Origin: Chitinophaga pinensis
GTDB taxonomy: Bacteria; Bacteroidota; Bacteroidia; NS11-12g; UBA955
Reading direction: 5' to 3'
NCBI GenBank assembly: GCA_945865625.1
Contig: CAMBFD010000004.1
Span: 1,171-65,170, forward strand
Length of the DNA stretch: 64,000 nucleotides
Positions 1 to 64,000 of this stretch are shown piece after piece. Position 1 is the stretch's first letter; the number at the start of each line of letters is the position of its first letter. The notes beneath the pieces are model-generated. The model was not told the DNA's origin. It did not search any database and worked only from the letters and a program-made list of their open reading frames with translations. A program made the position numbers and the translations under genes.

Positions 1-288
1 GGAGGCATCGAGGGTCACATGTCCCTCACGATCAGGATTTGCGCCCAATCCCACGCAGCAATTCATTGGGTCGTTTTCGGAAACTTGTACACCGGCTTCA
101 ACGGCGTCAATTGCAAGTCCTTGTTTTTGAATGATGTTCCACGCGGCCACATTGGCGGTCACAGATTGGTTATACCAAGTGCTAATGACCAAAGGTTTTG
201 CTTTTTTTAATTTTGAGGGACGCTTGCTGGTAAATGCCAGTAAGGTGCTGCCAATTCCTAGAAGTTTCAACAAATCGCGACGGTTCAT
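1..288 (-). CDS. Glycosylasparaginase (N4-(beta-N-acetylglucosaminyl)-L-asparaginase), N-terminal 96 codons only; the gene runs off the window start
   Basis: Own translation of the minus strand from ATG at 288-286. It gives MNRRDLLKLLGIGSTLLAF (Tat/Sec-like signal), then KPLVISTWYNQSVTANVAAWNII..AIDAVEAGVQVSENDP..GANPDREGHVTLDAS. This fits the conserved N-terminus of Ntn-hydrolase glycosylasparaginases. It is missing from the ORF track because it is open at the window edge. Confidence 0.7.
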   Translation of the reverse strand, partial: MNRRDLLKLLGIGSTLLAFTSKRPSKLKKAKPLVISTWYNQSVTANVAAWNIIQKQGLAIDAVEAGVQVSENDPMNCCVGLGANPDREGHVTLDAS

Positions 289-525
289 TTGGCGAAGATA
301 ATGAGATTTTGGTGAAGCAATAGTCATAAGATTATAAAGCCATTTCGGAAAATTCAGCAACTCAATGATCAAGTTGCTATGTCGTTTCAATTTATACTAC
401 CTCGATTGAAGGTTGAATTTTACAATACAAATTTTGTAATATTATCTGAGTTTGATACTTTAACGGAAAATGTTACCGTGGTGTTTCCAAAATAATTTAT
501 TTTGGCATTCAAATATGTTAAGGAT

Positions 526-927
526 TTAAATGCGAGGGTCTAAATAAATCATTTTCATAATTCTATCTTCTAAATCAACCAGTGAGAACTGTTTCTCTTC
601 CATTTCACCAATTGTGATTCTGGGTATATTTAACTGATCAAATTCGAATATCTCTTCATTTACCCGATTGCCTAAGCTGTCAAATTCTATCAATCTGTAT
701 TTTACTCCTGATTGGTGAATTTTAAATCTAAGACTATCAAAGGTGCTTTTCTCGTGAATTAATAAATTTGGGAATGATGTTTTATATGATGATTCTTTCG
801 AAATAAAGATACTATCGAAGTTCATTCCAGAAAATTGGCTATAACCATTCTCTGAAAATAAGATTGTTAACAATAAAATGATGTATTTGACCATAAAGTA
901 TTTATTGACAAAATACGAATTTTTCAT
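526..927 (-). CDS. Hypothetical secreted protein
   Basis: ORF track, 133 aa. N-terminal hydrophobic signal-like segment (YIILLLTILFSENGYSQ). No family recognised. Confidence 0.4.
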   Translation of the reverse strand: MKNSYFVNKYFMVKYIILLLTILFSENGYSQFSGMNFDSIFISKESSYKTSFPNLLIHEKSTFDSLRFKIHQSGVKYRLIEFDSLGNRVNEEIFEFDQLNIPRITIGEMEEKQFSLVDLEDRIMKMIYLDPRI

Positions 928-1093
928 GAGAAAACCTATGAAATAGGTGTAAAAAATATTATTATTAAATTATTGGTATTGTAATTTCAGAACCATCACA
1001 TTACATTTGTATTGATTGAATGATTATTTATATCAATAAATAGAGTCATCGGCATATTTCCGGTGGCGTTATTTATCTATCAAATATATATAT

Positions 1094-1124
1094 GAAGCCG
1101 CACTTTGGTGCGGCTTCTTTTTTC
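1094..1124 (+). terminator. Rho-independent terminator-like hairpin
   Basis: GAAGCCGCAC-TTTG-GTGCGGCTTC forms a perfect 10-bp stem followed by TTTTTTC on the + strand. It lies about 80 bp beyond the ppx stop, and ppx is on the minus strand. It may therefore work in both directions or end an unannotated + strand transcript. Confidence 0.5.
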
Positions 1125-1205
1125 TTAGAACTGCATGACAAATCGGGTAGATCCCTCTTTATGCAATTCATAAAATTGTTTCGGCATTGTTTTAAAGATA
1201 TTTTG

Positions 1206-2090
1206 TTAAGCGTTTATGATTTCTGAGTAGAGCATTTTAATGAGTCCATCTGCCAGTCCAATTTTTGGTACAAAGATCTCTTGTGCGTTTGTCCATCGCA
1301 TAATAGAACTGTAAATTTCTAATGCAGGAACTAAAACTGCAGCTCTATCTTCTTTGATTTGAAATTGATGGATGCGTTCTTCAATTGAAAGAACGGATAA
1401 AGCATCGAGCAATTCTATTATGTATTTGTATTTTAAGGGTTTGTCGTTTTTAGTGTTCGACATAGAAAAGACTTTGTTAATGTTACCACCGCTGCCAATT
1501 AAATTGATTGGATAATATTCAGAACAAGCGGTTTTTACAAATTCTTTGAGTGAATCCCAAACAGAATCTTCAATCCTTCCGTTTAGCATTCGAATTGTAC
1601 CAACATTAAATGACTCTTTGAAAACAATTTTTTTGTTTGCAAACAATGTGAGTTCTGTACTGCCGCCACCTACATCTATATACAAAGAAGCATTGGTGTG
1701 TTGGAATTTTTCGGCAATGTGTGTTTCGTATAGAATTGATGCTTCTTCTTGACCACTAATGATTTGAATTTGAATGCCTGTGAGGTTTACAATTTCATTT
1801 ACAATTTCATTGGAGTTTCTTGCATCGCGCATCGCTGATGTTGCACATGCTTTATAATGAACAACTTTGTAAATATCCATGATCGTTTTAAAAGCTTTCA
1901 TGGTTTCAATAAAGTTGTGTTTTTTATCTTCTCCAATAAACCCATTTTGGAATACATCGTATCCCAATTGAATGGGAATTCGAATCAAGTTTAATTTGGT
2001 AAAATCTATTTCCAGCGAGCTATACTGAACGACTTCAACAATGAGTAATCTGGCAGCGTTGGAACCTATATCAATAGCAGCTAATTTCAA
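1206..2090 (-). CDS. ppx: Ppx/GppA family exopolyphosphatase
   Basis: 294 aa. N-terminal MKLAAIDIGSNAARLLI and the internal DVGGGSTEL phosphate-binding motif of the ASKHA/Ppx-GppA fold. The start overlaps the ppk1 stop by 4 bp. Confidence 0.8.
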   Translation of the reverse strand: MKLAAIDIGSNAARLLIVEVVQYSSLEIDFTKLNLIRIPIQLGYDVFQNGFIGEDKKHNFIETMKAFKTIMDIYKVVHYKACATSAMRDARNSNEIVNEIVNLTGIQIQIISGQEEASILYETHIAEKFQHTNASLYIDVGGGSTELTLFANKKIVFKESFNVGTIRMLNGRIEDSVWDSLKEFVKTACSEYYPINLIGSGGNINKVFSMSNTKNDKPLKYKYIIELLDALSVLSIEERIHQFQIKEDRAAVLVPALEIYSSIMRWTNAQEIFVPKIGLADGLIKMLYSEIINA

Positions 2091-4159
2091 TCTCTGTAAA
2101 TTTTGCTTCTAAGGTAATGATAAATTTCGATTTGAGATCGCATAACCGGTGTGTCTTCGGCTTTTTCAACGTATAAATTTAGTTGTTCATTGTCTAAAAT
2201 TCTTCCTTTTACATTTTCTTGAGATTGAAGTGAAAAAATTGTCATTAACTCTTCTTTTATTGAGGGATCATTGATTGGACAAGCCACTTCAACTCTGTGG
2301 TCTAGATTTCTCACCATCCAATCAGCCGACGAAATATATACAATGGGCTCGTTGTTGTTATTGAAAATTAAAATTCTTGCGTGTTCTAAATATTCGTCTA
2401 CAATACTAATTGCTTTCATTGGTTTTTTGAATGCTTTTTGTTCTGTAAGCGCACAACAAATACCCCTGATAATCAATTCAATGTTTACACCGGCTTTAGC
2501 TGCTAAATAAAGTTGCGAAATGAGTGCTTCATCAACCAAGCTATTTAATTTTAATTGAATTTTGGCATCATGCTTTTTCTTGGATAATTTAATTTCCTTG
2601 ATTATTAAATTCAAGAAAAATTTTCTCATATTCTGCGGAGAAGTCACAAGTGTTTTGCAATTTTTAAGGAGTTCAATTCGAGGAAATGGCTTGTCTAAAC
2701 AATCGAAAATTCTGTTGATATCAGATAAAATTGCTCTATTTGTTGTTAATAACAAATGATCTCCATAGACTTGGGCTGTACTTTCATTGAAATTACCCGT
2801 TGAAATGAATCCGTATTGTATGGTTTTATTGAATTCGCGTTTTTTAATGACACAAATTTTTGCATGAACCTTCATATCGGGAACTCCCAGGAAAACTTTA
2901 ATTCCTTCATCTTCAAGAACTGATTTCCAATGTAAATTAGCTTCTTCATCGAATCGAGCCCTCAGTTCTATAATTACGGTAACACTTTTGCCATTTCTAA
3001 CGGCATTTAACAATGCGTTTATGACCTTTGATTGACGTGCTAATCTATAAACGGTAATTTTGATGCTTTGCACGAAGGGATCTATCGCTGCTTCCCTCAA
3101 TAAATCAATGACTGAATCAAACGAATGATAAGGGAAATGCAGCATAATGTCCTTCTTTTCAATGATTTCCATAATTCTACATGGTTGAACCAATGAAGGA
3201 TGTACAAATGATTTTGGCCTATTGACAATATTTGAAAATACAGCTTTAGGAAAATCGATAAAATCTTTAAAGTTGTGAATACGACCACCGGCAATGAGAT
3301 TGTCTTTTTTCAATAAGCTTAAGCGCTTAGTTAAATAATCTAATAGCTGTAGGTCAATTTGACGGTCATATACAAATCTTGTTGCCTTCCCTTTATTTCT
3401 GTTTTTAAGTCCCTTCTCTAAATCTGCAATTACATTGTTGTTTAAGTCATTGTCGAGTTCCAACTCTGCATCTCGTGTTAACTTAACGATATGGCTACTA
3501 AAACGGTTAAACCCGAATGGGGCAAATAAGAATTTTAAATTGTATCGGATAATGTCCTCCAATAAAATAAGATTGATTTCTCCTTTTGCAGCGGGTATAG
3601 GAACAAAACGAGGGATTTCTTTTTCTGGAATTTGAATCAGGGCATAACGCTGAAGCATCGGGTTTTGCGAATTTCCGAGCACGCAGGCCAAATAAATAGA
3701 ACGGTCCCTCAAGAAAGGCGCCTGTGGCATACTTTCTATCATCAGGGGAACAATTTGGGTTCTTACTTTGTCTTCAAAATATCCTTGTACAAAAGCTTTT
3801 TGGGCCTTATTTAATTGTTTTTCATTTTTGAAGTAAATATTGTGATTTAATTGAAGTTGTTTAATGATTTCAGCAAATGTTTCATCGAATGTTATTTGTT
3901 GATTGAGAACAAGTTCTTGAATTTGTTTCAGTATTTTTTCTGGATGATCTTCGACATGTATTTTCTGCGTATTGTCGAGTTTTAACATTTTATTTAATGT
4001 ACCAACCCTAACTCTAAAAAATTCATCTAGGTTGTTTGAAAATATTCCTAAAAAACGGAGTCTATTATACAAATGAACCGATGAATCTTTGGCTTCTTGA
4101 AGTACCCTATTGTTAAACGACAACCAGCTAATGTCGCGTATTATTTTTTTTGATTTCAA
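2087..4159 (-). CDS. ppk1: Polyphosphate kinase 1
   Basis: 690 aa. N-terminal RDISWLSFNNRVLQEA..NLDEFFRVRV. Two PLD-like C-terminal domains (KVHAKICVI.. and DHRVEVACPI). Typical length and typical operon with ppx. Confidence 0.95.
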   Translation of the reverse strand: MKSKKIIRDISWLSFNNRVLQEAKDSSVHLYNRLRFLGIFSNNLDEFFRVRVGTLNKMLKLDNTQKIHVEDHPEKILKQIQELVLNQQITFDETFAEIIKQLQLNHNIYFKNEKQLNKAQKAFVQGYFEDKVRTQIVPLMIESMPQAPFLRDRSIYLACVLGNSQNPMLQRYALIQIPEKEIPRFVPIPAAKGEINLILLEDIIRYNLKFLFAPFGFNRFSSHIVKLTRDAELELDNDLNNNVIADLEKGLKNRNKGKATRFVYDRQIDLQLLDYLTKRLSLLKKDNLIAGGRIHNFKDFIDFPKAVFSNIVNRPKSFVHPSLVQPCRIMEIIEKKDIMLHFPYHSFDSVIDLLREAAIDPFVQSIKITVYRLARQSKVINALLNAVRNGKSVTVIIELRARFDEEANLHWKSVLEDEGIKVFLGVPDMKVHAKICVIKKREFNKTIQYGFISTGNFNESTAQVYGDHLLLTTNRAILSDINRIFDCLDKPFPRIELLKNCKTLVTSPQNMRKFFLNLIIKEIKLSKKKHDAKIQLKLNSLVDEALISQLYLAAKAGVNIELIIRGICCALTEQKAFKKPMKAISIVDEYLEHARILIFNNNNEPIVYISSADWMVRNLDHRVEVACPINDPSIKEELMTIFSLQSQENVKGRILDNEQLNLYVEKAEDTPVMRSQIEIYHYLRSKIYRD

Positions 4160-4307
4160 ACGAATAAAATTAAGTTACAAACTTAAATTTCACGGAAGCC
4201 TCTAAACATTGTTTAATTGTTACATTAATGTTAAGGATTGGTAGCTGCAAGTGGCTAGATTTGAACCTACATCGCAAAAATGAATGGCTTGGTTTACAGC
4301 TTAAGGT

Positions 4308-5177
4308 TTATTTGAGTTTTTTGCTAAATAACCAAGGAAGTAATTCTGGTTCTTTAAATGCAGCATCCCAGCTGTTATGATTGGCATTTGGAAATAAAGT
4401 AATTTTAGTATCGATTCCAGCATTTTCCAATTGATTTGCAATTTCAATGCTACATTCTGGTGGCACAATATTGTCTTTTAATCCATGGAAAAACCACCAA
4501 TGTGATTTTTTCAAAGGTTTGAAATTTGTAATTTTACTTCCACCACAAATGGGAAATGCGGCAGCAAAAGTGTTTGGCATTCTGCGCATCAGTTCAATGG
4601 TTCCCATTCCTCCCATCGAAAGTCCCCCAAGATAAATACGGCTTGGATCGATGTAGGATTGTTTTTTCAGATGTTCCACAAATGCCATTAAAAGTTTCAT
4701 GGCTTTGGTGGATGCAGTGTCGTCGTGAAAGGTAAATTGGGGTTTCCCTGAAGAATCTTGTGTTCGGTTTACATTGCTCCAATATCTGTTTTTATTGCAT
4801 TGAGGGAAGACGGCGTGGCAAGCAAATCCAGAGTAGGCGGCTCTCCAAATCCACTCGCTGCCATGAGATAGTTGGCTTTCATTGTCGTTGCCTTTTTCGC
4901 CTGATCCATGCAAGAAAATAACAATTGGCAAAGGTTTTTCCCAAAGGCTCGAATAATTGAATTCTCTGTAGGGTAATGTGTCGTTATTGTAAATGAAATT
5001 ACGTTTTTTAAATTCTCGGGAGGCATCAAATTTTGCGGTGTCGCCATAGTAAATTGTTTTTGCAGAACCTGTAGATATTTCTTTGGACGACTTAAATAAG
5101 TTGCATCCCAAAAGCACAATTGGCAAAAAAAGCAAAATTGTTAAAGAAAAAGGCTGATTTTCAGATTTCAATTGCAT
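4308..5177 (-). CDS. Alpha/beta hydrolase, secreted esterase/peptidase-like (COG4099-type)
   Basis: 289 aa. Lipoprotein-type signal (LLGC). HGSGEKG oxyanion region, nucleophile elbow GLSMGGMGT, and a late HGLKDNIVP..H catalytic region. Confidence 0.7.
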   Translation of the reverse strand: MQLKSENQPFSLTILLFLPIVLLGCNLFKSSKEISTGSAKTIYYGDTAKFDASREFKKRNFIYNNDTLPYREFNYSSLWEKPLPIVIFLHGSGEKGNDNESQLSHGSEWIWRAAYSGFACHAVFPQCNKNRYWSNVNRTQDSSGKPQFTFHDDTASTKAMKLLMAFVEHLKKQSYIDPSRIYLGGLSMGGMGTIELMRRMPNTFAAAFPICGGSKITNFKPLKKSHWWFFHGLKDNIVPPECSIEIANQLENAGIDTKITLFPNANHNSWDAAFKEPELLPWLFSKKLK

Positions 5178-5286
5178 GGTTTAAATATTCTTTAATTACA
5201 AAGGGCAGAATGAAGCATTCTACCCTTTGTCGGAAAAACTAAACTAAACTATTCTAAATTAATAACTTTGAAATTTCATTTTTATT

Positions 5287-5571
5287 TTATGAGTGAATAA
5301 AACTTTCTGATTCTTCAATGCTACTTGAATATTGAAATGCAGAATTCACTTGGAAGTAATTATGTGGGTCGATGCAGAACCCATAAGAGAATTTTGCAAA
5401 TTCAAGTCGGTTGCTTTCATAAGAGAATTCCAACATTGATGCGCACTTGTAAGGGTGCTCTTCGATAAACGATAATTGAGTTATGGTGGATGTCACGGTT
5501 GTTTCCAACTCTATGATGGAGGTGTTGTGCGTTTGCTTCATCGCAAGTCCGAGTAATAGAATGTTTTTCAC
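5287..5571 (-). CDS. Hypothetical protein
   Basis: 94-aa ORF in an otherwise empty interval. No recognisable motif. Confidence 0.3.
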   Translation of the reverse strand: MKNILLLGLAMKQTHNTSIIELETTVTSTITQLSFIEEHPYKCASMLEFSYESNRLEFAKFSYGFCIDPHNYFQVNSAFQYSSSIEESESFIHS

Positions 5572-5694
5572 AAGGTGTTTTCCTTATCTATTGAGATTGA
5601 TTTAAAGAGGTTCCAAAGTCTTGTTTATTGGGATGATAAAATTTTAAATATTACGCAAACATTAACTTAACTTAAAGTGAATTTAACATTGTGT

Positions 5695-5702
5695 TAATTT
5701 TG
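5695..5702 (+). promoter_or_regulatory. Candidate Bacteroidota -7 promoter box (TAnnTTTG)
   Basis: TAATTTTG lies 19 bp upstream of the ATG at 5721 that opens a proper signal peptide. This matches the TAnnTTTG -7 consensus of sigma-A promoters in this phylum. Confidence 0.35.
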
Positions 5703-5720
5703 AAACATGATTTTTGCAGT

Positions 5721-8549
5721 ATGTTTAGATACAAATATGCATTTATTGCAATTGTTTTCACGTTTTTTGGCATAGATCAAGTTTTTGCTCAGAGTGGTTA
5801 TGGATATTTAATTGGTAAAGTATCTAATGAGAATGGTTTTCCTATTGTAGATGCGAAAATAAGTTTTTCCAATTCAACTGAAACACTTAGATCAGATGTA
5901 GATGGGAAGTTTGATAAAAAAATAGCCATTGGTAAAATTATTATTTCTGTGGAATATTCAGATTTTGAGACTCAAATTGATTCAGTTTTAATTGAAGAAG
6001 ATAAAACAAGTTACACTTCATTTGTAATGACAAAGATGGAATCAATTGGAGCAGTGGATGTTAAGTCTAAGAAAAAAGTTATTTCAGGATCTATCAGTGA
6101 CGCTATAAAAACGAAGAAATTTTCGATGCAAGTTGTTGAATCTATTGGCGCTGAAGAATTTAGTAAAACAACAATTCGTACAGTTGCAGATGTATTTAAA
6201 CGAATGACGGGGTTGACAATTTCTGAAGGGAAATTTGCCAATGTTCGCGGAATGTTTGACCGCTACAATGCTGGATATTTAAATGGAGCTCCACTTCCAA
6301 GCACCGAAAGTGATAGAAAAGCGTTTTCGTTTGATATTATTCCGGCTGGGTTGTTAGATAATGTAACAATTTTTAAGAGTGGTTCTCCTGATTTGATTGG
6401 TGATTTTGGTGGTGGTATCATTAAAATAAATACCAAGAGTATTCCAGAGAAATTAACACAAAATTTTTCTATTGGATTTCAATACAATTCAATCACAACA
6501 GGCAATCCAATTCGAACCTTTGAAGTTGGCAATTCAGAATACTTTGGAATGCTTTCGGCGGTTAATAAAATCCCAACCTTGGATCCAAGAATGAAAATAG
6601 ACTATGATAATCCAGTTGTGAATGCTGCAGAAACTAAAAAATTCCAGAATGATTGGAAAATGGCACCTTACAGTGCTTTGCCATCGCCAAGAATCAGTTA
6701 TACTATAGGTGTTCCATTTAAATTGGGTAAAATGTCGGCAGGCGCAATGTTGAGTTGGAATTATTCTATGACCCAGAAGTTTTCTCTTGGTATTGTTGAT
6801 TCTAGAGATTTTTCTGACAATCGTTTGATTAGAAGCTTTGAGGATAGTTCATTCTCTACCAATGTTCAGAATGGAGGTATCGCTAACTTCTCTTTAAAAA
6901 TCAATAATAAAAACAAAATTGATTTCAAAAATTTGTTGAGTTTAACTTACGATGCGTCAAGTATTATAAGAGGTGGTATATCGAGTTACGATGATCAAAT
7001 GTCGACAAACGGATATTCGAACTTTGTAAATCTCAATCAACTGTACAGTTCTCAGTTAATAGGGTCGCATTCTATTGGTAAAAATCAATCTTCAATCAAT
7101 TGGGTTTTGAATTATGGTTATACAAACAGAGAAGTTCCTGATTTTAGAATTGCGCAGTATTCTTTCACAACAGACGATATTACCACCCGTCAGTTAAATG
7201 TGAATCCATTTTTTAGAGATGCTTCGGGAAGATTTTTTTCAAACTTAGTTGAAACCTCATATTCTGGATCTTTAGATTATAATACAAAAATCAACACGGG
7301 TAAAGTTGGAACAATGTTAAAGTTGGGAGTATATTCTCAACATAGAGATAGGGTTTTTGATAGCCGTCAATTTGTATATGGCCCGTTAACCTCGATCATA
7401 TATTCTGGAAAAACACCTGAAACCGACTTGAATATAAATAAGATTTCGGAAAAAGGATTGTATTTAATTGAAAAAACGAGAGACAAGGATGATTATACTG
7501 CATACAGCGAATTACAGGCAGCATATATAATGTTTGAAAATCAATTGCCATTATTCAAGAAAGATGGTAAGTCATATGACTTAAAGTTTACATGGGGTAT
7601 GAGATTTGAGCAATTTAAACAGCAATTAAAGAATAAAGCTTTTTCAATTATGGGTAAAACATTAGCTAATCCTCCTTTAAATCAAGATTTCTTACCTTCA
7701 ATTAATATAAATGCGCCTATTTCTAAAAAGAGCAGTATTCGCGCGGCATACTATAAAACTTTAAACAGGCCTGAGTTAAGAGAATTAGCACCATTTGCTT
7801 TCTATAATTTTAGCATCAACTCTGAAATTTTAGGATATCAAGATTTAAATCGTGCAGTTATTGATAATTTTGATATGCGTTGGGAAGTATATTCAAATAA
7901 AGAAGATATGTTCTCAATCGGTGTTTTTGCTAAAAACATTCAAAATCCAATTGAATTCTCGTTGGATCCAACACAGCCTCAAATTAGAACTTTTACATAT
8001 CAAAACCAGAATGTTGCAATTAACAGAGGTTTAGAAATGGAAGTTCGTAAGAATTTTGGAAGTTTTATTAAGTATTTAGGTTGGAATGGGCTCAAAAATT
8101 TTACGTTCTACGCTAATTTAGCATTGATTGAAAGTAAGGTTACTTTTGATGGTGGACAATCGCGTACATTGCAAGGTCAAAGTCCCTATGTTGTCAATAT
8201 GAGTATGTTCTATGAAAACAAAAAAGGATGGCAGGTAAATGCAAGCTTTAACAAAATAGGCCAAAGAATTGCTTACATTGGCTTGCCTGTTTCTGTTGCA
8301 AAGTTCGGTTTAGATATTTACGAGTACGGTAGAAGTATTTTTGATGTTCAAGTTGCCAAGAAAATTGGCAAAAATGGTTTGGTTAGAATTACTTTCGGAG
8401 ATTTATTGGCTCAGAAAAGTGTATTTTATCAAGACATGAATCAGAATGGCAATTATGATGAAGCAAATGTGATAGATGGTGGTGATAATACTTTAATCAG
8501 TTTTACAAACGGAAGAACCATCAATTTTGGTTATTCTATTAATTTTTAA
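5721..8549 (+). CDS. TonB-dependent receptor with N-terminal carboxypeptidase-regulatory-like domain
   Basis: I place the start at MFRYKYAFIAIVFTFFGIDQVFAQ, which is a signal peptide; the track start at 5691 is a GTG inside the promoter box. CarbopepD_reg-like GKVSNENGFPIVDAKI, a plug region (SIGAEEFSK..VADVFKRMTGL..VRGM) and a terminal aromatic residue (..GYSINF). Confidence 0.85.
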   Translation: MFRYKYAFIAIVFTFFGIDQVFAQSGYGYLIGKVSNENGFPIVDAKISFSNSTETLRSDVDGKFDKKIAIGKIIISVEYSDFETQIDSVLIEEDKTSYTSFVMTKMESIGAVDVKSKKKVISGSISDAIKTKKFSMQVVESIGAEEFSKTTIRTVADVFKRMTGLTISEGKFANVRGMFDRYNAGYLNGAPLPSTESDRKAFSFDIIPAGLLDNVTIFKSGSPDLIGDFGGGIIKINTKSIPEKLTQNFSIGFQYNSITTGNPIRTFEVGNSEYFGMLSAVNKIPTLDPRMKIDYDNPVVNAAETKKFQNDWKMAPYSALPSPRISYTIGVPFKLGKMSAGAMLSWNYSMTQKFSLGIVDSRDFSDNRLIRSFEDSSFSTNVQNGGIANFSLKINNKNKIDFKNLLSLTYDASSIIRGGISSYDDQMSTNGYSNFVNLNQLYSSQLIGSHSIGKNQSSINWVLNYGYTNREVPDFRIAQYSFTTDDITTRQLNVNPFFRDASGRFFSNLVETSYSGSLDYNTKINTGKVGTMLKLGVYSQHRDRVFDSRQFVYGPLTSIIYSGKTPETDLNINKISEKGLYLIEKTRDKDDYTAYSELQAAYIMFENQLPLFKKDGKSYDLKFTWGMRFEQFKQQLKNKAFSIMGKTLANPPLNQDFLPSININAPISKKSSIRAAYYKTLNRPELRELAPFAFYNFSINSEILGYQDLNRAVIDNFDMRWEVYSNKEDMFSIGVFAKNIQNPIEFSLDPTQPQIRTFTYQNQNVAINRGLEMEVRKNFGSFIKYLGWNGLKNFTFYANLALIESKVTFDGGQSRTLQGQSPYVVNMSMFYENKKGWQVNASFNKIGQRIAYIGLPVSVAKFGLDIYEYGRSIFDVQVAKKIGKNGLVRITFGDLLAQKSVFYQDMNQNGNYDEANVIDGGDNTLISFTNGRTINFGYSINF

Positions 8550-8585
8550 TTAAACATATTTTTCCTTTCTTATTGGATATACATT

Positions 8586-8621
8586 GCCCTTGGAGAATTT
8601 CTTCAAGGGCTTTTTATTTTT
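8586..8621 (+). terminator. Rho-independent terminator after the TonB-dependent receptor
   Basis: GCCCTTGGAG-AATTT-CTTCAAGGGC stem (10 bp including one G-T) followed by TTTTTATTTTTT. Confidence 0.6.
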
Positions 8622-8737
8622 TACAGTGCCTCCAATGTTATGTATTTGTTACCTGAAAGATTGAAAGGGTAACAAAAAGTTTATAGGAATTTTAATTTGG
8701 GGTAATTGTGTTGGATGAATTTTGTATCAAACAAACT

Positions 8738-11140
8738 ATGAAAAAAATATTATTATCGTTAGTGGCAATTTGCTCATTGTATAATGCAAATGCACAAGTA
8801 ATCGAGAAAGTTAATTATTTAGGAGCTTTAGATAAAGATCCTAAAAAAGATTGGACAAAAACTTGGACCAATTGGGATCCTAAAAACGCTTCTTATGGTG
8901 CAATTACCGATTCAACAACATTGAATGATGCATCTGGTGAGAAATCAATTACAGGTACATTGACTTTATCTGCGTCTCAAGTTTACCTTTTAAAAACAAT
9001 GTTGGTGATTAAAAGTGGTGGTAAATTGGTTATTCCTGCCGGTACAGTAATTAGAGGTAGAGGAAATACTGGTGCTACGCCAAAAGAATACGCTACAGTT
9101 GTTGTAGAAAGAGGCGGAAAAATTGAAGCTCAAGGGACTCAAGCAAATCCAGTTGTTTTCACTTCTGCATTGCCTATTGGTTCTAGAGAACGTGGTAACT
9201 GGGGTGGTGTTTTCATCGCCGGAAATGCTCCTAACAACCAAGGTGCAAGTGTTCAAATGGAAGGTTTTAACAACGTTTCATTTAACAATCAATTGGCTTT
9301 CTATGGTGGTAATGTTGAAAACGACAATTCAGGAAGTTTAACTTACGTAAGACTTGAATTCGGAGGTTTTGCTTTCGAACCTAATAAAGAATTAAACGGT
9401 ATTACTTTCGCATCAGTTGGTAATGCTACTAAAGTTGATAACATTCAAGTTTCATTCTCTGGTGATGATTCTTATGAGTGGTTTGGTGGTTCAGTAAATT
9501 GTAAGCATATCATTGCGTACAAAGGTACTGATGATGATTTTGATACTGATTTTGGTTACAGAGGTTCAGTTCAATTTGGTATTGCTCAAAAAGATACAAG
9601 TTATTACGATATGTCTTGGAATGTTACTGGTGGTTCTACTTCAGAGTGTTTTGAGTCTGATAATGACGCTTCAGGTTCAGGTAAATTGCCTTTGACTTCT
9701 GCAGTATTCACTAACATGACATGTGTTGGTCCTGTGCCAGTTGGTGCAAAATGGTTTGATTTAAGTACTACTATAAAAGGTGCATTTCGTCGTGGTGCTC
9801 GTATCCGTAGAAATAGCCGTATTTCAATCATTAACTCTATTTTCATGGGTTACAGAAACTTCATTATGTTAGATGGTGATAGCACATTGTATGCTGCTGG
9901 TGCACGTCCAACAGTGAAGCCTAATGATAACTTCGATTTAGTTCGCAATAACTATTTTTGTAATTCCACTTCTGCGTTTTCTCCAGCCGCTGCAACTGCA
10001 AACGGTTTAAGTGAAACGAGTACTGGTTATTTCGCTGATAGTGTATCTATTTGGTTGCAAAACGCTAAATCTAAAAATATGATCAATAAAGTGAGCTATA
10101 CTTCAGGTACAGTTTTAGTAGATCCACAAAACAAAACAAATCCTAATTTCCGTCCTGTTTCTACAAATGCTGATTTATATAATTCTTCTGACTATACATA
10201 CAACGTTTACCCTAAATATGGTACTTTCGTAGTTTGTGATTCTATCACCCGTCAGCCTAAGAATTTGACTGTAAAAACTTCAAGCAATGCGGAATTCAAT
10301 TTTGCATATTCAACAGAAGGTGCTACTTTCCAATGGCAAAGTAACACTGGTTCTGGATTCAAGAATATTTCAGGTGGCCAATATACTGGTACTTCAAATG
10401 ATTCAATGATTGTTTCTAATGTAACTATTGCAAATAATGGTGCTAAATTCAGATGTTTAATTTCAACACGCTGGTGCAATGATTCTACTTCTGCAGCTTT
10501 GTTATCTGCTATCTACAAAGCTTGTACATTAATTACAACTCAACCTGCTGCAAATACTAAAGCTTCTGGTTCAAATGCTGTGTTTACAATTGCAACAAAC
10601 GACAATACTGCTGCTATCAAATGGGAATCAGATTTCGATTTAGGTATGCAATCTGTACCGGCTACTAGTAAGTACACCGGAACTGCGACAACTAGCTTAA
10701 CTGTTAAAAATGTTGCTTTGAGAAACCACGGTCAAACTTTCAGAGCGATTGCTCAAACGAATGTTTGTGCTGATACTTCAAACACTGCATTGTTGAATAT
10801 TTCTGATAGTTGCATTAGCTATAAGAGTGTTAGAGTTACTGATACTTTGGTAATGAAAGTAAACGTATCTGTTAGCGGTGTTAGCAAATCTACAAATATT
10901 AAAGTTTATCCAGTTCCAACGAAAAATGAATTGACAATTGACAATGGTAACTTCACATTAATGGGTGGTTATTCAATTAAAATCTATTCAATCACTGGTT
11001 CTTTGGTATACTCTCAAACAATCTCTCAACAACAATACACTGTTAACTTGGCTAATTGGACTGGTTTAGGTGTTTACACTATGCAAGTTTTAGATAGCAA
11101 CGGTGCTATTATTGGAACAAAGAAAATTATCTTAGAATAA
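8738..11140 (+). CDS. T9SS-sorted surface protein with two tandem Ig-like repeats
   Basis: Start placed at MKKILLSLVAICSLYNANA. Two ~95-aa repeats (C..IT.QP....F..A......W.S......Y.GT....L.V.NV...N.G..FR......C.D.S.ALL) at about 10240-10800. C-terminal type-A sorting domain (KVYPVPTKNELTI..GVYTMQVLDSNG..KKIILE). Confidence 0.7.
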   Translation: MKKILLSLVAICSLYNANAQVIEKVNYLGALDKDPKKDWTKTWTNWDPKNASYGAITDSTTLNDASGEKSITGTLTLSASQVYLLKTMLVIKSGGKLVIPAGTVIRGRGNTGATPKEYATVVVERGGKIEAQGTQANPVVFTSALPIGSRERGNWGGVFIAGNAPNNQGASVQMEGFNNVSFNNQLAFYGGNVENDNSGSLTYVRLEFGGFAFEPNKELNGITFASVGNATKVDNIQVSFSGDDSYEWFGGSVNCKHIIAYKGTDDDFDTDFGYRGSVQFGIAQKDTSYYDMSWNVTGGSTSECFESDNDASGSGKLPLTSAVFTNMTCVGPVPVGAKWFDLSTTIKGAFRRGARIRRNSRISIINSIFMGYRNFIMLDGDSTLYAAGARPTVKPNDNFDLVRNNYFCNSTSAFSPAAATANGLSETSTGYFADSVSIWLQNAKSKNMINKVSYTSGTVLVDPQNKTNPNFRPVSTNADLYNSSDYTYNVYPKYGTFVVCDSITRQPKNLTVKTSSNAEFNFAYSTEGATFQWQSNTGSGFKNISGGQYTGTSNDSMIVSNVTIANNGAKFRCLISTRWCNDSTSAALLSAIYKACTLITTQPAANTKASGSNAVFTIATNDNTAAIKWESDFDLGMQSVPATSKYTGTATTSLTVKNVALRNHGQTFRAIAQTNVCADTSNTALLNISDSCISYKSVRVTDTLVMKVNVSVSGVSKSTNIKVYPVPTKNELTIDNGNFTLMGGYSIKIYSITGSLVYSQTISQQQYTVNLANWTGLGVYTMQVLDSNGAIIGTKKIILE

Positions 11141-11160
11141 TTTATATTTTCACTCTCTTA

Positions 11161-11193
11161 AAAAAAAGGATCCCTTCGGGGATCCTTTTTTTT
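11161..11193. terminator. Bidirectional terminator hairpin
   Basis: AAAAAAA-GGATCCC-TTCG-GGGATCC-TTTTTTTT. An A-run and a T-run flank a GC-rich stem. Confidence 0.7.
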
Positions 11194-11239
11194 ATGTTGT
11201 ATTTTTTGCAAATGTTCAATTGATCTTTTGCGTTTTATG

Positions 11240-11271
11240 CAAAAAAAATGTCCCTCATGAATGAAGGACAT
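11240..11271 (-). terminator. Terminator of fhs
   Basis: On the minus strand, ATGTCCTTCAT/ATGAGGGACAT form an 11-bp stem with one G-U pair, followed by TTTTTTTT. It lies 25 bp beyond the fhs stop. Confidence 0.5.
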
Positions 11272-11295
11272 TTTGTATATCGTAAATATTGAATT

Positions 11296-12960
11296 TTAGC
11301 TCAATCCTGTGATTTTTCCGTTCACAACGTCCATTCCTAAAGCTGATGGTTCTTTTGGTAAACCAGGCATTCTCATGATATCACCAGCAACCGCAACAAT
11401 GAATTCTGCACCTGCATTGATGATCAACTGATCAATACGAATGGTGAAGTCTTTTTCTACACCTACTTTTTTAGCATTGTCGGTGAAAGAAAATTGCGTT
11501 TTCGCAATACATACTGGCCATTTGTCGGCACCGAGTTCAATGATATTTTTGAGGGACTTGCGAGCGTTATCACCTAAGATAATGTTCTTGCCGCCATAAA
11601 CTTTTTGAACAATTTTTTCAATTTTTGTTTCTACTGAATCTTCTAATTCGTAGGTATGTATAATGGCTTTAGAAGGATTGCTTTCAACAATCTCAACTAC
11701 TTTTTTAGCCAATTCAACAGCACCATCGCCACCGTTTGCAAATCCTTGGTTTCTAGCAAATGCAGCACCCAAACCTTTACAGAAGTCTTCAACCATTTGA
11801 AGTTCTTCTTCTGAGTCGAAATGGAATTGATTCAAAGCTACTACAACGGTTTGTCCGAAGTTTTGCAAGTTTTGAATGTGGCGTTCTAAGTTTGCCAATC
11901 CTTTTTGCAATCCTTCTTTATTTTGTAATTTGATTTCCTTTTCAGGAACCATTCCATGAAGTTTTAAACTTTGAGTGGTTGTTACCAAAACTGTTGCTTT
12001 AGGCGCTAAGCCTGCCGCTCGGCATTTGATATTTAGGAATTTTTCTGCGCCTAAATCGCTGCCAAAACCAGATTCGGTAACGGTATATTCTGAATATTGC
12101 AATGCTGCGTAAGTTGCTTGAATACTGTTACAACCATGCGCAATATTTGCAAAAGGGCCACCATGAATAAATGCAGCACCACCTTCTAAGGTTTGAACCA
12201 AATTAGGGTTAATTGCATCTTTTAACAAAGCGATAATTGCACCTGTAACTTTTAAATCGTTCACTCTGAAGGCATGTCCCTCATGAGTATAACCCAATAA
12301 AATTTGGCCAACTCTTCTTTTTAAATCTTCGAGGGAAGTAGAAAGACAAAGAATGGCCATAATTTCAGAAGCTGGAGTAATGTCGAATCCAGTTTCTTGA
12401 GGAATGCCATTTGTGCTTCCCCCCAAACCAGAAGTGATATAGCGCAATGAACGGTCGTTTACGTCTAAAACCCTTCTCCAAAGAACTTTTTTAAGCGAAG
12501 TAGGTTTTCCTTGGTTGATGTATTGATAGTTGTCGATTAATGCTGCAAGCGTATTGTTGGCAGAGGTAATGGCGTGGAAATCACCTGTAAAATGCAAGTT
12601 GATGTCTTCCATTGGAAGTACTTGTGAGTACCCGCCGCCGGCAGCACCACCCTTCATACCGAAGCAAGGTCCTAGAGAAGGCTCACGCAATGCTACAATG
12701 GCATTTTTGCCGATTTTCTTGAGCCCTTGGGTTAGAGCAACTGAAGTGGTTGTTTTACCACTACCGCTTTTATTTGGGGTGGTGGCAGTAACCAAAATTA
12801 GGTTACTTTGTTGGATTCTATTTTTGTCGGCCTTGAAATCAATTTTAGCTTTAAATTTACCATAAGGCTCAAGGCTGTTATGATCTACACCGATTTCTTC
12901 TGCGATTTGCGTGATAGGCTTTAAATTGGCCTGTTGTGCAATTTCTATGTCACTAAGCAT
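11296..12960 (-). CDS. fhs: Formate--tetrahydrofolate ligase
   Basis: 554 aa. MLSDIEIAQQA..., P-loop TPNKSGSGKTTT, EPSLGP.FG.KGGAAGGGY. Canonical FTHFS over its full length. Confidence 0.95.
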   Translation of the reverse strand: MLSDIEIAQQANLKPITQIAEEIGVDHNSLEPYGKFKAKIDFKADKNRIQQSNLILVTATTPNKSGSGKTTTSVALTQGLKKIGKNAIVALREPSLGPCFGMKGGAAGGGYSQVLPMEDINLHFTGDFHAITSANNTLAALIDNYQYINQGKPTSLKKVLWRRVLDVNDRSLRYITSGLGGSTNGIPQETGFDITPASEIMAILCLSTSLEDLKRRVGQILLGYTHEGHAFRVNDLKVTGAIIALLKDAINPNLVQTLEGGAAFIHGGPFANIAHGCNSIQATYAALQYSEYTVTESGFGSDLGAEKFLNIKCRAAGLAPKATVLVTTTQSLKLHGMVPEKEIKLQNKEGLQKGLANLERHIQNLQNFGQTVVVALNQFHFDSEEELQMVEDFCKGLGAAFARNQGFANGGDGAVELAKKVVEIVESNPSKAIIHTYELEDSVETKIEKIVQKVYGGKNIILGDNARKSLKNIIELGADKWPVCIAKTQFSFTDNAKKVGVEKDFTIRIDQLIINAGAEFIVAVAGDIMRMPGLPKEPSALGMDVVNGKITGLS

Positions 12961-13072
12961 CCTGCTAAATTAGGTTAAAATGTAGTGAACTGCAAAATTT
13001 TAACAGATGAAAGTAAGAGAATTTTAAAAAATAACCTTGGGTAAATTCCTTAAATTGACTGCGAAATTGTAT

Positions 13073-14008
13073 TTATTTCCATTGATAATGATAGATTTCT
13101 CTTTCTGATGTTCCATCATCATAAAAGTTCATCACAATAAATGCAGGCGCAAATTGCTGATATTCACCTTTCCACCAACCACCCGAAACAGCACCATTGC
13201 AATAATAGTCAGTGCCTAAATAATTTACATGATCAATTAAATGGATATGTCCACTCAAGCAGGCTTTAACATTCCCGTTTAAGTGAAATAAGTCCTTTAA
13301 AATATGAGAATCGGCGTGTAGTGCATTGTCGGGAACAAACCAATTGTTTTTATCATGCTTAATATTATCAAACATACTACAAATTGAGATAATAGGTATG
13401 TGAGAAACAACAAATACATATTCATCTTTTTTAGTATTGGTTAATTCATTTTGCAACCAATTGAGTTGTTCTTCATCTAATTTTCCAAAGTATCCTGGTA
13501 TTGTATTTCTCATGTGAATACTATCCAAAACAATCATCTTCCAATTGTCTTTTTGAATCGAATAGTATTTTTTGCTGAGTTTGTATTCTTCACAAGCCCA
13601 TAATTTTCCATCTTCCTTATTTATGCCTGGAATTGCCCATCCAAAAAGGTCGTGATTTCCAATGCAATGGTGAATAGGAAGGCTGTTGTTTTGTTTTAAA
13701 ACAGAATGAAAAGCGCTCCATTGTGATTTCACTTTAGATTTACTTAGAGCAACTGCGTTCATAATTGAATCGCCTCCATTCATGATAAAATCAACCTTGT
13801 CATTTAAATCATTTACAGCACACAATGCCTTTTCAAATCCTTTTAACGATGTTTTGTCATTGTGAACATGAATGTCGGTAAGATGTGCGACCCTCAGAAC
13901 ACGTTTGCGTTTTGGAACAGTGACAGAGGGTATTTTAGCCTGAATTTCTGTGATTAAACCTGATGCTGCGGTTATACCAAGAGTTGCAAGGAAGTTTTTT
14001 CTATTCAT
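13073..14008 (-). CDS. Calcineurin-like metallophosphoesterase, exported
   Basis: Start placed at MNRKNFLATLGITAASG (Tat-like signal). Metallophosphoesterase motifs HLTDIH, GGDS, GNHD and GHIH. Confidence 0.8.
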   Translation of the reverse strand: MNRKNFLATLGITAASGLITEIQAKIPSVTVPKRKRVLRVAHLTDIHVHNDKTSLKGFEKALCAVNDLNDKVDFIMNGGDSIMNAVALSKSKVKSQWSAFHSVLKQNNSLPIHHCIGNHDLFGWAIPGINKEDGKLWACEEYKLSKKYYSIQKDNWKMIVLDSIHMRNTIPGYFGKLDEEQLNWLQNELTNTKKDEYVFVVSHIPIISICSMFDNIKHDKNNWFVPDNALHADSHILKDLFHLNGNVKACLSGHIHLIDHVNYLGTDYYCNGAVSGGWWKGEYQQFAPAFIVMNFYDDGTSEREIYHYQWK

Positions 14009-14147
14009 TGAAAAATTACACTGCAAATCTGCAGAAGTAATTTATCCTTGTTAAGAGTATATTCTTATCAAATCATTATTGATTCGATGAAAAATGAAGT
14101 CAATGTTTTCTTAGACTTACTTCAATGTAATGAAATGGTCTAAATAA

Positions 14148-14915
14148 TTATTCTGTGACCTCAAAATATACGGATCCTAAACTTTTAATATTTGTTGAAA
14201 TTGCCTGATTGGGTTGAATGAATGCCGCAGAAGTTGCTGCACCTGCCATAATGTACATGCCTGCTTTGATTGGTTGATTGTATTGATGCGCCAATCGGGT
14301 AGCTGCTGCCAATGACTTCCATGGATCGCCTAAAATATCATTGGAATTTCCAGTTTCAACAACTTCACCATCAATGAGTAAATCTATTTTTAAATCGCCA
14401 ATTGGCGTGTTTGTGGGAAGCCAATCGCCCACTACAAATCCTATCGATGAGCAATTGTCGGCAATCACATCTTCCAAGGAGAATTTAAAGTTTTTATAAC
14501 GTGAATCAATGATCTCAATTGCACCCGCAACGCCACTTACATATTCCTTAACTTGGATTTCATCTAAAACGCCGTCAATGTCCTTCGAAATCATAAAACA
14601 TATTTCTGGTTCTACCCTTGGATGTATGTATTTTGAAAAGTTTGTTTTTCCGTGATTTTGAATCAGCATTGAGCTTGTTAATCGGCCCCAAATCATATCG
14701 TTTACCCCCATTTGCTTCATTTTCGCCTCTGAGGTAAATCCCATTTTAAGTCCAATTAACGTTTCACCTTCGTTGAAACGGTGATGAATTGCGAGTTCTT
14801 GAATGTTGTAAGCGTCTGACAATGAGATCGTTTGGCTTAAGCTAATTTGTTCAATTTCATTTGCGTTGATAGCCGCCAAATGAATCTCTTCTGCAATTTT
14901 CTCAATGGTTTTCAT
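14148..14915 (-). CDS. 2-oxopent-4-enoate hydratase / 4-oxalocrotonate decarboxylase family protein (paralog 1)
   Basis: Start placed at MKTIEKIAEEI. FAH-fold MhpD/XylI pattern: AY.IQ.., GLKMGFTS, EPEICF, AIEIIDSR, VIADNCSS. Divergent from paralog 2 across 70 bp. Confidence 0.75.
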   Translation of the reverse strand: MKTIEKIAEEIHLAAINANEIEQISLSQTISLSDAYNIQELAIHHRFNEGETLIGLKMGFTSEAKMKQMGVNDMIWGRLTSSMLIQNHGKTNFSKYIHPRVEPEICFMISKDIDGVLDEIQVKEYVSGVAGAIEIIDSRYKNFKFSLEDVIADNCSSIGFVVGDWLPTNTPIGDLKIDLLIDGEVVETGNSNDILGDPWKSLAAATRLAHQYNQPIKAGMYIMAGAATSAAFIQPNQAISTNIKSLGSVYFEVTE

Positions 14916-14985
14916 AATTACAAAGAAAGTGCATTTATTTTTACCATCAAATTTCATCTTTACAGATGTACCTTTGAAGCGTTTT

Positions 14986-15774
14986 ATGATGCAACAGGAT
15001 AACATAAATGAGGCTGCTGCGCAATTAAGAAATGCACAGCAAAATTACCTTCCTTGTTCGCCAATTCGCGAACTTATTGGCGAAACCGATATTGAAACTG
15101 CGTATGCCATTCAAAAAGTAAACGTGGATTTTCGTTTGCAAAATGGAGCAACTCGCGTAGGGGCTAAAATTGGTTTGACATCTCTTGCTGTTCAAAAACA
15201 GTTGGGTGTAAATCAACCCGATTTTGGAATTTTATTTGCCGATACACAAGTTCAAAATGGTGGTGAAATTTCGATAAAAGAAATACTTCAACCCAAAGCC
15301 GAGGCTGAAATTGCGTTTGTTTTAAAATCTGATTTGCCAAATTCAAATTATACCGAATCAGACATTTTAAATGCCACTGAAAATGTTTGTGGAGCCATTG
15401 AAATTGTTGGTTCTAGGGTTGAAAATTGGAACATTCGCATCACCGATACTGTTGCCGATAATGCTTCTGCAAGTCATTTTGTATTGGGCGATGAAAAGTA
15501 TAATCCAACAGATGTTGATTTGGTTGGCTGTAAAATGTCCCTCCTAAAAAACAATGAAGTTGTTTCTGAGGGAAGTGGTGCGGCTTGCATGGGTTCACCC
15601 GTTGCTGCTGTGGTTTGGTTGGCGAATACAATGAGCAATTTGGGTACTCCGTTGCAAAAAGGAGATATTATACTTTCTGGAGCTCTGGGGCCAATGAGCG
15701 CCGCTGTTGCTGGTGATCATTTTGTGGCTAAAATTGAAGGATTCGGAAATGTTTCATTTAAAATGACTGAATAA
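14986..15774 (+). CDS. mhpD: 2-keto-4-pentenoate (2-oxopent-4-enoate) hydratase
   Basis: Start placed at MMQQDNINEAAAQL. AYAIQ, GAKIGLTS, EAEIAFVL, AIEIVGSR and VADNASAS motifs. Directly followed by mhpF (stop TAA, then ATG). Confidence 0.8.
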   Translation: MMQQDNINEAAAQLRNAQQNYLPCSPIRELIGETDIETAYAIQKVNVDFRLQNGATRVGAKIGLTSLAVQKQLGVNQPDFGILFADTQVQNGGEISIKEILQPKAEAEIAFVLKSDLPNSNYTESDILNATENVCGAIEIVGSRVENWNIRITDTVADNASASHFVLGDEKYNPTDVDLVGCKMSLLKNNEVVSEGSGAACMGSPVAAVVWLANTMSNLGTPLQKGDIILSGALGPMSAAVAGDHFVAKIEGFGNVSFKMTE

Positions 15775-16716
15775 ATGACAAAGAAATTTAAGGCTGCCAT
15801 TATTGGTTCTGGAAATATTGGAACCGATTTAATGATCAAAATATTGAGAACTGGAAAGCATTTAGAAATGGCTGCTTTTGTGGGGATAGATGCTGAATCA
15901 GATGGATTGGCAAGGGCTCAAAGGATGGGTGTGCCAACAACTCATGAAGGCATTGATGGATTGTTGAATATGGAGAATTGGAATGAAATTGATTTTATTT
16001 TCGACGCCACTTCAGCGAAGGCCCATTTCATAAATTACGAAAAAATAAGCAAATTTCCAAATAAAAGGGTCATTGACCTAACGCCGGCGGCAATTGGACC
16101 GTTTTTGGTGCCACCGGTGAACTTTGCCGATTTGCATGATGTTCCAAATGTGAATATGGTAACATGTGGCGGACAGGCAACAATTCCAATGATTGCGGCG
16201 GTTTCGAGGGTTGCAAAAGTACACTACGGTGAAATTGTGGCGTCAATTGCTTCAAAATCAGCTGGTCCTGGAACCCGTGCGAATATCGATGAGTTCACTG
16301 AAACCACTGCCCATGCCATTGAAAAAGTGGGTGGTGCTACCAAGGGAAAGGCAATTATTGTGTTGAATCCTGCTGAACCTCCTTTGGTGATGCGCGATAC
16401 AGTGTTTACGCTCAGTGAAATGGCAAATCAAGACGATATTGTGAAAAGCATTAATGAAATGGTTGCTGAAGTTCAAAAATATGTTCCGGGATATCAATTG
16501 CATCAGGAAGTTCAGTTTGAAGTGATTTCTGAAGAAAATCCTGTTTTTATTGAGGGACTTGGTCACGTGCATGGTTTGAAAACCATGGTGCTTTTACAAG
16601 TGAGAGGTGCAGGACATTATTTGCCAGAATACGCGGGTAATTTAGATATCATGACAAGTGCGGCCTTAGCCACTGCTGAAAGAATGGCTGCGAATATGAA
16701 AGGAGAAACTATCTAA
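15775..16716 (+). CDS. mhpF: Acetaldehyde dehydrogenase (acetylating)
   Basis: 313 aa. N-terminal [15 protein letters not shown] Rossmann motif, catalytic region [11 protein letters not shown]-terminal [10 protein letters not shown]. Classic DmpF/MhpF. Confidence 0.9.
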
Positions 16717-17726
16717 TGAAAAAGCTTTATATACAAGATGTTACATTGAGAGATGGACAACATGCCATTCGACATCAATATAGCAAAGAGCAAATGTTGA
16801 ACATTGCAATAGCATTAGACAATGCGAAAGTGGATGCCATTGAAGTTGCTCATGGTGATGGATTGGCAGGTGGTAGTTTTAACTATGGTTTTGGAGCTCA
16901 TACCGATTGGGAATGGTTGGAAACTGTTGCTGCTAATTTAAAGCATGCCAAGTTAACAACATTGTTGCTGCCTGGAATTGGAACCATTGATGATTTGAAG
17001 CGTGCAAGGGCCCTGGGTGTGGAATCTGTTCGTGTGGCTACACATTGCACTGAAGCCGATATTGCAGCTCAGCATATTGCTGCTGCTAAAGATTTAGGAA
17101 TGGATGTTGGAGGTTTCTTAATGATGTCGCACATGAATGATCCTATCAATTTGGCAAAACAAGCAAAATTGATGGAGAGTTATGGTGCTGATTGTGTTTA
17201 TGTGACCGATTCAGCGGGTGCATTGCTTATGGATGGCGTTGCCGACAGGGTAAAAGCTTTTAAAGATATATTAAAGCCGGAAACTGAAATTGGCATTCAT
17301 TGTCATCACAATTTAAGTTTGGGAGTTGCAAATACCATTGTTGCAATGCAACATGGCGCCAACAGACTTGATGCCTCATTGGCTGGCATGGGTGCTGGTG
17401 CTGGAAATGCACCATTGGAAGTGTTAATTGCTGTATTGAATAAAATGGATGCTGAACACGGTTGCGATTTGTTTGCTTTAATGGATGCTGCCGATGATTT
17501 GATTCGACCATTGCAAGTTCGCCCGGTTAGGGTTGATCGAGAAACTTTGTCGTTGGGATATGCTGGTGTATATTCAAGTTTCTTATTGCATGCTGAAAAG
17601 GCGGGCAGTCGATATGGTATTGATACAAGAAGTATTTTACAAGAATTGGGGAATCGAAAAATGGTTGGCGGACAAGAAGATATGATTGTTGACGTGGCCT
17701 TAGATATGTTGAATTCTCAGAAATAG
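16716..17726 (+). CDS. mhpE: 4-hydroxy-2-oxovalerate aldolase
   Basis: 336 aa. [34 protein letters not shown]. DmpG/MhpE HMGL-like fold. TAATG overlap with mhpF. Confidence 0.9.
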
Positions 17727-17754
17727 ACTGAATGTGGTTATATTCGTAATTTAT

Positions 17755-20700
17755 ATGATGCGTAACGTATTCTCTAGATTTGGAATTTTAACTCTTTTTT
17801 CGTATATTCTTTTTTCTACGCCTTCATTGGCTATTGCTCAGAAAAAAACAAATACACAACCAAAGCCAAATATTACTCCGGCCGATTTTGTAAATCCTAT
17901 GGTTGGTACCGGCGGACACGGACATACTTTTCCTGGTGCAGTTTGGCCTTTTGGGATGGTTCAGTTGAGCCCAGATACTAGAACAGATGCATCTTGGGAT
18001 GGTTGCGGAGGATATTATTACGATGATACCTTTATTTATGGGTTTTCACATACCCATTTGAGTGGTACTGGTGTTTCAGATTACGGGGATGTGCTTTTTC
18101 AACCAAAAGTTGGGAATTCTACCTTTAACCCTCTCAAATATCGTTCTCGTTTTTCTCACACTAAGGAATATGCGAGACCTGGTTATTATTCAAATTCATT
18201 GTTAGATCATAATGTGAATGTTGAATTGACGGCACATCAACGTGTTGGTGCGCATAAATACACGTTTAATAAGTCAACCAATCAAACAACTGATAGTGTT
18301 TTTGTGGTTATCGATTTAAAACACCGTGATTATTTATTGGGACATCAACTCGAGGTTGAAACAGGCGGCAATGTTGTAAAGGGATATAGAAGAAGTAAAG
18401 CTTGGGCAAACGACCAATCTGTGTTTTTTTACAGCTATTTTTCTCAGAAAATATTGTCGGTTCAATACAATGAAAACAAATCGGTTGCAATATTATATTT
18501 TGGACAATTGAATGATTCTACCAAAAGAAAGTTGGTTTTAGAGGCTTACGTTGGAATTTCATTTACGTCTTTACAAGGCGCTGAATTGAATTTGAGAACA
18601 AAAGTGCTTGGCAAGAATCCCAATGGGGTCAATTACATTAAATTCCCTTTCCATTCAATTAAATATGGAGTAGAGAATGCTTGGAATAAAGAATTGGGCC
18701 AAATTAATGTTGTCAATACTCATAGTTCTATTGGCGATAAAAAAGACGATTTTAAAAAGTTCTATACCGCGCTTTACCATTGTATGATTCATCCGAGTTT
18801 AGCTTCAGATGAAGATAACCAATACAGAGGTAGAGACCAAAAAATTCACCAAGGAACACGTCCTTATTACTCAGTGTTTTCGCTTTGGGATACTTATAGG
18901 GCGTTACATCCTCTTTTAACCATTATTGATCGAAAACGAACATCTGATTTTATCAATACCTTTTTATTGCAATACGTTCAGGGGGGACGCTTACCCGTTT
19001 GGGAATTGGGTTCATGTGAAACCGATTGTATGATTGGTTACCATAGTGTTTCTGTCATTGCTGATGCACTCATGAAAGGCATTGAAAATATTGATGTCGA
19101 TTTGGCCTTAGAAGCCATGATTCACAGCTCTAACAGAAAGGAAGATAGCTATTTCATGAAGGTGAATCACCAAGGGAAATTGGAAAAGTCGATGTTTAAA
19201 AATGATTACATCGATGTTAAATCAGAATCAGAATCGGTTTCAAAAAGTTTAGAATACGCCTACAACGATTGGTGTATTGCCCAGGTGATTCAAAAATATA
19301 AATTAGAACCAAAATTAGATCTCGCAAAATGGAATGATATTTACAATGAAATGATGCGTAGAAGCAATCGCTGGCAGCATTATTTAGATCCTAAAACCAA
19401 ATACATGCGCCCAAAAGTGAACGGAGAATGGATTTCACCGTTTGAACCACGAGAGGTCAACAATCATTTTACAGAGGCAAATTCATTTCAATATAGCTTT
19501 TATGTCCCTCATCAAATAGACCTTTGGAAAAGATACTTAGGTGGAGATCAAGGTCTTGAAAGACAATTGGATACATTGTTTGGTACAACCTCTAAAACTA
19601 CAGGGCGCGAGCAATCAGATATTTCAGGTTTAATAGGACAATATGCACATGGAAATGAACCAAGTCACCATATGGTTTATTTGTATAATTATTGCAATCA
19701 GCCATTGAAAACACAGCGTTTGGTGCGTAAAATTTGGCGTGAATTCTACAAAGATTCGCCCGATGGTTTAATTGGAAACGAAGATTGTGGTCAAATGAGT
19801 GCTTGGGCTGTAATGTCTGCTTTAGGGTTTTATCCAGTAACACCGGGCAGCAATGAATATGCTGTTGGAGTGCCATTTTTTGACAATATTCAGATGGATG
19901 TTCGTACAGAGAATGGAATGTCTAAAAAGTTGACAATCAATACAAAACCAGGGTTGTATGCAACAAATCTTTATGGATTGAAAAATGAAAACGACACTTC
20001 GAAGCATTCATATTCGTTATTCTTTAACCACGAAAAATTGTTTAAGGGTGATTTGAGTTTTAATTTAATTCAAGATCCTACAGTTGCAAAATTTGCGCAG
20101 TCTTCGAAAAGTTCAAATGCGCAATTTTCTATCCCAGTTCCAACAATTGTGGGCGATAGAATTTTTACTTCTGCAACACATAAAATTACCGTTGTTCCCA
20201 GTGATTTATCGTTTTACCCGGGTTCTAAAAAACCTTTAAAATTTGCGGTTGATATTCAATATTCAAACATTGAAGAGGTGGTGCATTCTGAGAGAATGAT
20301 GTATCAAGGAGAAGTTTGGAATCTTGAAATCAATGGAAATTGCGAGGTAAAAGCTTCTTCAATAGGTGCCGTAGAATCTAGTTCTGTGGCAATTTTTACC
20401 AAAAAAGAAAATCATTATAAAGTCGTTTCAATCAAAGGTGCATACAATAAACAATATTCTGGAGGTGGTGATGATGCCCTTGTGAATGGGATTCTAGGTT
20501 CTGAGGAATGGCGTTCAGGAGATTGGCAAGGTTACCAAAATCAAGATTTTGATGCGGTTATTGATTTGGGCAAGCCAATAACTTTGAACTCAATCGGAGC
20601 AAGGTTTTTACAAGATACAAGAGCATGGATCTTAATGCCAACAGAAGTAGAATATTTGGTTTCTAAAAATGGAGTCGATTTTACATCCGTTGCTAAAATG

Positions 20701-20913
20701 GGAAGATTTTTCCCGGATACAATTCTCGAAACCACCGTTGTTCCCTTGAATTTAGAAATCAAAGCACAAGAAGCTCGATTTATTAAAGTAAAAGCCAAGA
20801 ATTATGGAGCTTTGCCACCCTGGCATCAAGGATTTCCTTTTGGTGGAACTGCGTTTATTTTCATCGATGAAATTCTTGTGAACCCGCCTTTTATTGCTGA
20901 AATTAAACGTTAA
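17755..20913 (+). CDS. GH92 alpha-mannosidase with C-terminal F5/8 type C (discoidin) domain
   Basis: Start placed at MMRNVFSRFG (signal peptide). GH92 motifs NPMVGTGGHGHTFPGA..PFGMVQLSPDT, GFSHTHLSGTG, HGNEPSHH and NEDCGQMSAW. The last ~150 aa resemble a discoidin/CBM32 fold (GYQNQDFDAVIDLGKP..ARFIKVKAKN). Confidence 0.85.
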   Translation: MMRNVFSRFGILTLFSYILFSTPSLAIAQKKTNTQPKPNITPADFVNPMVGTGGHGHTFPGAVWPFGMVQLSPDTRTDASWDGCGGYYYDDTFIYGFSHTHLSGTGVSDYGDVLFQPKVGNSTFNPLKYRSRFSHTKEYARPGYYSNSLLDHNVNVELTAHQRVGAHKYTFNKSTNQTTDSVFVVIDLKHRDYLLGHQLEVETGGNVVKGYRRSKAWANDQSVFFYSYFSQKILSVQYNENKSVAILYFGQLNDSTKRKLVLEAYVGISFTSLQGAELNLRTKVLGKNPNGVNYIKFPFHSIKYGVENAWNKELGQINVVNTHSSIGDKKDDFKKFYTALYHCMIHPSLASDEDNQYRGRDQKIHQGTRPYYSVFSLWDTYRALHPLLTIIDRKRTSDFINTFLLQYVQGGRLPVWELGSCETDCMIGYHSVSVIADALMKGIENIDVDLALEAMIHSSNRKEDSYFMKVNHQGKLEKSMFKNDYIDVKSESESVSKSLEYAYNDWCIAQVIQKYKLEPKLDLAKWNDIYNEMMRRSNRWQHYLDPKTKYMRPKVNGEWISPFEPREVNNHFTEANSFQYSFYVPHQIDLWKRYLGGDQGLERQLDTLFGTTSKTTGREQSDISGLIGQYAHGNEPSHHMVYLYNYCNQPLKTQRLVRKIWREFYKDSPDGLIGNEDCGQMSAWAVMSALGFYPVTPGSNEYAVGVPFFDNIQMDVRTENGMSKKLTINTKPGLYATNLYGLKNENDTSKHSYSLFFNHEKLFKGDLSFNLIQDPTVAKFAQSSKSSNAQFSIPVPTIVGDRIFTSATHKITVVPSDLSFYPGSKKPLKFAVDIQYSNIEEVVHSERMMYQGEVWNLEINGNCEVKASSIGAVESSSVAIFTKKENHYKVVSIKGAYNKQYSGGGDDALVNGILGSEEWRSGDWQGYQNQDFDAVIDLGKPITLNSIGARFLQDTRAWILMPTEVEYLVSKNGVDFTSVAKMGRFFPDTILETTVVPLNLEIKAQEARFIKVKAKNYGALPPWHQGFPFGGTAFIFIDEILVNPPFIAEIKR

Positions 20914-20924
20914 TCGCTAGGCTT

Positions 20925-23720
20925 ATGAAATGGTTTAATCTTGTATGTAAATTTCTAAAGGAGGTGAATAATGTGAAGAAGCATGGAATGTGCTTGTTCA
21001 TTTTAGTTACTTTCTGCTATAAATTAAATGCTCAATTGAATGCGCATCAGGTCACGAATTGGCAAATCATGCGTTCAACAGATAAACTGAGCAATCAGCC
21101 ATTTATCCGCAAATATTTGCCGAAACAATTAGATGGCCGTTGGACCCAAGTAAAGAACTCAAACTTGCTTTCAAATTTTGCCGATTGGATTCAGTTGGAA
21201 TACCGAAAACCAGGTGAAGACCCTTATTATAATCCTTGGTCAATTCCTTGGAGTACTTGGTTTTTAAAGGCTCCCTTGTTTGATTCCGTTAAGATTTCCA
21301 ATGGATTTTACCAGCACTATAAACTCCGTTTGAATCGTTTGGAATGTGCGGAAGTTGAGGTCTATATCAATGAACATAAATTGAATATTGTGAACCCAAC
21401 GTATGGTCAAACGTTTATCGATCAAACGGTTGACATCACGCCTTTTTTAAGAGGGGATGGCCTGGATACAATATTTTTAGGTTTTGTATCGCAAATGACA
21501 AACGGATTGACGATGCAAAGATTAGATCTTGAACGTTTTACCGCAGATAATGAGGAGCCATCTGATTCAATTCAAAAGTTATTTTATGGAGGGATAGAAG
21601 GACAATTGAAATACGATGGACTCGTTAAAATTTCTCCTTATTTCAGGAGACCCATGATGGATTTCGGGTGGGATATTGCAAGGCCAAACATCCATTTTGG
21701 ATTGGGAAATGGCATTGAGTGTATTGGATGGAGTAATTTGTATCCATTGAACTCAAATGTTAAAACAGATTCAATTGTATATGATCAAAAAGGGAGCCCT
21801 ACTTCGGCGTATGTAACTTTTAAAGCTGAATTTGATGCTGATTTCACAGGATGTAAGAGTCAAAATCAATTTTATTGGGCGCCTAATTTTGATTTTGTGA
21901 TTGATCGAAATTATACCCAGAAAATTGTTCCTCAGAAAACAAAAACATTAAAAAATAAGGTTCCAAATTTCCAGGTGATTCAATTGCCAGAAGATTGGGT
22001 GCAACTCAATGATACAAGTTTTGAATTGTTAGAGCGTGCTGTTGATGGTTTGAATTTTGATTCAGCGTGCAAGTTGAAAATGGAGTATAAGTTTTTGATT
22101 CATAACCCAAAATTATGGTATCCCAACGGTTATTTTGAGCAAGTTTACCCTAAGGATAAACTGCCAACACGTTATCGGTTTGGGATTGTCTATAACCAAC
22201 AAACAAATTCGGGCCAATACGGCCATGGCTATTTGCAACAAAGTAGTTTGTTTGTAAATGCTCCGTTCTACACTTATACTGGTTTAAGAACCCTTGATTT
22301 GGATACTACAGGCGGGAAGTTTTCATTTAAAGTGAATGGGAAGAAAATTATGGCTTTGGGTACCAATGTTATTTGGGGTAGGGAGTCAATTTCGAATTGG
22401 GTAGAGGGCGATTCGCCCTATTTCCATTGGATGTATCACGGAGCAACTCCTTATCATTTATCGTCTGAAAGGCCATTTGAAATGAAAATGAACATGAATT
22501 TATCCAATTTTTACGTGTCTCCTGATCATAGGCCTGAACCAAAAGATAAGCAATTTCGGTCAATGTTCAAACTGGGGATGAACATGGTGCGTTTTTGGGG
22601 CGGTGGCAATTATCCACCTGAGGAAGTCTATGCAGAGTGCGATAAATTAGGGATATTAATTTGGCAAGATCTCATGTTTTCGGGCACAACTTACCCAAAA
22701 CGCGAAGATTGGAAAATAGAAGTTGGGAATGAGCTTGATGCCAATATTTCCTGGATTAAAACGCACCCAAGTTTGGTTTTAATTTGTGGAAACAATGAAA
22801 TTGAAGTGGCCCTTAAAAATTGGGGGTGGTTTCAAAAATATCATTTGCATGGTGCCGATTCTTTAAAAACTTGGACCAATTATAGACAGCTTTTCGACAC
22901 ATTCATTCCGCGGAAATTGCAAAACATTGCACCTAATATTTTCTACCTTCCTTCTTCGCCAATTGGCAATTGGGGGAATTTAAAACAGATGAAGGTTGGC
23001 GACAATCATGATTGGGGAATTTGGCATGGAGAAAGAAATTTTAACCATGTTGATTCTGTAATTGCACCATTCGTGAGTGAATTTGGATTTCCTTCTCTTC
23101 CAAATGGTTACAAAGAATCTACAGATTCACTGTCTTACCAATATTTGCCATTTAGGAGTTATAAAGGTTTATCATTACTGAATCGATATTCAAAAAATGA
23201 ACCTAAAAATACGCTGAACTATTTAGTAGCTCCGCAGTTAAAAAGTTCTGTGTTGAATGCAACCAAATTATCGCCTTCGGGTAGGGCGCAAGCCATGTTT
23301 TTAGACAGAGCCATCAGGGCTTATCGAACGTCAAGCAAAGATTTTGGCGGTTGTTTGTTCTGGCAATGGAATGATGCAGACAGGGTTGTTTCTTGGAGCG
23401 TGGTTGATGTTGATTTGAATCAGAAGCCCGCATTTGAGCAATTGAAATATTCCTTAAAACCGGTGACATCATTTGTGCGTTACAAAGATTCTACATTGAA
23501 AGTTTCGATCCAATCGAATGCATTCAAAACGCAAGCAATGACCATACAATTGACAGTTGAAAACAATCAAAAAATCAGTGTTTTTAAGGCAACAAAAGTG
23601 ATTAAAGTATCAGGATTTTCGGAATCTATTTTTCTATTAAATCCTGCTTTGCTGAAAGCAAATTCTCATGTGCGTTTGAAAATCACGGACGCAAATGGGT
23701 TAACACTTGATGAGTTTTAA
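20925..23720 (+). CDS. GH2 family beta-mannosidase-like glycosidase
   Basis: 931 aa; an alternative start is M22 at 20988. The catalytic TIM-barrel region (MNMVRFWGGGNYPPEEVYAECDKLGILIWQDLMF, CGNNE, SEFGFPS) resembles GH2 beta-mannosidases. Confidence 0.7.
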   Translation: MKWFNLVCKFLKEVNNVKKHGMCLFILVTFCYKLNAQLNAHQVTNWQIMRSTDKLSNQPFIRKYLPKQLDGRWTQVKNSNLLSNFADWIQLEYRKPGEDPYYNPWSIPWSTWFLKAPLFDSVKISNGFYQHYKLRLNRLECAEVEVYINEHKLNIVNPTYGQTFIDQTVDITPFLRGDGLDTIFLGFVSQMTNGLTMQRLDLERFTADNEEPSDSIQKLFYGGIEGQLKYDGLVKISPYFRRPMMDFGWDIARPNIHFGLGNGIECIGWSNLYPLNSNVKTDSIVYDQKGSPTSAYVTFKAEFDADFTGCKSQNQFYWAPNFDFVIDRNYTQKIVPQKTKTLKNKVPNFQVIQLPEDWVQLNDTSFELLERAVDGLNFDSACKLKMEYKFLIHNPKLWYPNGYFEQVYPKDKLPTRYRFGIVYNQQTNSGQYGHGYLQQSSLFVNAPFYTYTGLRTLDLDTTGGKFSFKVNGKKIMALGTNVIWGRESISNWVEGDSPYFHWMYHGATPYHLSSERPFEMKMNMNLSNFYVSPDHRPEPKDKQFRSMFKLGMNMVRFWGGGNYPPEEVYAECDKLGILIWQDLMFSGTTYPKREDWKIEVGNELDANISWIKTHPSLVLICGNNEIEVALKNWGWFQKYHLHGADSLKTWTNYRQLFDTFIPRKLQNIAPNIFYLPSSPIGNWGNLKQMKVGDNHDWGIWHGERNFNHVDSVIAPFVSEFGFPSLPNGYKESTDSLSYQYLPFRSYKGLSLLNRYSKNEPKNTLNYLVAPQLKSSVLNATKLSPSGRAQAMFLDRAIRAYRTSSKDFGGCLFWQWNDADRVVSWSVVDVDLNQKPAFEQLKYSLKPVTSFVRYKDSTLKVSIQSNAFKTQAMTIQLTVENNQKISVFKATKVIKVSGFSESIFLLNPALLKANSHVRLKITDANGLTLDEF

Positions 23721-23742
23721 CCAAACTCATTGAGTAACTAAA

Positions 23743-25413
23743 TCAAGGTCTACAATACCATCCCCAACTGTACCAAATGGTTTTGTGGAGCTCAAGTTTT
23801 TCCAAATATTCCTTATAGGCCAAATCAATGGTGCTATTACGTTGCGACCACAAAGCGTCAGAAAGAGCCGAGGCGCGTGGCAATGTCATGTATTCAACTG
23901 ATTTGTTGTTGATCATATATTCTGTCCAAACATTCGCTTGAGCGCCTAAGATATATTTCTGTTTGTCAGGGCTCAATGATCGTGGCATCGGATTGAAATA
24001 AAAGACAGAATCTAAAGGGTTAAATCCTCCAATTGCAATGGGTTCGCTGTTTTTATCTTTGCTTTGATAATGATCGAAATAACATGGATTTCCCGGTGTC
24101 ATAATTACATTGTGATTTTGATTTGCGGCAGCAATCCCGCCAGAAATACCGTGCCAACTCATCACTGTAGCTTTGGGTGCAAGTCCGCCCTCCAAAATCT
24201 CATCCCATCCAATGATTAATTTTCCTTTTGAATTGATGTATTTTTCAATGCGTTGAATGAAATAACTTTGCAATTCGTGTTCATCTTTGATTCCTAAAGA
24301 TTTAATTCTAGATTGACATAAATCACAAGTTTTCCAAAGGGTTTTCGGACATTCATCGCCACCAATATGGATGTAGGGTGATTCTGGGAAAAGAGCAATG
24401 ACTTCATCGAGAATATTCTGCAAAAACTCAAAGGTTTGATCGTTGCCGGCGCAAAAAACATCGTCAAATACGCCCCAACCAATGGCAGGTTTAAATGCAA
24501 TCACACTATCGCCATTTCGATTGAGAGTAATGTCAGATGCCGCGTATTTTAGGGGTATTCCAGATGTGGTGGCTTGTGTTTTTAGCGACGAAAGCAATGT
24601 CCCTCCGTTACAACTAAACTCTGGGTATGCCGACAAGGCTGCCAGTGCATGTCCTGGCATTTCAATTTCAGGAACCACATTGATGCCCCGGTTTTTTGCA
24701 AATTGAACAACATCTTTAATTTCCTCTTGGGAATAAAATCCTCCGTAAAGTTTATCGTCGAAGGTTTGGTCTGAATATTTGCCGTATTGACTCCCATTTC
24801 GATAAGCTCCTATTTGGGTTAACTTAGGGTATTTTTTAATTTCAATACGCCAGCCTTGGTCGTCGGTTAAATGCCAATGGAAGGTATTGTATTTGTAAAA
24901 AGCCAACATTTTGATATACTTTTTGATGAAATCGGTATTGAAAAAATGTCGGCTTACATCTAGGTGCATACCCCTGTAACTATATTTTGGATAGTCAGTA
25001 ATTTGAACGCAGGGATAAGTATTTTTACTTGAATTTTGAAGCTGTTTTAAAGACATCAATGCATGGATTAACCCTGGGTAATCTGCATATTCAATGGTGA
25101 TTTTTAGTTTGTTTATTTGAATGGCGTAAGCTTCTGCGATGAAATTTGAAGTTGCGCTGGTAAACGTTTTTTGAACCAGTTCTATGTGAGTTTTTTGACC
25201 ATTGAATTTCTTGATTTTTGCAGGAAATACCTCTTTAAATAGTTCCCAAAATGCAGGATTTGACTGTAATTGAGGATTGGCATTTACAACAATTTTATTT
25301 GGCAAATTGAATGTCCCTCCATTTTTCATGAAGGACATTGGCGTTGGAATAATTTGCGATAATATGCTGTTTGTGATGAACGCAAATGCAAAAATGAGAT
25401 GTTTTAATTTCAT
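23743..25413 (-). CDS. GH20 beta-N-acetylhexosaminidase
   Basis: 556 aa with a signal peptide. RGMHLDVSRHFF, FHWHLTDDQGWRIEI, PEIEMPGH and HIGGDE catalytic motifs. Confidence 0.9.
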   Translation of the reverse strand: MKLKHLIFAFAFITNSILSQIIPTPMSFMKNGGTFNLPNKIVVNANPQLQSNPAFWELFKEVFPAKIKKFNGQKTHIELVQKTFTSATSNFIAEAYAIQINKLKITIEYADYPGLIHALMSLKQLQNSSKNTYPCVQITDYPKYSYRGMHLDVSRHFFNTDFIKKYIKMLAFYKYNTFHWHLTDDQGWRIEIKKYPKLTQIGAYRNGSQYGKYSDQTFDDKLYGGFYSQEEIKDVVQFAKNRGINVVPEIEMPGHALAALSAYPEFSCNGGTLLSSLKTQATTSGIPLKYAASDITLNRNGDSVIAFKPAIGWGVFDDVFCAGNDQTFEFLQNILDEVIALFPESPYIHIGGDECPKTLWKTCDLCQSRIKSLGIKDEHELQSYFIQRIEKYINSKGKLIIGWDEILEGGLAPKATVMSWHGISGGIAAANQNHNVIMTPGNPCYFDHYQSKDKNSEPIAIGGFNPLDSVFYFNPMPRSLSPDKQKYILGAQANVWTEYMINNKSVEYMTLPRASALSDALWSQRNSTIDLAYKEYLEKLELHKTIWYSWGWYCRP

Positions 25414-25514
25414 GTTTAAATTTGTTGCAATATCTACTTTTTTTAAACTTTATTTTTTGCATATATTGCACAACTTTAATTTAAAGTTTCCTTACAACAA
25501 AAATTTAAAAATCA

Positions 25515-26207
25515 ATGGATAAGAATGCACTTCACCACATGGTTGATATTGGATCAATTCAATGGATCTATTTAAATGCAGGTCTGCTAATTGGCTTTAT
25601 TGTATTCTTCGGTGTTTCCTGGAAAATGGATGAAAAGCGTCGCATTCAAATTGGATATGTGATGGCGGCTATTTTAGGGGCAAATTTCATTGCGAATCAA
25701 TTTTTCGCGATTTATACGCATACTTGGGACAAAGCTGTGCATTTACCATTTCATTTGTGCTCTTTTTCGGAAATCTTAGCCATGATGATGTTGGTTTGGA
25801 GAAAACAATGGACCTATGAATTTCTTATTTTCTGGAGTGCGGGTGCGATTCATTCGTTTTTAACTCCTGAAGTTGTTTCTGGAGGGAATTTATTCAACTT
25901 TTGGGAATATGGCATTGCCCATGGAATGGTCATCATTGCAGGGTTTTATGCAACTTTCCGGTTGAAAATGGTTCCAAGGAAAGGTAGCTGGCTCAAAGTT
26001 TTTTGGTATACCCAATTAACCTTGCCAGTTGTTGGATTCTTTAATTGGATACTTGACGCGAACTATATGTTTTTAGCACAGCGGCCTAATGCCAACAATC
26101 CATTAATTATTGGCAAGTGGCCGTGGTATATTGTAAGTCTCGAAGTTGTGGTTCTGGTGCATTTTTACATATTCTATTGGATTCATAGAACGCTGGTGCG
26201 TAAATAA
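25515..26207 (+). CDS. Integral membrane protein (TIGR02206/YwaF-like)
   Basis: 230 aa with about 7 hydrophobic helices and an HLCSFSEIL motif typical of this family. Confidence 0.55.
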   Translation: MDKNALHHMVDIGSIQWIYLNAGLLIGFIVFFGVSWKMDEKRRIQIGYVMAAILGANFIANQFFAIYTHTWDKAVHLPFHLCSFSEILAMMMLVWRKQWTYEFLIFWSAGAIHSFLTPEVVSGGNLFNFWEYGIAHGMVIIAGFYATFRLKMVPRKGSWLKVFWYTQLTLPVVGFFNWILDANYMFLAQRPNANNPLIIGKWPWYIVSLEVVVLVHFYIFYWIHRTLVRK

Positions 26208-26243
26208 TCATTTGTGTTTCTGAGGGACAGAAACTGCGAAATC

Positions 26244-26585
26244 TTAATTTTGCAATTCTTCCCAAAATTCAACGGCTCTGCGTGTATGCGGAATGACGAT
26301 GGTGCCTCCAACAATATTTGCCACTGCGAGTATTTCAAACATTTGTGTTGTTGTAACGCTTTGTTCGTGGCATTTTTGGAGATGGTATTTCACACAATCA
26401 TCACATCTAAGCACCAGGGAAGCAACGAGTCCTAACATTTCTTTTGTTTGAACGGAAAGGGCACCTTCAGAGTAAGTTTGAGTATCGAGGTTAAACAATC
26501 TTTTGAGCACAAGGTTGTCTGAATTCAAGATTTTTTCATTCATTTTAGCTCGGTATTCATTGAATTCCTGTATAGATTTGGACAT
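26244..26585 (-). CDS. Carboxymuconolactone decarboxylase (AhpD-like) family protein
   Basis: Start placed at MSKSIQEFNEY (M62 of the track ORF). The upstream part of the track ORF is antisense to tRNA-Phe and I discard it. CxxC-type motif LRCDDCVKYH. Confidence 0.8.
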   Translation of the reverse strand: MSKSIQEFNEYRAKMNEKILNSDNLVLKRLFNLDTQTYSEGALSVQTKEMLGLVASLVLRCDDCVKYHLQKCHEQSVTTTQMFEILAVANIVGGTIVIPHTRRAVEFWEELQN

Positions 26586-26689
26586 ATTTTTTAGTTTTAT
26601 TTGCAAGATAGCCGAAAAGTTGTATTTTTGCAGCCCCTTAAGGAAGGAAATAGCAAAGAAATTTGCAAATTCTGAAAGCAAGTGGAGAT

Positions 26690-26762
26690 GGTATCGTAGC
26701 TCAGTTGGTAGAGCAAAGGACTGAAAATCCTTGTGTCGACGGTTCGATTCCGCCCGATACCA
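26690..26762 (+). tRNA. tRNA-Phe (anticodon GAA)
   Basis: Hand-folded cloverleaf. Acceptor GGTATCG/CGATACC, D-arm GCTC-AGTTGGTA-GAGC, anticodon arm AAGGA-CTGAAAA-TCCTT with GAA at 26723-26725. T-arm GACGG-TTCGATT-CCGCC has one A-C mismatch. Discriminator A; no encoded CCA. Confidence 0.9.
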
Positions 26763-26768
26763 CAACAA
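26742..26768. repeat. attL core (direct repeat copy 1)
   Basis: GTTCGATTCCGCCCGATACCACAACAA comprises the last 21 nt of tRNA-Phe plus 6 nt downstream. It is identical to 33806-33832. Confidence 0.9.
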
Positions 26769-26777
26769 GTTATTTCA

Positions 26778-26808
26778 AAACCCTGATAGTCAAAAGCTTT
26801 CAGGGTTT
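26778..26808. terminator. Hairpin terminator inside the element, serving tRNA-Phe and/or the 26851 gene
   Basis: AAACCCTGA-(13 nt loop)-TCAGGGTTT followed by TTTTT on the + strand, with an A-run on the other side. Confidence 0.5.
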
Positions 26809-26818
26809 TTTTATTTTA

Positions 26819-26842
26819 TGTTGTCGGTTTTGTTGTCGGTTT
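26819..26842 (+). repeat. Tandem 12-bp repeat (TGTTGTCGGTTT x2), candidate integrase arm-type sites, attL side
   Basis: Perfect tandem TGTTGTCGGTTT TGTTGTCGGTTT about 50 bp inside attL. The same 9-nt core occurs twice near attR (33675-33698). Confidence 0.6.
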
Positions 26843-26850
26843 TTGAAGTT

Positions 26851-27885
26851 TTAACTAAAAAACTTCATTGCAGATTCAATGAGTTTGGTCTTAAGATTAA
26901 CAACCGAATCTAAACCTTCAATTTCAAATTCATTACCATTAATCTCAATTTTTCTTTTGTTGTGTGTAATCAACAATCTGCAAATAACTTTTTTCTGATT
27001 ATCGTCAACCAGGATTAAAAAACTATTTTTTTGGTCTCTATATGAAATTCTATCAGACTTGATTTCTTTCTTTTGAATTAGAATTGTTTTGATTGCGTGG
27101 TAAATTTTTAATTCATCAGCAGTCGTTATAACTGCATTCCCATCTCTCTTTTGTTCTTCAATTGTTAATTTCTCTGTAACTTCTCTAAGATTTTTAGAGT
27201 TTATTAGTCCTTTGATTTTAACTTTTGCAGTATCGGTCATTCTTTGTCCACCCATTCGAGTAAAAATTGAACGAATAAATTCATCAGAAGGATTTAGTAA
27301 CTCATCAAAAAATGCATCTCCAAACTTATTCAAGAAATAGAATTCTTGCGCCTCTTCTAATAATTCTTTAAATGAATACTGTATTACGTCTCTTTTAAAT
27401 GTGGTTAATAACTCAATGACATTGTCTTCTATATCGTTTAATGAGAATTCAATAAAAGGAATTGGGTGAAGTGTGGTTTCTTTTGAAGATAAATCTGAAG
27501 TATAAATTTTCCAGTCCATACCATTTGTAAGAATGGCAATTTTAGCACTTGTTGTATTGATGAAATAATTGTTTAATTGACTTGCCTCTTTATCGGTTAA
27601 TTTCTTACCATATTTTTTACATTCTACAACAATTTCAGGTTTTAAACTTGATTTCTTATTGTTCACGAATAAACCAATATCTGCACGATCGTTTTTCTCT
27701 CCAAATCCAGCGGCAACTTCAGTTACCATATCATCAATTCTACTATACCCCAATATTTCTAAAATTGGTTCAATTAGAGTAAATCTAGTTTGAGGTTCAT
27801 TCGAACATCTTTCATCTAATCTACTAAAATCGAATTTAGAAATTGCCTTTTTAACTGCGGCTACTTGTTTTTTGTCAACTATCAT
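26851..27885 (-). CDS. HsdR_N-type PD-(D/E)XK nuclease-like protein with uncharacterised C-terminal half
   Basis: Start placed at ATG 27885. N-terminal pattern NEPQTRFTLIEPILEILGY ... DRADIGLF ... IVVECKK ... QLNNYF ... ILTNGMDWKIY matches the N-terminal domain of type I restriction R subunits and stand-alone relatives. The C-terminal ~200 aa have no motif I can name. Confidence 0.6.
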   Translation of the reverse strand: MIVDKKQVAAVKKAISKFDFSRLDERCSNEPQTRFTLIEPILEILGYSRIDDMVTEVAAGFGEKNDRADIGLFVNNKKSSLKPEIVVECKKYGKKLTDKEASQLNNYFINTTSAKIAILTNGMDWKIYTSDLSSKETTLHPIPFIEFSLNDIEDNVIELLTTFKRDVIQYSFKELLEEAQEFYFLNKFGDAFFDELLNPSDEFIRSIFTRMGGQRMTDTAKVKIKGLINSKNLREVTEKLTIEEQKRDGNAVITTADELKIYHAIKTILIQKKEIKSDRISYRDQKNSFLILVDDNQKKVICRLLITHNKRKIEINGNEFEIEGLDSVVNLKTKLIESAMKFFS

Positions 27886-28097
27886 AATAATAACTTGTTG
27901 CAAAGAAAGTGATTTTTAGCTTTGTATTCCATTTTCTGTAATATATTTGTTTATGTATAAAAAATTAAAATTGTTTGTTTTATTTTCACTCCTTACAGCA
28001 TCACGAGTGTCAGTTTTATCCCATTCCCATTGAAGAACTATTGTCTACCGTAAGACGTCGATAGTCTTTAAAAATTCAATCCTCCACAGGCGGATTA

Positions 28098-28553
28098 TTA
28101 TAAAGTTAAATAGCTAAATGTTCTTACACACCGAACTTCTAATCCGCTGACCTTCATATTCCAGTATTGTTTGCCATCAATGAAGAGCAGACACCGCGCC
28201 CATCCATAATTATCCTCATTGGAACTCCAATATTCACCAGATTTATCAAAACCGCCAATCTTATCCATGTTCTTATAAAGGCTATTTAATTCTTTTATTG
28301 TGGGTAATCTCCAATCGCTGTAACCATTTAAAACCAATTTTTCACAACCTGTCTCAGCATAAATCCAAGGCCTGGAAGTAGACCCATAATAACTTTCTGG
28401 ACCTAAATCTGTTGGAGCTGCAACCAAACCGTGTCCGTCTTTTTCATATACAATGACTCCGCCTCGTTTTATTGCGGGGGTTGTTTGAGAATATACCAAA
28501 CTTGTTAGCGTTACAATCGCCAATGTTAGCAGGAGTAGTTTTTTCATATTCAA
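28098..28553 (-). CDS. Secreted DUF1566-like protein
   Basis: 151 aa. Signal peptide MNMKKLLLLTLAIVTLTSLVYSQ. The GYSDWRLPTIKELNSLY motif is characteristic of DUF1566 (Lcl C-terminal-like) domains. Confidence 0.6.
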   Translation of the reverse strand: MNMKKLLLLTLAIVTLTSLVYSQTTPAIKRGGVIVYEKDGHGLVAAPTDLGPESYYGSTSRPWIYAETGCEKLVLNGYSDWRLPTIKELNSLYKNMDKIGGFDKSGEYWSSNEDNYGWARCLLFIDGKQYWNMKVSGLEVRCVRTFSYLTL

Positions 28554-28569
28554 TAATAGATAATATAAA

Positions 28570-28932
28570 TCACAAATTCAAAGTTACCGAATACTCTTCT
28601 TGTTTCAATTGAACCTCGCTTTGTCTAACTGGTAATCCAATACTGCGATTAAGCAGTGTTTCTAACGCATTTAAAGAGCCTTTCTTGGCATCTAACAACA
28701 ACGCCTTGCAGATTGTCAACTCGAGGATATTAGTATTGTCTCTGTCGATGATTTCCAACAGCTCATTTTGAGTCATTGCAAGCATCACAAGAATCACATC
28801 ATTAATCTCAGATTTAGCATATCCCATCTTTTTGAGCGTAGTCACAAATTTTGGTCTACGTCCCATCGGATTGGGTGAAGGTTGTCCCGATTGCCAAGGA
28901 GTCAGATGGTCTGTTTTAGGATTCAAGTTCAT
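28570..28932 (-). CDS. Small basic protein, function unknown (weak resemblance to phage small DNA-binding / small-terminase-like N-termini)
   Basis: 120 aa. The N-terminal SGQPSPNPMGRRPKF motif and the helical ...GSLNALETLLNRSIGLP segment recall phage-encoded small proteins found next to terminases. This is recollection only, not a match. Confidence 0.35.
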   Translation of the reverse strand: MNLNPKTDHLTPWQSGQPSPNPMGRRPKFVTTLKKMGYAKSEINDVILVMLAMTQNELLEIIDRDNTNILELTICKALLLDAKKGSLNALETLLNRSIGLPVRQSEVQLKQEEYSVTLNL

Positions 28933-28944
28933 TACGTATGACTG

Positions 28945-30162
28945 TTATATGCTTGTTTTCAATGCAACACTCTTCCACCGTCTGTATTCATCACTCAAAT
29001 ACTGGTCAACATCAAACAATGTCTGACTTGGATACCGATTCAATTCATCACGTTTGAAGTTGCTAATGCGATTGCGACATCTTTTCACCTCTCGTCCAAA
29101 CAACTTCTCGCTACAATACTTGCTCGTTGATTTTTGAATTGAAATATCTCTACCACAAGTTATGCATTGTCTCAGTGTCGCTTTCTTGTTATTCAATAAT
29201 ACATCTGTGTAATAATGGGACATTTCATTGTTTTGTGATACTGGTAATAATGGGACATCATTAATCAGTAATTCGCATTTTGACTGTATTAATTTCAAAT
29301 GGGTTTCTTGAATATTACTATTGGAATGTTCTTTTATTATCTCCCTGAAATCAGATAGCTTACGATTGAATCTTTTTGTGTTTTTTTCTATTCTCAATGC
29401 GTTCCATCTTCGGGGGTTGTTGTATTCTATAAATACAGACTTGTCAAAGGCATTTTTGATATTATTTAATGATATGGCATCGTCAGTGAAAATAAGCTCT
29501 TCAAATGTCTTTAAAATCGAGTTGCTCAATTTGCAATAGACTTCGTTGTTTAGAAGATCTGCGAGTGATTTTATGGTGATATTTTTTTGTTCGAGATATT
29601 GCATCTTATTCGCTTTGATTTCAAATCGAATAAGATTTTGAGTAAGTCCATACTGTCTACCTTTATCGTATGCCTTTACAGTGTAATTTGACCATTCGAA
29701 TTTTTTGAGATAACCCTTTCCCCTAAAAGTTTTGAGTTCATATTCATTTCCTTTGTGACTAATTATATTTTCTAAGATTTGACTTGAACGTCGTTGAGGG
29801 CAGAAATTTACGCCAAATTCTATTTGGTGAATTTTAAATTCATTTGCGGGAATTTCTGTGAATTGTGTGATTTGAATTATTGCATTCACGATATCTGTAA
29901 AATAGAAATCTTGATAATTATTTCCTAGGTGGAATTTATGAATGCTGCCACTCACATAGACTTTTGTTTTATTGATTGAAGTATACTTGCGGATTTTGAT
30001 TTTTAAATTGCCCAAACTTGCGTTATAACAATATGCACCATACTTATCCATAAATAATTCTCCAGTACTCAAATTAATTGGGTGCTCGAAATCAATTCGA
30101 GGATTTGCGAGTAAAATTTCCGCATGTCCACTATCAATTTCCATTGAAAGAAAGTCAATCAT
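28945..30162 (-). CDS. Putative replication initiation protein (phage gpII/CRI-like) with C-terminal zinc ribbon
   Basis: 405 aa. The N-terminus MIDFLSMEI... and VYVSGSIHKFHLGNNYQDF resemble the rep_II_X/Phage_CRI pattern (MIDWL..., GNP.K...G.N.FG). C-terminal CITCGRDI..KYCSEK..KRCRNRISN is a Cys-rich motif. Confidence 0.45.
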   Translation of the reverse strand: MIDFLSMEIDSGHAEILLANPRIDFEHPINLSTGELFMDKYGAYCYNASLGNLKIKIRKYTSINKTKVYVSGSIHKFHLGNNYQDFYFTDIVNAIIQITQFTEIPANEFKIHQIEFGVNFCPQRRSSQILENIISHKGNEYELKTFRGKGYLKKFEWSNYTVKAYDKGRQYGLTQNLIRFEIKANKMQYLEQKNITIKSLADLLNNEVYCKLSNSILKTFEELIFTDDAISLNNIKNAFDKSVFIEYNNPRRWNALRIEKNTKRFNRKLSDFREIIKEHSNSNIQETHLKLIQSKCELLINDVPLLPVSQNNEMSHYYTDVLLNNKKATLRQCITCGRDISIQKSTSKYCSEKLFGREVKRCRNRISNFKRDELNRYPSQTLFDVDQYLSDEYRRWKSVALKTSI

Positions 30163-30185
30163 TGTGACAAGTAATATATTTCAAC

Positions 30186-30491
30186 TTAAACTGCTCTTCC
30201 GCAGTTATTAAGTTGTCTTGAATTTATAGCATCAACAACCTCGGATTGCTTATAGCGAATTCTTGTTGCCATTCTATATGATTTTAGATAGCCACGCTTA
30301 GTCCATTCATATAATGTTGGGAGTGTAATTTTTAATAATTTAGCAGTTTCACGCCTTGTTAAAAAATCAGTTTCAGAATTTAAGTTATTTGAAATGTGAT
30401 TTATGTTAATAGAATCAGAAATTACTTTTCTGATAGTGTTTTCCAATTCCTCTATAGAAATTGGTAATAGACATAGGTTTTTTGTATCCAT
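30186..30491 (-). CDS. Excisionase/AlpA-like helix-turn-helix (HTH_17) DNA-binding protein
   Basis: 101 aa. LTRRETAKLLKITLPTLYEWTKRGYLKSYRMATRIRYKQSEV is the typical excisionase-family HTH of Bacteroidota integrative elements. Confidence 0.7.
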   Translation of the reverse strand: MDTKNLCLLPISIEELENTIRKVISDSININHISNNLNSETDFLTRRETAKLLKITLPTLYEWTKRGYLKSYRMATRIRYKQSEVVDAINSRQLNNCGRAV

Positions 30492-30622
30492 ACTATTATA
30501 TTAGCAAAATCAATAAAGTGTTACATAAAATTTGAAAAATAGTAGAAAAATGAGTTAAATTTGGATAGAATAAAAATCAATAATGTATTTACATCAATTG
30601 CTGTTGCAATATATTATCTTGT

Positions 30623-32353
30623 CTAATATAATAATTCAAAGCTAGTATCGTTTTGACATCGAGGTTTACCAGTATGTTTATCAGGTCTCAACCTTGCAGA
30701 CAAATAAGATTGACTTTTCCCAATTGACTTAGCAGCTATAGATATACTTGAAAATATCTCTCCTGTACTTTTATTTATGACTTGCAATGGAACACCACTT
30801 ACTCTTTGATGAGGTTTTAAATTAAAATGTTTGTTTAATAGTTCTAAAAACATCAACCTATTTGAAAAATTAAAAGTAAATTGTCTTTGTGTTTTTTTTT
30901 CAATAATTGTTACTCTAAGTTTTGTGCTCATTCCATCCAAATATGGTTTTGTTTGCTTAATTTTATAATCCTTCAATTCTATCATTAATTCATTGAAATC
31001 ACTTAATTTTTTATCAATCATAAAAGTATCTTCACTCAAAATATACTTATATATGGTTTCGTTTATTTCAACTAATGGTTTAATAATATTGATTTTTTTG
31101 CCATTTTTTTCTAATTCATTTTGGATATGAGGGATTAAATCTTCAATTTTTAATCTGCTAAAAAGTTGAGGTATCCTTATTAAAGCAATACCAAGTTGTT
31201 CGCAATATTGATTTTTAATGATATCCTTTTGCATCGTGAATGGATCAGTCAAATGTTGGTCACCATCATGTTCAAAAGCGATTTTTAGTTTATCACAATA
31301 TCCATCTAGTTCTAATAATCTATTACTAAATGGACTTTTTATTTGAGGATGTTTTATTTTGTCAAAGGAATGACCAGAAAATAACATTTTCTCAAATACA
31401 AATCTGCAAATTTTTTCACATTTTAAAACATCGTTTGGTAAATTATCGCCAAAATACCAGTAAAGCGGTCTCTCAAATTCTGTGCCTCTATATTGAGATA
31501 TTATTGGCAAAGACTTTTCAGATATATTATATTTTAATCCGAGATTTTTAGACAAGTTTTTTCGGTATTCATAGGTAATATTTCTATCAAATTCATTTTT
31601 TGTAATGAGTAATGTAAATCCCTTTTTTTCACATTGTATTCTTAATAAATCAAAAGTATAGAGTGTTTTTCTTTTACCTGAATTTGCAGAAATTTTGTTG
31701 CCATGTTCTGGTTTCCACCGTTTATCTTTTAAAAAGCTTTTCCCCCAAATATGTTTGTGATTTGAATTATTTGGGTCATAGATTGAATAACTGTCATTTA
31801 TGGTTTTCCATTCTTTTTCTAATAATTCACAGCCTTTTAAAGCAAGTTCACTTTTTAAAAAATTGAAAAGTCGTTGATTGTCATTTGTGGTTAATACCTC
31901 AAATGGTTTAATACAATAGATGCAACTTATTTTCTTATTTTTTGCGAATTGAACTCTCACATTAGTTGTAGATAAATTGACCGAAGGATGCCTTTCCTTT
32001 AATCCATATAAGAATTTTTTCCTACATTGTACTTTAATTTGAGTTTGATTTTCTTCCTTGAGTACAACTTTTTCAACCAAATCAAAATCAGAATCATTAA
32101 ATCGTTTTACAATTTCATTCCAATTTATATGTTCTGTTGCAGCGCTAAAAAAACTATTCTTTTCACCTTTTCTTGGGCAACCAGTTTTTTTGATTGCATT
32201 TGCTGTGGTTTGCCACTCATGAAAACAAATGCGGCATCTGAAATGAATTTGTGAATGCGCATTTGAATATTGATTAGATAAAATATCTATTTGTTTGCCG
32301 TCCGTAATTAGTTTTATTTTTTCAAATATTGATAATTGATTTTGATTCATCAT
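30623..32353 (-). CDS. Multidomain nuclease-like protein: Zn-ribbon-like N-terminus, Vsr/DUF559-like PD-(D/E)XK core, NUMOD1-like C-terminal HTH
   Basis: 576 aa. HFRCRICFHEWQTTANAIKKTGCP (treble-clef/DUF4379-like). LLELDGYCDKLKIAFEHDGDQH (endonuclease core pattern). LQVINKSTGEIFSSISIAAKSIGKSQSYLSARL (NUMOD1/IENR1-type HTH of homing endonucleases). Starts 14 bp after the integrase stop. Confidence 0.5.
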   Translation of the reverse strand: MMNQNQLSIFEKIKLITDGKQIDILSNQYSNAHSQIHFRCRICFHEWQTTANAIKKTGCPRKGEKNSFFSAATEHINWNEIVKRFNDSDFDLVEKVVLKEENQTQIKVQCRKKFLYGLKERHPSVNLSTTNVRVQFAKNKKISCIYCIKPFEVLTTNDNQRLFNFLKSELALKGCELLEKEWKTINDSYSIYDPNNSNHKHIWGKSFLKDKRWKPEHGNKISANSGKRKTLYTFDLLRIQCEKKGFTLLITKNEFDRNITYEYRKNLSKNLGLKYNISEKSLPIISQYRGTEFERPLYWYFGDNLPNDVLKCEKICRFVFEKMLFSGHSFDKIKHPQIKSPFSNRLLELDGYCDKLKIAFEHDGDQHLTDPFTMQKDIIKNQYCEQLGIALIRIPQLFSRLKIEDLIPHIQNELEKNGKKINIIKPLVEINETIYKYILSEDTFMIDKKLSDFNELMIELKDYKIKQTKPYLDGMSTKLRVTIIEKKTQRQFTFNFSNRLMFLELLNKHFNLKPHQRVSGVPLQVINKSTGEIFSSISIAAKSIGKSQSYLSARLRPDKHTGKPRCQNDTSFELLY

Positions 32354-32367
32354 TAGGCCTTTAATAT

Positions 32368-33660
32368 TTAACTATAAATCAAATTCACAAGTTCAGCATT
32401 TTCTTGTGTGGTAATTTTTAAATACTTCAAGAAGGATTCTTCTGTTCTGTGGCCTGTCATTAACATTATTTGTCTTGTAGTTATTTTGCCTGATTTAACA
32501 TGATTGGTTGCAAATGAGCGCCTCGCAGTTCTGTTTTCAACCAACTCCCATTTCATTTTTGAATTTTTATCAGAAGTATTTTTTTCATTTGTTTGAAAAT
32601 CTACTTCAATATTTAATTCAGGTAACATCTTTGCAACTTCCTTGATATATTGGTTTGCCTTTTGGTCAGTTATCAATGGAGGTAAACTATTTTTTGTAAT
32701 TCCTGAGTATTTTTTCAAAATATCTAAACCTATTGTATGAATAGGCACTGCAATTTCAACTTTCGTTTTTATAGATTTATTCCTCAAAAAGGTATGGCCA
32801 CGATCATTTTGATAAATATCATCTGGTTTGATTTGATGCCAATCTATTGGCCTTAGTGCTGTTTGAGTTGCATGAAATACGAATGAATCTCTTATCCTTT
32901 CTAATCTTGGATTTGAAGTCAAATCAAGCTGATACATTTTTGATAATTCTAAATCTGTTAAATAAATGCTGTCCACCGTTTCAATTGGCTTAATGAATCT
33001 TTTATCTAAATGACCTCTATGTAAAGTTATACCTCGCTCGATAGCTTCATTCATAAATAACTTTAAAGTGCCGATATGCTTTCCCACGGTATTTGTTTTA
33101 TATTTTAATTCAAAATGCATTAATTCTCTGAATTTCTTATAAAACTCTATGTCAATATCCTCGTATTTTAATTTGGCTTTGTAGTGTTTTTCATAAAGTT
33201 CTAAAACTCGAAGACATTGATTATATACACGAATAGTGGTATCTGCATATTTTCTACCTGTTCTTGGGTTTTCTGAGTTTTTCATCTCATTCAATAAGTT
33301 TTTAGAAAACGCCACTAATAATTTATTGTTTTGTTCCTTTTTTTTGTCATCAATGTTGAAGGCTGAATCTAAATGATTTTTGAATTCTGATTGATCTGGT
33401 ATTCGACCATTGGATTTTTGGAACTCCAGAAACAATTGTTCACACTTGGCCTGATAATTTAAAATAATTCTATTTTCTTCAACGTGAGAAGGATGTTTTA
33501 ATGTTTGTTTGACTTTTTGTTGAATCTTATCCCAAAATTGAGGATGAACCCTTACATCAGTGTTTCTTACGAGTCTATTATTATCCCATCTAATTACCAG
33601 TTGAATGGGTGTTAAACTTTCACCATTTGGATTACGCAAGTTGAAGTTGAACTTCGCCAT
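32368..33660 (-). CDS. int: Tyrosine site-specific recombinase (integrase) with N-terminal arm-binding domain
   Basis: 430 aa. N-terminal FNFNLRNPNGESLTPIQLVIRWDNNR..W resembles the Bacteroidota Arm-DNA-binding domain. It has a SAM-like core-binding region and C-terminal catalytic residues in ..ARRSFATN.. and ..LMTGHRTEESFLKYL (R, H-R, Y). Confidence 0.9.
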   Translation of the reverse strand: MAKFNFNLRNPNGESLTPIQLVIRWDNNRLVRNTDVRVHPQFWDKIQQKVKQTLKHPSHVEENRIILNYQAKCEQLFLEFQKSNGRIPDQSEFKNHLDSAFNIDDKKKEQNNKLLVAFSKNLLNEMKNSENPRTGRKYADTTIRVYNQCLRVLELYEKHYKAKLKYEDIDIEFYKKFRELMHFELKYKTNTVGKHIGTLKLFMNEAIERGITLHRGHLDKRFIKPIETVDSIYLTDLELSKMYQLDLTSNPRLERIRDSFVFHATQTALRPIDWHQIKPDDIYQNDRGHTFLRNKSIKTKVEIAVPIHTIGLDILKKYSGITKNSLPPLITDQKANQYIKEVAKMLPELNIEVDFQTNEKNTSDKNSKMKWELVENRTARRSFATNHVKSGKITTRQIMLMTGHRTEESFLKYLKITTQENAELVNLIYS

Positions 33661-33674
33661 TGTGCAAATATAAT

Positions 33675-33698
33675 ATGTTGTCGGATATGTTGTCGGTT
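33675..33698 (+). repeat. Tandem 12-bp repeat (ATGTTGTCGGAT ATGTTGTCGGTT), candidate arm-type sites, attR side
   Basis: Two copies of ATGTTGTCGG at a 12-bp period, starting 15 bp upstream of the int start codon and about 110 bp inside attR. Same strand and same core as 26819-26842. Confidence 0.6.
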
Positions 33699-33805
33699 TT
33701 TATTTTCTATATTTTATTTAATTGTATTTTTTTTGTAAAAATCATTGAAATTGTTATATTTACGTAGTTAAATGCGATAAAGCAAGAATAAAGTAAATAC
33801 ATATA

Positions 33806-33832
33806 GTTCGATTCCGCCCGATACCACAACAA
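33806..33832. repeat. attR core (direct repeat copy 2)
   Basis: GTTCGATTCCGCCCGATACCACAACAA, identical to 26742-26768. No upstream tRNA body is present here. Confidence 0.9.
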
Positions 33833-33840
33833 AACAAAAA

Positions 33841-33863
33841 AGCCCGCTACAGCGGGCTTTTTT
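33841..33863 (+). terminator. Probable original tRNA-Phe terminator, displaced by the insertion
   Basis: AGCCCGC-TACA-GCGGGCT followed by TTTTTGTTTTT, 9 nt after the attR repeat. Confidence 0.6.
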
Positions 33864-34076
33864 GTTTTTGATTTCAACCACCAAATCCAATGATTATTTG
33901 TATTGTAGTGCTTATCTCGGTTTCGCATCTTTAGTCGTTGGCTTTATCACTTTTATTCTTTGGTTGATGTCGCTGTAAAGACCTTCTTTTCATTTAATGT
34001 TACTCTAAATTTACACATTAAACTGTAGTATCTTTGCAACTAGGGATTTAAATCATTAAATGTCCCTCATGAAAAA

Positions 34077-34472
34077 ATGAAGTTAGAATGGTTGCAAGGC
34101 ATGGAAGAATATGGCCTAGAGTCAGATGAAATTGTTAGGTTGTTTGATTTCACAAAGGAGGAGGCTTTATTGTTGAAAAAGGCAATTGAGTACTTTGTAA
34201 TAGAGTTAAACAATCCCCTTGATTTAACGAGATTGACTTACGTTGAAGCTTTAAATTGCAATTTGATTTTCCAGCAAACAGATACTGATTATGGCATTGA
34301 ATTTGTTGAGAAAACTGGTTTCATCTGTGGACTTACAAAAGCATCTTATCAAAGATTGGTTTCATTGATTGAGCCTTTTTGCTTGAGAGATTTGAGTAGC
34401 TATCAGTGGCTGTATGACGTAGATACTGAAATCGATTTTTTGTTTTCGCCATCTGCGAAAGGAGGTTGGTAG
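34077..34472 (+). CDS. Hypothetical protein
   Basis: 131-aa acidic ORF with no recognisable motif. Preceded by a 6-codon mini-ORF whose stop overlaps its ATG. Confidence 0.45.
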   Translation: MKLEWLQGMEEYGLESDEIVRLFDFTKEEALLLKKAIEYFVIELNNPLDLTRLTYVEALNCNLIFQQTDTDYGIEFVEKTGFICGLTKASYQRLVSLIEPFCLRDLSSYQWLYDVDTEIDFLFSPSAKGGW

Positions 34473-34528
34473 CAATTTTTAAATAGAGTTCTTCGAACTT
34501 ATTTAATTTAAGATTGTTATTTAACCAT

Positions 34529-34981
34529 ATGAAGAAACTTGTTCAAGAGCAGTTTTTGCCAATTTCAATTGAAAAGGCATGGGATTTTTTTGCAACGCCA
34601 AAAAATTTGAATGAAGTTACGCCCAAAGATATGGTCTTTAAAATTATGGGTGACATTCCTGAAAAAATGTATCAAGGAATGTTCATTCGATATAAAATTA
34701 CACCAATGTTGAACATCCAATTGGATTGGTGTACTGAAATTACACATATTCAGGAGGGACAATTTTTTGTAGATGAACAGCGAAAAGGTCCTTACAATAT
34801 TTGGCACCACGAACATCATTTTAAATCGGTTGATGGTGGCGTTTTAATGACAGATATTTTGCATTATGACATTGGCTTAGGTATTTTTGGATGGGTTGCA
34901 AGCAAATTGTTTGTAGATGCCAAAGTGAAGCAAATTTTCGAATATAGGAAAGAGATTTTGGGGAAATACGAGTTTAAATAA
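34529..34981 (+). CDS. SRPBCC (START/polyketide-cyclase-like) family protein
   Basis: Start placed at ATG 34529 (MKKLVQEQF). The pattern ..W.FF..P.NL...TP.......G......G........P........W..EIT......FVDEQ..GPY..W.H.H.F matches COG4276-type SRPBCC proteins. Confidence 0.65.
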   Translation: MKKLVQEQFLPISIEKAWDFFATPKNLNEVTPKDMVFKIMGDIPEKMYQGMFIRYKITPMLNIQLDWCTEITHIQEGQFFVDEQRKGPYNIWHHEHHFKSVDGGVLMTDILHYDIGLGIFGWVASKLFVDAKVKQIFEYRKEILGKYEFK

Positions 34982-35070
34982 TTCGGGTTATTTTATTGCC
35001 TCTCCATTCTATTTTTTGATATTGACTATATTTGCAATCTATCTTCGTTCGGGAGTAGGCTTGCACAAAA

Positions 35071-36168
35071 ATGATATTCAAAATTAGAGTCAGTATTTTC
35101 ATAGTCACTTTATTATTTGCAACGAATTCATATTCGCAGTACTCGTATTCATTAAATTATTTTGGTGGACAGATGGCCCCTCATTCTACTTACACGAAAA
35201 GTTTGGCAGCGCCAATTGTGGGGATTCAAACGGATGTTGTTTGGAGGATGAGAAGAGAAACAGATGATTTGGGAAGCCGAAAAAATAGTAATTTGAAGTT
35301 TTTTCCTCAGATTGGTGGTTCACTTACTTGGATGGATATGGGGATGAATGTTACTGGGTATCAGTTGGCGGTTTCTCTGAATCTTGGTGGAGAGATAAGT
35401 GCAAAAGGTCCCTGGTCTTTTGACTGGCATTTTGCTCATGGATTGACCTATTTGTCGGAGAAATACGATACGCTTACACGGCCAATTAATTATGCGATTG
35501 GTTCAAATTTAAATTATTTCGCTCAAATTAAAGGTGAAATCAAGTATGACATTACGCCAAATTTGGCCTTGTCATTGGGCGGTTATTTAACACATGCTTC
35601 AAATGGTAATTTGGAGAAGCCGAATGTTGGGTTGAATGTGATTCATTATGGGATAGGAATGTTATATGTTCCGAATGAAAGTCAGAATTCGGATAGGTCA
35701 TCTTATTATATTCACAAGAAACATTATTTTACAACCCCATATTCTTTAGGTGTTAAATTTGGAAATCGCTCGCATAGTCTTGAATTTCCTGAATCTTTTA
35801 CTTCATGGATTTTTGATTTTCAATTTAGGTTTCAAAAATCGGCACATCATATTTGGGATGTTGGATTTGATTTGTTCTCAGATCCCAATTATAAGTTTAC
35901 AAAAACTGGTCGTTACACAGGTGCTGATGAACTAGATCAATTGGAATTTGCCATTAAAGGTGGTCATCAGTTTGTTTATGGTAGGATTGGTCTTCGTACC
36001 GATTTAGGGATCTACGTTTTCAGGCCTGTTTCTAGCGATAAGGGTGCTTTTTACAATGCAATTGGAATAGATTACAGATTAACGCAAAATTGGGTATTGA
36101 GATCGCGCTTAAAAGCGCATTTAAATGTTGCTGATTATATGGAGTTTGGTATTAGTCGATTGTTTTAA
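35071..36168 (+). CDS. Acyloxyacyl hydrolase / lipid A deacylase (PagL-like) outer-membrane protein
   Basis: 365 aa with a signal peptide. The HASNGNLEKPNVGLN motif (H-x-S-N-G) is typical of the acyloxyacyl hydrolase family. Beta-barrel-like alternation throughout. Confidence 0.6.
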   Translation: MIFKIRVSIFIVTLLFATNSYSQYSYSLNYFGGQMAPHSTYTKSLAAPIVGIQTDVVWRMRRETDDLGSRKNSNLKFFPQIGGSLTWMDMGMNVTGYQLAVSLNLGGEISAKGPWSFDWHFAHGLTYLSEKYDTLTRPINYAIGSNLNYFAQIKGEIKYDITPNLALSLGGYLTHASNGNLEKPNVGLNVIHYGIGMLYVPNESQNSDRSSYYIHKKHYFTTPYSLGVKFGNRSHSLEFPESFTSWIFDFQFRFQKSAHHIWDVGFDLFSDPNYKFTKTGRYTGADELDQLEFAIKGGHQFVYGRIGLRTDLGIYVFRPVSSDKGAFYNAIGIDYRLTQNWVLRSRLKAHLNVADYMEFGISRLF

Positions 36169-36235
36169 TAATGTACACAAGGTTTTTCTGATTTTAAGGT
36201 ATTGGATTAAACAGGAGTTTCTCAAATAAAAAAAA

Positions 36236-36267
36236 GGCTGTTTCAAATTTGAAACAGCCTTTTTTTT
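36236..36267. terminator. Bidirectional terminator between convergent genes
   Basis: AAAAAAAA-GGCTGTTTCAAA/TTTGAAACAGCC-TTTTTTTT, a palindromic 24-mer. Confidence 0.7.
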
Positions 36268-36283
36268 ATGTTATTTAAAACTT

Positions 36284-37369
36284 TTAAGCTATTGGTTGCA
36301 TTGAACCAATTGTTTTAAGGTAATTTATATGTGATTTAATTGCTTTGAACATAGTTGGGAACTCTTGGTATTTCACATTGAAATCTTCACAAGTTTTCTT
36401 AACTATTTCATTGATTTTTGGATAGTGAACGTGGCTAATTTTTGGAAATAAATGATGTTCAACTTGAAAATTTAACCCACCTAATAACCAAGTCCATATT
36501 TTATTTTTTGTAGCAAAGTTTGAAGTTGTGCGAATTTGGTGAGTTGCCCAATCATCTTCTACTACAACTAATTCATCGTGGTGAGCAACGAAATTAAGTC
36601 CCTCAACAACATGCGCCAATTGGAAAACGATTGTGATACAGATACCTGTGGTTAGAGCCATAATTAGATAACCTAAAATTGCGGTTCCAAATCCAAATAC
36701 AAATGATGGTATTACAATAAAAATACCGATGTACACAATTTTGCTTGCCCAAAATTCAAAATGTTCAAAAGCTGTCATTTTACCTTTCATTTCGCGTTCA
36801 GCAATTTTACCGGTGAAATATTTTGTAAAATCTTGTAAAGAAATCCAGGTGAGATAAGCAACAGAATATAGCATAAGTCCATAAATATGTTGGAATTTAT
36901 GGAACCAAAGTTTCTTTTGGTTGTTGTTTAATCTCATGTATGGATAGATGTCAATATCTTCATCAGCACCGTCAATATTGGTGAAACTATGATGTGCAAT
37001 GTTGTGTTTTTCAACCCAGTAGAAAGCGTTTCCACCGAGCAAATTCAAACTATTTGCCATGATTTTATTCACCCAAGGTTTGGTTGAATAACTACCATGA
37101 GAACCGTCATGCATCACATTAAATCCTATGGCTGCAAATGAAATGCCTAAAATTGTGCATAAAACAATCCTCAACCAAGTTTGTTCTGGTGTAAATGCAA
37201 CAAGAAATAGGTAGCTGCCTATCATAATCATACTGAGAATTACAGTTTTAATGTATAACTTCCAGTTGCCAGTAGGCTTAATCTTATTGTCAGTGAAATA
37301 TTGATCAATGCGAGATCTTAAAGTACTGAAAAATTGGGCATTTCTGCCTTCAAAGCGAATTGTTGCCAT
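36284..37369 (-). CDS. Membrane fatty acid desaturase
   Basis: 361 aa. Three His boxes (HDGSH, HNIAHH, QVEHHLF) and four hydrophobic segments. Confidence 0.85.
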   Translation of the reverse strand: MATIRFEGRNAQFFSTLRSRIDQYFTDNKIKPTGNWKLYIKTVILSMIMIGSYLFLVAFTPEQTWLRIVLCTILGISFAAIGFNVMHDGSHGSYSTKPWVNKIMANSLNLLGGNAFYWVEKHNIAHHSFTNIDGADEDIDIYPYMRLNNNQKKLWFHKFQHIYGLMLYSVAYLTWISLQDFTKYFTGKIAEREMKGKMTAFEHFEFWASKIVYIGIFIVIPSFVFGFGTAILGYLIMALTTGICITIVFQLAHVVEGLNFVAHHDELVVVEDDWATHQIRTTSNFATKNKIWTWLLGGLNFQVEHHLFPKISHVHYPKINEIVKKTCEDFNVKYQEFPTMFKAIKSHINYLKTIGSMQPIA

Positions 37370-37481
37370 TGTCTTTTTTGTTATTGTAAATAAAATACAA
37401 ATTTAATCATTAATAATCCATTTGGCAATGAAAAGAACATTATATTTATCCTTTTAACTGCATTGTTTAAACAAATGAGAA

Positions 37482-38165
37482 TTAGAATTTGATACCAATT
37501 CTAATTCCTGGATTTGCTTGTAGTCCAAATCCCATTCCAGATCCAAGTGAATTCTTTACAATACTTGTGCTACTGCTGTTCCAAGTTTCTCGTTTACCGT
37601 AATTATTAATGGCAAATCCATAGCCCAATTCTGCACCAATATAAATGCTTTGAATAAAATAATAATCCGCTCCAAAAACAAGGCCAGCATAAAAGTTATT
37701 TCCACCAACAGTTTGAGAGGTGAATGTTCCTCCTTCTGAATAATATTGACCATTCTCAGTATTTATGCCATTCAATGAGTTAGAATTTAAGCCGAATCCA
37801 ACTTCACCGCCGAAATAAGGAGAAAGCTTATCTGTACCAGTAAAATGTTTTTCTAGCCCGAGTGCAACGTTGAAATTGGAACTCTCCGATTTGAGTGTAA
37901 ATGGAGGAATGTTTGGGGTTATAACGTTATAAACGTAATCTGTATTATTTAAAAAGTTAAAAGCAAATTTAGTTCTTACCGCGATATTGTTTTTTAGAAA
38001 ATATCGCATTCTAATTTCTGAGATTTGAAAATTGATGGGGGCTCCTCCAACTTGAAGGTTTAATGTAGCTTCAATGGTCAGATCTTTTTGAACAGCCTTT
38101 TGTGCGTTTGCTTCTGCAATAAAAAGACAAATTGCAATAAGTGAATAAAATTTGTATGCTTTCAT
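37482..38165 (-). CDS. Outer-membrane beta-barrel (porin-family) protein
   Basis: 227 aa. Signal peptide ending ANAQ, alternating beta-strand pattern, C-terminal ..GIRIGIKF. Confidence 0.6.
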   Translation of the reverse strand: MKAYKFYSLIAICLFIAEANAQKAVQKDLTIEATLNLQVGGAPINFQISEIRMRYFLKNNIAVRTKFAFNFLNNTDYVYNVITPNIPPFTLKSESSNFNVALGLEKHFTGTDKLSPYFGGEVGFGLNSNSLNGINTENGQYYSEGGTFTSQTVGGNNFYAGLVFGADYYFIQSIYIGAELGYGFAINNYGKRETWNSSSTSIVKNSLGSGMGFGLQANPGIRIGIKF

Positions 38166-38198
38166 AACCCTGCAAAAGTATTCACTTAAATGAAAAAA

Positions 38199-38487
38199 TT
38201 AGAATTTAAAGCCAATTCTTATGCCTTGTGAATCACTCATGTCTAATTTAGTGTTCGCACCAAGACTTTCTCAATCCATTGAGACCATAAACTGTATTCG
38301 ATACATTCCCTTTGTTTATGCTTTGATAACCATAGCGAATTTCAGTTTCAATGTAAAAATTTGAATTTAAATAATAATGAATATGGGGTTGGATGTTTGC
38401 GGAGTATTTGGCTTTGAGTTTGCTTGAGCTGATGAGTAATTCGCAAAAAAAATAGATACATGAAATTGTGAAAATGAAATTTTCCAT
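38199..38487 (-). pseudogene. Truncated or frameshifted paralog of the neighbouring beta-barrel gene
   Basis: The track ORF 38248-38487 ends ..GLNGLRKSWCEH*. In another frame the downstream sequence reads ESLGANTKLDMSDSQGIRIGFKF* (stop at 38199-38201). That mirrors the C-terminus NSLGSGMGFGLQANPGIRIGIKF of the 37482 gene. Confidence 0.4.
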
Positions 38488-38546
38488 GCTTCGATTTTTT
38501 TAAGATTGTTTTAATCAATGACTATTTCAAGTATTTTTGTTTCTAA

Positions 38547-39155
38547 ATGTATCGCTTTGTAGTCGTAATTTTATTGATTTTCAAATGTGCCATTCTTTTT
38601 GGTCAAGAATGGTCACCGCAGGATAGCATTCGTTTATCGTTGAAAAATAAGCCTCACATTCTTATTGGGGGAGATCAACGCAATTCATTTGTTACTGGAA
38701 TTCCTGTAAGAATTTTTGGATTAAGGGGAGGTTTAGACTATGGTAAATTTGCGTTACTTGGAGCTATATATTCAGCGAATGCGGAAAAAATAATCAAGCA
38801 AGGGGTATCCAATTCATATGACTATTTAATTTTTAGTGGAATTGGGGAATATCACTGGTATAATACGCATAGATTCAAAATCTCTCAAACGATTCAACTT
38901 GGAATTGGGGTTGTTGATCTTAAGGAGTATGATGATCAGCTTGGGAAAAATGTTTTAAGTACAAAAATGGTTATTCCTGTCGAAACTGGCGTTTCTGGAA
39001 ATTTAAGAGTTTTGAAATATTTTGGGTTAACTGCTGGTATTGGGGTTAGGGTGTCATTAACGCCTGGTACCTATTATTCCGCACCATATTATACTTATGG
39101 GTTAATGGTTTTTACGAAGGACTTAATTCACGATATAAAGAAGGCATTCAACTGA
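38547..39155 (+). CDS. Hypothetical exported protein (beta-rich)
   Basis: 202 aa. Signal peptide MYRFVVVILLIFKCAILFGQ. No family recognised. Confidence 0.45.
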   Translation: MYRFVVVILLIFKCAILFGQEWSPQDSIRLSLKNKPHILIGGDQRNSFVTGIPVRIFGLRGGLDYGKFALLGAIYSANAEKIIKQGVSNSYDYLIFSGIGEYHWYNTHRFKISQTIQLGIGVVDLKEYDDQLGKNVLSTKMVIPVETGVSGNLRVLKYFGLTAGIGVRVSLTPGTYYSAPYYTYGLMVFTKDLIHDIKKAFN

Positions 39156-39175
39156 AAACTGAAAACAAATTAAAT

Positions 39176-39208
39176 AAAAAAAACCTTGGATAAACCAAGG
39201 TTTTTTTT
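39176..39208. terminator. Bidirectional terminator
   Basis: AAAAAAAA-CCTTGG-ATAAA-CCAAGG-TTTTTTTT between convergent genes. Confidence 0.7.
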
Positions 39209-39226
39209 ATTTAATTGAAGATTATT

Positions 39227-40804
39227 TTATTTTTTTGATTTGATAAACTCATCGGTATGATTGATGAATTCTTCAATCTTATCTACATCGATTCTATTCG
39301 CGATAATTTTTTTATCAGCATCCATAATATAAATTGTAGGACTCGCAATTACATAATAGCTATATAATGCATCGGCATATTTTTGGCTTTGAACTTCACC
39401 TCGAATGAGGTGGATGAATTGTTTGGTTTCAGGATGTTCTTTAACATATTCGTACCACTCTTTCTTTTTATCTCCTGATGACAATGCCACGACTTTCCAT
39501 CCTTTAGCCTTATTCGCTTCGTAAATTTTAACAAGTTTAGGCATGATTTCTTTACAGTGCCCGCATGTAGGATCCCAAAAAATTGTAATCGTGTAAGACG
39601 CTTTAATAGAGTTGGTTTTTACCCAAGCGCTATCTAAATTTTTCAATTCGAGTTCTGGTGCTGTGGCTCCAATTAAGCTATGAGATCGGCGGAAAGCATT
39701 TTGGCACATTTGACCGACAGTAGCGCTATCGACCCACCATGCTTTTCCTGAACAATAATTAGACAACGCCAAATGAACGAAAACCCTATCTAATCCCATG
39801 ATATTGCTTGATTCAAATCGGTTTGTTAAATACCAAATGATATATTTTTCATTCTCAATCGAATTTTTGCATTTTTCAAGTAATTTTTCAGAAGCTATGA
39901 TACAAGTATCTGCATCAGGAACAATGACTTTATCAAAATAGAAATCTAATTTGGTTTTTAATACGTTTACTGGCATTCTAACCAATCCATCTTCATTGAA
40001 GTCAACATGATCCCAATAGTGTTGTTTGAAATAATTAAATGGATATGCACTGTCTTTTGTGCCGTCCTCTTTTGTAGGTAATTTCGATGGAATTTCAACC
40101 CCAACCAATGCATAAAGAAAATGAGAAAGTAAGTTATTTGGGTGTTTTGCAATGAACAATGAATCTTGTAATTCTTTTTCTTTCAGAAAAGCTATTTTAT
40201 TAGGCTCTAAACGTTTTTTGTTTTCTATGCTTGAATCTCTTTTCAAATCTTCATCCATGGAAATCAACTTCTCGATGACTGTCATTTTTTCATTTTGATA
40301 CTTCACAAAATCTGAATTTTCAACTGAACCATCAACTTTCATTGTTTTGTAGTAATCTCTTTGATAAAAAGAAGTGTCGAAGGTAATTGTGAAATCTTGG
40401 TCGTCATCGACCATAATCTCAAAATAATCTTTTCGTTCGGGCAATACAAATAAGTACATGCCACGTTGAAGTTTTTGTTTGCTTTGAACTTTGGTGTTAT
40501 AGCTACCATTAAATTCAATTAAGCCATTTTTTTGAACCTCAGCAGTATCTCTGTAGTATTTTCCACCAATATGGTGATCTGCTAACCAAACAATTTGACC
40601 AGGTTTGAAAGCTTTGCATCTAAATTTTAAACTATACGAACCGGGTTCTCTACCATTCCAGCTTTCTTTTTTGTGAATATTAGGATAAATTCCTACTGTA
40701 TTCGGTTTTACAGTTGGCGTAGTGCGTTGATAGGGGTTAATTTGACCGTTTAAACGTACTGTAATAAAAAGTACTAAAAGTAATAAATTAAATTTGTGCT
40801 TCAT
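39227..40804 (-). CDS. Thioredoxin-fold (TlpA/AhpC-TSA-like) protein with a large N-terminal domain
   Basis: 525 aa with a signal peptide. C-terminal thioredoxin-like domain with WDPTCGHCK. Confidence 0.7.
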   Translation of the reverse strand: MKHKFNLLLLVLFITVRLNGQINPYQRTTPTVKPNTVGIYPNIHKKESWNGREPGSYSLKFRCKAFKPGQIVWLADHHIGGKYYRDTAEVQKNGLIEFNGSYNTKVQSKQKLQRGMYLFVLPERKDYFEIMVDDDQDFTITFDTSFYQRDYYKTMKVDGSVENSDFVKYQNEKMTVIEKLISMDEDLKRDSSIENKKRLEPNKIAFLKEKELQDSLFIAKHPNNLLSHFLYALVGVEIPSKLPTKEDGTKDSAYPFNYFKQHYWDHVDFNEDGLVRMPVNVLKTKLDFYFDKVIVPDADTCIIASEKLLEKCKNSIENEKYIIWYLTNRFESSNIMGLDRVFVHLALSNYCSGKAWWVDSATVGQMCQNAFRRSHSLIGATAPELELKNLDSAWVKTNSIKASYTITIFWDPTCGHCKEIMPKLVKIYEANKAKGWKVVALSSGDKKKEWYEYVKEHPETKQFIHLIRGEVQSQKYADALYSYYVIASPTIYIMDADKKIIANRIDVDKIEEFINHTDEFIKSKK

Positions 40805-40855
40805 CTTTATTCAAAATCTCCGTAAATTTAGACAAAATTTGTACCAAAATGTTGT

Positions 40856-41215
40856 ATGAACCGCAAAAAGAATCAATTTTATGAAAGCATTTTCGATATA
40901 GTACGTCTAATTCCCCATGGAAGAGTGACTACTTACGGAGCTATTGCCGCATATTTGGGCACTAAAAGTGGAAGTAGATTGGTTGGCTGGGCTATGAATG
41001 TGAGTCATCATGAAGAACCTAAAGTTCCTGCTCATAGAGTGGTTAACCGAAACGGTCTACTCACAGGGAAAGCCCATTTTAAAGATGAAAATGAAATGCA
41101 GAAATTGTTAGAAGCTGAAGGTATTGTTGTTATCAACAATCAGATTCAAAATTTTAACGACGTTTTTTGGGATCCTGCTTCTTTGGACCCTGCTTCTTGG
41201 GATCGTGTTTCTTAA
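40856..41215 (+). CDS. MGMT-family DNA-binding protein lacking the acceptor cysteine (alkyltransferase-like, ATL)
   Basis: 119 aa. IPHGRVTTYGAIA and VPAHRVVNRNG, i.e. PAHRV where active methyltransferases have PCHRV. Confidence 0.7.
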   Translation: MNRKKNQFYESIFDIVRLIPHGRVTTYGAIAAYLGTKSGSRLVGWAMNVSHHEEPKVPAHRVVNRNGLLTGKAHFKDENEMQKLLEAEGIVVINNQIQNFNDVFWDPASLDPASWDRVS

Positions 41216-41891
41216 CTACATCTGCAAATAATTGCCACCATTGCTTATTCGGATATGGTGCAATTACATTTAAAGAAGGATTTGTTTTTACAGCATGCGG
41301 AGTGATGAGTTGAAAAGCATGTAATGCAATGCTTCTATCGGGTAGGGGCTCTTTAGCTCCATATTTTAAATCACCCATGATTGGCGAACCTATTTTTGCA
41401 AGTTGGGCTCTGATTTGGTGGAATCGACCTGTTTCTAAATGAATTTCGTATAAGAATTTATCACCGCGATTATTGAGTAATTTATAATGTAAAATTGCAT
41501 GTTTTGTTCCAGGTCTAGGGGTATTGTATGTTAAAGCTCTGTGCGTATTGCTGTCTTTTCCCAAGTAATTCTCTAAAGTTCCCTCCGATTCAGGTAGCGC
41601 ATATTGGGTAATGCAGTGATAAATTTTCCTATTTTGCTTAAGTCTAAAAACTTCATTCATTCGAATCAAAGCTTTTGAGGTTTTTGCTAGCATCATGGTT
41701 CCACTTACGGGTCTGTCGATTCGATGTATCAGTCCAACAAAGGCAGCCCCTGGCTTATTGTATTTTTCGCGAATATAGTTTTCAGCAATTTCTAAAAGAT
41801 GTTGATCACCAGTTTCGTCACCTTGCACAGGTAACCCTGCAGGCTTGTTTACAACCAAAAGGTGATTGTCTTCCCATAATACTTCGAGCAT
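41154..41891 (-). CDS. RluA-family pseudouridine synthase
   Basis: 245 aa. LVVNKPAGLPVQ and the catalytic HRIDRPVSG motif. No S4 domain. Confidence 0.8.
   Translation of the reverse strand: MLEVLWEDNHLLVVNKPAGLPVQGDETGDQHLLEIAENYIREKYNKPGAAFVGLIHRIDRPVSGTMMLAKTSKALIRMNEVFRLKQNRKIYHCITQYALPESEGTLENYLGKDSNTHRALTYNTPRPGTKHAILHYKLLNNRGDKFLYEIHLETGRFHQIRAQLAKIGSPIMGDLKYGAKEPLPDRSIALHAFQLITPHAVKTNPSLNVIAPYPNKQWWQLFADVVKKHDPKKQGPKKQDPKKRR
41167..41211. repeat. Imperfect 15-bp x3 tandem repeat shared by two convergent gene tails
   Basis: TTGGGATCCTGCTTC / TTTGGACCCTGCTTC / TTGGGATCGTGTTTC. It encodes WDPAS-LDPAS-WDRVS on the + strand and KHDPK-KQGPK-KQDPK on the - strand. Confidence 0.8.
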
Positions 41892-41956
41892 TCTGCAAAT
41901 TTACCAAATAGTTGGCTATTTAATATTAAAGTTTTAGAAGTACTTTTGCCAACTCC

Positions 41957-43366
41957 ATGTCGTTTTTTTCTATCAAAGGGTATAAGTTTGAATTAAAGGA
42001 AATAGCTTTCTTAGCTTATCCTATAATTTTAGGTCAGTTAGGGATTGTGCTCATGGGTGTTGCCGATACAATTATGGTTGGCAAATTAGGTACCGATGCT
42101 TTGGCAAGTGTGAACCAAGCGAATAATTTATTTTTTATGTTAAGTGGACTAACTTTTGGAGTTTTGTTTGCTGTGAGTACGTTGGTTAGTATTAAAGTTG
42201 GGGAAAATAAAGCTTCGGATGGTTTTGCTATCTACAGAGCGAGTTTAATTGTAAGTGTTGTACTTTTTGTTTTCCAATTTATTATCCTTCAAATATTAAT
42301 TCATAATTTTCATTGGTTAGGGCAAACCGGCAATATAAACGTATTGGCTCCAAAGTTTTTAAATATTGTAAGTTGGTCAATTCTCCCAATTTTAATCAAC
42401 ATGAGCTCAAGGCAATTTACTGATGGGTTGGGTCATACAAAAGTGTTTATGATATTAACAATTGGTGCATTGTTGTTAAATGTATTTTTAAATTGGCTAC
42501 TCATTTATGGTCATTGGGGCGCTCCAGCTATGGGTGTTGAAGGCTCTGCGTATGCAACATTAATCTCCAGAATTGTAATGGCCGTAGTTGGTTTGTGGTA
42601 TGTCCGGTATTCTAAATTAATGAAACAGTATTTGCCTGAGAAGATGCCAAAATGGAGATCAGTTCTTCCAGAAATGAAACCTATTTGGAAAATGGGAATT
42701 CCATTGGCTTTACAAACGTTTGCGGAATGGGCTTGTTTTGCGCTATCTGGAGTCATGGTTGGCTGGTACGGCGCTGCCCAATTGGCGGCCCATGCTGTGG
42801 CTTTGAATATTGCTTCCGTTACTTACATGATTGCAAGCGGCGTTGCGATGGCAGGATCCATTCTCGCTGGGAATAGTTATGGAGAACAAAATATGGTCAA
42901 ATTAAAAAAAGTGGCCCATGCTACCTTTCTAATATTAACCATTTTCGAATTGTTTAATGCCGTTATTTTTATGCTATTCAATAAGCAAATTGCTGCGTTA
43001 TATATGGTAGACGATGACGTAATGCCATATATTTTACCTCTACTTTCATTGGCTACGCTATTTCAATTATCAGATGGAATACAAGCCGGCGCAATGGGTT
43101 TGTTGCGCGGAATTAAAGATGTTGTTTGGGCAAGTATCATTTCAATAGTATCTTATTGGATCATTTCCTTGCCATTGTCGTTTTATTTTGGGGATTATAG
43201 AATTTCTTATCATGAGGGACATTTTGTTCGGGTTCACGTGCCAAATTCGATATGGGAAAGTGGACAAGTCTATGGCGTTTGGATTGGCTTCACTGTTGGA
43301 CTATTTGCAGCATCAATTTTTGGTGTTTATCGTTTTTATAGCAGATTAAATAAATTGAAATTTTAA
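41957..43366 (+). CDS. MATE family efflux transporter
   Basis: 469 aa with 12 predicted hydrophobic helices. N-terminal ..LAYPIILGQLGIVLMGVADTIMVGKLG typical of NorM/DinF-like MATE proteins. Confidence 0.85.
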   Translation: MSFFSIKGYKFELKEIAFLAYPIILGQLGIVLMGVADTIMVGKLGTDALASVNQANNLFFMLSGLTFGVLFAVSTLVSIKVGENKASDGFAIYRASLIVSVVLFVFQFIILQILIHNFHWLGQTGNINVLAPKFLNIVSWSILPILINMSSRQFTDGLGHTKVFMILTIGALLLNVFLNWLLIYGHWGAPAMGVEGSAYATLISRIVMAVVGLWYVRYSKLMKQYLPEKMPKWRSVLPEMKPIWKMGIPLALQTFAEWACFALSGVMVGWYGAAQLAAHAVALNIASVTYMIASGVAMAGSILAGNSYGEQNMVKLKKVAHATFLILTIFELFNAVIFMLFNKQIAALYMVDDDVMPYILPLLSLATLFQLSDGIQAGAMGLLRGIKDVVWASIISIVSYWIISLPLSFYFGDYRISYHEGHFVRVHVPNSIWESGQVYGVWIGFTVGLFAASIFGVYRFYSRLNKLKF

Positions 43367-44206
43367 ATGAATATGAGAAAATATTTTTTAATGGCTTTTT
43401 TATTGCCAGTTTGTGCATTTGGTCAGGATTTTAAGTGGGATAGAACTTTAGATATTTTGGTGTCGCCATCAATTTCAACGGGTTTTTTAGGAACCATCAC
43501 AGCCGATGAAAAAGGGGGTTATAAATCGGAACAATTGGCTGATTCGTTTAGGAAATCTGATGTTTCAAATTCGTTTGTCAACTTTGGAATTGCATTCACA
43601 TTTAGGAAAACGGATAGAAAGGCATTCTCTGTTGGGATGTCATATTTAACAACTGGATTTACACGCCAAAAGGAAGGGAATATGTTTAACTATTTACCTC
43701 ATCCCGAACTTTCTGTGTATTCTAATCTATCTGAAGGCCCAACGCAAATATTGAATTATGATTTTAATTATAACTATTTAACACTTGATTTGCATTATTT
43801 AGGAAGAATAGATGGGGCAACAATGGTTTTAAAAAATACGAAATGGTGGTATTTTTTAGGGGTAGCTCCTTCTTTATTAATAAAGCAAAATGTGGTTCTT
43901 CGAACCCAGGGTTTTACTTTGGTCGAAGGTAATAATTTAGAAAAATATGATTATACAGTAGATTACAATTCAAAGGGAATTTATTCTAATTCTTACGGAG
44001 CTTATAATATTACTAAGGTTAGTTCCCCAGCTGTGAATGTGTTTCTTTCTGCGGGCACTAGGTTTGATTATACATTGTCGGAAACTTTGCATTTGGTTTT
44101 ACAACCAAAAGTAAATCTGCCAATCTTACCTTCTGCAACGGGTGTGCAAGTGGCGTGGTGCCCTCAGGCATCGATTGATGTGGGAATTATTTGGCCTTTA
44201 CATTGA
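43367..44206 (+). CDS. Hypothetical outer-membrane protein
   Basis: 279 aa. Signal peptide MNMRKYFLMAFLLPVCAFGQ. Starts immediately after the MATE stop. Confidence 0.45.
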   Translation: MNMRKYFLMAFLLPVCAFGQDFKWDRTLDILVSPSISTGFLGTITADEKGGYKSEQLADSFRKSDVSNSFVNFGIAFTFRKTDRKAFSVGMSYLTTGFTRQKEGNMFNYLPHPELSVYSNLSEGPTQILNYDFNYNYLTLDLHYLGRIDGATMVLKNTKWWYFLGVAPSLLIKQNVVLRTQGFTLVEGNNLEKYDYTVDYNSKGIYSNSYGAYNITKVSSPAVNVFLSAGTRFDYTLSETLHLVLQPKVNLPILPSATGVQVAWCPQASIDVGIIWPLH

Positions 44207-44230
44207 GAAAACCAATTTTTGGTATAAATG

Positions 44231-44264
44231 AAAAAAAACCTCGAAGAAACTTCGAGGTTTTTTT
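44231..44264. terminator. Bidirectional terminator
   Basis: AAAAAAAA-CCTCGAA-GAAAC-TTCGAGG-TTTTTTT. Confidence 0.7.
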
Positions 44265-44282
44265 ATAAGTCGGTAAATAGAA

Positions 44283-45038
44283 TTACTTACCGTTTAGTTT
44301 AGCGCTTGTATATTCTCTGTTTAGGGTTGCAATGACTGACAATGGAATTCCTTTAGGACATTCAGCAGCACAAGCACCGGTGTTGGTACAAGCCCCAAAT
44401 CCCTCAGCATCCATTTGATTCACCATGGCAACAACGCGACTTTGACGTTCCGCCTGGCCTTGTGGCAACAGACTTAATTGAGTTACCTTAGCACCTACGA
44501 AAAGCATCGCAGAAGCATTTTTACAAGCACTTACGCAAGCACCACAACCAATACAGGTAGCAGCCTCGAAAGCTTCATCGGCGATATCTTTGGGAATAAG
44601 AATATTGTTTGCATCAACCGCGTTTCCAGTATTTACAGAAACGAAACCGCCTGAAGCGATGATTCTATCAAAAGACGAGCGATTCACACTTAAATCTTTA
44701 ATTACAGGAAAAGCATTTGCTCTCCAAGGTTCAACAACAATAGTGTCGCCATCATTGAAACTTCTCATGTGTAATTGGCAAGTGGTAATGGCTTGTTTTG
44801 GTCCGTGAGGATTGCCATTAATGACCATGCTGCACATACCACAAATACCTTCACGGCAATCGTGATCAAATGCAACTGGTTCTTTGCCATCATGAATTAA
44901 TTGTTCGTTTAAAACGTCGAACATTTCCAAGAAACTCATGTTAGGATTCGTTTCAACGCTATAATTTTCAAAATTACCTTGAGCTTGAGCATTTTTTTGA
45001 CGCCAAACTTGCAGGTTTACTTTCATTGAATGTTTCAT
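44283..45038 (-). CDS. sdhB: Succinate dehydrogenase/fumarate reductase iron-sulfur subunit
   Basis: 251 aa. Cys clusters [18 protein letters not shown] and C...GAC..CPKGI. Confidence 0.9.
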
Positions 45039-45048
45039 GGTTCTCTAA

Positions 45049-47028
45049 TTATTTATAGCTACGTTGTTGAATTTTAATATTTTCATAAATAAGTTCTTCT
45101 TTGTGAAGTTCCCATTTGTTATTTTCAGTATGTTCCCAAGCAAATACATTTTTGTAATTTTCATCATCGCGTAATGCCTCACCATCTTCGGTTTGGTATT
45201 CTTCACGGAAGTGACCACCACAACTTTCGTTGCGGTTAAGTGCATCGATACACATCAACTCACCCAATTCTAAGAAGTCGGCAACTCTTCCGGCTTTATC
45301 TAATTCTGGATTGAATTCTTTATCGGTACCTGGTACTCTTACATTTTTATAGAAATCTTCGCGTAGGGCTCTAATTTCAGCAATGGCTTCATTTAATCCT
45401 TTTTCATTTCTAGCCATACCGCATTTGTTCCACATAATTAATCCCAATTCTCTGTGGTAGCTTTCAACTGAACGAGTACCTTTAATGTTTAAGAAGTTTT
45501 GGATTCTTTCGTTTGCACGGTTTTCAGCCGCTTCAAATGCCTCATGCGAGGTAGGAATTGCTTTTGTATGAATTTCGCCACTCAAATAACTACCAATAGT
45601 TAATGGAATTACAAAATACCCATCAGCCAAACCTTGCATCAAAGCAGAAGCTCCCAAACGGTTTGCACCGTGATCTGAGAAGTTTGCTTCACCTAATGCA
45701 TAAAGACCTGGAACTGTTGTCATTAAGTTGTAATCTACCCACAATCCACCCATTGTATAGTGAACTGCTGGATAAATACGCATTGGAACTTCGTATGGAT
45801 CTTCGTCGGTGATTTGCTTATACATGTCAAACAAATTGCCATATTTTTCTTTCACAACTTCTTGTCCAAGACGCAATAATGTTGCATCATCTGGATTTTC
45901 GATGTTGTGTTTGCTTGCTTCTGTGCGGCCATATTTTTGCATCATGTTGTATTTGAAATCCAAATAAACAGCCATTTTGCTAGGCCCAACTCCATAACCA
46001 CCATCGCAACGCTCTTTCGCGGCACGGCTCGCAATGTCTCTCGGTACTAAATTACCAAAAGCAGGGTATCTTCTTTCTAAGTAATAATCGCGTTCATCTT
46101 CAGGAATATTGTTTGGATGACGGTCATCATTTTGTTTCTTAGGGACCCAAATACGTCCATCATTTCTCAAAGACTCACTCATAAGGGTAAGCTTAGATTG
46201 ATAATGTCCTGAAACAGGTATACAAGTTGGGTGAATTTGAGTAAAGCAAGGATTTCCGAAGTATGCACCCGCTTTGTGCGCTTTCCAAGCAGCAGTAACA
46301 TTGCTTCCCATTGCATTTGTACTTAAATAGAATACATTTCCGTATCCCCCAGTGCATAAAAGAACTGCATGACTGAAGAAACGTTCAAGTTTACCAGTCA
46401 CAAGGTTTCGTGCAATAATACCGCGGGCTTTTCCTTCAATGGTCACAACTTCAACCATTTCGTGGCGGTTGTGCATTTTAACGTTACCCAAACCAACTTG
46501 ACGTTCAAGTGCAGAATAAGCACCTAACAAAAGTTGCTGACCTGTTTGTCCTGCAGCATAAAACGTACGTTGAACTTGAGTACCACCAAAAGAACGGTTA
46601 CTTAAGGTTCCGCCATATTCACGTGCGAAAGGAACACCTTGAGCAACGCATTGATCTATAATAGAAGTAGAAACTTCCGCTAAACGATGAACATTTCCTT
46701 CACGCGCTCTGTAATCGCCACCTTTGATGGTATCGTAGAACAAACGGAAAACACTATCACCATCATTTTGATAATTTTTTGCGGCATTAATACCGCCTTG
46801 AGCTGCAATTGAATGCGCTCTACGAGGAGAATCTTGGAAACAAAAAGCAGAAACTTTATAACCCATTTCGGCAAGTGAAGCTGCGGCACTAGCGCCAGCC
46901 AAGCCTGTCCCAACAACAATAATTTCTATATGTCTTTTATTTGCAGGGTTTACCAACGGAGCCATGCTTTTAAATTTGGTCCATTTTTCAGATATTGGAC
47001 CTTCTGGAATTTTTGATTCTAATTTCAT
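45049..47028 (-). CDS. sdhA: Succinate dehydrogenase/fumarate reductase flavoprotein subunit
   Basis: 659 aa. FAD-binding [30 protein letters not shown] and conserved C-terminal helices. Confidence 0.95.
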
Positions 47029-47032
47029 AAAA

Positions 47033-47707
47033 TTATTTAATCAAGTCTAAATGAAGAACAACCGGTATTGATGCAAATACCAATGGAACAATGATAGAAA
47101 ATGCAACACCCAATGTTTTAATCATCGGAGTTAGAATTGGGTGGTTTAAACCAAAAGTTTGAAATGCACTTTGAAAACCATGCAATAAATGATATGCCAA
47201 ACTAATACATCCCAAAACGTATAAAGTAACAGGAACGGGATTGGTAAATACTTCTACCATGAAATGATATAAAGTTTTTGTTTCGGTTAAGCCGCCTTGA
47301 GCATCGAAACGACTAACAATCCAGAAATCTTTAAGGTGCATAACCAAGAATAGTAACAAAATAGTACCTAATAAGCCCATACTTCTAGAATACCAAGTGC
47401 TATTTGATCTTTTTGGAGCTGCCCCGTATTTGTTGTTTCTCTTTTTCATGTTGTCTAGTGTTAAAGACAAACCTTGCACAATATGAATCAACAAACCGCC
47501 AATTAATCCAACCTCAGCAAGACGAATAAACAAATTATGAGCCATGAATTCAGCGGCAGCATTAAAAGTTGCCCCTCCATCCATAAAATAAACACAAGCA
47601 TTAATTGCGCAGTGAACCACCAAAAAGGCGATGAGTGAAACTCCGGTCACTGCCATAACTAGTTTTCTACCAATGCTAGAGGAAAACAAGAACGACAAAA
47701 CTCCCAT
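47033..47707 (-). CDS. sdhC: Succinate dehydrogenase/fumarate reductase cytochrome b subunit (b558 type)
   Basis: 224 aa with five hydrophobic helices carrying conserved His. Located upstream of sdhA-sdhB. Confidence 0.8.
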
Positions 47708-47838
47708 AAATATTATTTTTATCTTTTTATTTGATTGGTTACAAATTTAACAAATAGCAAGACAAATAGATGTTTAATGTGAACTAAAGATGGTTATTTA
47801 GAATAATTTTAAAGTAAAAAGTAAACAAAATTGTTAAA

Positions 47839-48426
47839 TCAACCACCCATAAGTTTAATTTTTTGTAAATATTTCCCTAAAACATCAAATTCAATATTTA
47901 CAAAATCACCTTCTTTTATGTCGGTAAGATTTGTATGTTCCCAGGTGTAAGGAATGATTGCAACACTGAATGCGTCTGGAAAGCTGTCGATTACAGTTAA
48001 ACTAATTCCGTTGATTGTTATGCTACCTTTTCCTACGGTTATTCCCGCTTCAATTGGATGTGAAATAAAAATCATGTGCGAGCCGTCTAAATCATGAATT
48101 TCATCGACGTGCCCAATGCAATCTACATGACCTTGAACATAATGTCCATCAAAACGGTCTCCAGCTTTTAGGCATCTTTCAATGTTCACTTTATCGCCAA
48201 TGTTTAATTGTCCAAGGTTTGTGCGACTCAAAGTTTCTTTAATTGCAGTAACAGAATACTTATTTCCGTTGATTTCGGTAACCGTTAAACAAATGCCATT
48301 GTGAGCGATGCTCTGGTCTATTTTGAATTCGTTGCAAATGTTTGATTCTAAATGGAATACAACATTTGAACCCTCTTGGTGGATGTCAACTACGTTAGAA
48401 AATGATTCAATAATTCCTGTGAACAT
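47839..48426 (-). CDS. ribE: Riboflavin synthase
   Basis: Start placed at MFTGIIE (ATG 48426). Two lumazine-binding repeats (..SIAHNGICLTV.. and ..SITINGISLTV..). Confidence 0.9.
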   Translation of the reverse strand: MFTGIIESFSNVVDIHQEGSNVVFHLESNICNEFKIDQSIAHNGICLTVTEINGNKYSVTAIKETLSRTNLGQLNIGDKVNIERCLKAGDRFDGHYVQGHVDCIGHVDEIHDLDGSHMIFISHPIEAGITVGKGSITINGISLTVIDSFPDAFSVAIIPYTWEHTNLTDIKEGDFVNIEFDVLGKYLQKIKLMGG

Positions 48427-48521
48427 TATACAAAATAAACAATTAATCATGACATTTTGTTTTTATGACATATTGGCATTTAAATAATTATGGCAAAATC
48501 TTTGTGATTGCGTATGTGAAT

Positions 48522-49076
48522 ATGACAACGAAAGACAATTTATCGAGCGAACCAATTGATGAAAATTTAGAGCCACAAGACTTGGAATCGAATGACACTC
48601 AGGAATCGGTTGAAACTTCTGAATCAATTGAGACCTCGGAAACAGATTTATTGCAGGCTGAAAAAGAAAAGTATATCCGTTTGTATAGTGAATTTGATAA
48701 TTTTAGACGAAGAACTACAAAGGAAAGACTTGAATGGATGCAAACGGCAAGTAAAGATGTGATTTTGAACGTGTTGCCAGTTATAGATGATATGGAAAGG
48801 GCTTTGAAATCGATGGAAACCTCCAAGGATATGTCGAAAGAAGCCATTGAAGGAATGAGTCTGATATACAATAAGTTGTATTCTATACTCGAGAAAAATG
48901 GGTTGAAACCAATGGATGCACAGGGCAATGATTTTGATCCAGAGCTGCACGAAGCAATTACTCAATTCGCTGCACCTACTCCAGATTTAGTGGGTAAAGT
49001 GATTGATGAAGTTGAAAAAGGATATTTATTAAATGATAAAGTGATTCGTTTTGCCAAAGTTGTTGTTGGTAATTAA
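48522..49076 (+). CDS. grpE: Nucleotide exchange factor GrpE
   Basis: Start placed at MTTKDNL (ATG 48522). YIRLYSEFDNFRRRT and the C-terminal beta domain ..GYLLNDKVIRFAKVVV. Confidence 0.9.
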   Translation: MTTKDNLSSEPIDENLEPQDLESNDTQESVETSESIETSETDLLQAEKEKYIRLYSEFDNFRRRTTKERLEWMQTASKDVILNVLPVIDDMERALKSMETSKDMSKEAIEGMSLIYNKLYSILEKNGLKPMDAQGNDFDPELHEAITQFAAPTPDLVGKVIDEVEKGYLLNDKVIRFAKVVVGN

Positions 49077-49084
49077 TTGATAAG

Positions 49085-50203
49085 ATGAGTAAAAGAGATT
49101 ATTATGATATACTCGGCGTGACGAAATCTTCGACCGCTGAAGAAATAAAGAAGGCTTACCGAAAGTTAGCAATTAAATTCCATCCAGATAAAAATCCGGG
49201 TAATAAAGAAGCAGAGGAGAGCTTTAAAGAGGCTGCTGAGGCTTATGATGCTCTAGGAAATGAAGAGAAGCGTCGTAAATATGATCAGTTTGGTCATTCT
49301 GGTGTAGGCGGGAATTCTGGATTCGGCGGTAGCGGCGGATTCAGTATGGATGATATTTTTAGTCAATTTGGCGATGTTTTTGGAGATGACAGTGTATTCG
49401 GTTCGTTTTTTGGCGGCGGAGGCGGTGGAAGAGGTGGTTCTCGTAGAACTGTAGGTTCAAATATTAGAATAAAATTAAAATTGACTCTTTCTGAAATGCG
49501 CGCTGGCGTTGAAAAGAAGGTGAAATACAAAAGAATGGTTCAAGCTGAAGGCGTTTCTTATGCAACTTGTAAGCATTGTGGCGGTTCAGGGGTGGTCAAA
49601 AAAGTAACAAATACATTCTTAGGTCAAATGGCAACCCAAAGTGCTTGTCCTATTTGTCAAGGATTGGGTAAGGTGATTGAAAGCAAACCTAAAGATGCCA
49701 ATGAACAAGGGCTCATTAGTCAAGAATTTGAAACTTCAATTAAAATTCCAGGCGGTGTGGCAGATGGAATGCAATTGAGTGTGAATGGCAAAGGAAATCA
49801 AGGACCTGCTGCAGGCGCATCTGGTGATTTGATTGTGTTAATTGAAGAAATTGCACATGAAGATTTACATAGAGATAACAACAATGTAATTTATCATTTG
49901 TGGCTCAGTTTTCCTGAAGCGGCTATGGGCGCGAGTGTTGAAGTACCTACGTTAGATGGCAAGGTAAAAATTAAGATAGATGCAGGTACACAAGCCGGTA
50001 AAATACTTCGTTTAAAGGGAAAAGGCTTTCCTGATTTAAATGGCTATGGTACGGGCGACCAATTAATTGTTGTGAATGTATTCGTTCCTTCCAAATTGTC
50101 GTCGGAAGAAAAAGATATTCTTTTGAAACTCCAAGAAAGTAAAAACTTCAAGCCAGACGAAAAAGATAAATCCTTTTTTGACAAAATGAAGGATATTTTC
50201 TAA
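49085..50203 (+). CDS. dnaJ: Molecular chaperone DnaJ
   Basis: J-domain DYYDILGV..KAYRKLAIKFHPDKN, a G/F-rich linker, and CxxCxGxG zinc-finger repeats. Confidence 0.95.
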   Translation: MSKRDYYDILGVTKSSTAEEIKKAYRKLAIKFHPDKNPGNKEAEESFKEAAEAYDALGNEEKRRKYDQFGHSGVGGNSGFGGSGGFSMDDIFSQFGDVFGDDSVFGSFFGGGGGGRGGSRRTVGSNIRIKLKLTLSEMRAGVEKKVKYKRMVQAEGVSYATCKHCGGSGVVKKVTNTFLGQMATQSACPICQGLGKVIESKPKDANEQGLISQEFETSIKIPGGVADGMQLSVNGKGNQGPAAGASGDLIVLIEEIAHEDLHRDNNNVIYHLWLSFPEAAMGASVEVPTLDGKVKIKIDAGTQAGKILRLKGKGFPDLNGYGTGDQLIVVNVFVPSKLSSEEKDILLKLQESKNFKPDEKDKSFFDKMKDIF

Positions 50204-50398
50204 GTGTAAAATTTATGTCATGTTTTTTATGTTGACATAATTCTTGTCAATATATGTCAAAATGGCAATTATTTCAATTCATTTGATTATCAGTCATTGG
50301 TTCAGTATGAAATAAATTATTTAGAGATACTTTTCTCTTAATTATTTATTTATTAGCTTTCGTGAATCAATTATTTTTAAAATTATTTATATAACTTT

Positions 50399-52726
50399 AT
50401 GAAATTAAGGCATTTAGCCATATCTTTTTTTGCATTTAGTGGGTTTTCTACTTCCACTTATGCTCAGAATCTTGAAAAGAATTCAAGTATTCAATTAGAT
50501 TTTAATTATTATCAGCCTCTTAGCTGTCAAGGACCAGTTCCTTTAATTTTAACTCGAACTACCAGTTCGAAAGCAAAAGAAGCAATGAAAGATATCAAAG
50601 GTAAGTCTGGAAAGCGTTCTGAAAAAAGAACCGAAATGGACCATGCAGTGGAATCAAGTTTTTTTGAAGATCAGCTACTCACAAGTGGTCAAATACTTTA
50701 CGGTGATCCAATGACCGAGTATGTGAATAACGTGGCCGACGAATTGCTGAAAGATAACCAAGCACTGAGAGATCAATTGCAAATTTTTGTTTTAAAGTCG
50801 CATATCCCCAATGCATACACAACACACAATGGAATCGTGGTTGTGACTATTGGCTTGTTGGCAAGAATTGAAAATGAATCTCAATTGGCTGTGATTCTTG
50901 CACATGAAATTCAGCATTTTGTAAAAAAACATTCCCTCAAACAATATAAAGAGGTGAAAAAAACCATTACAGAATCAAGAAGAAACTATGGCGAATTAGA
51001 GTCTAAATTGAAACGCCTCTATAGATTTAGTAAAGAGCAAGAATATGAAGCTGATGAATTAGGCTACGAGCTAGTTAAAAATTCAAAATATGATTTATCT
51101 GAAGGGATATATGTTTTTGAAATGTTGAAGTTTACCGAATATCCATTTTTAGAAACAACAATGACACTTGAGGGATTTGAAAAGCCCAATTTTAAATTCC
51201 CAACATACATTTATGAGAATATTCAATCACAGTTAAAAACAGCAAAAGAATTTGATGATAAAATTGACAAAGAAGAGAGCGACGAGGAATCGAGTACCCA
51301 CCCAAGTTTAGATAAACGAATTGATCAACTGAAATTACAAGTTGACAAAAAGGAATATCGAGGTAGACAAAAGTTTGTTGTGGGAGAGAAGGATTTTAAA
51401 TTAATGCAACAGATTTCACGTTTTGAGTTGCTTTTATCGTATATCAAAAGAGCTGATTTTGGCCGTAGTTATTACCTCGCAAAAGTTGTTGAACTCATTT
51501 ATGGCAAGAATCAATTTTTAAACAAAGTTGCCGCAATGAGTTTGTATGGCATTGTTGAGCATAAGTTGAATAAACATAATTTAGATGATTACGGGCTTAG
51601 TGTGAATTATAATCGTGGCGACTGGCGTCCTATTTCAGCGGCATTTAATAAACTAGATTCAAGAGACTTTGGTGCTTTGGCTTCAAGTTTAATTTGGGAG
51701 ATTTATATGTCAAATAAATCTGATGAATTTGTGCGTTCTATTTGTGATAGAACCTTTACTTTAATGCAGACCAAAGGCAATTTTAAATTGAAAGACTTTA
51801 CTTCTTTCAAACCAGCTGCTGTTGAACCAGAAAAGAAACCTCAAATTGATACCACCGCTACAATTTCTGATGGAAAACTTAAAAATCCAAGGTCGAGAAT
51901 TGCACGTAACTCAAGTGGAGAGGTTGTTGTAAATAACATTTATTATTATGGCGCATTTTATCATTTGAATGATAAGCAAAAAGCTGATTTGGAGAAATAT
52001 TTCGATTCAATTAAAATTGAAACAACAAGCTACAGTGCCAATCCATCTAAATTATCATATACTGAGCGCGAAAAATTGGACGCTAGAAGGTATGGTAGAT
52101 CGAATAAAAATGTTGAGAATTTGGTTCTCATGCAGCCTAGAATTATATATTCAAATGGTAAAGTTGATATGTTTTACGATAATATTGAGACCAAGCGAAA
52201 TTACTTTGCGGAAGAAATTGCGAAAAATCAAATTTTAGACAATTGGAATTATGTGCCCAATGCAACCAATAATAAAGTTGATGTTTTAGATAATTCTGTT
52301 GGGAAATCTTTGAAAACTGAAGACCTAAATCGGTATTCTATTTCTAATGATTGGCTTTCTGAACGTTTGAATAACGACACAAATCAAATGATTCTATTTT
52401 ACAAACAATATTTAAATGGTATGTCTAAAGATGAAAGCTCTCCTTATTTGTTGAATGTGAATTATGAGTATATTGTGATTCCTAGACCGTTCGATATTCA
52501 AGGACTGATTTATTCTTTTGCATTGCCATTCTATTTCCCATTTTATTTGGCTCAACAGTTTCAAAACGATTGTGTGCTCAAAGAAAAAGTTATGGCTTAT
52601 AACACAGAAACTGGCCGTCAAGTGTATTATTCAAATAAGTCGTTTCAACATAAATTGAATCAAGATTTATTGAGGGCACATATTTATAAAACAATTTATG
52701 AAATTAAACATATCAATGGTAAATAA
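50399..52726 (+). CDS. Large M48-family zinc metallopeptidase
   Basis: 775 aa with a signal peptide. HEIQH zinc motif (AHEIQHFVKKH), a downstream glutamate region (EQEYEADELG) and STHPSLDKR. Confidence 0.7.
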   Translation: MKLRHLAISFFAFSGFSTSTYAQNLEKNSSIQLDFNYYQPLSCQGPVPLILTRTTSSKAKEAMKDIKGKSGKRSEKRTEMDHAVESSFFEDQLLTSGQILYGDPMTEYVNNVADELLKDNQALRDQLQIFVLKSHIPNAYTTHNGIVVVTIGLLARIENESQLAVILAHEIQHFVKKHSLKQYKEVKKTITESRRNYGELESKLKRLYRFSKEQEYEADELGYELVKNSKYDLSEGIYVFEMLKFTEYPFLETTMTLEGFEKPNFKFPTYIYENIQSQLKTAKEFDDKIDKEESDEESSTHPSLDKRIDQLKLQVDKKEYRGRQKFVVGEKDFKLMQQISRFELLLSYIKRADFGRSYYLAKVVELIYGKNQFLNKVAAMSLYGIVEHKLNKHNLDDYGLSVNYNRGDWRPISAAFNKLDSRDFGALASSLIWEIYMSNKSDEFVRSICDRTFTLMQTKGNFKLKDFTSFKPAAVEPEKKPQIDTTATISDGKLKNPRSRIARNSSGEVVVNNIYYYGAFYHLNDKQKADLEKYFDSIKIETTSYSANPSKLSYTEREKLDARRYGRSNKNVENLVLMQPRIIYSNGKVDMFYDNIETKRNYFAEEIAKNQILDNWNYVPNATNNKVDVLDNSVGKSLKTEDLNRYSISNDWLSERLNNDTNQMILFYKQYLNGMSKDESSPYLLNVNYEYIVIPRPFDIQGLIYSFALPFYFPFYLAQQFQNDCVLKEKVMAYNTETGRQVYYSNKSFQHKLNQDLLRAHIYKTIYEIKHINGK

Positions 52727-52742
52727 TCAAGGAGGATATAAA

Positions 52743-53507
52743 ATGCGATTTCTAAGAAATATATTGGTGATCATTTTTGCATTTTCTGCAAATAATGAAA
52801 TACAAGCCCAGTCGAATCCGGGATTCATGGGCAAAACAGGCTTGGTTCAGTTTGATTTAACAGGATTGATGGGAAATTTGATTTATGAAGGACCAGCGGT
52901 AAAGGTAAATTACGGTTTTTCATATGAAAAGGCGAGAAATCAAAATTTCGCTTGGAATTTTGGATACAGCCAAACCAATCAAACCATGGATTACAACATG
53001 ATTGTTGGTGAATACTTGACTTACTATGACAATGGTCAATATAATAATGTTAGGGATAAATCATCTTTTGATTATTTATTTTCTGAGTTTAAAGTTACAC
53101 CAAAATGGTATAATGCTTCTCAGGGTGCTGTTTCTCCTTATGGTGCATACAATGGGTTGGAACTTTCTTTGGGATTTTTAAATATAAGCAATGCAAATAA
53201 AGAACAATGGAGACAACCATTATCCTCAGACGATGGCGCTAAATTAAATTCAATTCCAAGTGTCACTGTTTTTTCTGCAAGCTATATTTTTGGAGGTAGA
53301 AGAATGGTTACAGATCAAATTGGAGTTGACTTTACATTAGGTATGGGTTATACATTGTATCAGACATTGCCAGGCAATTTGATGGATTACGTTGAAGGAG
53401 ATTCCTATGCGGCAACAATTGAAGAGTTCTATCAATACACTGCTCTTAAGCATATGAGTTCTTCAAAATTATTTCAAGCGAAACTTGGTGTAAGCTATCT
53501 GTTTTAA
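52743..53507 (+). CDS. Hypothetical exported beta-rich protein
   Basis: Start placed at MRFLRNILVIIFAFSANNEIQAQ. C-terminal ..LGVSYLF is beta-barrel-like. Confidence 0.45.
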   Translation: MRFLRNILVIIFAFSANNEIQAQSNPGFMGKTGLVQFDLTGLMGNLIYEGPAVKVNYGFSYEKARNQNFAWNFGYSQTNQTMDYNMIVGEYLTYYDNGQYNNVRDKSSFDYLFSEFKVTPKWYNASQGAVSPYGAYNGLELSLGFLNISNANKEQWRQPLSSDDGAKLNSIPSVTVFSASYIFGGRRMVTDQIGVDFTLGMGYTLYQTLPGNLMDYVEGDSYAATIEEFYQYTALKHMSSSKLFQAKLGVSYLF

Positions 53508-53521
53508 AATGATATCGACAT

Positions 53522-53550
53522 AAAAAAAGGGGCTGAAAGCCCCTTTTTTT
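53522..53550. terminator. Bidirectional terminator
   Basis: AAAAAAA-GGGGC-TGAAA-GCCCC-TTTTTTT. Confidence 0.7.
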
Positions 53551-53569
53551 ATGGTTGAATATTTTAGAA

Positions 53570-54793
53570 TTAAGCTAAACGCTTTTGTAATTCTTTGTTT
53601 AACTCCTCAAGAAAATCTTCAGTGTACAAATAACTTCCCTCAGGAACATTGTTTCCATGGATACATACTGCTAAGTCTTTAGTCATTTTACCTCCTTCAA
53701 CTGTATCTACGCAAACTTGCTCTAAAGTTTGACAGAATTTAATTAGGGCTTCGTTGCCATCTAATTTACCACGGTGCTCTAAACCTCTTGTCCATGCGAA
53801 AATAGATGCAATTGGATTTGTAGAAGTTTTCTTACCTTGTTGGTGCATTCTGTAGTGACGGGTTACAGTACCATGTGCTGCTTCAGCTTCCATTGTTTTA
53901 CCGTCTGGAGTTACCAAAACAGACGTCATTAAGCCTAATGAACCGAAACCTTGAGCAACAGTATCGCTTTGAACGTCACCATCATAGTTTTTACAAGCCC
54001 AAACGAAATTGCCATTCCATTTCAATGCACTCGCTACCATGTCATCAATTAAACGATGTTCGTAAGTGATGCCAATTGAATTCATAGTCTCTTTAAATTC
54101 TTGCTCATAGATTTCTTGGAAAATATCTTTGAAACGACCATCATATTTTTTCAAAATGGTGTTTTTCGTGCTTAAATATAAAGGCCATTTTTTTGCAATT
54201 GCTTGGTTAAAGCAAGAACGTGCGAAACCACGGATACTTTCATCGGTGTTGTACATAGCCAAAGCAACGCCATCACCTTTGAAGTTGTAAACTTCGTGTT
54301 CAATCACTTGACCATCTTCACCTTCAAACTTAATGGTTAATTTGCCTTTGCCTTTTGTAACGAAGTCGGTAGCACGATATTGGTCACCAAAAGCGTGACG
54401 ACCAATGCAAATTGGAGCTGTCCAATTTGGAACTAAACGAGGAACATTTGAGCAAACAATTGGTTCGCGGAAAACAGTACCATCGAGGATGTTTCTAATT
54501 GTACCATTTGGGCTTTTCCACATTTGCTTTAAGTTGAATTCGCTTACACGATCTTCATCTGGCGTAATGGTTGCGCATTTTATGCCAACATTGTATTTTT
54601 TGATTGCTTCAGCTGCGTCAATCGTAACTTGATCGTTCGTTTGATCTCTGTATTCCATTCCTAGATCGAAATATTTAATATCAATATCGAGGTAAGGTAA
54701 GATTAATTTGTCTTTAATAAAATGCCAAATGATGCGGGTCATTTCATCGCCATCTAGTTCAACTACTGGGTTCTCAACTTTAATTTTGCTCAT
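53570..54793 (-). CDS. icd: NADP-dependent isocitrate dehydrogenase (eukaryote-like homodimeric type)
   Basis: 407 aa. [23 protein letters not shown], ..[22 protein letters not shown].., ..DGDVQSD.. All are characteristic. Confidence 0.95.
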
Positions 54794-54885
54794 GAATTAT
54801 AAAAAAAAATAATTTTGCACAAAGATAATGTTTTCAGCCAATAATGGGAGCTTATCCCCAAGAAATACTGCTTTGGAATCAAAAA

Positions 54886-56094
54886 TTAACGATTTAGAAT
54901 CAGTTTTTGAGTGCTGATTACTTGGTTTTGTTGCTTGATTTGTGCAAAATAGACACCCTTAGCATCTCCACCCAAAGAAATTGGGTATTGAATGTTGGGT
55001 TGTAAATTCTTTTGATTGTAAACCATTTGACCAATGGGGTTGACAATTGTTAATTCAAAATTGTTTTGAGCACTTCGAATATTAAAATTGAAATTGCCAT
55101 GATTGGGGTTGGGGTATAGGCTAATATTGAATTCGTTTTCTGAGGGACTTAAACCGCTACTGCTAGGAATGTAAGTTTCAACAGTTTCCGAAATTGTTAC
55201 ATGCCCAGATCCAGGTCCCATGTTTCCTGGGGTTACAACACCATAATAGTTATTGTACATGACATATGGGAAAACGGGTGTTTGGTTTTGATCGATTGTT
55301 ACAAAATAGGCATATGTGCCGTTTGGATAATCAGGTGTAATGCAATATCTTCCATTGCGTTCATCTAAATCTCCTGATCCAGCTTTATATTCATGATCTT
55401 CCATAAAACATCCTAAGGGGTAAGTTTGGTCTGGATTAGGTCCATTTGTGCGTGTTACCAAGCTCTTTAATTGATACCCAGTAGTCATTCTTTTAATTTT
55501 TCCTGTGCCATCTAAATTGGAGTAAGCATAGGCACCATAAATTGGAAATCCGTCCCAAGCATAACCAATAATGGGAGAATGTTTAGAAGAATCTTTTGCA
55601 TCATATAAGCATTTAGGACTTACATGGTGATGGTATTCACCATTTTTATCTGGGTGGCCTAGGCAATTATCGAAACTAATTCCCTCAAAGAAATAAGCGT
55701 TTCTATTCCAAACGCCAGCACTGTTGTACGACATACCATCGGAGGCGTTAAAAATGCTGACGCCATTACTCCAAATGCCAACATGTCCCAATCCTACTTT
55801 GGTAGGCGTATTGTTGTTTTTTACAGGTTTTCTGGTGATTTTAAAGACAAAATTCTGATTTGATGGATTGTTGGGGTTTGCCGTCCAAGGACCAATATCA
55901 TAGCCAGGAATGCATGAAGCGCTTACATAAATATAATTTGCAGAATATTGTAATTTTTGGATATTACTGGAGATACCATTATATCCAGTTTTTCCATTGG
56001 AATTTAATATCCATGAAGTTAATTCGGGCTGTGCATTTGTAAAGTTGAAATTGAAAAATGCTAAGATGATGAAAAAGTTGATTTTAAAGTTCAT
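54886..56094 (-). CDS. YHYH-domain protein with T9SS C-terminal sorting domain
   Basis: 402 aa with a signal peptide. NGEYHHHVSP (YHYH motif). C-terminal ..ISLYPNPNHGNFNFNI..GVYFAQI..KLILNR is a type-A sorting domain. Confidence 0.7.
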   Translation of the reverse strand: MNFKINFFIILAFFNFNFTNAQPELTSWILNSNGKTGYNGISSNIQKLQYSANYIYVSASCIPGYDIGPWTANPNNPSNQNFVFKITRKPVKNNNTPTKVGLGHVGIWSNGVSIFNASDGMSYNSAGVWNRNAYFFEGISFDNCLGHPDKNGEYHHHVSPKCLYDAKDSSKHSPIIGYAWDGFPIYGAYAYSNLDGTGKIKRMTTGYQLKSLVTRTNGPNPDQTYPLGCFMEDHEYKAGSGDLDERNGRYCITPDYPNGTYAYFVTIDQNQTPVFPYVMYNNYYGVVTPGNMGPGSGHVTISETVETYIPSSSGLSPSENEFNISLYPNPNHGNFNFNIRSAQNNFELTIVNPIGQMVYNQKNLQPNIQYPISLGGDAKGVYFAQIKQQNQVISTQKLILNR

Positions 56095-56125
56095 GCGTTT
56101 TATGCGTTTGGTTTAAAGATATTTT

Positions 56126-56947
56126 TTATGGGAATTTAGGAAATTTTTTGAAATCAGGTTTGCGTTTTTCCAAGAAGGCATTTTTCCCTTCTTGAGCTTC
56201 CTCAGTTAAGTAGAACAATAAAGTTGCATCGCCGGCCAATTCCATCAAACCATGCTGGCCATCTAATTCTGCATTAAATGATCTTTTGAGCATTCTAATG
56301 GCCATAGGGCTTCTTTCCATGATGGTGTTGCACCAATTCACGGTTTCGTCTTCAAGGAGATCCAATGGAACAACTTTATTTACAAGCCCCATTCTTTCGC
56401 ACTCAATGGCAGAATATTGTAAACACAAATACCAAATTTCACGGGCTTTCTTTTGTCCAACTATTCTTGCTAAGTAACTACTTCCAAAGCCACCATCGAA
56501 ACTTCCAACCTTAGGCCCAGTTTGACCAAATTTTGCATTTTCTGATGCAATTGTTAGATCGCATACAACGTGTAAAACATGTCCACCACCAATGGCATAA
56601 CCATTCACCATGGCAATAACAGGCTTAGGGAGAGAGCGGATTTTTTTATGTAAATCTAAAACATTTAAGCGTGGAACTCCATTTTCGTCAACATATCCTC
56701 CAACACCTTTCACATTTTGATCGCCCCCTGAACAGAAAGCTTTATCTCCAATTCCTGTAAGAATTACAACACCAACATCTTGTCGTTCTCTACAAATATC
56801 AAAAGCTTTTAACATGTCCATCACCGTTTGAGGTCTAAAAGCATTGTAAACTTCAGGTCTGTTGATGGTGATTTTAGCAATTCCCTCGTGAAGTTCAAAC
56901 AAGATGTCTGAAAACGTTTCAATTGTGGTCCAGGTTCTTTGATTCAT
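56126..56947 (-). CDS. menB: 1,4-dihydroxy-2-naphthoyl-CoA synthase
   Basis: 273 aa crotonase fold. ..[14 protein letters not shown].., [20 protein letters not shown], and a C-terminal ..F.EKR.P.F tail. Confidence 0.9.
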
Positions 56948-56985
56948 AATAATAATTGCAAAAATAATATAATTTGTGTTTTACT

Positions 56986-58149
56986 CTAATTTATGTTTGT
57001 TGTTAAAGTAAACCCTACAGACAAATTGTGACTCGGTCTATTATTTATGGTTGAATTCCTTCTGAAAATATCAGTCATTCCATATTTTGCATAAATTCCG
57101 ATTTGTTTAAATTGTAAAACAGTAAAAGGAGAAACTACAAAGTTATTCAATCCGAAATCTGTGAAATACTTTTCTTTATCGCCATTTAAATACCTCACTT
57201 TACTATGACTTCTAACCAATGTTCCTGCCTGAATACCAATTTTCATTGAAAAAGTGGGATTGCGTTTTTTGTTTTGGAATCCCAATGCAATTGGAATACC
57301 TAAATAATTCGTGACCAATTTAGATTTGTCAGCAATTCTGCCGGGGTTTTGGCCCGGATTGTCAAAGTAATATTCAAATTGATTGCCTTGATTTACCAAT
57401 CGAATTTGGTTATTCTCAAATCTGTAATTTTGAATGTCGTAGGCCACTCCAATCCATGCTCTTAATTTACCTTTGATCAAATTAATTCCCCAGCTATGAT
57501 CAAAACCTATTTGCAATGTTTTACCTGCATCTAACTCTGGCATGCTGTGATAATCCATAACCATATTTGAAGGATTTTGTTTGCCTAGTACATTTAAGAA
57601 TCCTAAACTAAATCTGCTTTGAGATACAACATCATTCGATTTTCGATTTTTACGTTTATTTTTATATCGTCTGTTTGGATTTTTGGGAGGCGGTGGACCA
57701 CCGAATTCGCCATTTGGCCTATGTGGTGGTCTCATTCCTGGTGGGCGCATACGGTCGTCTGATTCAGCTCTCTCTTCCACAATTTTGTCTGGGTTTGTAG
57801 AATTACGCTTATACACTCTTGTATTATCTGATGCAGGATTATCGAGATTGACAATTTTAATGATTGTATTGATTGTATCATTCACTTGGACTTTTTCGAC
57901 ACTAACATTCACATTTTTTAGATCGGTTGGAATCTCAGGCATATTCAAAGTTTTTCCATTTGCCCATTGCACTAGATCTTGAGCATATTTATCGATTACT
58001 ACTTGTTTGGCGCCATTACCAGTATCTTTTAGAATGGTAATTTTTTTAACTGTCAAAGTAGGACCATTTGAACCATTTGATTGTCCGAATATAAAAGGGG
58101 TAAACCCGAATAAACTCAATAATAGGATTGTAATATCGCGATTTGTCAT
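56986..58149 (-). CDS. Hypothetical outer-membrane protein with a Pro/Arg-rich linker
   Basis: 387 aa with a signal peptide. Central RMRPPGMRPPHRPNGEFGGPPPPKNPNRRYKNKRKNRK. The C-terminal half is beta-barrel-like. Confidence 0.5.
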   Translation of the reverse strand: MTNRDITILLLSLFGFTPFIFGQSNGSNGPTLTVKKITILKDTGNGAKQVVIDKYAQDLVQWANGKTLNMPEIPTDLKNVNVSVEKVQVNDTINTIIKIVNLDNPASDNTRVYKRNSTNPDKIVEERAESDDRMRPPGMRPPHRPNGEFGGPPPPKNPNRRYKNKRKNRKSNDVVSQSRFSLGFLNVLGKQNPSNMVMDYHSMPELDAGKTLQIGFDHSWGINLIKGKLRAWIGVAYDIQNYRFENNQIRLVNQGNQFEYYFDNPGQNPGRIADKSKLVTNYLGIPIALGFQNKKRNPTFSMKIGIQAGTLVRSHSKVRYLNGDKEKYFTDFGLNNFVVSPFTVLQFKQIGIYAKYGMTDIFRRNSTINNRPSHNLSVGFTLTTNIN

Positions 58150-58166
58150 TGTTTAAAATTGTTTTG

Positions 58167-59033
58167 TTAATTAAAAATTTGATTGACCATAGATGCTGTT
58201 TCTGTTTGTATTTCAATTCCAAAGCTAGGAAGCCATTTCTTTTCTTTTTTTGTTGTTACAAATTTTATTTTGGGGAATTGCCCTTTTTTTAACATTTCTT
58301 TTGCCTCTTTTACCCAAATTTCATTCAGCTCGGCAGTTTCTAATTCCTCCGCCGACAATAAAGGTTGTTCTACAAGTTTAACTTCGGTAACAATTTCAGA
58401 AACTTCAATGTTGTGAGATAATTCCAATTGTTGATTGTTAGAATTTATGAGTAACCATTTTAACATCATTTGTTTCTTCTCTGAATTGCTTAAATATTGA
58501 TTGTCTACAAGTTGGTTTAAAAATTGATTTTCGTCAATCAATTTAGTAGAAGGCTTGAATGCCTTGCCTCTGAATGAAACCAATCGTTTAATTGGTTCTG
58601 TGATCGATGTAGGTGCAGGGGTTGATACCAATCTATGCGTTTTAGTTAATTCAGATTTGGCTGACTTAATTTCTGGCTTTAAAGTTTGCTCAGATTGTAT
58701 CGTTGAAACTTCTTGCTTGATCTTTAATGTACTTTGATTTATTTTTTGAGAAACGATAAAATATCCCCCAATCATGAGCAATATAGCCGCTGCCGAATAT
58801 TGGAAGTATACATTTTTAAATATTGTGAAGGTTGACTTTTTGAGTAACCTTTGCTTGTTTGGAAATTGAATTTCCTGAGGTTCTAAATAAGTTAATTTTA
58901 GTGTTTGATAGAAATGATTTAAAGATTCATTGTTGTTGATTTCTCTTTCAAGTAAGTTTCGTTCTGATTCTGAAAGATTTCCCTCCAGTAATTCAAATAT
59001 TTTCCATTGGTATTCTTCTGAAATTTCTTTCAT
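58167..59033 (-). CDS. Putative anti-sigma factor (single-pass membrane protein)
   Basis: 288 aa. Its start overlaps the ECF sigma stop by 4 bp. N-terminal ..LLEGNLSESERNLLEREI.. and one TM segment (YSAAAILLMIGGYFIV). Confidence 0.45.
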   Translation of the reverse strand: MKEISEEYQWKIFELLEGNLSESERNLLEREINNNESLNHFYQTLKLTYLEPQEIQFPNKQRLLKKSTFTIFKNVYFQYSAAAILLMIGGYFIVSQKINQSTLKIKQEVSTIQSEQTLKPEIKSAKSELTKTHRLVSTPAPTSITEPIKRLVSFRGKAFKPSTKLIDENQFLNQLVDNQYLSNSEKKQMMLKWLLINSNNQQLELSHNIEVSEIVTEVKLVEQPLLSAEELETAELNEIWVKEAKEMLKKGQFPKIKFVTTKKEKKWLPSFGIEIQTETASMVNQIFN

Positions 59034-59518
59034 ATATAATCCTCCATTTTTCCTAGTATTTTTTGAAGCGCTTGTCGGCCTCTGAAAATTGTAATTTTAA
59101 CCTGACTTTCATTTAATCCTGTGATTTCTCCAATTTCAGCATAACTATATCCCTCATAGTCACGAAGCAAAATAACATTTTTTTGAATTTCAGAAATTTC
59201 ATTAAACGCTTTTTCAAGGATTTGTTTAAGTCCCTTGTATTCAGTTTGCGTAGAATGCGATTCTGGAATGTTCGTTGTTTCCATATCCACTTCGTTTTTT
59301 TGTTTTCGGATAATGTCAATCATACTGTTATATGCAATCTTAAATAAGTATGCTTTGTACTTTGTGGGATCTACTTTGTGTCTATTTAACCATAATTTTT
59401 CGAAAGAAGTTTGCACAATTTCTTGAGCATCCTCAACCACTTTGATGTTCTTCAAAGCAAACCTAAATAAGGCGTCACTTTGTGAATATACAATTTGGTT
59501 GTACTCTTCAATGGTCAT
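59030..59518 (-). CDS. ECF-type RNA polymerase sigma-70 factor
   Basis: 162 aa. Region 2 (..DAQEIVQTSFEKLW..) and region 4 HTH (..YSYAEIGEITGLNESQVKITIFRGRQAL). Confidence 0.85.
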   Translation of the reverse strand: MTIEEYNQIVYSQSDALFRFALKNIKVVEDAQEIVQTSFEKLWLNRHKVDPTKYKAYLFKIAYNSMIDIIRKQKNEVDMETTNIPESHSTQTEYKGLKQILEKAFNEISEIQKNVILLRDYEGYSYAEIGEITGLNESQVKITIFRGRQALQKILGKMEDYI

Positions 59519-59573
59519 TTGGTGTAGAATAAACGGATAAAAATTACTTTAGTTACAATAACTTTGAAAAATA

Positions 59574-60314
59574 ATGACAAAGGTCACAGAAAATTGGTTT
59601 AAAACATGGTTCGACACAAAGTACTACCATATTTTGTATAAACATAGAGATAACGAAGAGGCAAATCTATTTATTGGAAAGCTTGTCCATTATTTGAAAT
59701 TATCTCGCGGTTTAAAAGTTGCAGATATTTGTTGTGGCAAGGGTAGACACAGTTTAGAACTGTCGAAATATGGCTTGATGGTTTGGGGTATGGACTTAAG
59801 CCCCAACAGTATTGAAAGCGCAAACTCAATGTCAAATGAACTTACCAGTTTTGATGTTCACGATATGCGAAATCCCTTCCCTCAAAAAGATTTCGATACA
59901 ATATTTAATCTTTTTACGAGCTTTGGTTACTTTGAAGATTTGTTAGAAGATAAAAAATGTTTGGAAAATATTTTTTCTTCTTTAAAATCTGGAGGGATAT
60001 TCATTCAGGACTATATTCACGCCGCCTATTTTACAAAGGATTTGCCGTTGAGCGAAGAGAAATTGATTGATCATGTTTCATTTGGAATATCTAAATATGT
60101 TCAAGGGGGGTTTATAGTGAAAGAGATACAGGTAAAAGATGGTGATTATGAAGAAATTTTCTATGAAAGGGTCAAAATATACTCTCCTGAAGAATTAGTT
60201 TCGTTGCATGAACAAGCCGGTTTCCAAGTTGAAAATGTGTTTGGCGATTATCATTTATCTGCGTTTTCTGCAAGTGAATCTCAAAGAATTATTATAAATT
60301 CCCGCAAAAAATGA
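59574..60314 (+). CDS. Class I SAM-dependent methyltransferase
   Basis: 246 aa. Motif I VADICCGKGRHS and the post-I acidic residue GMDLS. Confidence 0.75.
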   Translation: MTKVTENWFKTWFDTKYYHILYKHRDNEEANLFIGKLVHYLKLSRGLKVADICCGKGRHSLELSKYGLMVWGMDLSPNSIESANSMSNELTSFDVHDMRNPFPQKDFDTIFNLFTSFGYFEDLLEDKKCLENIFSSLKSGGIFIQDYIHAAYFTKDLPLSEEKLIDHVSFGISKYVQGGFIVKEIQVKDGDYEEIFYERVKIYSPEELVSLHEQAGFQVENVFGDYHLSAFSASESQRIIINSRKK

Positions 60315-60916
60315 TTGAAACCTTTATAAATTTCGACCACAAACTGTTTGTTTTTGTCAACCAAACTTTATCCTCAACTTCATTAGATGGAATCATGAGT
60401 TTCTTGAGTTCAAAATGGATGTTCATTCCCATTTACGTCATTGCTGTCTTGAAAATGGTTCAGAAATATAAGAAACGATTTTGGATACCAGTATTGTTAT
60501 GTTTGTTGGCATTCGGACTTGCGGATAGCATTAGTAGTAAAATTTTTAAGCCAGCTTTTAAAAGGGTAAGACCTGCGTTTTGCGAAACGATGAATCCACG
60601 GTTACCAGATGGAAAACCAGGTGGCCATTACGGTTTTGTGAGCTCTCATGCAGCAAATACATTTGCTGTTTATCCGTTAATTGTGGTGTTGTTATTTTCG
60701 CAATACTCCAAAAAAACGATGCGGTTAAATACGAATAAGACATATTTATTTATAGCGTTTTTTGTTTCGGGGTTGGTTGCTTATTCAAGAATATATAACG
60801 GAGTCCATTGGCCTGCAGATGTTTTTTTCGGAGGGATATTGGGCTTGCTCATTTGTTATTCCTGTGTGCAGATTTGGAAGAATTGGTTGCAGTTTAAGGC
60901 TTTAAATGAAAATTGA
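60311..60916 (+). CDS. PAP2-family phosphatase
   Basis: 201 aa membrane protein. KxxxxxxRP (KPAFKRVRP), SSH (FVSSHAAN) and SRxxxxxHxxxD (YSRIYNGVHWPAD) motifs. Confidence 0.8.
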   Translation: MIETFINFDHKLFVFVNQTLSSTSLDGIMSFLSSKWMFIPIYVIAVLKMVQKYKKRFWIPVLLCLLAFGLADSISSKIFKPAFKRVRPAFCETMNPRLPDGKPGGHYGFVSSHAANTFAVYPLIVVLLFSQYSKKTMRLNTNKTYLFIAFFVSGLVAYSRIYNGVHWPADVFFGGILGLLICYSCVQIWKNWLQFKALNEN

Positions 60917-60930
60917 ATTAACTTCGCAAC

Positions 60931-61710
60931 ATGAGTTTTGAATTTATTCTTGTAGACAAACAAGTTGCTCCGTTTGTGGGTTTAATACAATTAAACCGTC
61001 CAAAGGAATTAAACGCATTGAATCTTCAATTGATGGGAGAAATCAAAGAGGCTTTGTTGGATTTCGATGAAGATGAAAATATTCGTGCAATAGTAATTAC
61101 GGGTAATGAACGTGCATTTGCTGCAGGTGCCGACATTAAGCAAATGGCAGGAAGAACAGCCATTGATATGTTGAAAATTGATCAATTTAGCACCTGGGAT
61201 AGTATCCGTAAGACTAAAAAACCCATTATTGCTGCAGTGAGTGGTTTTGCATTGGGTGGAGGCTGCGAGCTTTGTATGTTGTGCGATATGATTGTTGCGA
61301 GTGAAACAGCTCAATTTGGTCAACCAGAGATTAACATAGGAGTGATGCCAGGTGCTGGTGGAACTCAACGCTTAACAAGAGCAGTTGGGAAGGCTAGAGC
61401 CATGGAGATGGTATTGACAGGTAATTTTATTTCAGCTGAAGAAGCGAGAGAGGCTGGCTTAATCAATAAAGTTGTTCCTGTGCAATTGTATTTAGACGAG
61501 GCAATCAAATTAGGTCAGAAAATTGCAGAGAAATCGCCTATTGCTGTTCAAATGGCAAAGGAAAGTGTATTGAAAGCATTTGATACAGGTTTGCAAGAAG
61601 GATTGTTCTTTGAGCGCAAGAATTTCTATATGTTGTTTGCAACAGATGATCAAAAAGAGGGTATGGCCGCATTTGTAGAAAAGCGCAAGCCAGATTTTAA
61701 AAATAAATAA
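60931..61710 (+). CDS. Enoyl-CoA hydratase (crotonase family)
   Basis: 259 aa. ..LNRPKELNAL.., FAAGADI, GFALGGGCEL and a C-terminal EKRKP.F tail. Confidence 0.9.
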   Translation: MSFEFILVDKQVAPFVGLIQLNRPKELNALNLQLMGEIKEALLDFDEDENIRAIVITGNERAFAAGADIKQMAGRTAIDMLKIDQFSTWDSIRKTKKPIIAAVSGFALGGGCELCMLCDMIVASETAQFGQPEINIGVMPGAGGTQRLTRAVGKARAMEMVLTGNFISAEEAREAGLINKVVPVQLYLDEAIKLGQKIAEKSPIAVQMAKESVLKAFDTGLQEGLFFERKNFYMLFATDDQKEGMAAFVEKRKPDFKNK

Positions 61711-61770
61711 TCACAGACAAACAGGGGGTTTTTGCAAAAAACCATTGTTCTATAGATATTTTAGAAACAA

Positions 61771-61807
61771 AAAAAAGAGGGGCTTATCAAATAAGCCCCT
61801 CTTTTTT
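61771..61807. terminator. Bidirectional terminator
   Basis: AAAAAA-GAGGGGCTTAT-CAA-ATAAGCCCCTC-TTTTTT. Confidence 0.75.
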
Positions 61808-61834
61808 GTAAGTAGAGTGAAATTTATATTTTAA

Positions 61835-62758
61835 TTATTTAACATCAGCCCATGCAGTGTTCACGTAGAACATTTCTGTTGGAGAAATATATTTCCATAC
61901 AATCACGGCTACGCCTGTGTTTGCTTTATTTAATTTCCACCAACCGAAATCAAAGCCAGATGCGCCTTGAGTAGCTGTGTTAATTTGGGTAACTAATTTA
62001 TCTGGAGTTGCAACATAGTCAAAAGTAGCAGTTTTTTCAATCGCTGCATCTTTTGCTGGGTTGTTTAAAACAGCAGTCTCACTGAACGCTAATTGTGTAC
62101 CCGCTGCATTTTTGTGTGCAGATGCACGAACGATGTGTTTGTGAGTTGCAAATGTTCCAGATGCACCAGCTTGGTAGCAACCAACTTCTTTTTCACAAAC
62201 AATTACAGAAGTGTAATACAATGCACCAGCTTCTGGAGCATAAGCTTGCAATTTGTAATTAACAGTGATTTTGTTACCGCTTAATGAAGCGTTTGCAGCA
62301 ACTCCAACTTCTACTGGTACAGCAGCGTTGTAATCGTCAGCAAATTTTGTCATAGTAGCAGCGTTTGTACCAGTGTTACCTAAGAAAGAGTTATCCATGT
62401 AAAAATGTGGGATATATCCGTTAGGTTTTGTTTGAGCATACAATGCAGTTGCAAATTGAGCAATAAACAAAGTATCGTTCTTTACAAATGTAGGTACCAA
62501 ATAAGATGATCCTGAAGAATGCAGATCAAGTGAAACTAAGCTATTCGCGTCTCTTGCTGCTATGGTCGCTTTGAATTCAGGGCTTCCATAAGCACCACAA
62601 GGTCCACACCACGTAGCAGTGTTGTAAATCAACAAAGAACGTTGTGTCTTTGTCACAGTTAACGGAGCTGCGCCAGTTGATGGGCTATCGCTTCCGCAAC
62701 TTTGCATCATTCCCACAACACTTGCAGAAACGAAAGCTAGTAAAAATAATTTTTTCAT
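61835..62758 (-). CDS. Lipoprotein with thioredoxin-like WCGPC motif (possibly Omp28-related)
   Basis: 307 aa. Lipobox ..GMMQSCGS. TATWCGPCG motif near the N-terminus. Confidence 0.5.
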   Translation of the reverse strand: MKKLFLLAFVSASVVGMMQSCGSDSPSTGAAPLTVTKTQRSLLIYNTATWCGPCGAYGSPEFKATIAARDANSLVSLDLHSSGSSYLVPTFVKNDTLFIAQFATALYAQTKPNGYIPHFYMDNSFLGNTGTNAATMTKFADDYNAAVPVEVGVAANASLSGNKITVNYKLQAYAPEAGALYYTSVIVCEKEVGCYQAGASGTFATHKHIVRASAHKNAAGTQLAFSETAVLNNPAKDAAIEKTATFDYVATPDKLVTQINTATQGASGFDFGWWKLNKANTGVAVIVWKYISPTEMFYVNTAWADVK

Positions 62759-62899
62759 GATTGTTTGTTTTAAATAATTTGTACGAATTAATGAGATTTT
62801 TGCTATAAAAACAACTTATCACTTTAAAAAAAGCATTTTTTTTTAACAATTACGACTAAAGTACTTTTTTAAAATTAACCAATTACATTTGCACTCAAT

Positions 62900-64000
62900 A
62901 TGTCTGGTGTGATTGCACGTCAAAGTTTTTGGGCTTCTATTGTGAATTATTCAGGTAGCTTGGTTGGTTTGTTTACCACATTCTACCTTTTTCCTTTGGT
63001 CTATACAAAAGCTGAAAACGGAATTATTGGGCTCTTCATTGAAATGGGGGCATTGCTTGCCGGCGTGGCACAATTGGGTACTGGCTATTCAATTTGGAAA
63101 TTTTTTCCTCAATTGAAAAACGACAAAGGACATCATGGGGCCGGATTTTGGTTAATTGCGATTCCTTTGGCCGGTTTCTTTATCATTGCTATTGCATTGC
63201 TTTTTTTTCAGTCTCCAATCATGCATTATTTTGGCAAAAACTCATTTGCCTTTCAACCATACTATTATTGGTTATTGCCGTTTATATTTTTCTTTGTTTT
63301 TAACAACGTTTTTGAAGTATTTTCAGCATCAATTGGCAGTATTATTTTTGCTTCTTTTTTAAGAGAAAATGTGGTGCGCTTGCTTCTAGGCTTGGTTGGA
63401 TTTTGTTATTATTTGAATTACTTTGGTTTTGATTTGGTCATTTATTTAATTCCTTTGATTTATGGAATTACAGCAATGTTAAACTTAACATACATTTTAA
63501 AAAATACCCTGATTTCGTTCAAACCAGATTTTTATTTTGTGAGAAATCAACCCAATTTGAAAGCTGATTTTTCGAAATATACCGGATATCTCTTTTTAAC
63601 TTCGGTAGCCAATTTATTGGTACAAAGGATCGATATCGTTATGATTAGTTCAATGGCTACATTTGATGATACAGGAGTTTATAGAATTGCACTTATGATG
63701 TCGGTCTTAATTGAAATCCCTACCCGAAGTATCCTGCAAATTTCAAATCCTAAACTTTCTGAAGCAATTCATAAAGATGACCATTTAGAAGTTGAAAGAC
63801 TTTACAAGAAAACCAGTTTAAATCAATTTATTCTTGGATGCATGGCCTTGCTTTGTATTTGGGTGAATATTGATCTCTTTTTTGAACTCATGCCAAATGG
63901 TGATAAGTACATTGGCGCAAAATATGCGGTGCTTTTTCTTGGTATCGGTAAGCTTTTTGTATTGCTACAAGGTAACTCTTCGGCAATGCTCACGTTTTCT
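62900..64000 (+). CDS. Polysaccharide/oligosaccharide flippase (MOP/Wzx-like) membrane protein, 5' partial; runs off the window end
   Basis: Own translation from ATG 62900: MSGVIARQSFWASIVNYSGSLVGLFTTFYLFP... It is open through 64000 (367 codons) with multiple hydrophobic helices and a ..VYRIALMMSVLIEIP.. segment typical of the polysaccharide biosynthesis protein family. Confidence 0.6.
   Translation, partial: MSGVIARQSFWASIVNYSGSLVGLFTTFYLFPLVYTKAENGIIGLFIEMGALLAGVAQLGTGYSIWKFFPQLKNDKGHHGAGFWLIAIPLAGFFIIAIALLFFQSPIMHYFGKNSFAFQPYYYWLLPFIFFFVFNNVFEVFSASIGSIIFASFLRENVVRLLLGLVGFCYYLNYFGFDLVIYLIPLIYGITAMLNLTYILKNTLISFKPDFYFVRNQPNLKADFSKYTGYLFLTSVANLLVQRIDIVMISSMATFDDTGVYRIALMMSVLIEIPTRSILQISNPKLSEAIHKDDHLEVERLYKKTSLNQFILGCMALLCIWVNIDLFFELMPNGDKYIGAKYAVLFLGIGKLFVLLQGNSSAMLTFS

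Follow-up and report, generated by a model that had tools for sequence, protein, structure and literature searches.

What kind of element occupies the 3' end of a tRNA-Phe gene in a freshwater Bacteroidota genome, and how it might spread, are the questions raised by the 64,000-nt stretch of DNA analysed here (the window; Chitinophaga pinensis, Bacteroidota; NS11-12g; UBA955; GenBank GCA_945865625.1, contig CAMBFD010000004.1, positions 1,171-65,170). The end of the tRNA gene is the integration target of an island, on its attL side, and the 27-mer GTTCGATTCCGCCCGATACCACAACAA occurs exactly twice, once at each island end, with no occurrence expected by chance (100 shuffles). The unit between these repeats measures 7,064 bp (~7.1 kb) and has a GC content of 0.27-0.31, versus 0.33-0.39 in the flanks; its seven ORFs all lie on the minus strand, spaced by 12-23 nt within blocks and by 131 and 194 nt between them (Table 1). 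Both the perfect repeat and the ORF layout had been described in a first-pass annotation of this DNA, with which ARAGORN, Rfam, the repeat search and the ORF positions agree. The same is true of two hairpins, both of which are strong folds: one is the terminator that tRNA-Phe had in the chromosome before the insertion moved it away, and the other is supplied by the element and is probably a replacement terminator for the tRNA, although it may serve the last gene of the element in this way as well. Since the element carries its own hairpin, the tRNA would keep a terminator, an idea of the first-pass annotation that is reinforced by an arm-hairpin-core layout, with a hairpin at the equivalent position, at the end of the related locus L010 and in the attP of the circular relatives L144 and L141. 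In two relatives of the host (L002 and L003) the site is empty and tRNA-Phe is followed directly by a terminator hairpin of this kind. A stretch of 21 nt of the att core is common to the related element L047/L048, which resides in another host.

Tandem pairs of TGTTGTCGG, missed in the first-pass annotation, lie just within both island ends and are candidate arm-type sites for the integrase. Paired repeats of variant sequence occupy the position of the tRNA-proximal pair in L010, L026, L047, L141 and L144; the integrase-proximal pair is conserved upstream of int in L047/L048, and a pair at the same position is also found in the attP of L141 and L144.

Table 1. Features of the island and its insertion site (window coordinates).
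Feature	Position	Strand	Evidence or remark
tRNA-Phe(GAA)	26690-26763	+	intact; ARAGORN; Rfam tRNA 69.7 bits
attL core	26742-26768	+	last 21-22 nt of tRNA-Phe and the nucleotides after
Element-supplied hairpin and T-run	26777-26809	+	-15.8 kcal/mol, z -5.5
Tandem TGTTGTCGG x2, tRNA-proximal arm	26819-26839	.	repeat family D3; candidate integrase arm-type sites
HSDR_N_2 / PD-(D/E)XK-type endonuclease-like protein, 350 aa	26851-27903	-	PF13588 E 4.8e-12; terminal accessory gene
Secreted Lcl_C (DUF1566) protein, 151 aa	28098-28553	-	PF07603 E 5.4e-14; exchangeable cargo, slot 2
DUF5681 protein, 120 aa	28570-28932	-	PF18932 26.2 bits (cut-off 27.5); phrog_15125; core gene
Rolling-circle replication initiator (Rep), 405 aa	28945-30162	-	Rep_trans fold, C-terminal 4-Cys zinc ribbon; AlphaFold2 pLDDT 87
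HTH_17 excisionase-family protein, 101 aa	30186-30491	-	PF12728 E 1.2e-9; TIGR01764 32.1 bits (cut-off 28.8); phrog_66
Nuclease-like protein, 576 aa	30623-32353	-	zinc-finger motifs and DUF2726/Vsr-like 'EHDGDQH' motif; phrog_559 E 1.1e-15
Tyrosine integrase, 430 aa	32368-33660	-	N-terminal arm-binding domain; PF13102, PF17293, phrog_1
Tandem TGTTGTCGG x2, integrase-proximal arm	33676-33696	.	candidate integrase arm-type sites
attR core	33806-33832	+	duplicated tRNA-Phe 3' end, perfect 27-nt repeat
Displaced chromosomal tRNA-Phe terminator hairpin	33831-33868	+	-24.9 kcal/mol, z -7.6

The proteins expected to integrate and replicate the element can be recognized with different degrees of ease. 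The integrase combines Arm-DNA-bind_5 and Phage_int_SAM_5 domains and conserves the catalytic residues R270, K298, R380, H404 and Y413, with Arg377 replacing the His of the HxxR motif, as is also the case in the integrase of L047; an integrase 73% identical to it goes, in another host flank, with the same tRNA-Phe core. The HTH_17 protein is a probable excision factor and/or regulator, and its gene directly precedes that of Rep in almost every related locus. Its earlier description as AlpA-like does not hold, as a profile search gave no match to Pfam AlpA, whilst the DUF1566 (Lcl_C) and HsdR_N-type (HSDR_N_2) assignments of the same annotation were confirmed. The label of a gpII/CRI-like Rep likewise survives in part: the Phage_CRI match is restricted to the N-terminus and stays below the Pfam threshold (17.6 vs 21.7 bits), but the predicted structure has a Rep_trans fold, with Foldseek retrieving RepDE/RepD (4cwe/4cwc, E 1e-8; 4cij, E 3e-5). 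No significant Pfam Rep_trans match was obtained either, and none of 31 family representatives matches the Rep_trans or the Phage_CRI model, this being a large family (3,883 clusters) outside Pfam coverage. The motifs GSxH, ExGxN, KxYDK and RxExK are invariant across the wider family, and Tyr165 is a candidate catalytic residue; the conserved tyrosine lies in a K-x-Y-D-K motif that resembles the active-site motif of the pT181 family, and both acidic and basic residues are found close to it. No Rep homologue was found in 72,556 plasmid records, and one is present in the replication module of a complete phage, where it adjoins an O/DnaD-like loader.

Around 70 related metagenomic loci, mostly from lake metagenomes, bear out the earlier suggestion of an undescribed Bacteroidota family, whose elements measure 4-7 kb, and nearly all of them share the gene order integrase, HTH_17, Rep and then, often, DUF5681. 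All nine integrated relatives are flanked by a 15-34 nt repeat of a tRNA 3' end and form units of 5,167-7,111 bp. In at least six relatives the assembly is a circle or a tandem repeat, 4.0-5.2 kb in size: the ends of L164 (5,177 bp) and of L165 (4,608 bp) overlap exactly, the members of each of the pairs L143/L144 (4,040 bp, from two samples), L141/L142 and L145/L146 are circularly permuted versions of one another, and L135/L136 are in tandem. Such contigs stand for free circles or tandem copies, encapsidation being a separate question. Their attP is laid out as arms, hairpin, tRNA-like core, arms and then int, and two of the circle junctions (L141 and L144) correspond to the attL side of the window joined to its attR side. 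Thus, the mobility that had been suggested for the island is plausible, the free forms being those of relatives and the window's own copy not having been seen excised. Smaller circles (2.7 kb) that encode DUF5681 and a Rep-like protein but lack an integrase were also observed. The repeats, the empty sites and the gene order together uphold the earlier picture of an intact-looking, site-specific integrative element with a satellite-like layout, and the window segment is apparently an intact, integrated member of the family.

The remaining nuclease-like and secreted proteins are exchangeable cargo, distributed over two slots. Slot 1 separates int from the HTH gene and holds the 576-aa gene, whose product has weak DUF4379 and DUF2726 matches; the gene is absent from L050, although the Rep of L050 is 93% identical, and in L010/L133 the same slot is taken by a 607-aa relative (28% identical). 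In slot 2, L047 carries two Lcl_C genes, and in L148 the Lcl_C gene is replaced by 2.3 kb encoding a TPR protein and, as read from sequence alone, a LamG-like protein whose C-terminal tail is of T9SS type, between flanks 96-100% identical to those of the window. The 350-aa protein matches the phrog_4225 'endonuclease' over its full length (E 1.6e-47); copies of its gene in L134 and L148 are 88-100% identical, and L014 has a 270-aa HSDR_N_2 gene at the equivalent end. The two nucleases had been proposed to form one defence module, which is not supported, because these genes are swappable cargo in separate slots, the 576-aa gene being missing from L050; PADLOC found no defence system in the island. 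Phage interference and surface modification are possible roles of the cargo. Pfam and PHROG profile searches of the element and the window turned up no gene for a capsid, portal or TerL protein, and relaxase, coupling-protein and T4SS families gave no match in the element or in those related loci that were annotated.

The gene previously described only as encoding a 120-aa basic protein turned out to be a DUF5681 member (family of 459 members), with a phage homologue whose gene occupies the small-terminase position. The window protein is 42% identical over a full-length alignment to the phage protein P0135, whose gene overlaps that of TerL, an overlap seen in phage contigs L041-L043, and TerL lies directly downstream of the DUF5681 homologue in 46 of the 63 IMG/VR viral contigs. 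DUF5681 proteins upstream of TerL are also known from an actinophage contig and from Salmonella phage STGO-35-1 (PMC8954984), although the window profile does not align with the STGO-35-1 protein. The DUF5681 protein keeps 84-98% identity in comparisons of elements in which Rep has fallen to 53-65%, and its gene is the best conserved of the core genes, which are the only four carried by the 4.0-4.1 kb circles (L141-L144). No database consulted calls it TerS, and with its model (pLDDT 68, moderate confidence) Foldseek finds no solved small terminase. Searches with the seed proteins gave no match in many relatives, among them L164, L165 and L145/L146, which are circular; either the gene is too divergent to detect there or it is not universal. 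We regard it, because of gene position alone, as a putative packaging specificity factor; its phage homologue is presumed to be the small terminase of uncultured phages with contigs of roughly 30-38 kb. A core gene related to a phage DNA-packaging gene suggests spread by hijacking phage particles.

On balance, judging from sequence, the element as a whole is somewhat better explained than not as an integrating and replicating Bacteroidota mobile element that is a phage satellite, its satellite nature being probable. The arm-binding tyrosine integrase, assisted by the paired arm sites on either side of the core, would recombine the 21-27 bp core with the tRNA 3' end, and the HTH_17 protein would direct excision and/or turn the element on. 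Rep may then nick the origin via Tyr165, leading to rolling-circle replication of the circle into multimers, upon which the DUF5681 protein would recruit the large terminase of a helper phage to the element DNA, and the concatemers would be packaged in helper capsids and transduced.

An unlikely alternative is an integrative rolling-circle plasmid without dedicated transfer, spreading passively by generalised transduction, vesicles or transformation, in which DUF5681 would act in regulation or as an accessory protein of replication or partition, its place near the terminase gene of phages being fortuitous. The existence of circular forms, the plasmid-type Rep, the plasmid-like look of the 2.7 kb circles and the missing structural match of DUF5681 to a solved small terminase all suit such a plasmid, but an accessory gene of a plasmid would hardly be expected to lie just before TerL, or to overlap it, in most of the viral contigs, plasmid records yielded no Rep homologue, and DUF5681 is conserved unusually strongly in comparison with Rep and Int, which suggests constraint by an external partner.

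A non-canonical integrative and mobilisable element, whose Rep_trans-fold protein would be both a MobT-like relaxase and the replication initiator, with DUF5681 as a DNA-binding accessory of the relaxosome or replisome and a conjugative element in the same cell lending its mating pore to the circle, is likewise judged unlikely. The targets of NBU1 and NBU2 are tRNA 3' ends. Tyrosine integrases and site-selective integration are found in mobilisable elements of Bacteroidota, NBU1 for example (PMC5704250), a weak RteC match adjoins int in L015 and L016, and Rep_trans is the fold of MobT relaxases, which serve ICEBs1, Tn916, ICESt3 and many streptococcal elements without a coupling protein (PMC5704250, PMC6499999). 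For this last reason the 'no relaxase' of the first-pass annotation is too strong (PMC5704250). However, MobT has been described in Firmicutes and the known Bacteroidetes mobilisable elements use MobP (PMC5704250); relaxase, coupling-protein and T4SS matches are lacking in the element and its annotated relatives, a replication module of a phage contains a Rep homologue, and the phage homologues of the fourth core gene adjoin TerL rather than conjugation genes. Finally, a decayed prophage or fixed island, no longer mobile and with its nuclease genes as an anti-phage defence module, would fit the two nuclease-like proteins and the fact that no excised form of the window's own copy was seen, but is very improbable given the perfect repeats, intact tRNA and conserved integrase residues, the lack of structural-gene remnants and of a PADLOC match, the relatives without the island, nuclease genes that occupy different slots and are not co-inherited, and cassette exchange between near-identical copies, which implies recent activity.

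As a probable phage satellite, the island can be compared with several known systems. SaPIs and other PICIs also combine an integrase, a regulator and a replication initiator with a small-terminase homologue that redirects the helper large terminase, a step proposed here for the 120-aa protein, yet the integrase superfamily is the sole protein family in common; PICIs are larger (10-15 kb), use primase-helicase type initiators, often carry capsid-size or packaging-interference genes and occur in Firmicutes and Proteobacteria. The PICMI of Vibrionaceae (PMC10803314) resemble the island in size (~6 kb), in their integrase, small HTH regulator, replication protein and few accessory genes, in the absence of capsid-remodelling genes, and in rolling-circle-like replication with concatemer packaging, which for the island is a proposal only. 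In contrast, they integrate next to fis instead of a tRNA, in another phylum, replicate with a primase instead of a Rep_trans-fold nickase, and have no terS homologue, whereas the island family carries a homologue of the gene in small-terminase position; their packaging and transduction were shown by experiment, while the island is known here from sequence alone. The predicted fold of the island Rep is that of the Rep_trans initiators (pT181 RepC/RepD, RepSTK1), filamentous-phage gpII and MobT relaxases, from all of which it differs by an extra helical domain and the 4-Cys zinc ribbon, and its family belongs to Bacteroidota integrative elements and phages, as opposed to the Firmicutes plasmids of the Rep_trans initiators. 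NBU1/NBU2 and Tn4555 are likewise small and helper-dependent, and share with the island an integrase that we take to be of the CTnDOT/NBU arm-binding type. They also have Bacteroidota hosts and integrate site-selectively with a tyrosine integrase (PMC5704250); unlike the island, they encode a MobP relaxase, have a transfer origin and depend on conjugative transposons for their movement, and they have no counterpart of its Rep and DUF5681 gene. VEIMEs of marine plankton (PMC9618062) are, like the island, small integrative elements of environmental bacteria, including Flavobacteria, with tyrosine integrases, and some of their modules hold small-terminase homologues, excisionases or plasmid-type replication initiators; they are packaged as concatemers (PMC9618062), as proposed for the island. 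The main text of that paper (PMC9618062) makes no mention of a Rep_trans-type Rep, DUF5681 or tRNA targets, and VEIMEs are defined by their presence inside virus particles, the island, known here from its genes, being compared with them by description. VEIMEs are marine, whereas the loci of the island family come mostly from lake metagenomes.

The element at tRNA-Phe is delimited by a 27-mer, GTTCGATTCCGCCCGATACCACAACAA, of which the window holds exactly two copies where 100 shuffles give an expectation of zero, and these two copies define a unit of 7,064 bp, whose parts are listed in the table. The first-pass annotation had read both borders as a perfect repeat of the tRNA-Phe 3' end, which the exact 27-mer and the intact tRNA gene at one border confirm; the seven minus-strand ORFs in three blocks that it had described lie inside this unit, and both of its hairpins are real. 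Absent from that annotation was a tandem pair of TGTTGTCGG found just inside each end. The GC content is 0.27-0.31 inside the unit versus 0.33-0.39 outside, and the flanks consist of ordinary chromosomal genes, encoding a GH20 hexosaminidase, TMEM164-family and CMD-family proteins, PagL and a fatty-acid desaturase. An Rfam scan of the window returned the tRNA as its sole real match, the remaining ones being terminator-like noise, and a sigma-70 promoter scan, with a model unsuited to Bacteroidota, performed no better than on shuffles.

Parts of the tRNA-Phe element and its borders, in window positions
Feature	Position	Strand	Assignment or property
tRNA-Phe(GAA)	26690-26763		intact gene (ARAGORN and Rfam)
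attL, 27-nt repeat	26742-26768		
hairpin	26777-26809		-15.8 kcal/mol (z -5.5)
tandem pair of arm repeats	26819-26839		
350-aa protein	26851-27903	-	HSDR_N_2 match; phrog_4225 'endonuclease' over full length
151-aa protein	28098-28553	-	secreted Lcl_C (DUF1566)
120-aa protein	28570-28932	-	just below the DUF5681 threshold (Pfam)
Rep, 405 aa	28945-30162	-	
HTH protein, 101 aa	30186-30491	-	HTH_17 / TIGR01764 excisionase family
576-aa protein	30623-32353	-	phrog_559 match; weak zinc-finger and DUF2726 signals
integrase, 430 aa	32368-33660	-	Arm-DNA-bind_5 and Phage_int_SAM_5 (Pfam)
tandem pair of arm repeats	33676-33696		
73-aa ORF across attR and terminator	33707-33928	-	without family match, probably spurious
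attR, 27-nt repeat	33806-33832		
hairpin	33831-33868		-24.9 kcal/mol (z -7.6)

The nearest genome, a Lake Erken Bacteroidetes MAG with 95% nucleotide identity, ends its contig (L001) just short of the tRNA. The first-pass annotation had proposed looking for an empty attB in relatives, and this check succeeded in part: an exact 42-mer of the reconstructed empty attB had no match in GTDB genomes, after which unoccupied sites were sought by flank-protein synteny, and in two more distant MAGs (L002 and L003) the terminator hairpin directly follows tRNA-Phe, with both the island and the second core copy absent. The aligned flank segments of these two loci share 72-79% nucleotide identity with the window, or 74-78% over the aligned flanks, and in L002 the region further downstream of the tRNA is not strictly syntenic with it. 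The two loci count as unoccupied sites but offer no base-perfect attB. With tRNA 3'-end repeats at both borders and an unoccupied site in relatives, the unit is a site-specific integrative element in a tRNA gene.

Two side observations concern the same site. In L002, about 3.7 kb of unrelated DNA (L002:11230-14928), containing neither the tRNA-end repeat nor the island, separates the tRNA-Phe terminator from the counterpart (orthologue) of the window gene at 34514-34981, so variation downstream of this tRNA is not limited to the island. In another assembly (L026:402-941, GCA_038153365.1), a 122-aa DUF5681 gene, AAAGACCAC twice in tandem and a tRNA-Phe 3' end succeed one another in this order, adjoined by a TMEM164-family gene at a contig end, an arrangement that suggests another kind of element in this tRNA-Phe site, using arm repeats of its own.

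Homologues of Rep and DUF5681 were looked up and JGI metagenomes were scanned, the scan contributing 60 loci; about 70 related loci were fetched. In nearly every locus with enough sequence, the gene order is integrase, HTH_17, Rep and then often DUF5681, and a tRNA gene (Phe, Arg, Leu, Glu, Gln or Pro) is found 1-2.5 kb past Rep, its 3' end towards the element. In all nine integrated relatives, with units of 5,167-7,111 bp, 15-34 nt of the tRNA 3' end recur at a point 200-300 nt upstream of the integrase gene. Two of the fetched loci (L047/L048) have the same tRNA-Phe core with a different host terminator beside it, and keep paired CCGACAACA arm repeats upstream of int. The tRNA-proximal end of another locus (L010:8640-8786) consists of arms and hairpin followed by tRNA 3'-end-like sequence (GGTTCGAATCCCTTCC...), where ARAGORN called no tRNA. 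A distant branch (L015/L016, Rep 29% identical) has, in the int-HTH gap, a gene with weak likeness to RteC (L015/L016:8118-8993 and equivalents), a HEPN_RiboL-PSP-like gene after Rep, and an HSDR_N_2 gene at the end, beside tRNA-Arg (L014).

Besides integrated copies, public assemblies contain free forms. Exact 127-nt terminal overlaps close two contigs (L164 and L165) into circles of 5,177 and 4,608 bp; two contigs from different samples (L143 and L144) represent one 4,040-bp unit in circularly permuted form, 99.6% identical, and the same applies to L141/L142 (about 4,137 bp) and L145/L146 (about 4,794 bp); and L135/L136 repeat every 4,695 bp, with 98.3% identity between copies. In L141-L144, the circles of 4.0-4.1 kb, the four core genes are the only ones. 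Their junctions run in the order paired arm repeats, hairpin, tRNA-3'-end-like core, about 110 nt, paired arm repeats and integrase start codon, a layout that is exactly that of the window's attL side joined to its attR side. These junctions are the strongest evidence that the unit in the window is an integrated member of a type of element able to excise and then to persist or replicate in circular or multimeric form; the circular and tandem contigs come from relatives, and show neither excision of this copy nor encapsidation.

Smaller circles were also encountered. Metagenome contigs from JGI and ENA (L033-L040), found via the protein P0122, carry a 2,737-bp unit of five or six small genes without an integrase. 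One encodes a 359-aa protein whose KCIYDK and LMRDELR motifs are Rep_trans-like, another a DUF5681 protein of 130 aa, and a further ORF is ribbon-helix-helix-like. At least 70 contigs carry this unit, either once with overlapping contig termini or repeated in tandem, the copies being 99% identical in L033 and only 78-81% in L034 and L035.

The integrase did not match the Pfam model of the tyrosine-recombinase catalytic domain and did match phrog_1; R270, K298, R380, H404 and Y413 are invariant in its alignment with relatives, and with this set of catalytic residues the protein is a tyrosine recombinase. Residue 377, the first His of the HxxR motif, is Arg; since Arg is also found in the 73%-identical integrase of another element (L047), it is not a lesion, and more distant integrases (L015, L017) have His. 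The HTH protein had been read as AlpA-like, a label that we withdraw because Pfam AlpA is not matched and the protein belongs to an excisionase family instead.

Rep had first been described as gpII/CRI-like, which survives only in modified form: the N-terminal Phage_CRI match, at 17.6 bits, falls under the 21.7-bit Pfam cut-off, and the fold indicated by Foldseek is that of Rep_trans. The AlphaFold2 model (pLDDT 87) matched RepDE/RepD (4cwe, probability 1.0, E 1.2e-8; 4cwc, E about 1e-8) as well as RepSTK1 (4cij), with no further matches, so Rep is predicted to have a Rep_trans fold. In a 32-sequence alignment, GSxH, ExGxN, KxYDK and RxExK are invariant, and a four-Cys ribbon is seen at the C-terminus. 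Y165, within KxYDK, together with E115, R179 and E181, is invariant in the Rep alignment, with invariant equivalents in 31 diverse family representatives, and these residues provide the candidate catalytic Tyr and metal-binding acidic residues of a Rep_trans protein. An exhaustive profile search returned 3,883 clusters, of which 1,936 reach E<=1e-30, and none of the 31 representatives matches Rep_trans PF02486 or Phage_CRI PF05144; the fold, the thousands of clusters and the missing Pfam matches together mark a large uncurated branch of the Rep_trans fold. Searches with Rep gave one weak match in cultured phages (tblastn), and none in PLSDB plasmids or PDB sequences. The early region of one tailed phage with a complete genome encodes a homologue beside an O/DnaD-like loader, which favours a role in replication.

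The fourth core gene encodes the 120-aa protein. A profile search found 459 relatives, the named ones being 'DUF5681 domain-containing protein' of Bacteroidia/Bacteroidota, and neither these names nor database annotations call the family a small terminase. When the gene was compared with those of L010, L047, L131 and L138, DUF5681 proved 84-98% identical at the amino acid level across elements, versus 53-65% for Rep, 62-68% for the HTH protein and 40-73% for the integrase where seen; such conservation could reflect strong constraint by an external partner or a recent exchange of the gene. A 90%-identical copy is also present in a different element type without this Rep (L018-L025), next to an AAA_14/DUF4143 ATPase, proteins of 195 and 191 aa and DUF5763, beyond which some loci have AAA_24, DUF3871 and RadC; this element adjoins tRNA-Ser(GGA) in L018 and L019.

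Phage homologues of this family lie beside the large terminase in many loci. In structural comparison with viral proteins, the 120-aa protein comes closest to DUF5681 proteins from tailed phages that are uncultured (47% and 36% identity), and P0135, a phage protein 42% identical to the 120-aa protein over a full-length alignment, is encoded by a gene that overlaps the start of a Terminase_3-type large terminase (phage contigs L041-L043). In IMG/VR, at least 328 viral contigs contain a relative; among the best 80 loci, 63 are followed by an ORF of 150 codons or more whose start lies no further than about 500 nt downstream, and some others end at the contig end. This ORF matches Terminase_6N in 46 of the 63 and Terminase_3/3C in 25, two sets that may overlap; it is a group-1 glycosyltransferase in 11 (for example L080, L084, L088, L094 and L096 among L077-L101), two of these loci having a weak large-terminase match further downstream, and a methylase in two. 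More distant DUF5681 proteins are encoded directly upstream of a large terminase in an actinophage contig, and likewise in Salmonella phage STGO-35-1 and its 300 relatives. The STGO-35-1 protein was detected in virions (PMC8954984); hhalign found no similarity between it and the 120-aa family, so this phage supports a link at the level of the Pfam family only. By tblastn, the 120-aa protein, P0135 and the actinophage protein had no match in cultured phages. The position upstream of a large terminase (L041-L043; 46 of 63 IMG/VR loci) is that of the phage homologues and not of the element copy. At the structural level, the model of the 120-aa protein reached only moderate confidence; it matched no PDB entry at E<=1, and so no solved small terminase, in Foldseek, with a weak BFVD match to a mycobacteriophage TerS (E 0.2), and the predicted structure shows no likeness to solved small terminases. 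From these comparisons, we conclude that the 120-aa protein is homologous to the product of a phage gene occupying the small-terminase position, and we infer the small-terminase function itself.

The remaining genes differ between close relatives. A locus whose Rep is 93% identical to that of the window (L050) has no 576-aa gene. In a locus from another sample (L148; Rep 95%, DUF5681 97% and endonuclease 100% identical), the DUF1566 gene is replaced by 2.3 kb (L148:733-3047, against window 27999-28536) between flanks 96-100% identical to the window, the replacement encoding a 229-aa TPR protein and a 356-aa protein that, on our reading of its sequence, is LamG-like with a T9SS-type C-terminal tail. 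These differences point to two cargo slots, one in the int-HTH gap and the other downstream of DUF5681. The latter seems to collect secreted or surface proteins, L047 having two Lcl_C genes there. The suggestion that the two nuclease-like proteins form a defence module is not supported: their genes occupy separate slots, are not co-inherited and do not form a linked module, and PADLOC gave no significant match to either protein and recognised no defence system. PDB sequence searches with both proteins were negative. The 576-aa protein might be homing-endonuclease-like, with a Vsr/DUF2726-like core and a NUMOD1-like C-terminus, but we treat this as a lead only, as no HMM supports it at E<0.01.

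Considered together, the element carries genes for integration, excision or regulation and its own replication, and very probably is an integrative element that replicates by rolling circle. The first-pass view of a satellite-like gene set without capsid genes was upheld, the Pfam, PHROG and NCBIfam scans matching no virion structural gene. A Rep_trans-fold nickase would drive rolling-circle replication into concatemers, which the fourth core gene product, as a captured small-terminase homologue, would feed to the large terminase of a helper phage. It is this gene that points to helper packaging, and on balance we lean towards a phage satellite packaged by the helper's large terminase. Many viral contigs with the DUF5681-terminase pair measure 30-38 kb, close to five times 7.06 kb or eight to nine times 4.04 kb, as a numerical observation only.

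A mobilisable element of the MobT-like kind is a main rival, in which Rep would serve as relaxase, as Rep_trans-fold proteins do in Firmicutes (PMC5704250, PMC6499999). The fold found by Foldseek is compatible with a MobT-type relaxase (PMC5704250), which qualifies the earlier statement that the element has no relaxase; that statement stands for canonical Mob families, which, like a coupling protein, are absent from the element in Pfam and NCBIfam scans. The other main rival is an integrative plasmid without a dedicated transfer route. A decayed prophage is unlikely and was rejected, as structural-gene remnants are absent.

We rate the satellite-like element as a small integrative type with two uncharacterised protein families at its core. 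Tentatively, and at somewhat less than an even chance, the 4-7 kb elements and the 2.7-kb integrase-less circles could form a new lineage of minimal Bacteroidota phage satellites with a life cycle run by at most four genes, their concatemers going to the large terminase of uncultured phages with contigs of roughly 30-38 kb, whose head five 7.06-kb copies or about eight to nine 4.04-kb copies would roughly fill; if so, no smaller satellites would be known, Bacteroidota would have their first described ones, and DUF5681 would be a small-terminase family. Bacteroidota dominate many freshwater, marine and gut communities. In any case, the locus represents a concrete and widespread family (about 70 loci, thousands of Rep clusters and at least 328 viral contigs with the partner gene), whose core of four genes is unusually small and whose free circles are already visible in public assemblies. 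It also suggests testable functions for two unannotated families, namely Pfam-uncovered Rep_trans-fold initiators and DUF5681 as a likely small terminase, and its two cargo slots, exchanging nucleases and surface proteins, bear on how lake bacteria gain phage-resistance or surface traits.

In the literature searched, experimental work on phage satellites is almost confined to Proteobacteria, Firmicutes and a few actinobacteria, and neither such elements nor phage satellites are described in Bacteroidota. Identity with P4-like elements, PICIs or PLEs was rejected on the absence of their marker families, since Pfam, PHROG and NCBIfam scans found none of P4 alpha primase, Sid, Psu and Delta, PICI pri-rep and morphogenesis genes, or PLE RepA and other markers. 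NBU-type identity was rejected for want of a MobP relaxase, and 'Charybdis' elements and jumbo-phage-transduced islands were set aside as unrelated. SaPIs carry their own small terminase, and the small-terminase step proposed here resembles theirs. PICMIs of Vibrionaceae have an int-alpA-prim core, integrate next to fis and lack terS (PMC10803314); the element differs in its tRNA-Phe target, its Bacteroidota host, the lack of a primase and of an AlpA Pfam match, and its terS-position homologue, and on the different target, the primase and the missing terS of PICMIs, identity with them was rejected. The main text of the VEIME paper mentions no Rep_trans-type Rep, DUF5681 or tRNA targets (PMC9618062). 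PICMIs and VEIMEs are packaged as concatemers (PMC10803314, PMC9618062), a mode resembled by the packaging proposed for the element from its genes, and, compared with the main-text description, the element may fall within the broad, operational VEIME concept (PMC9618062).
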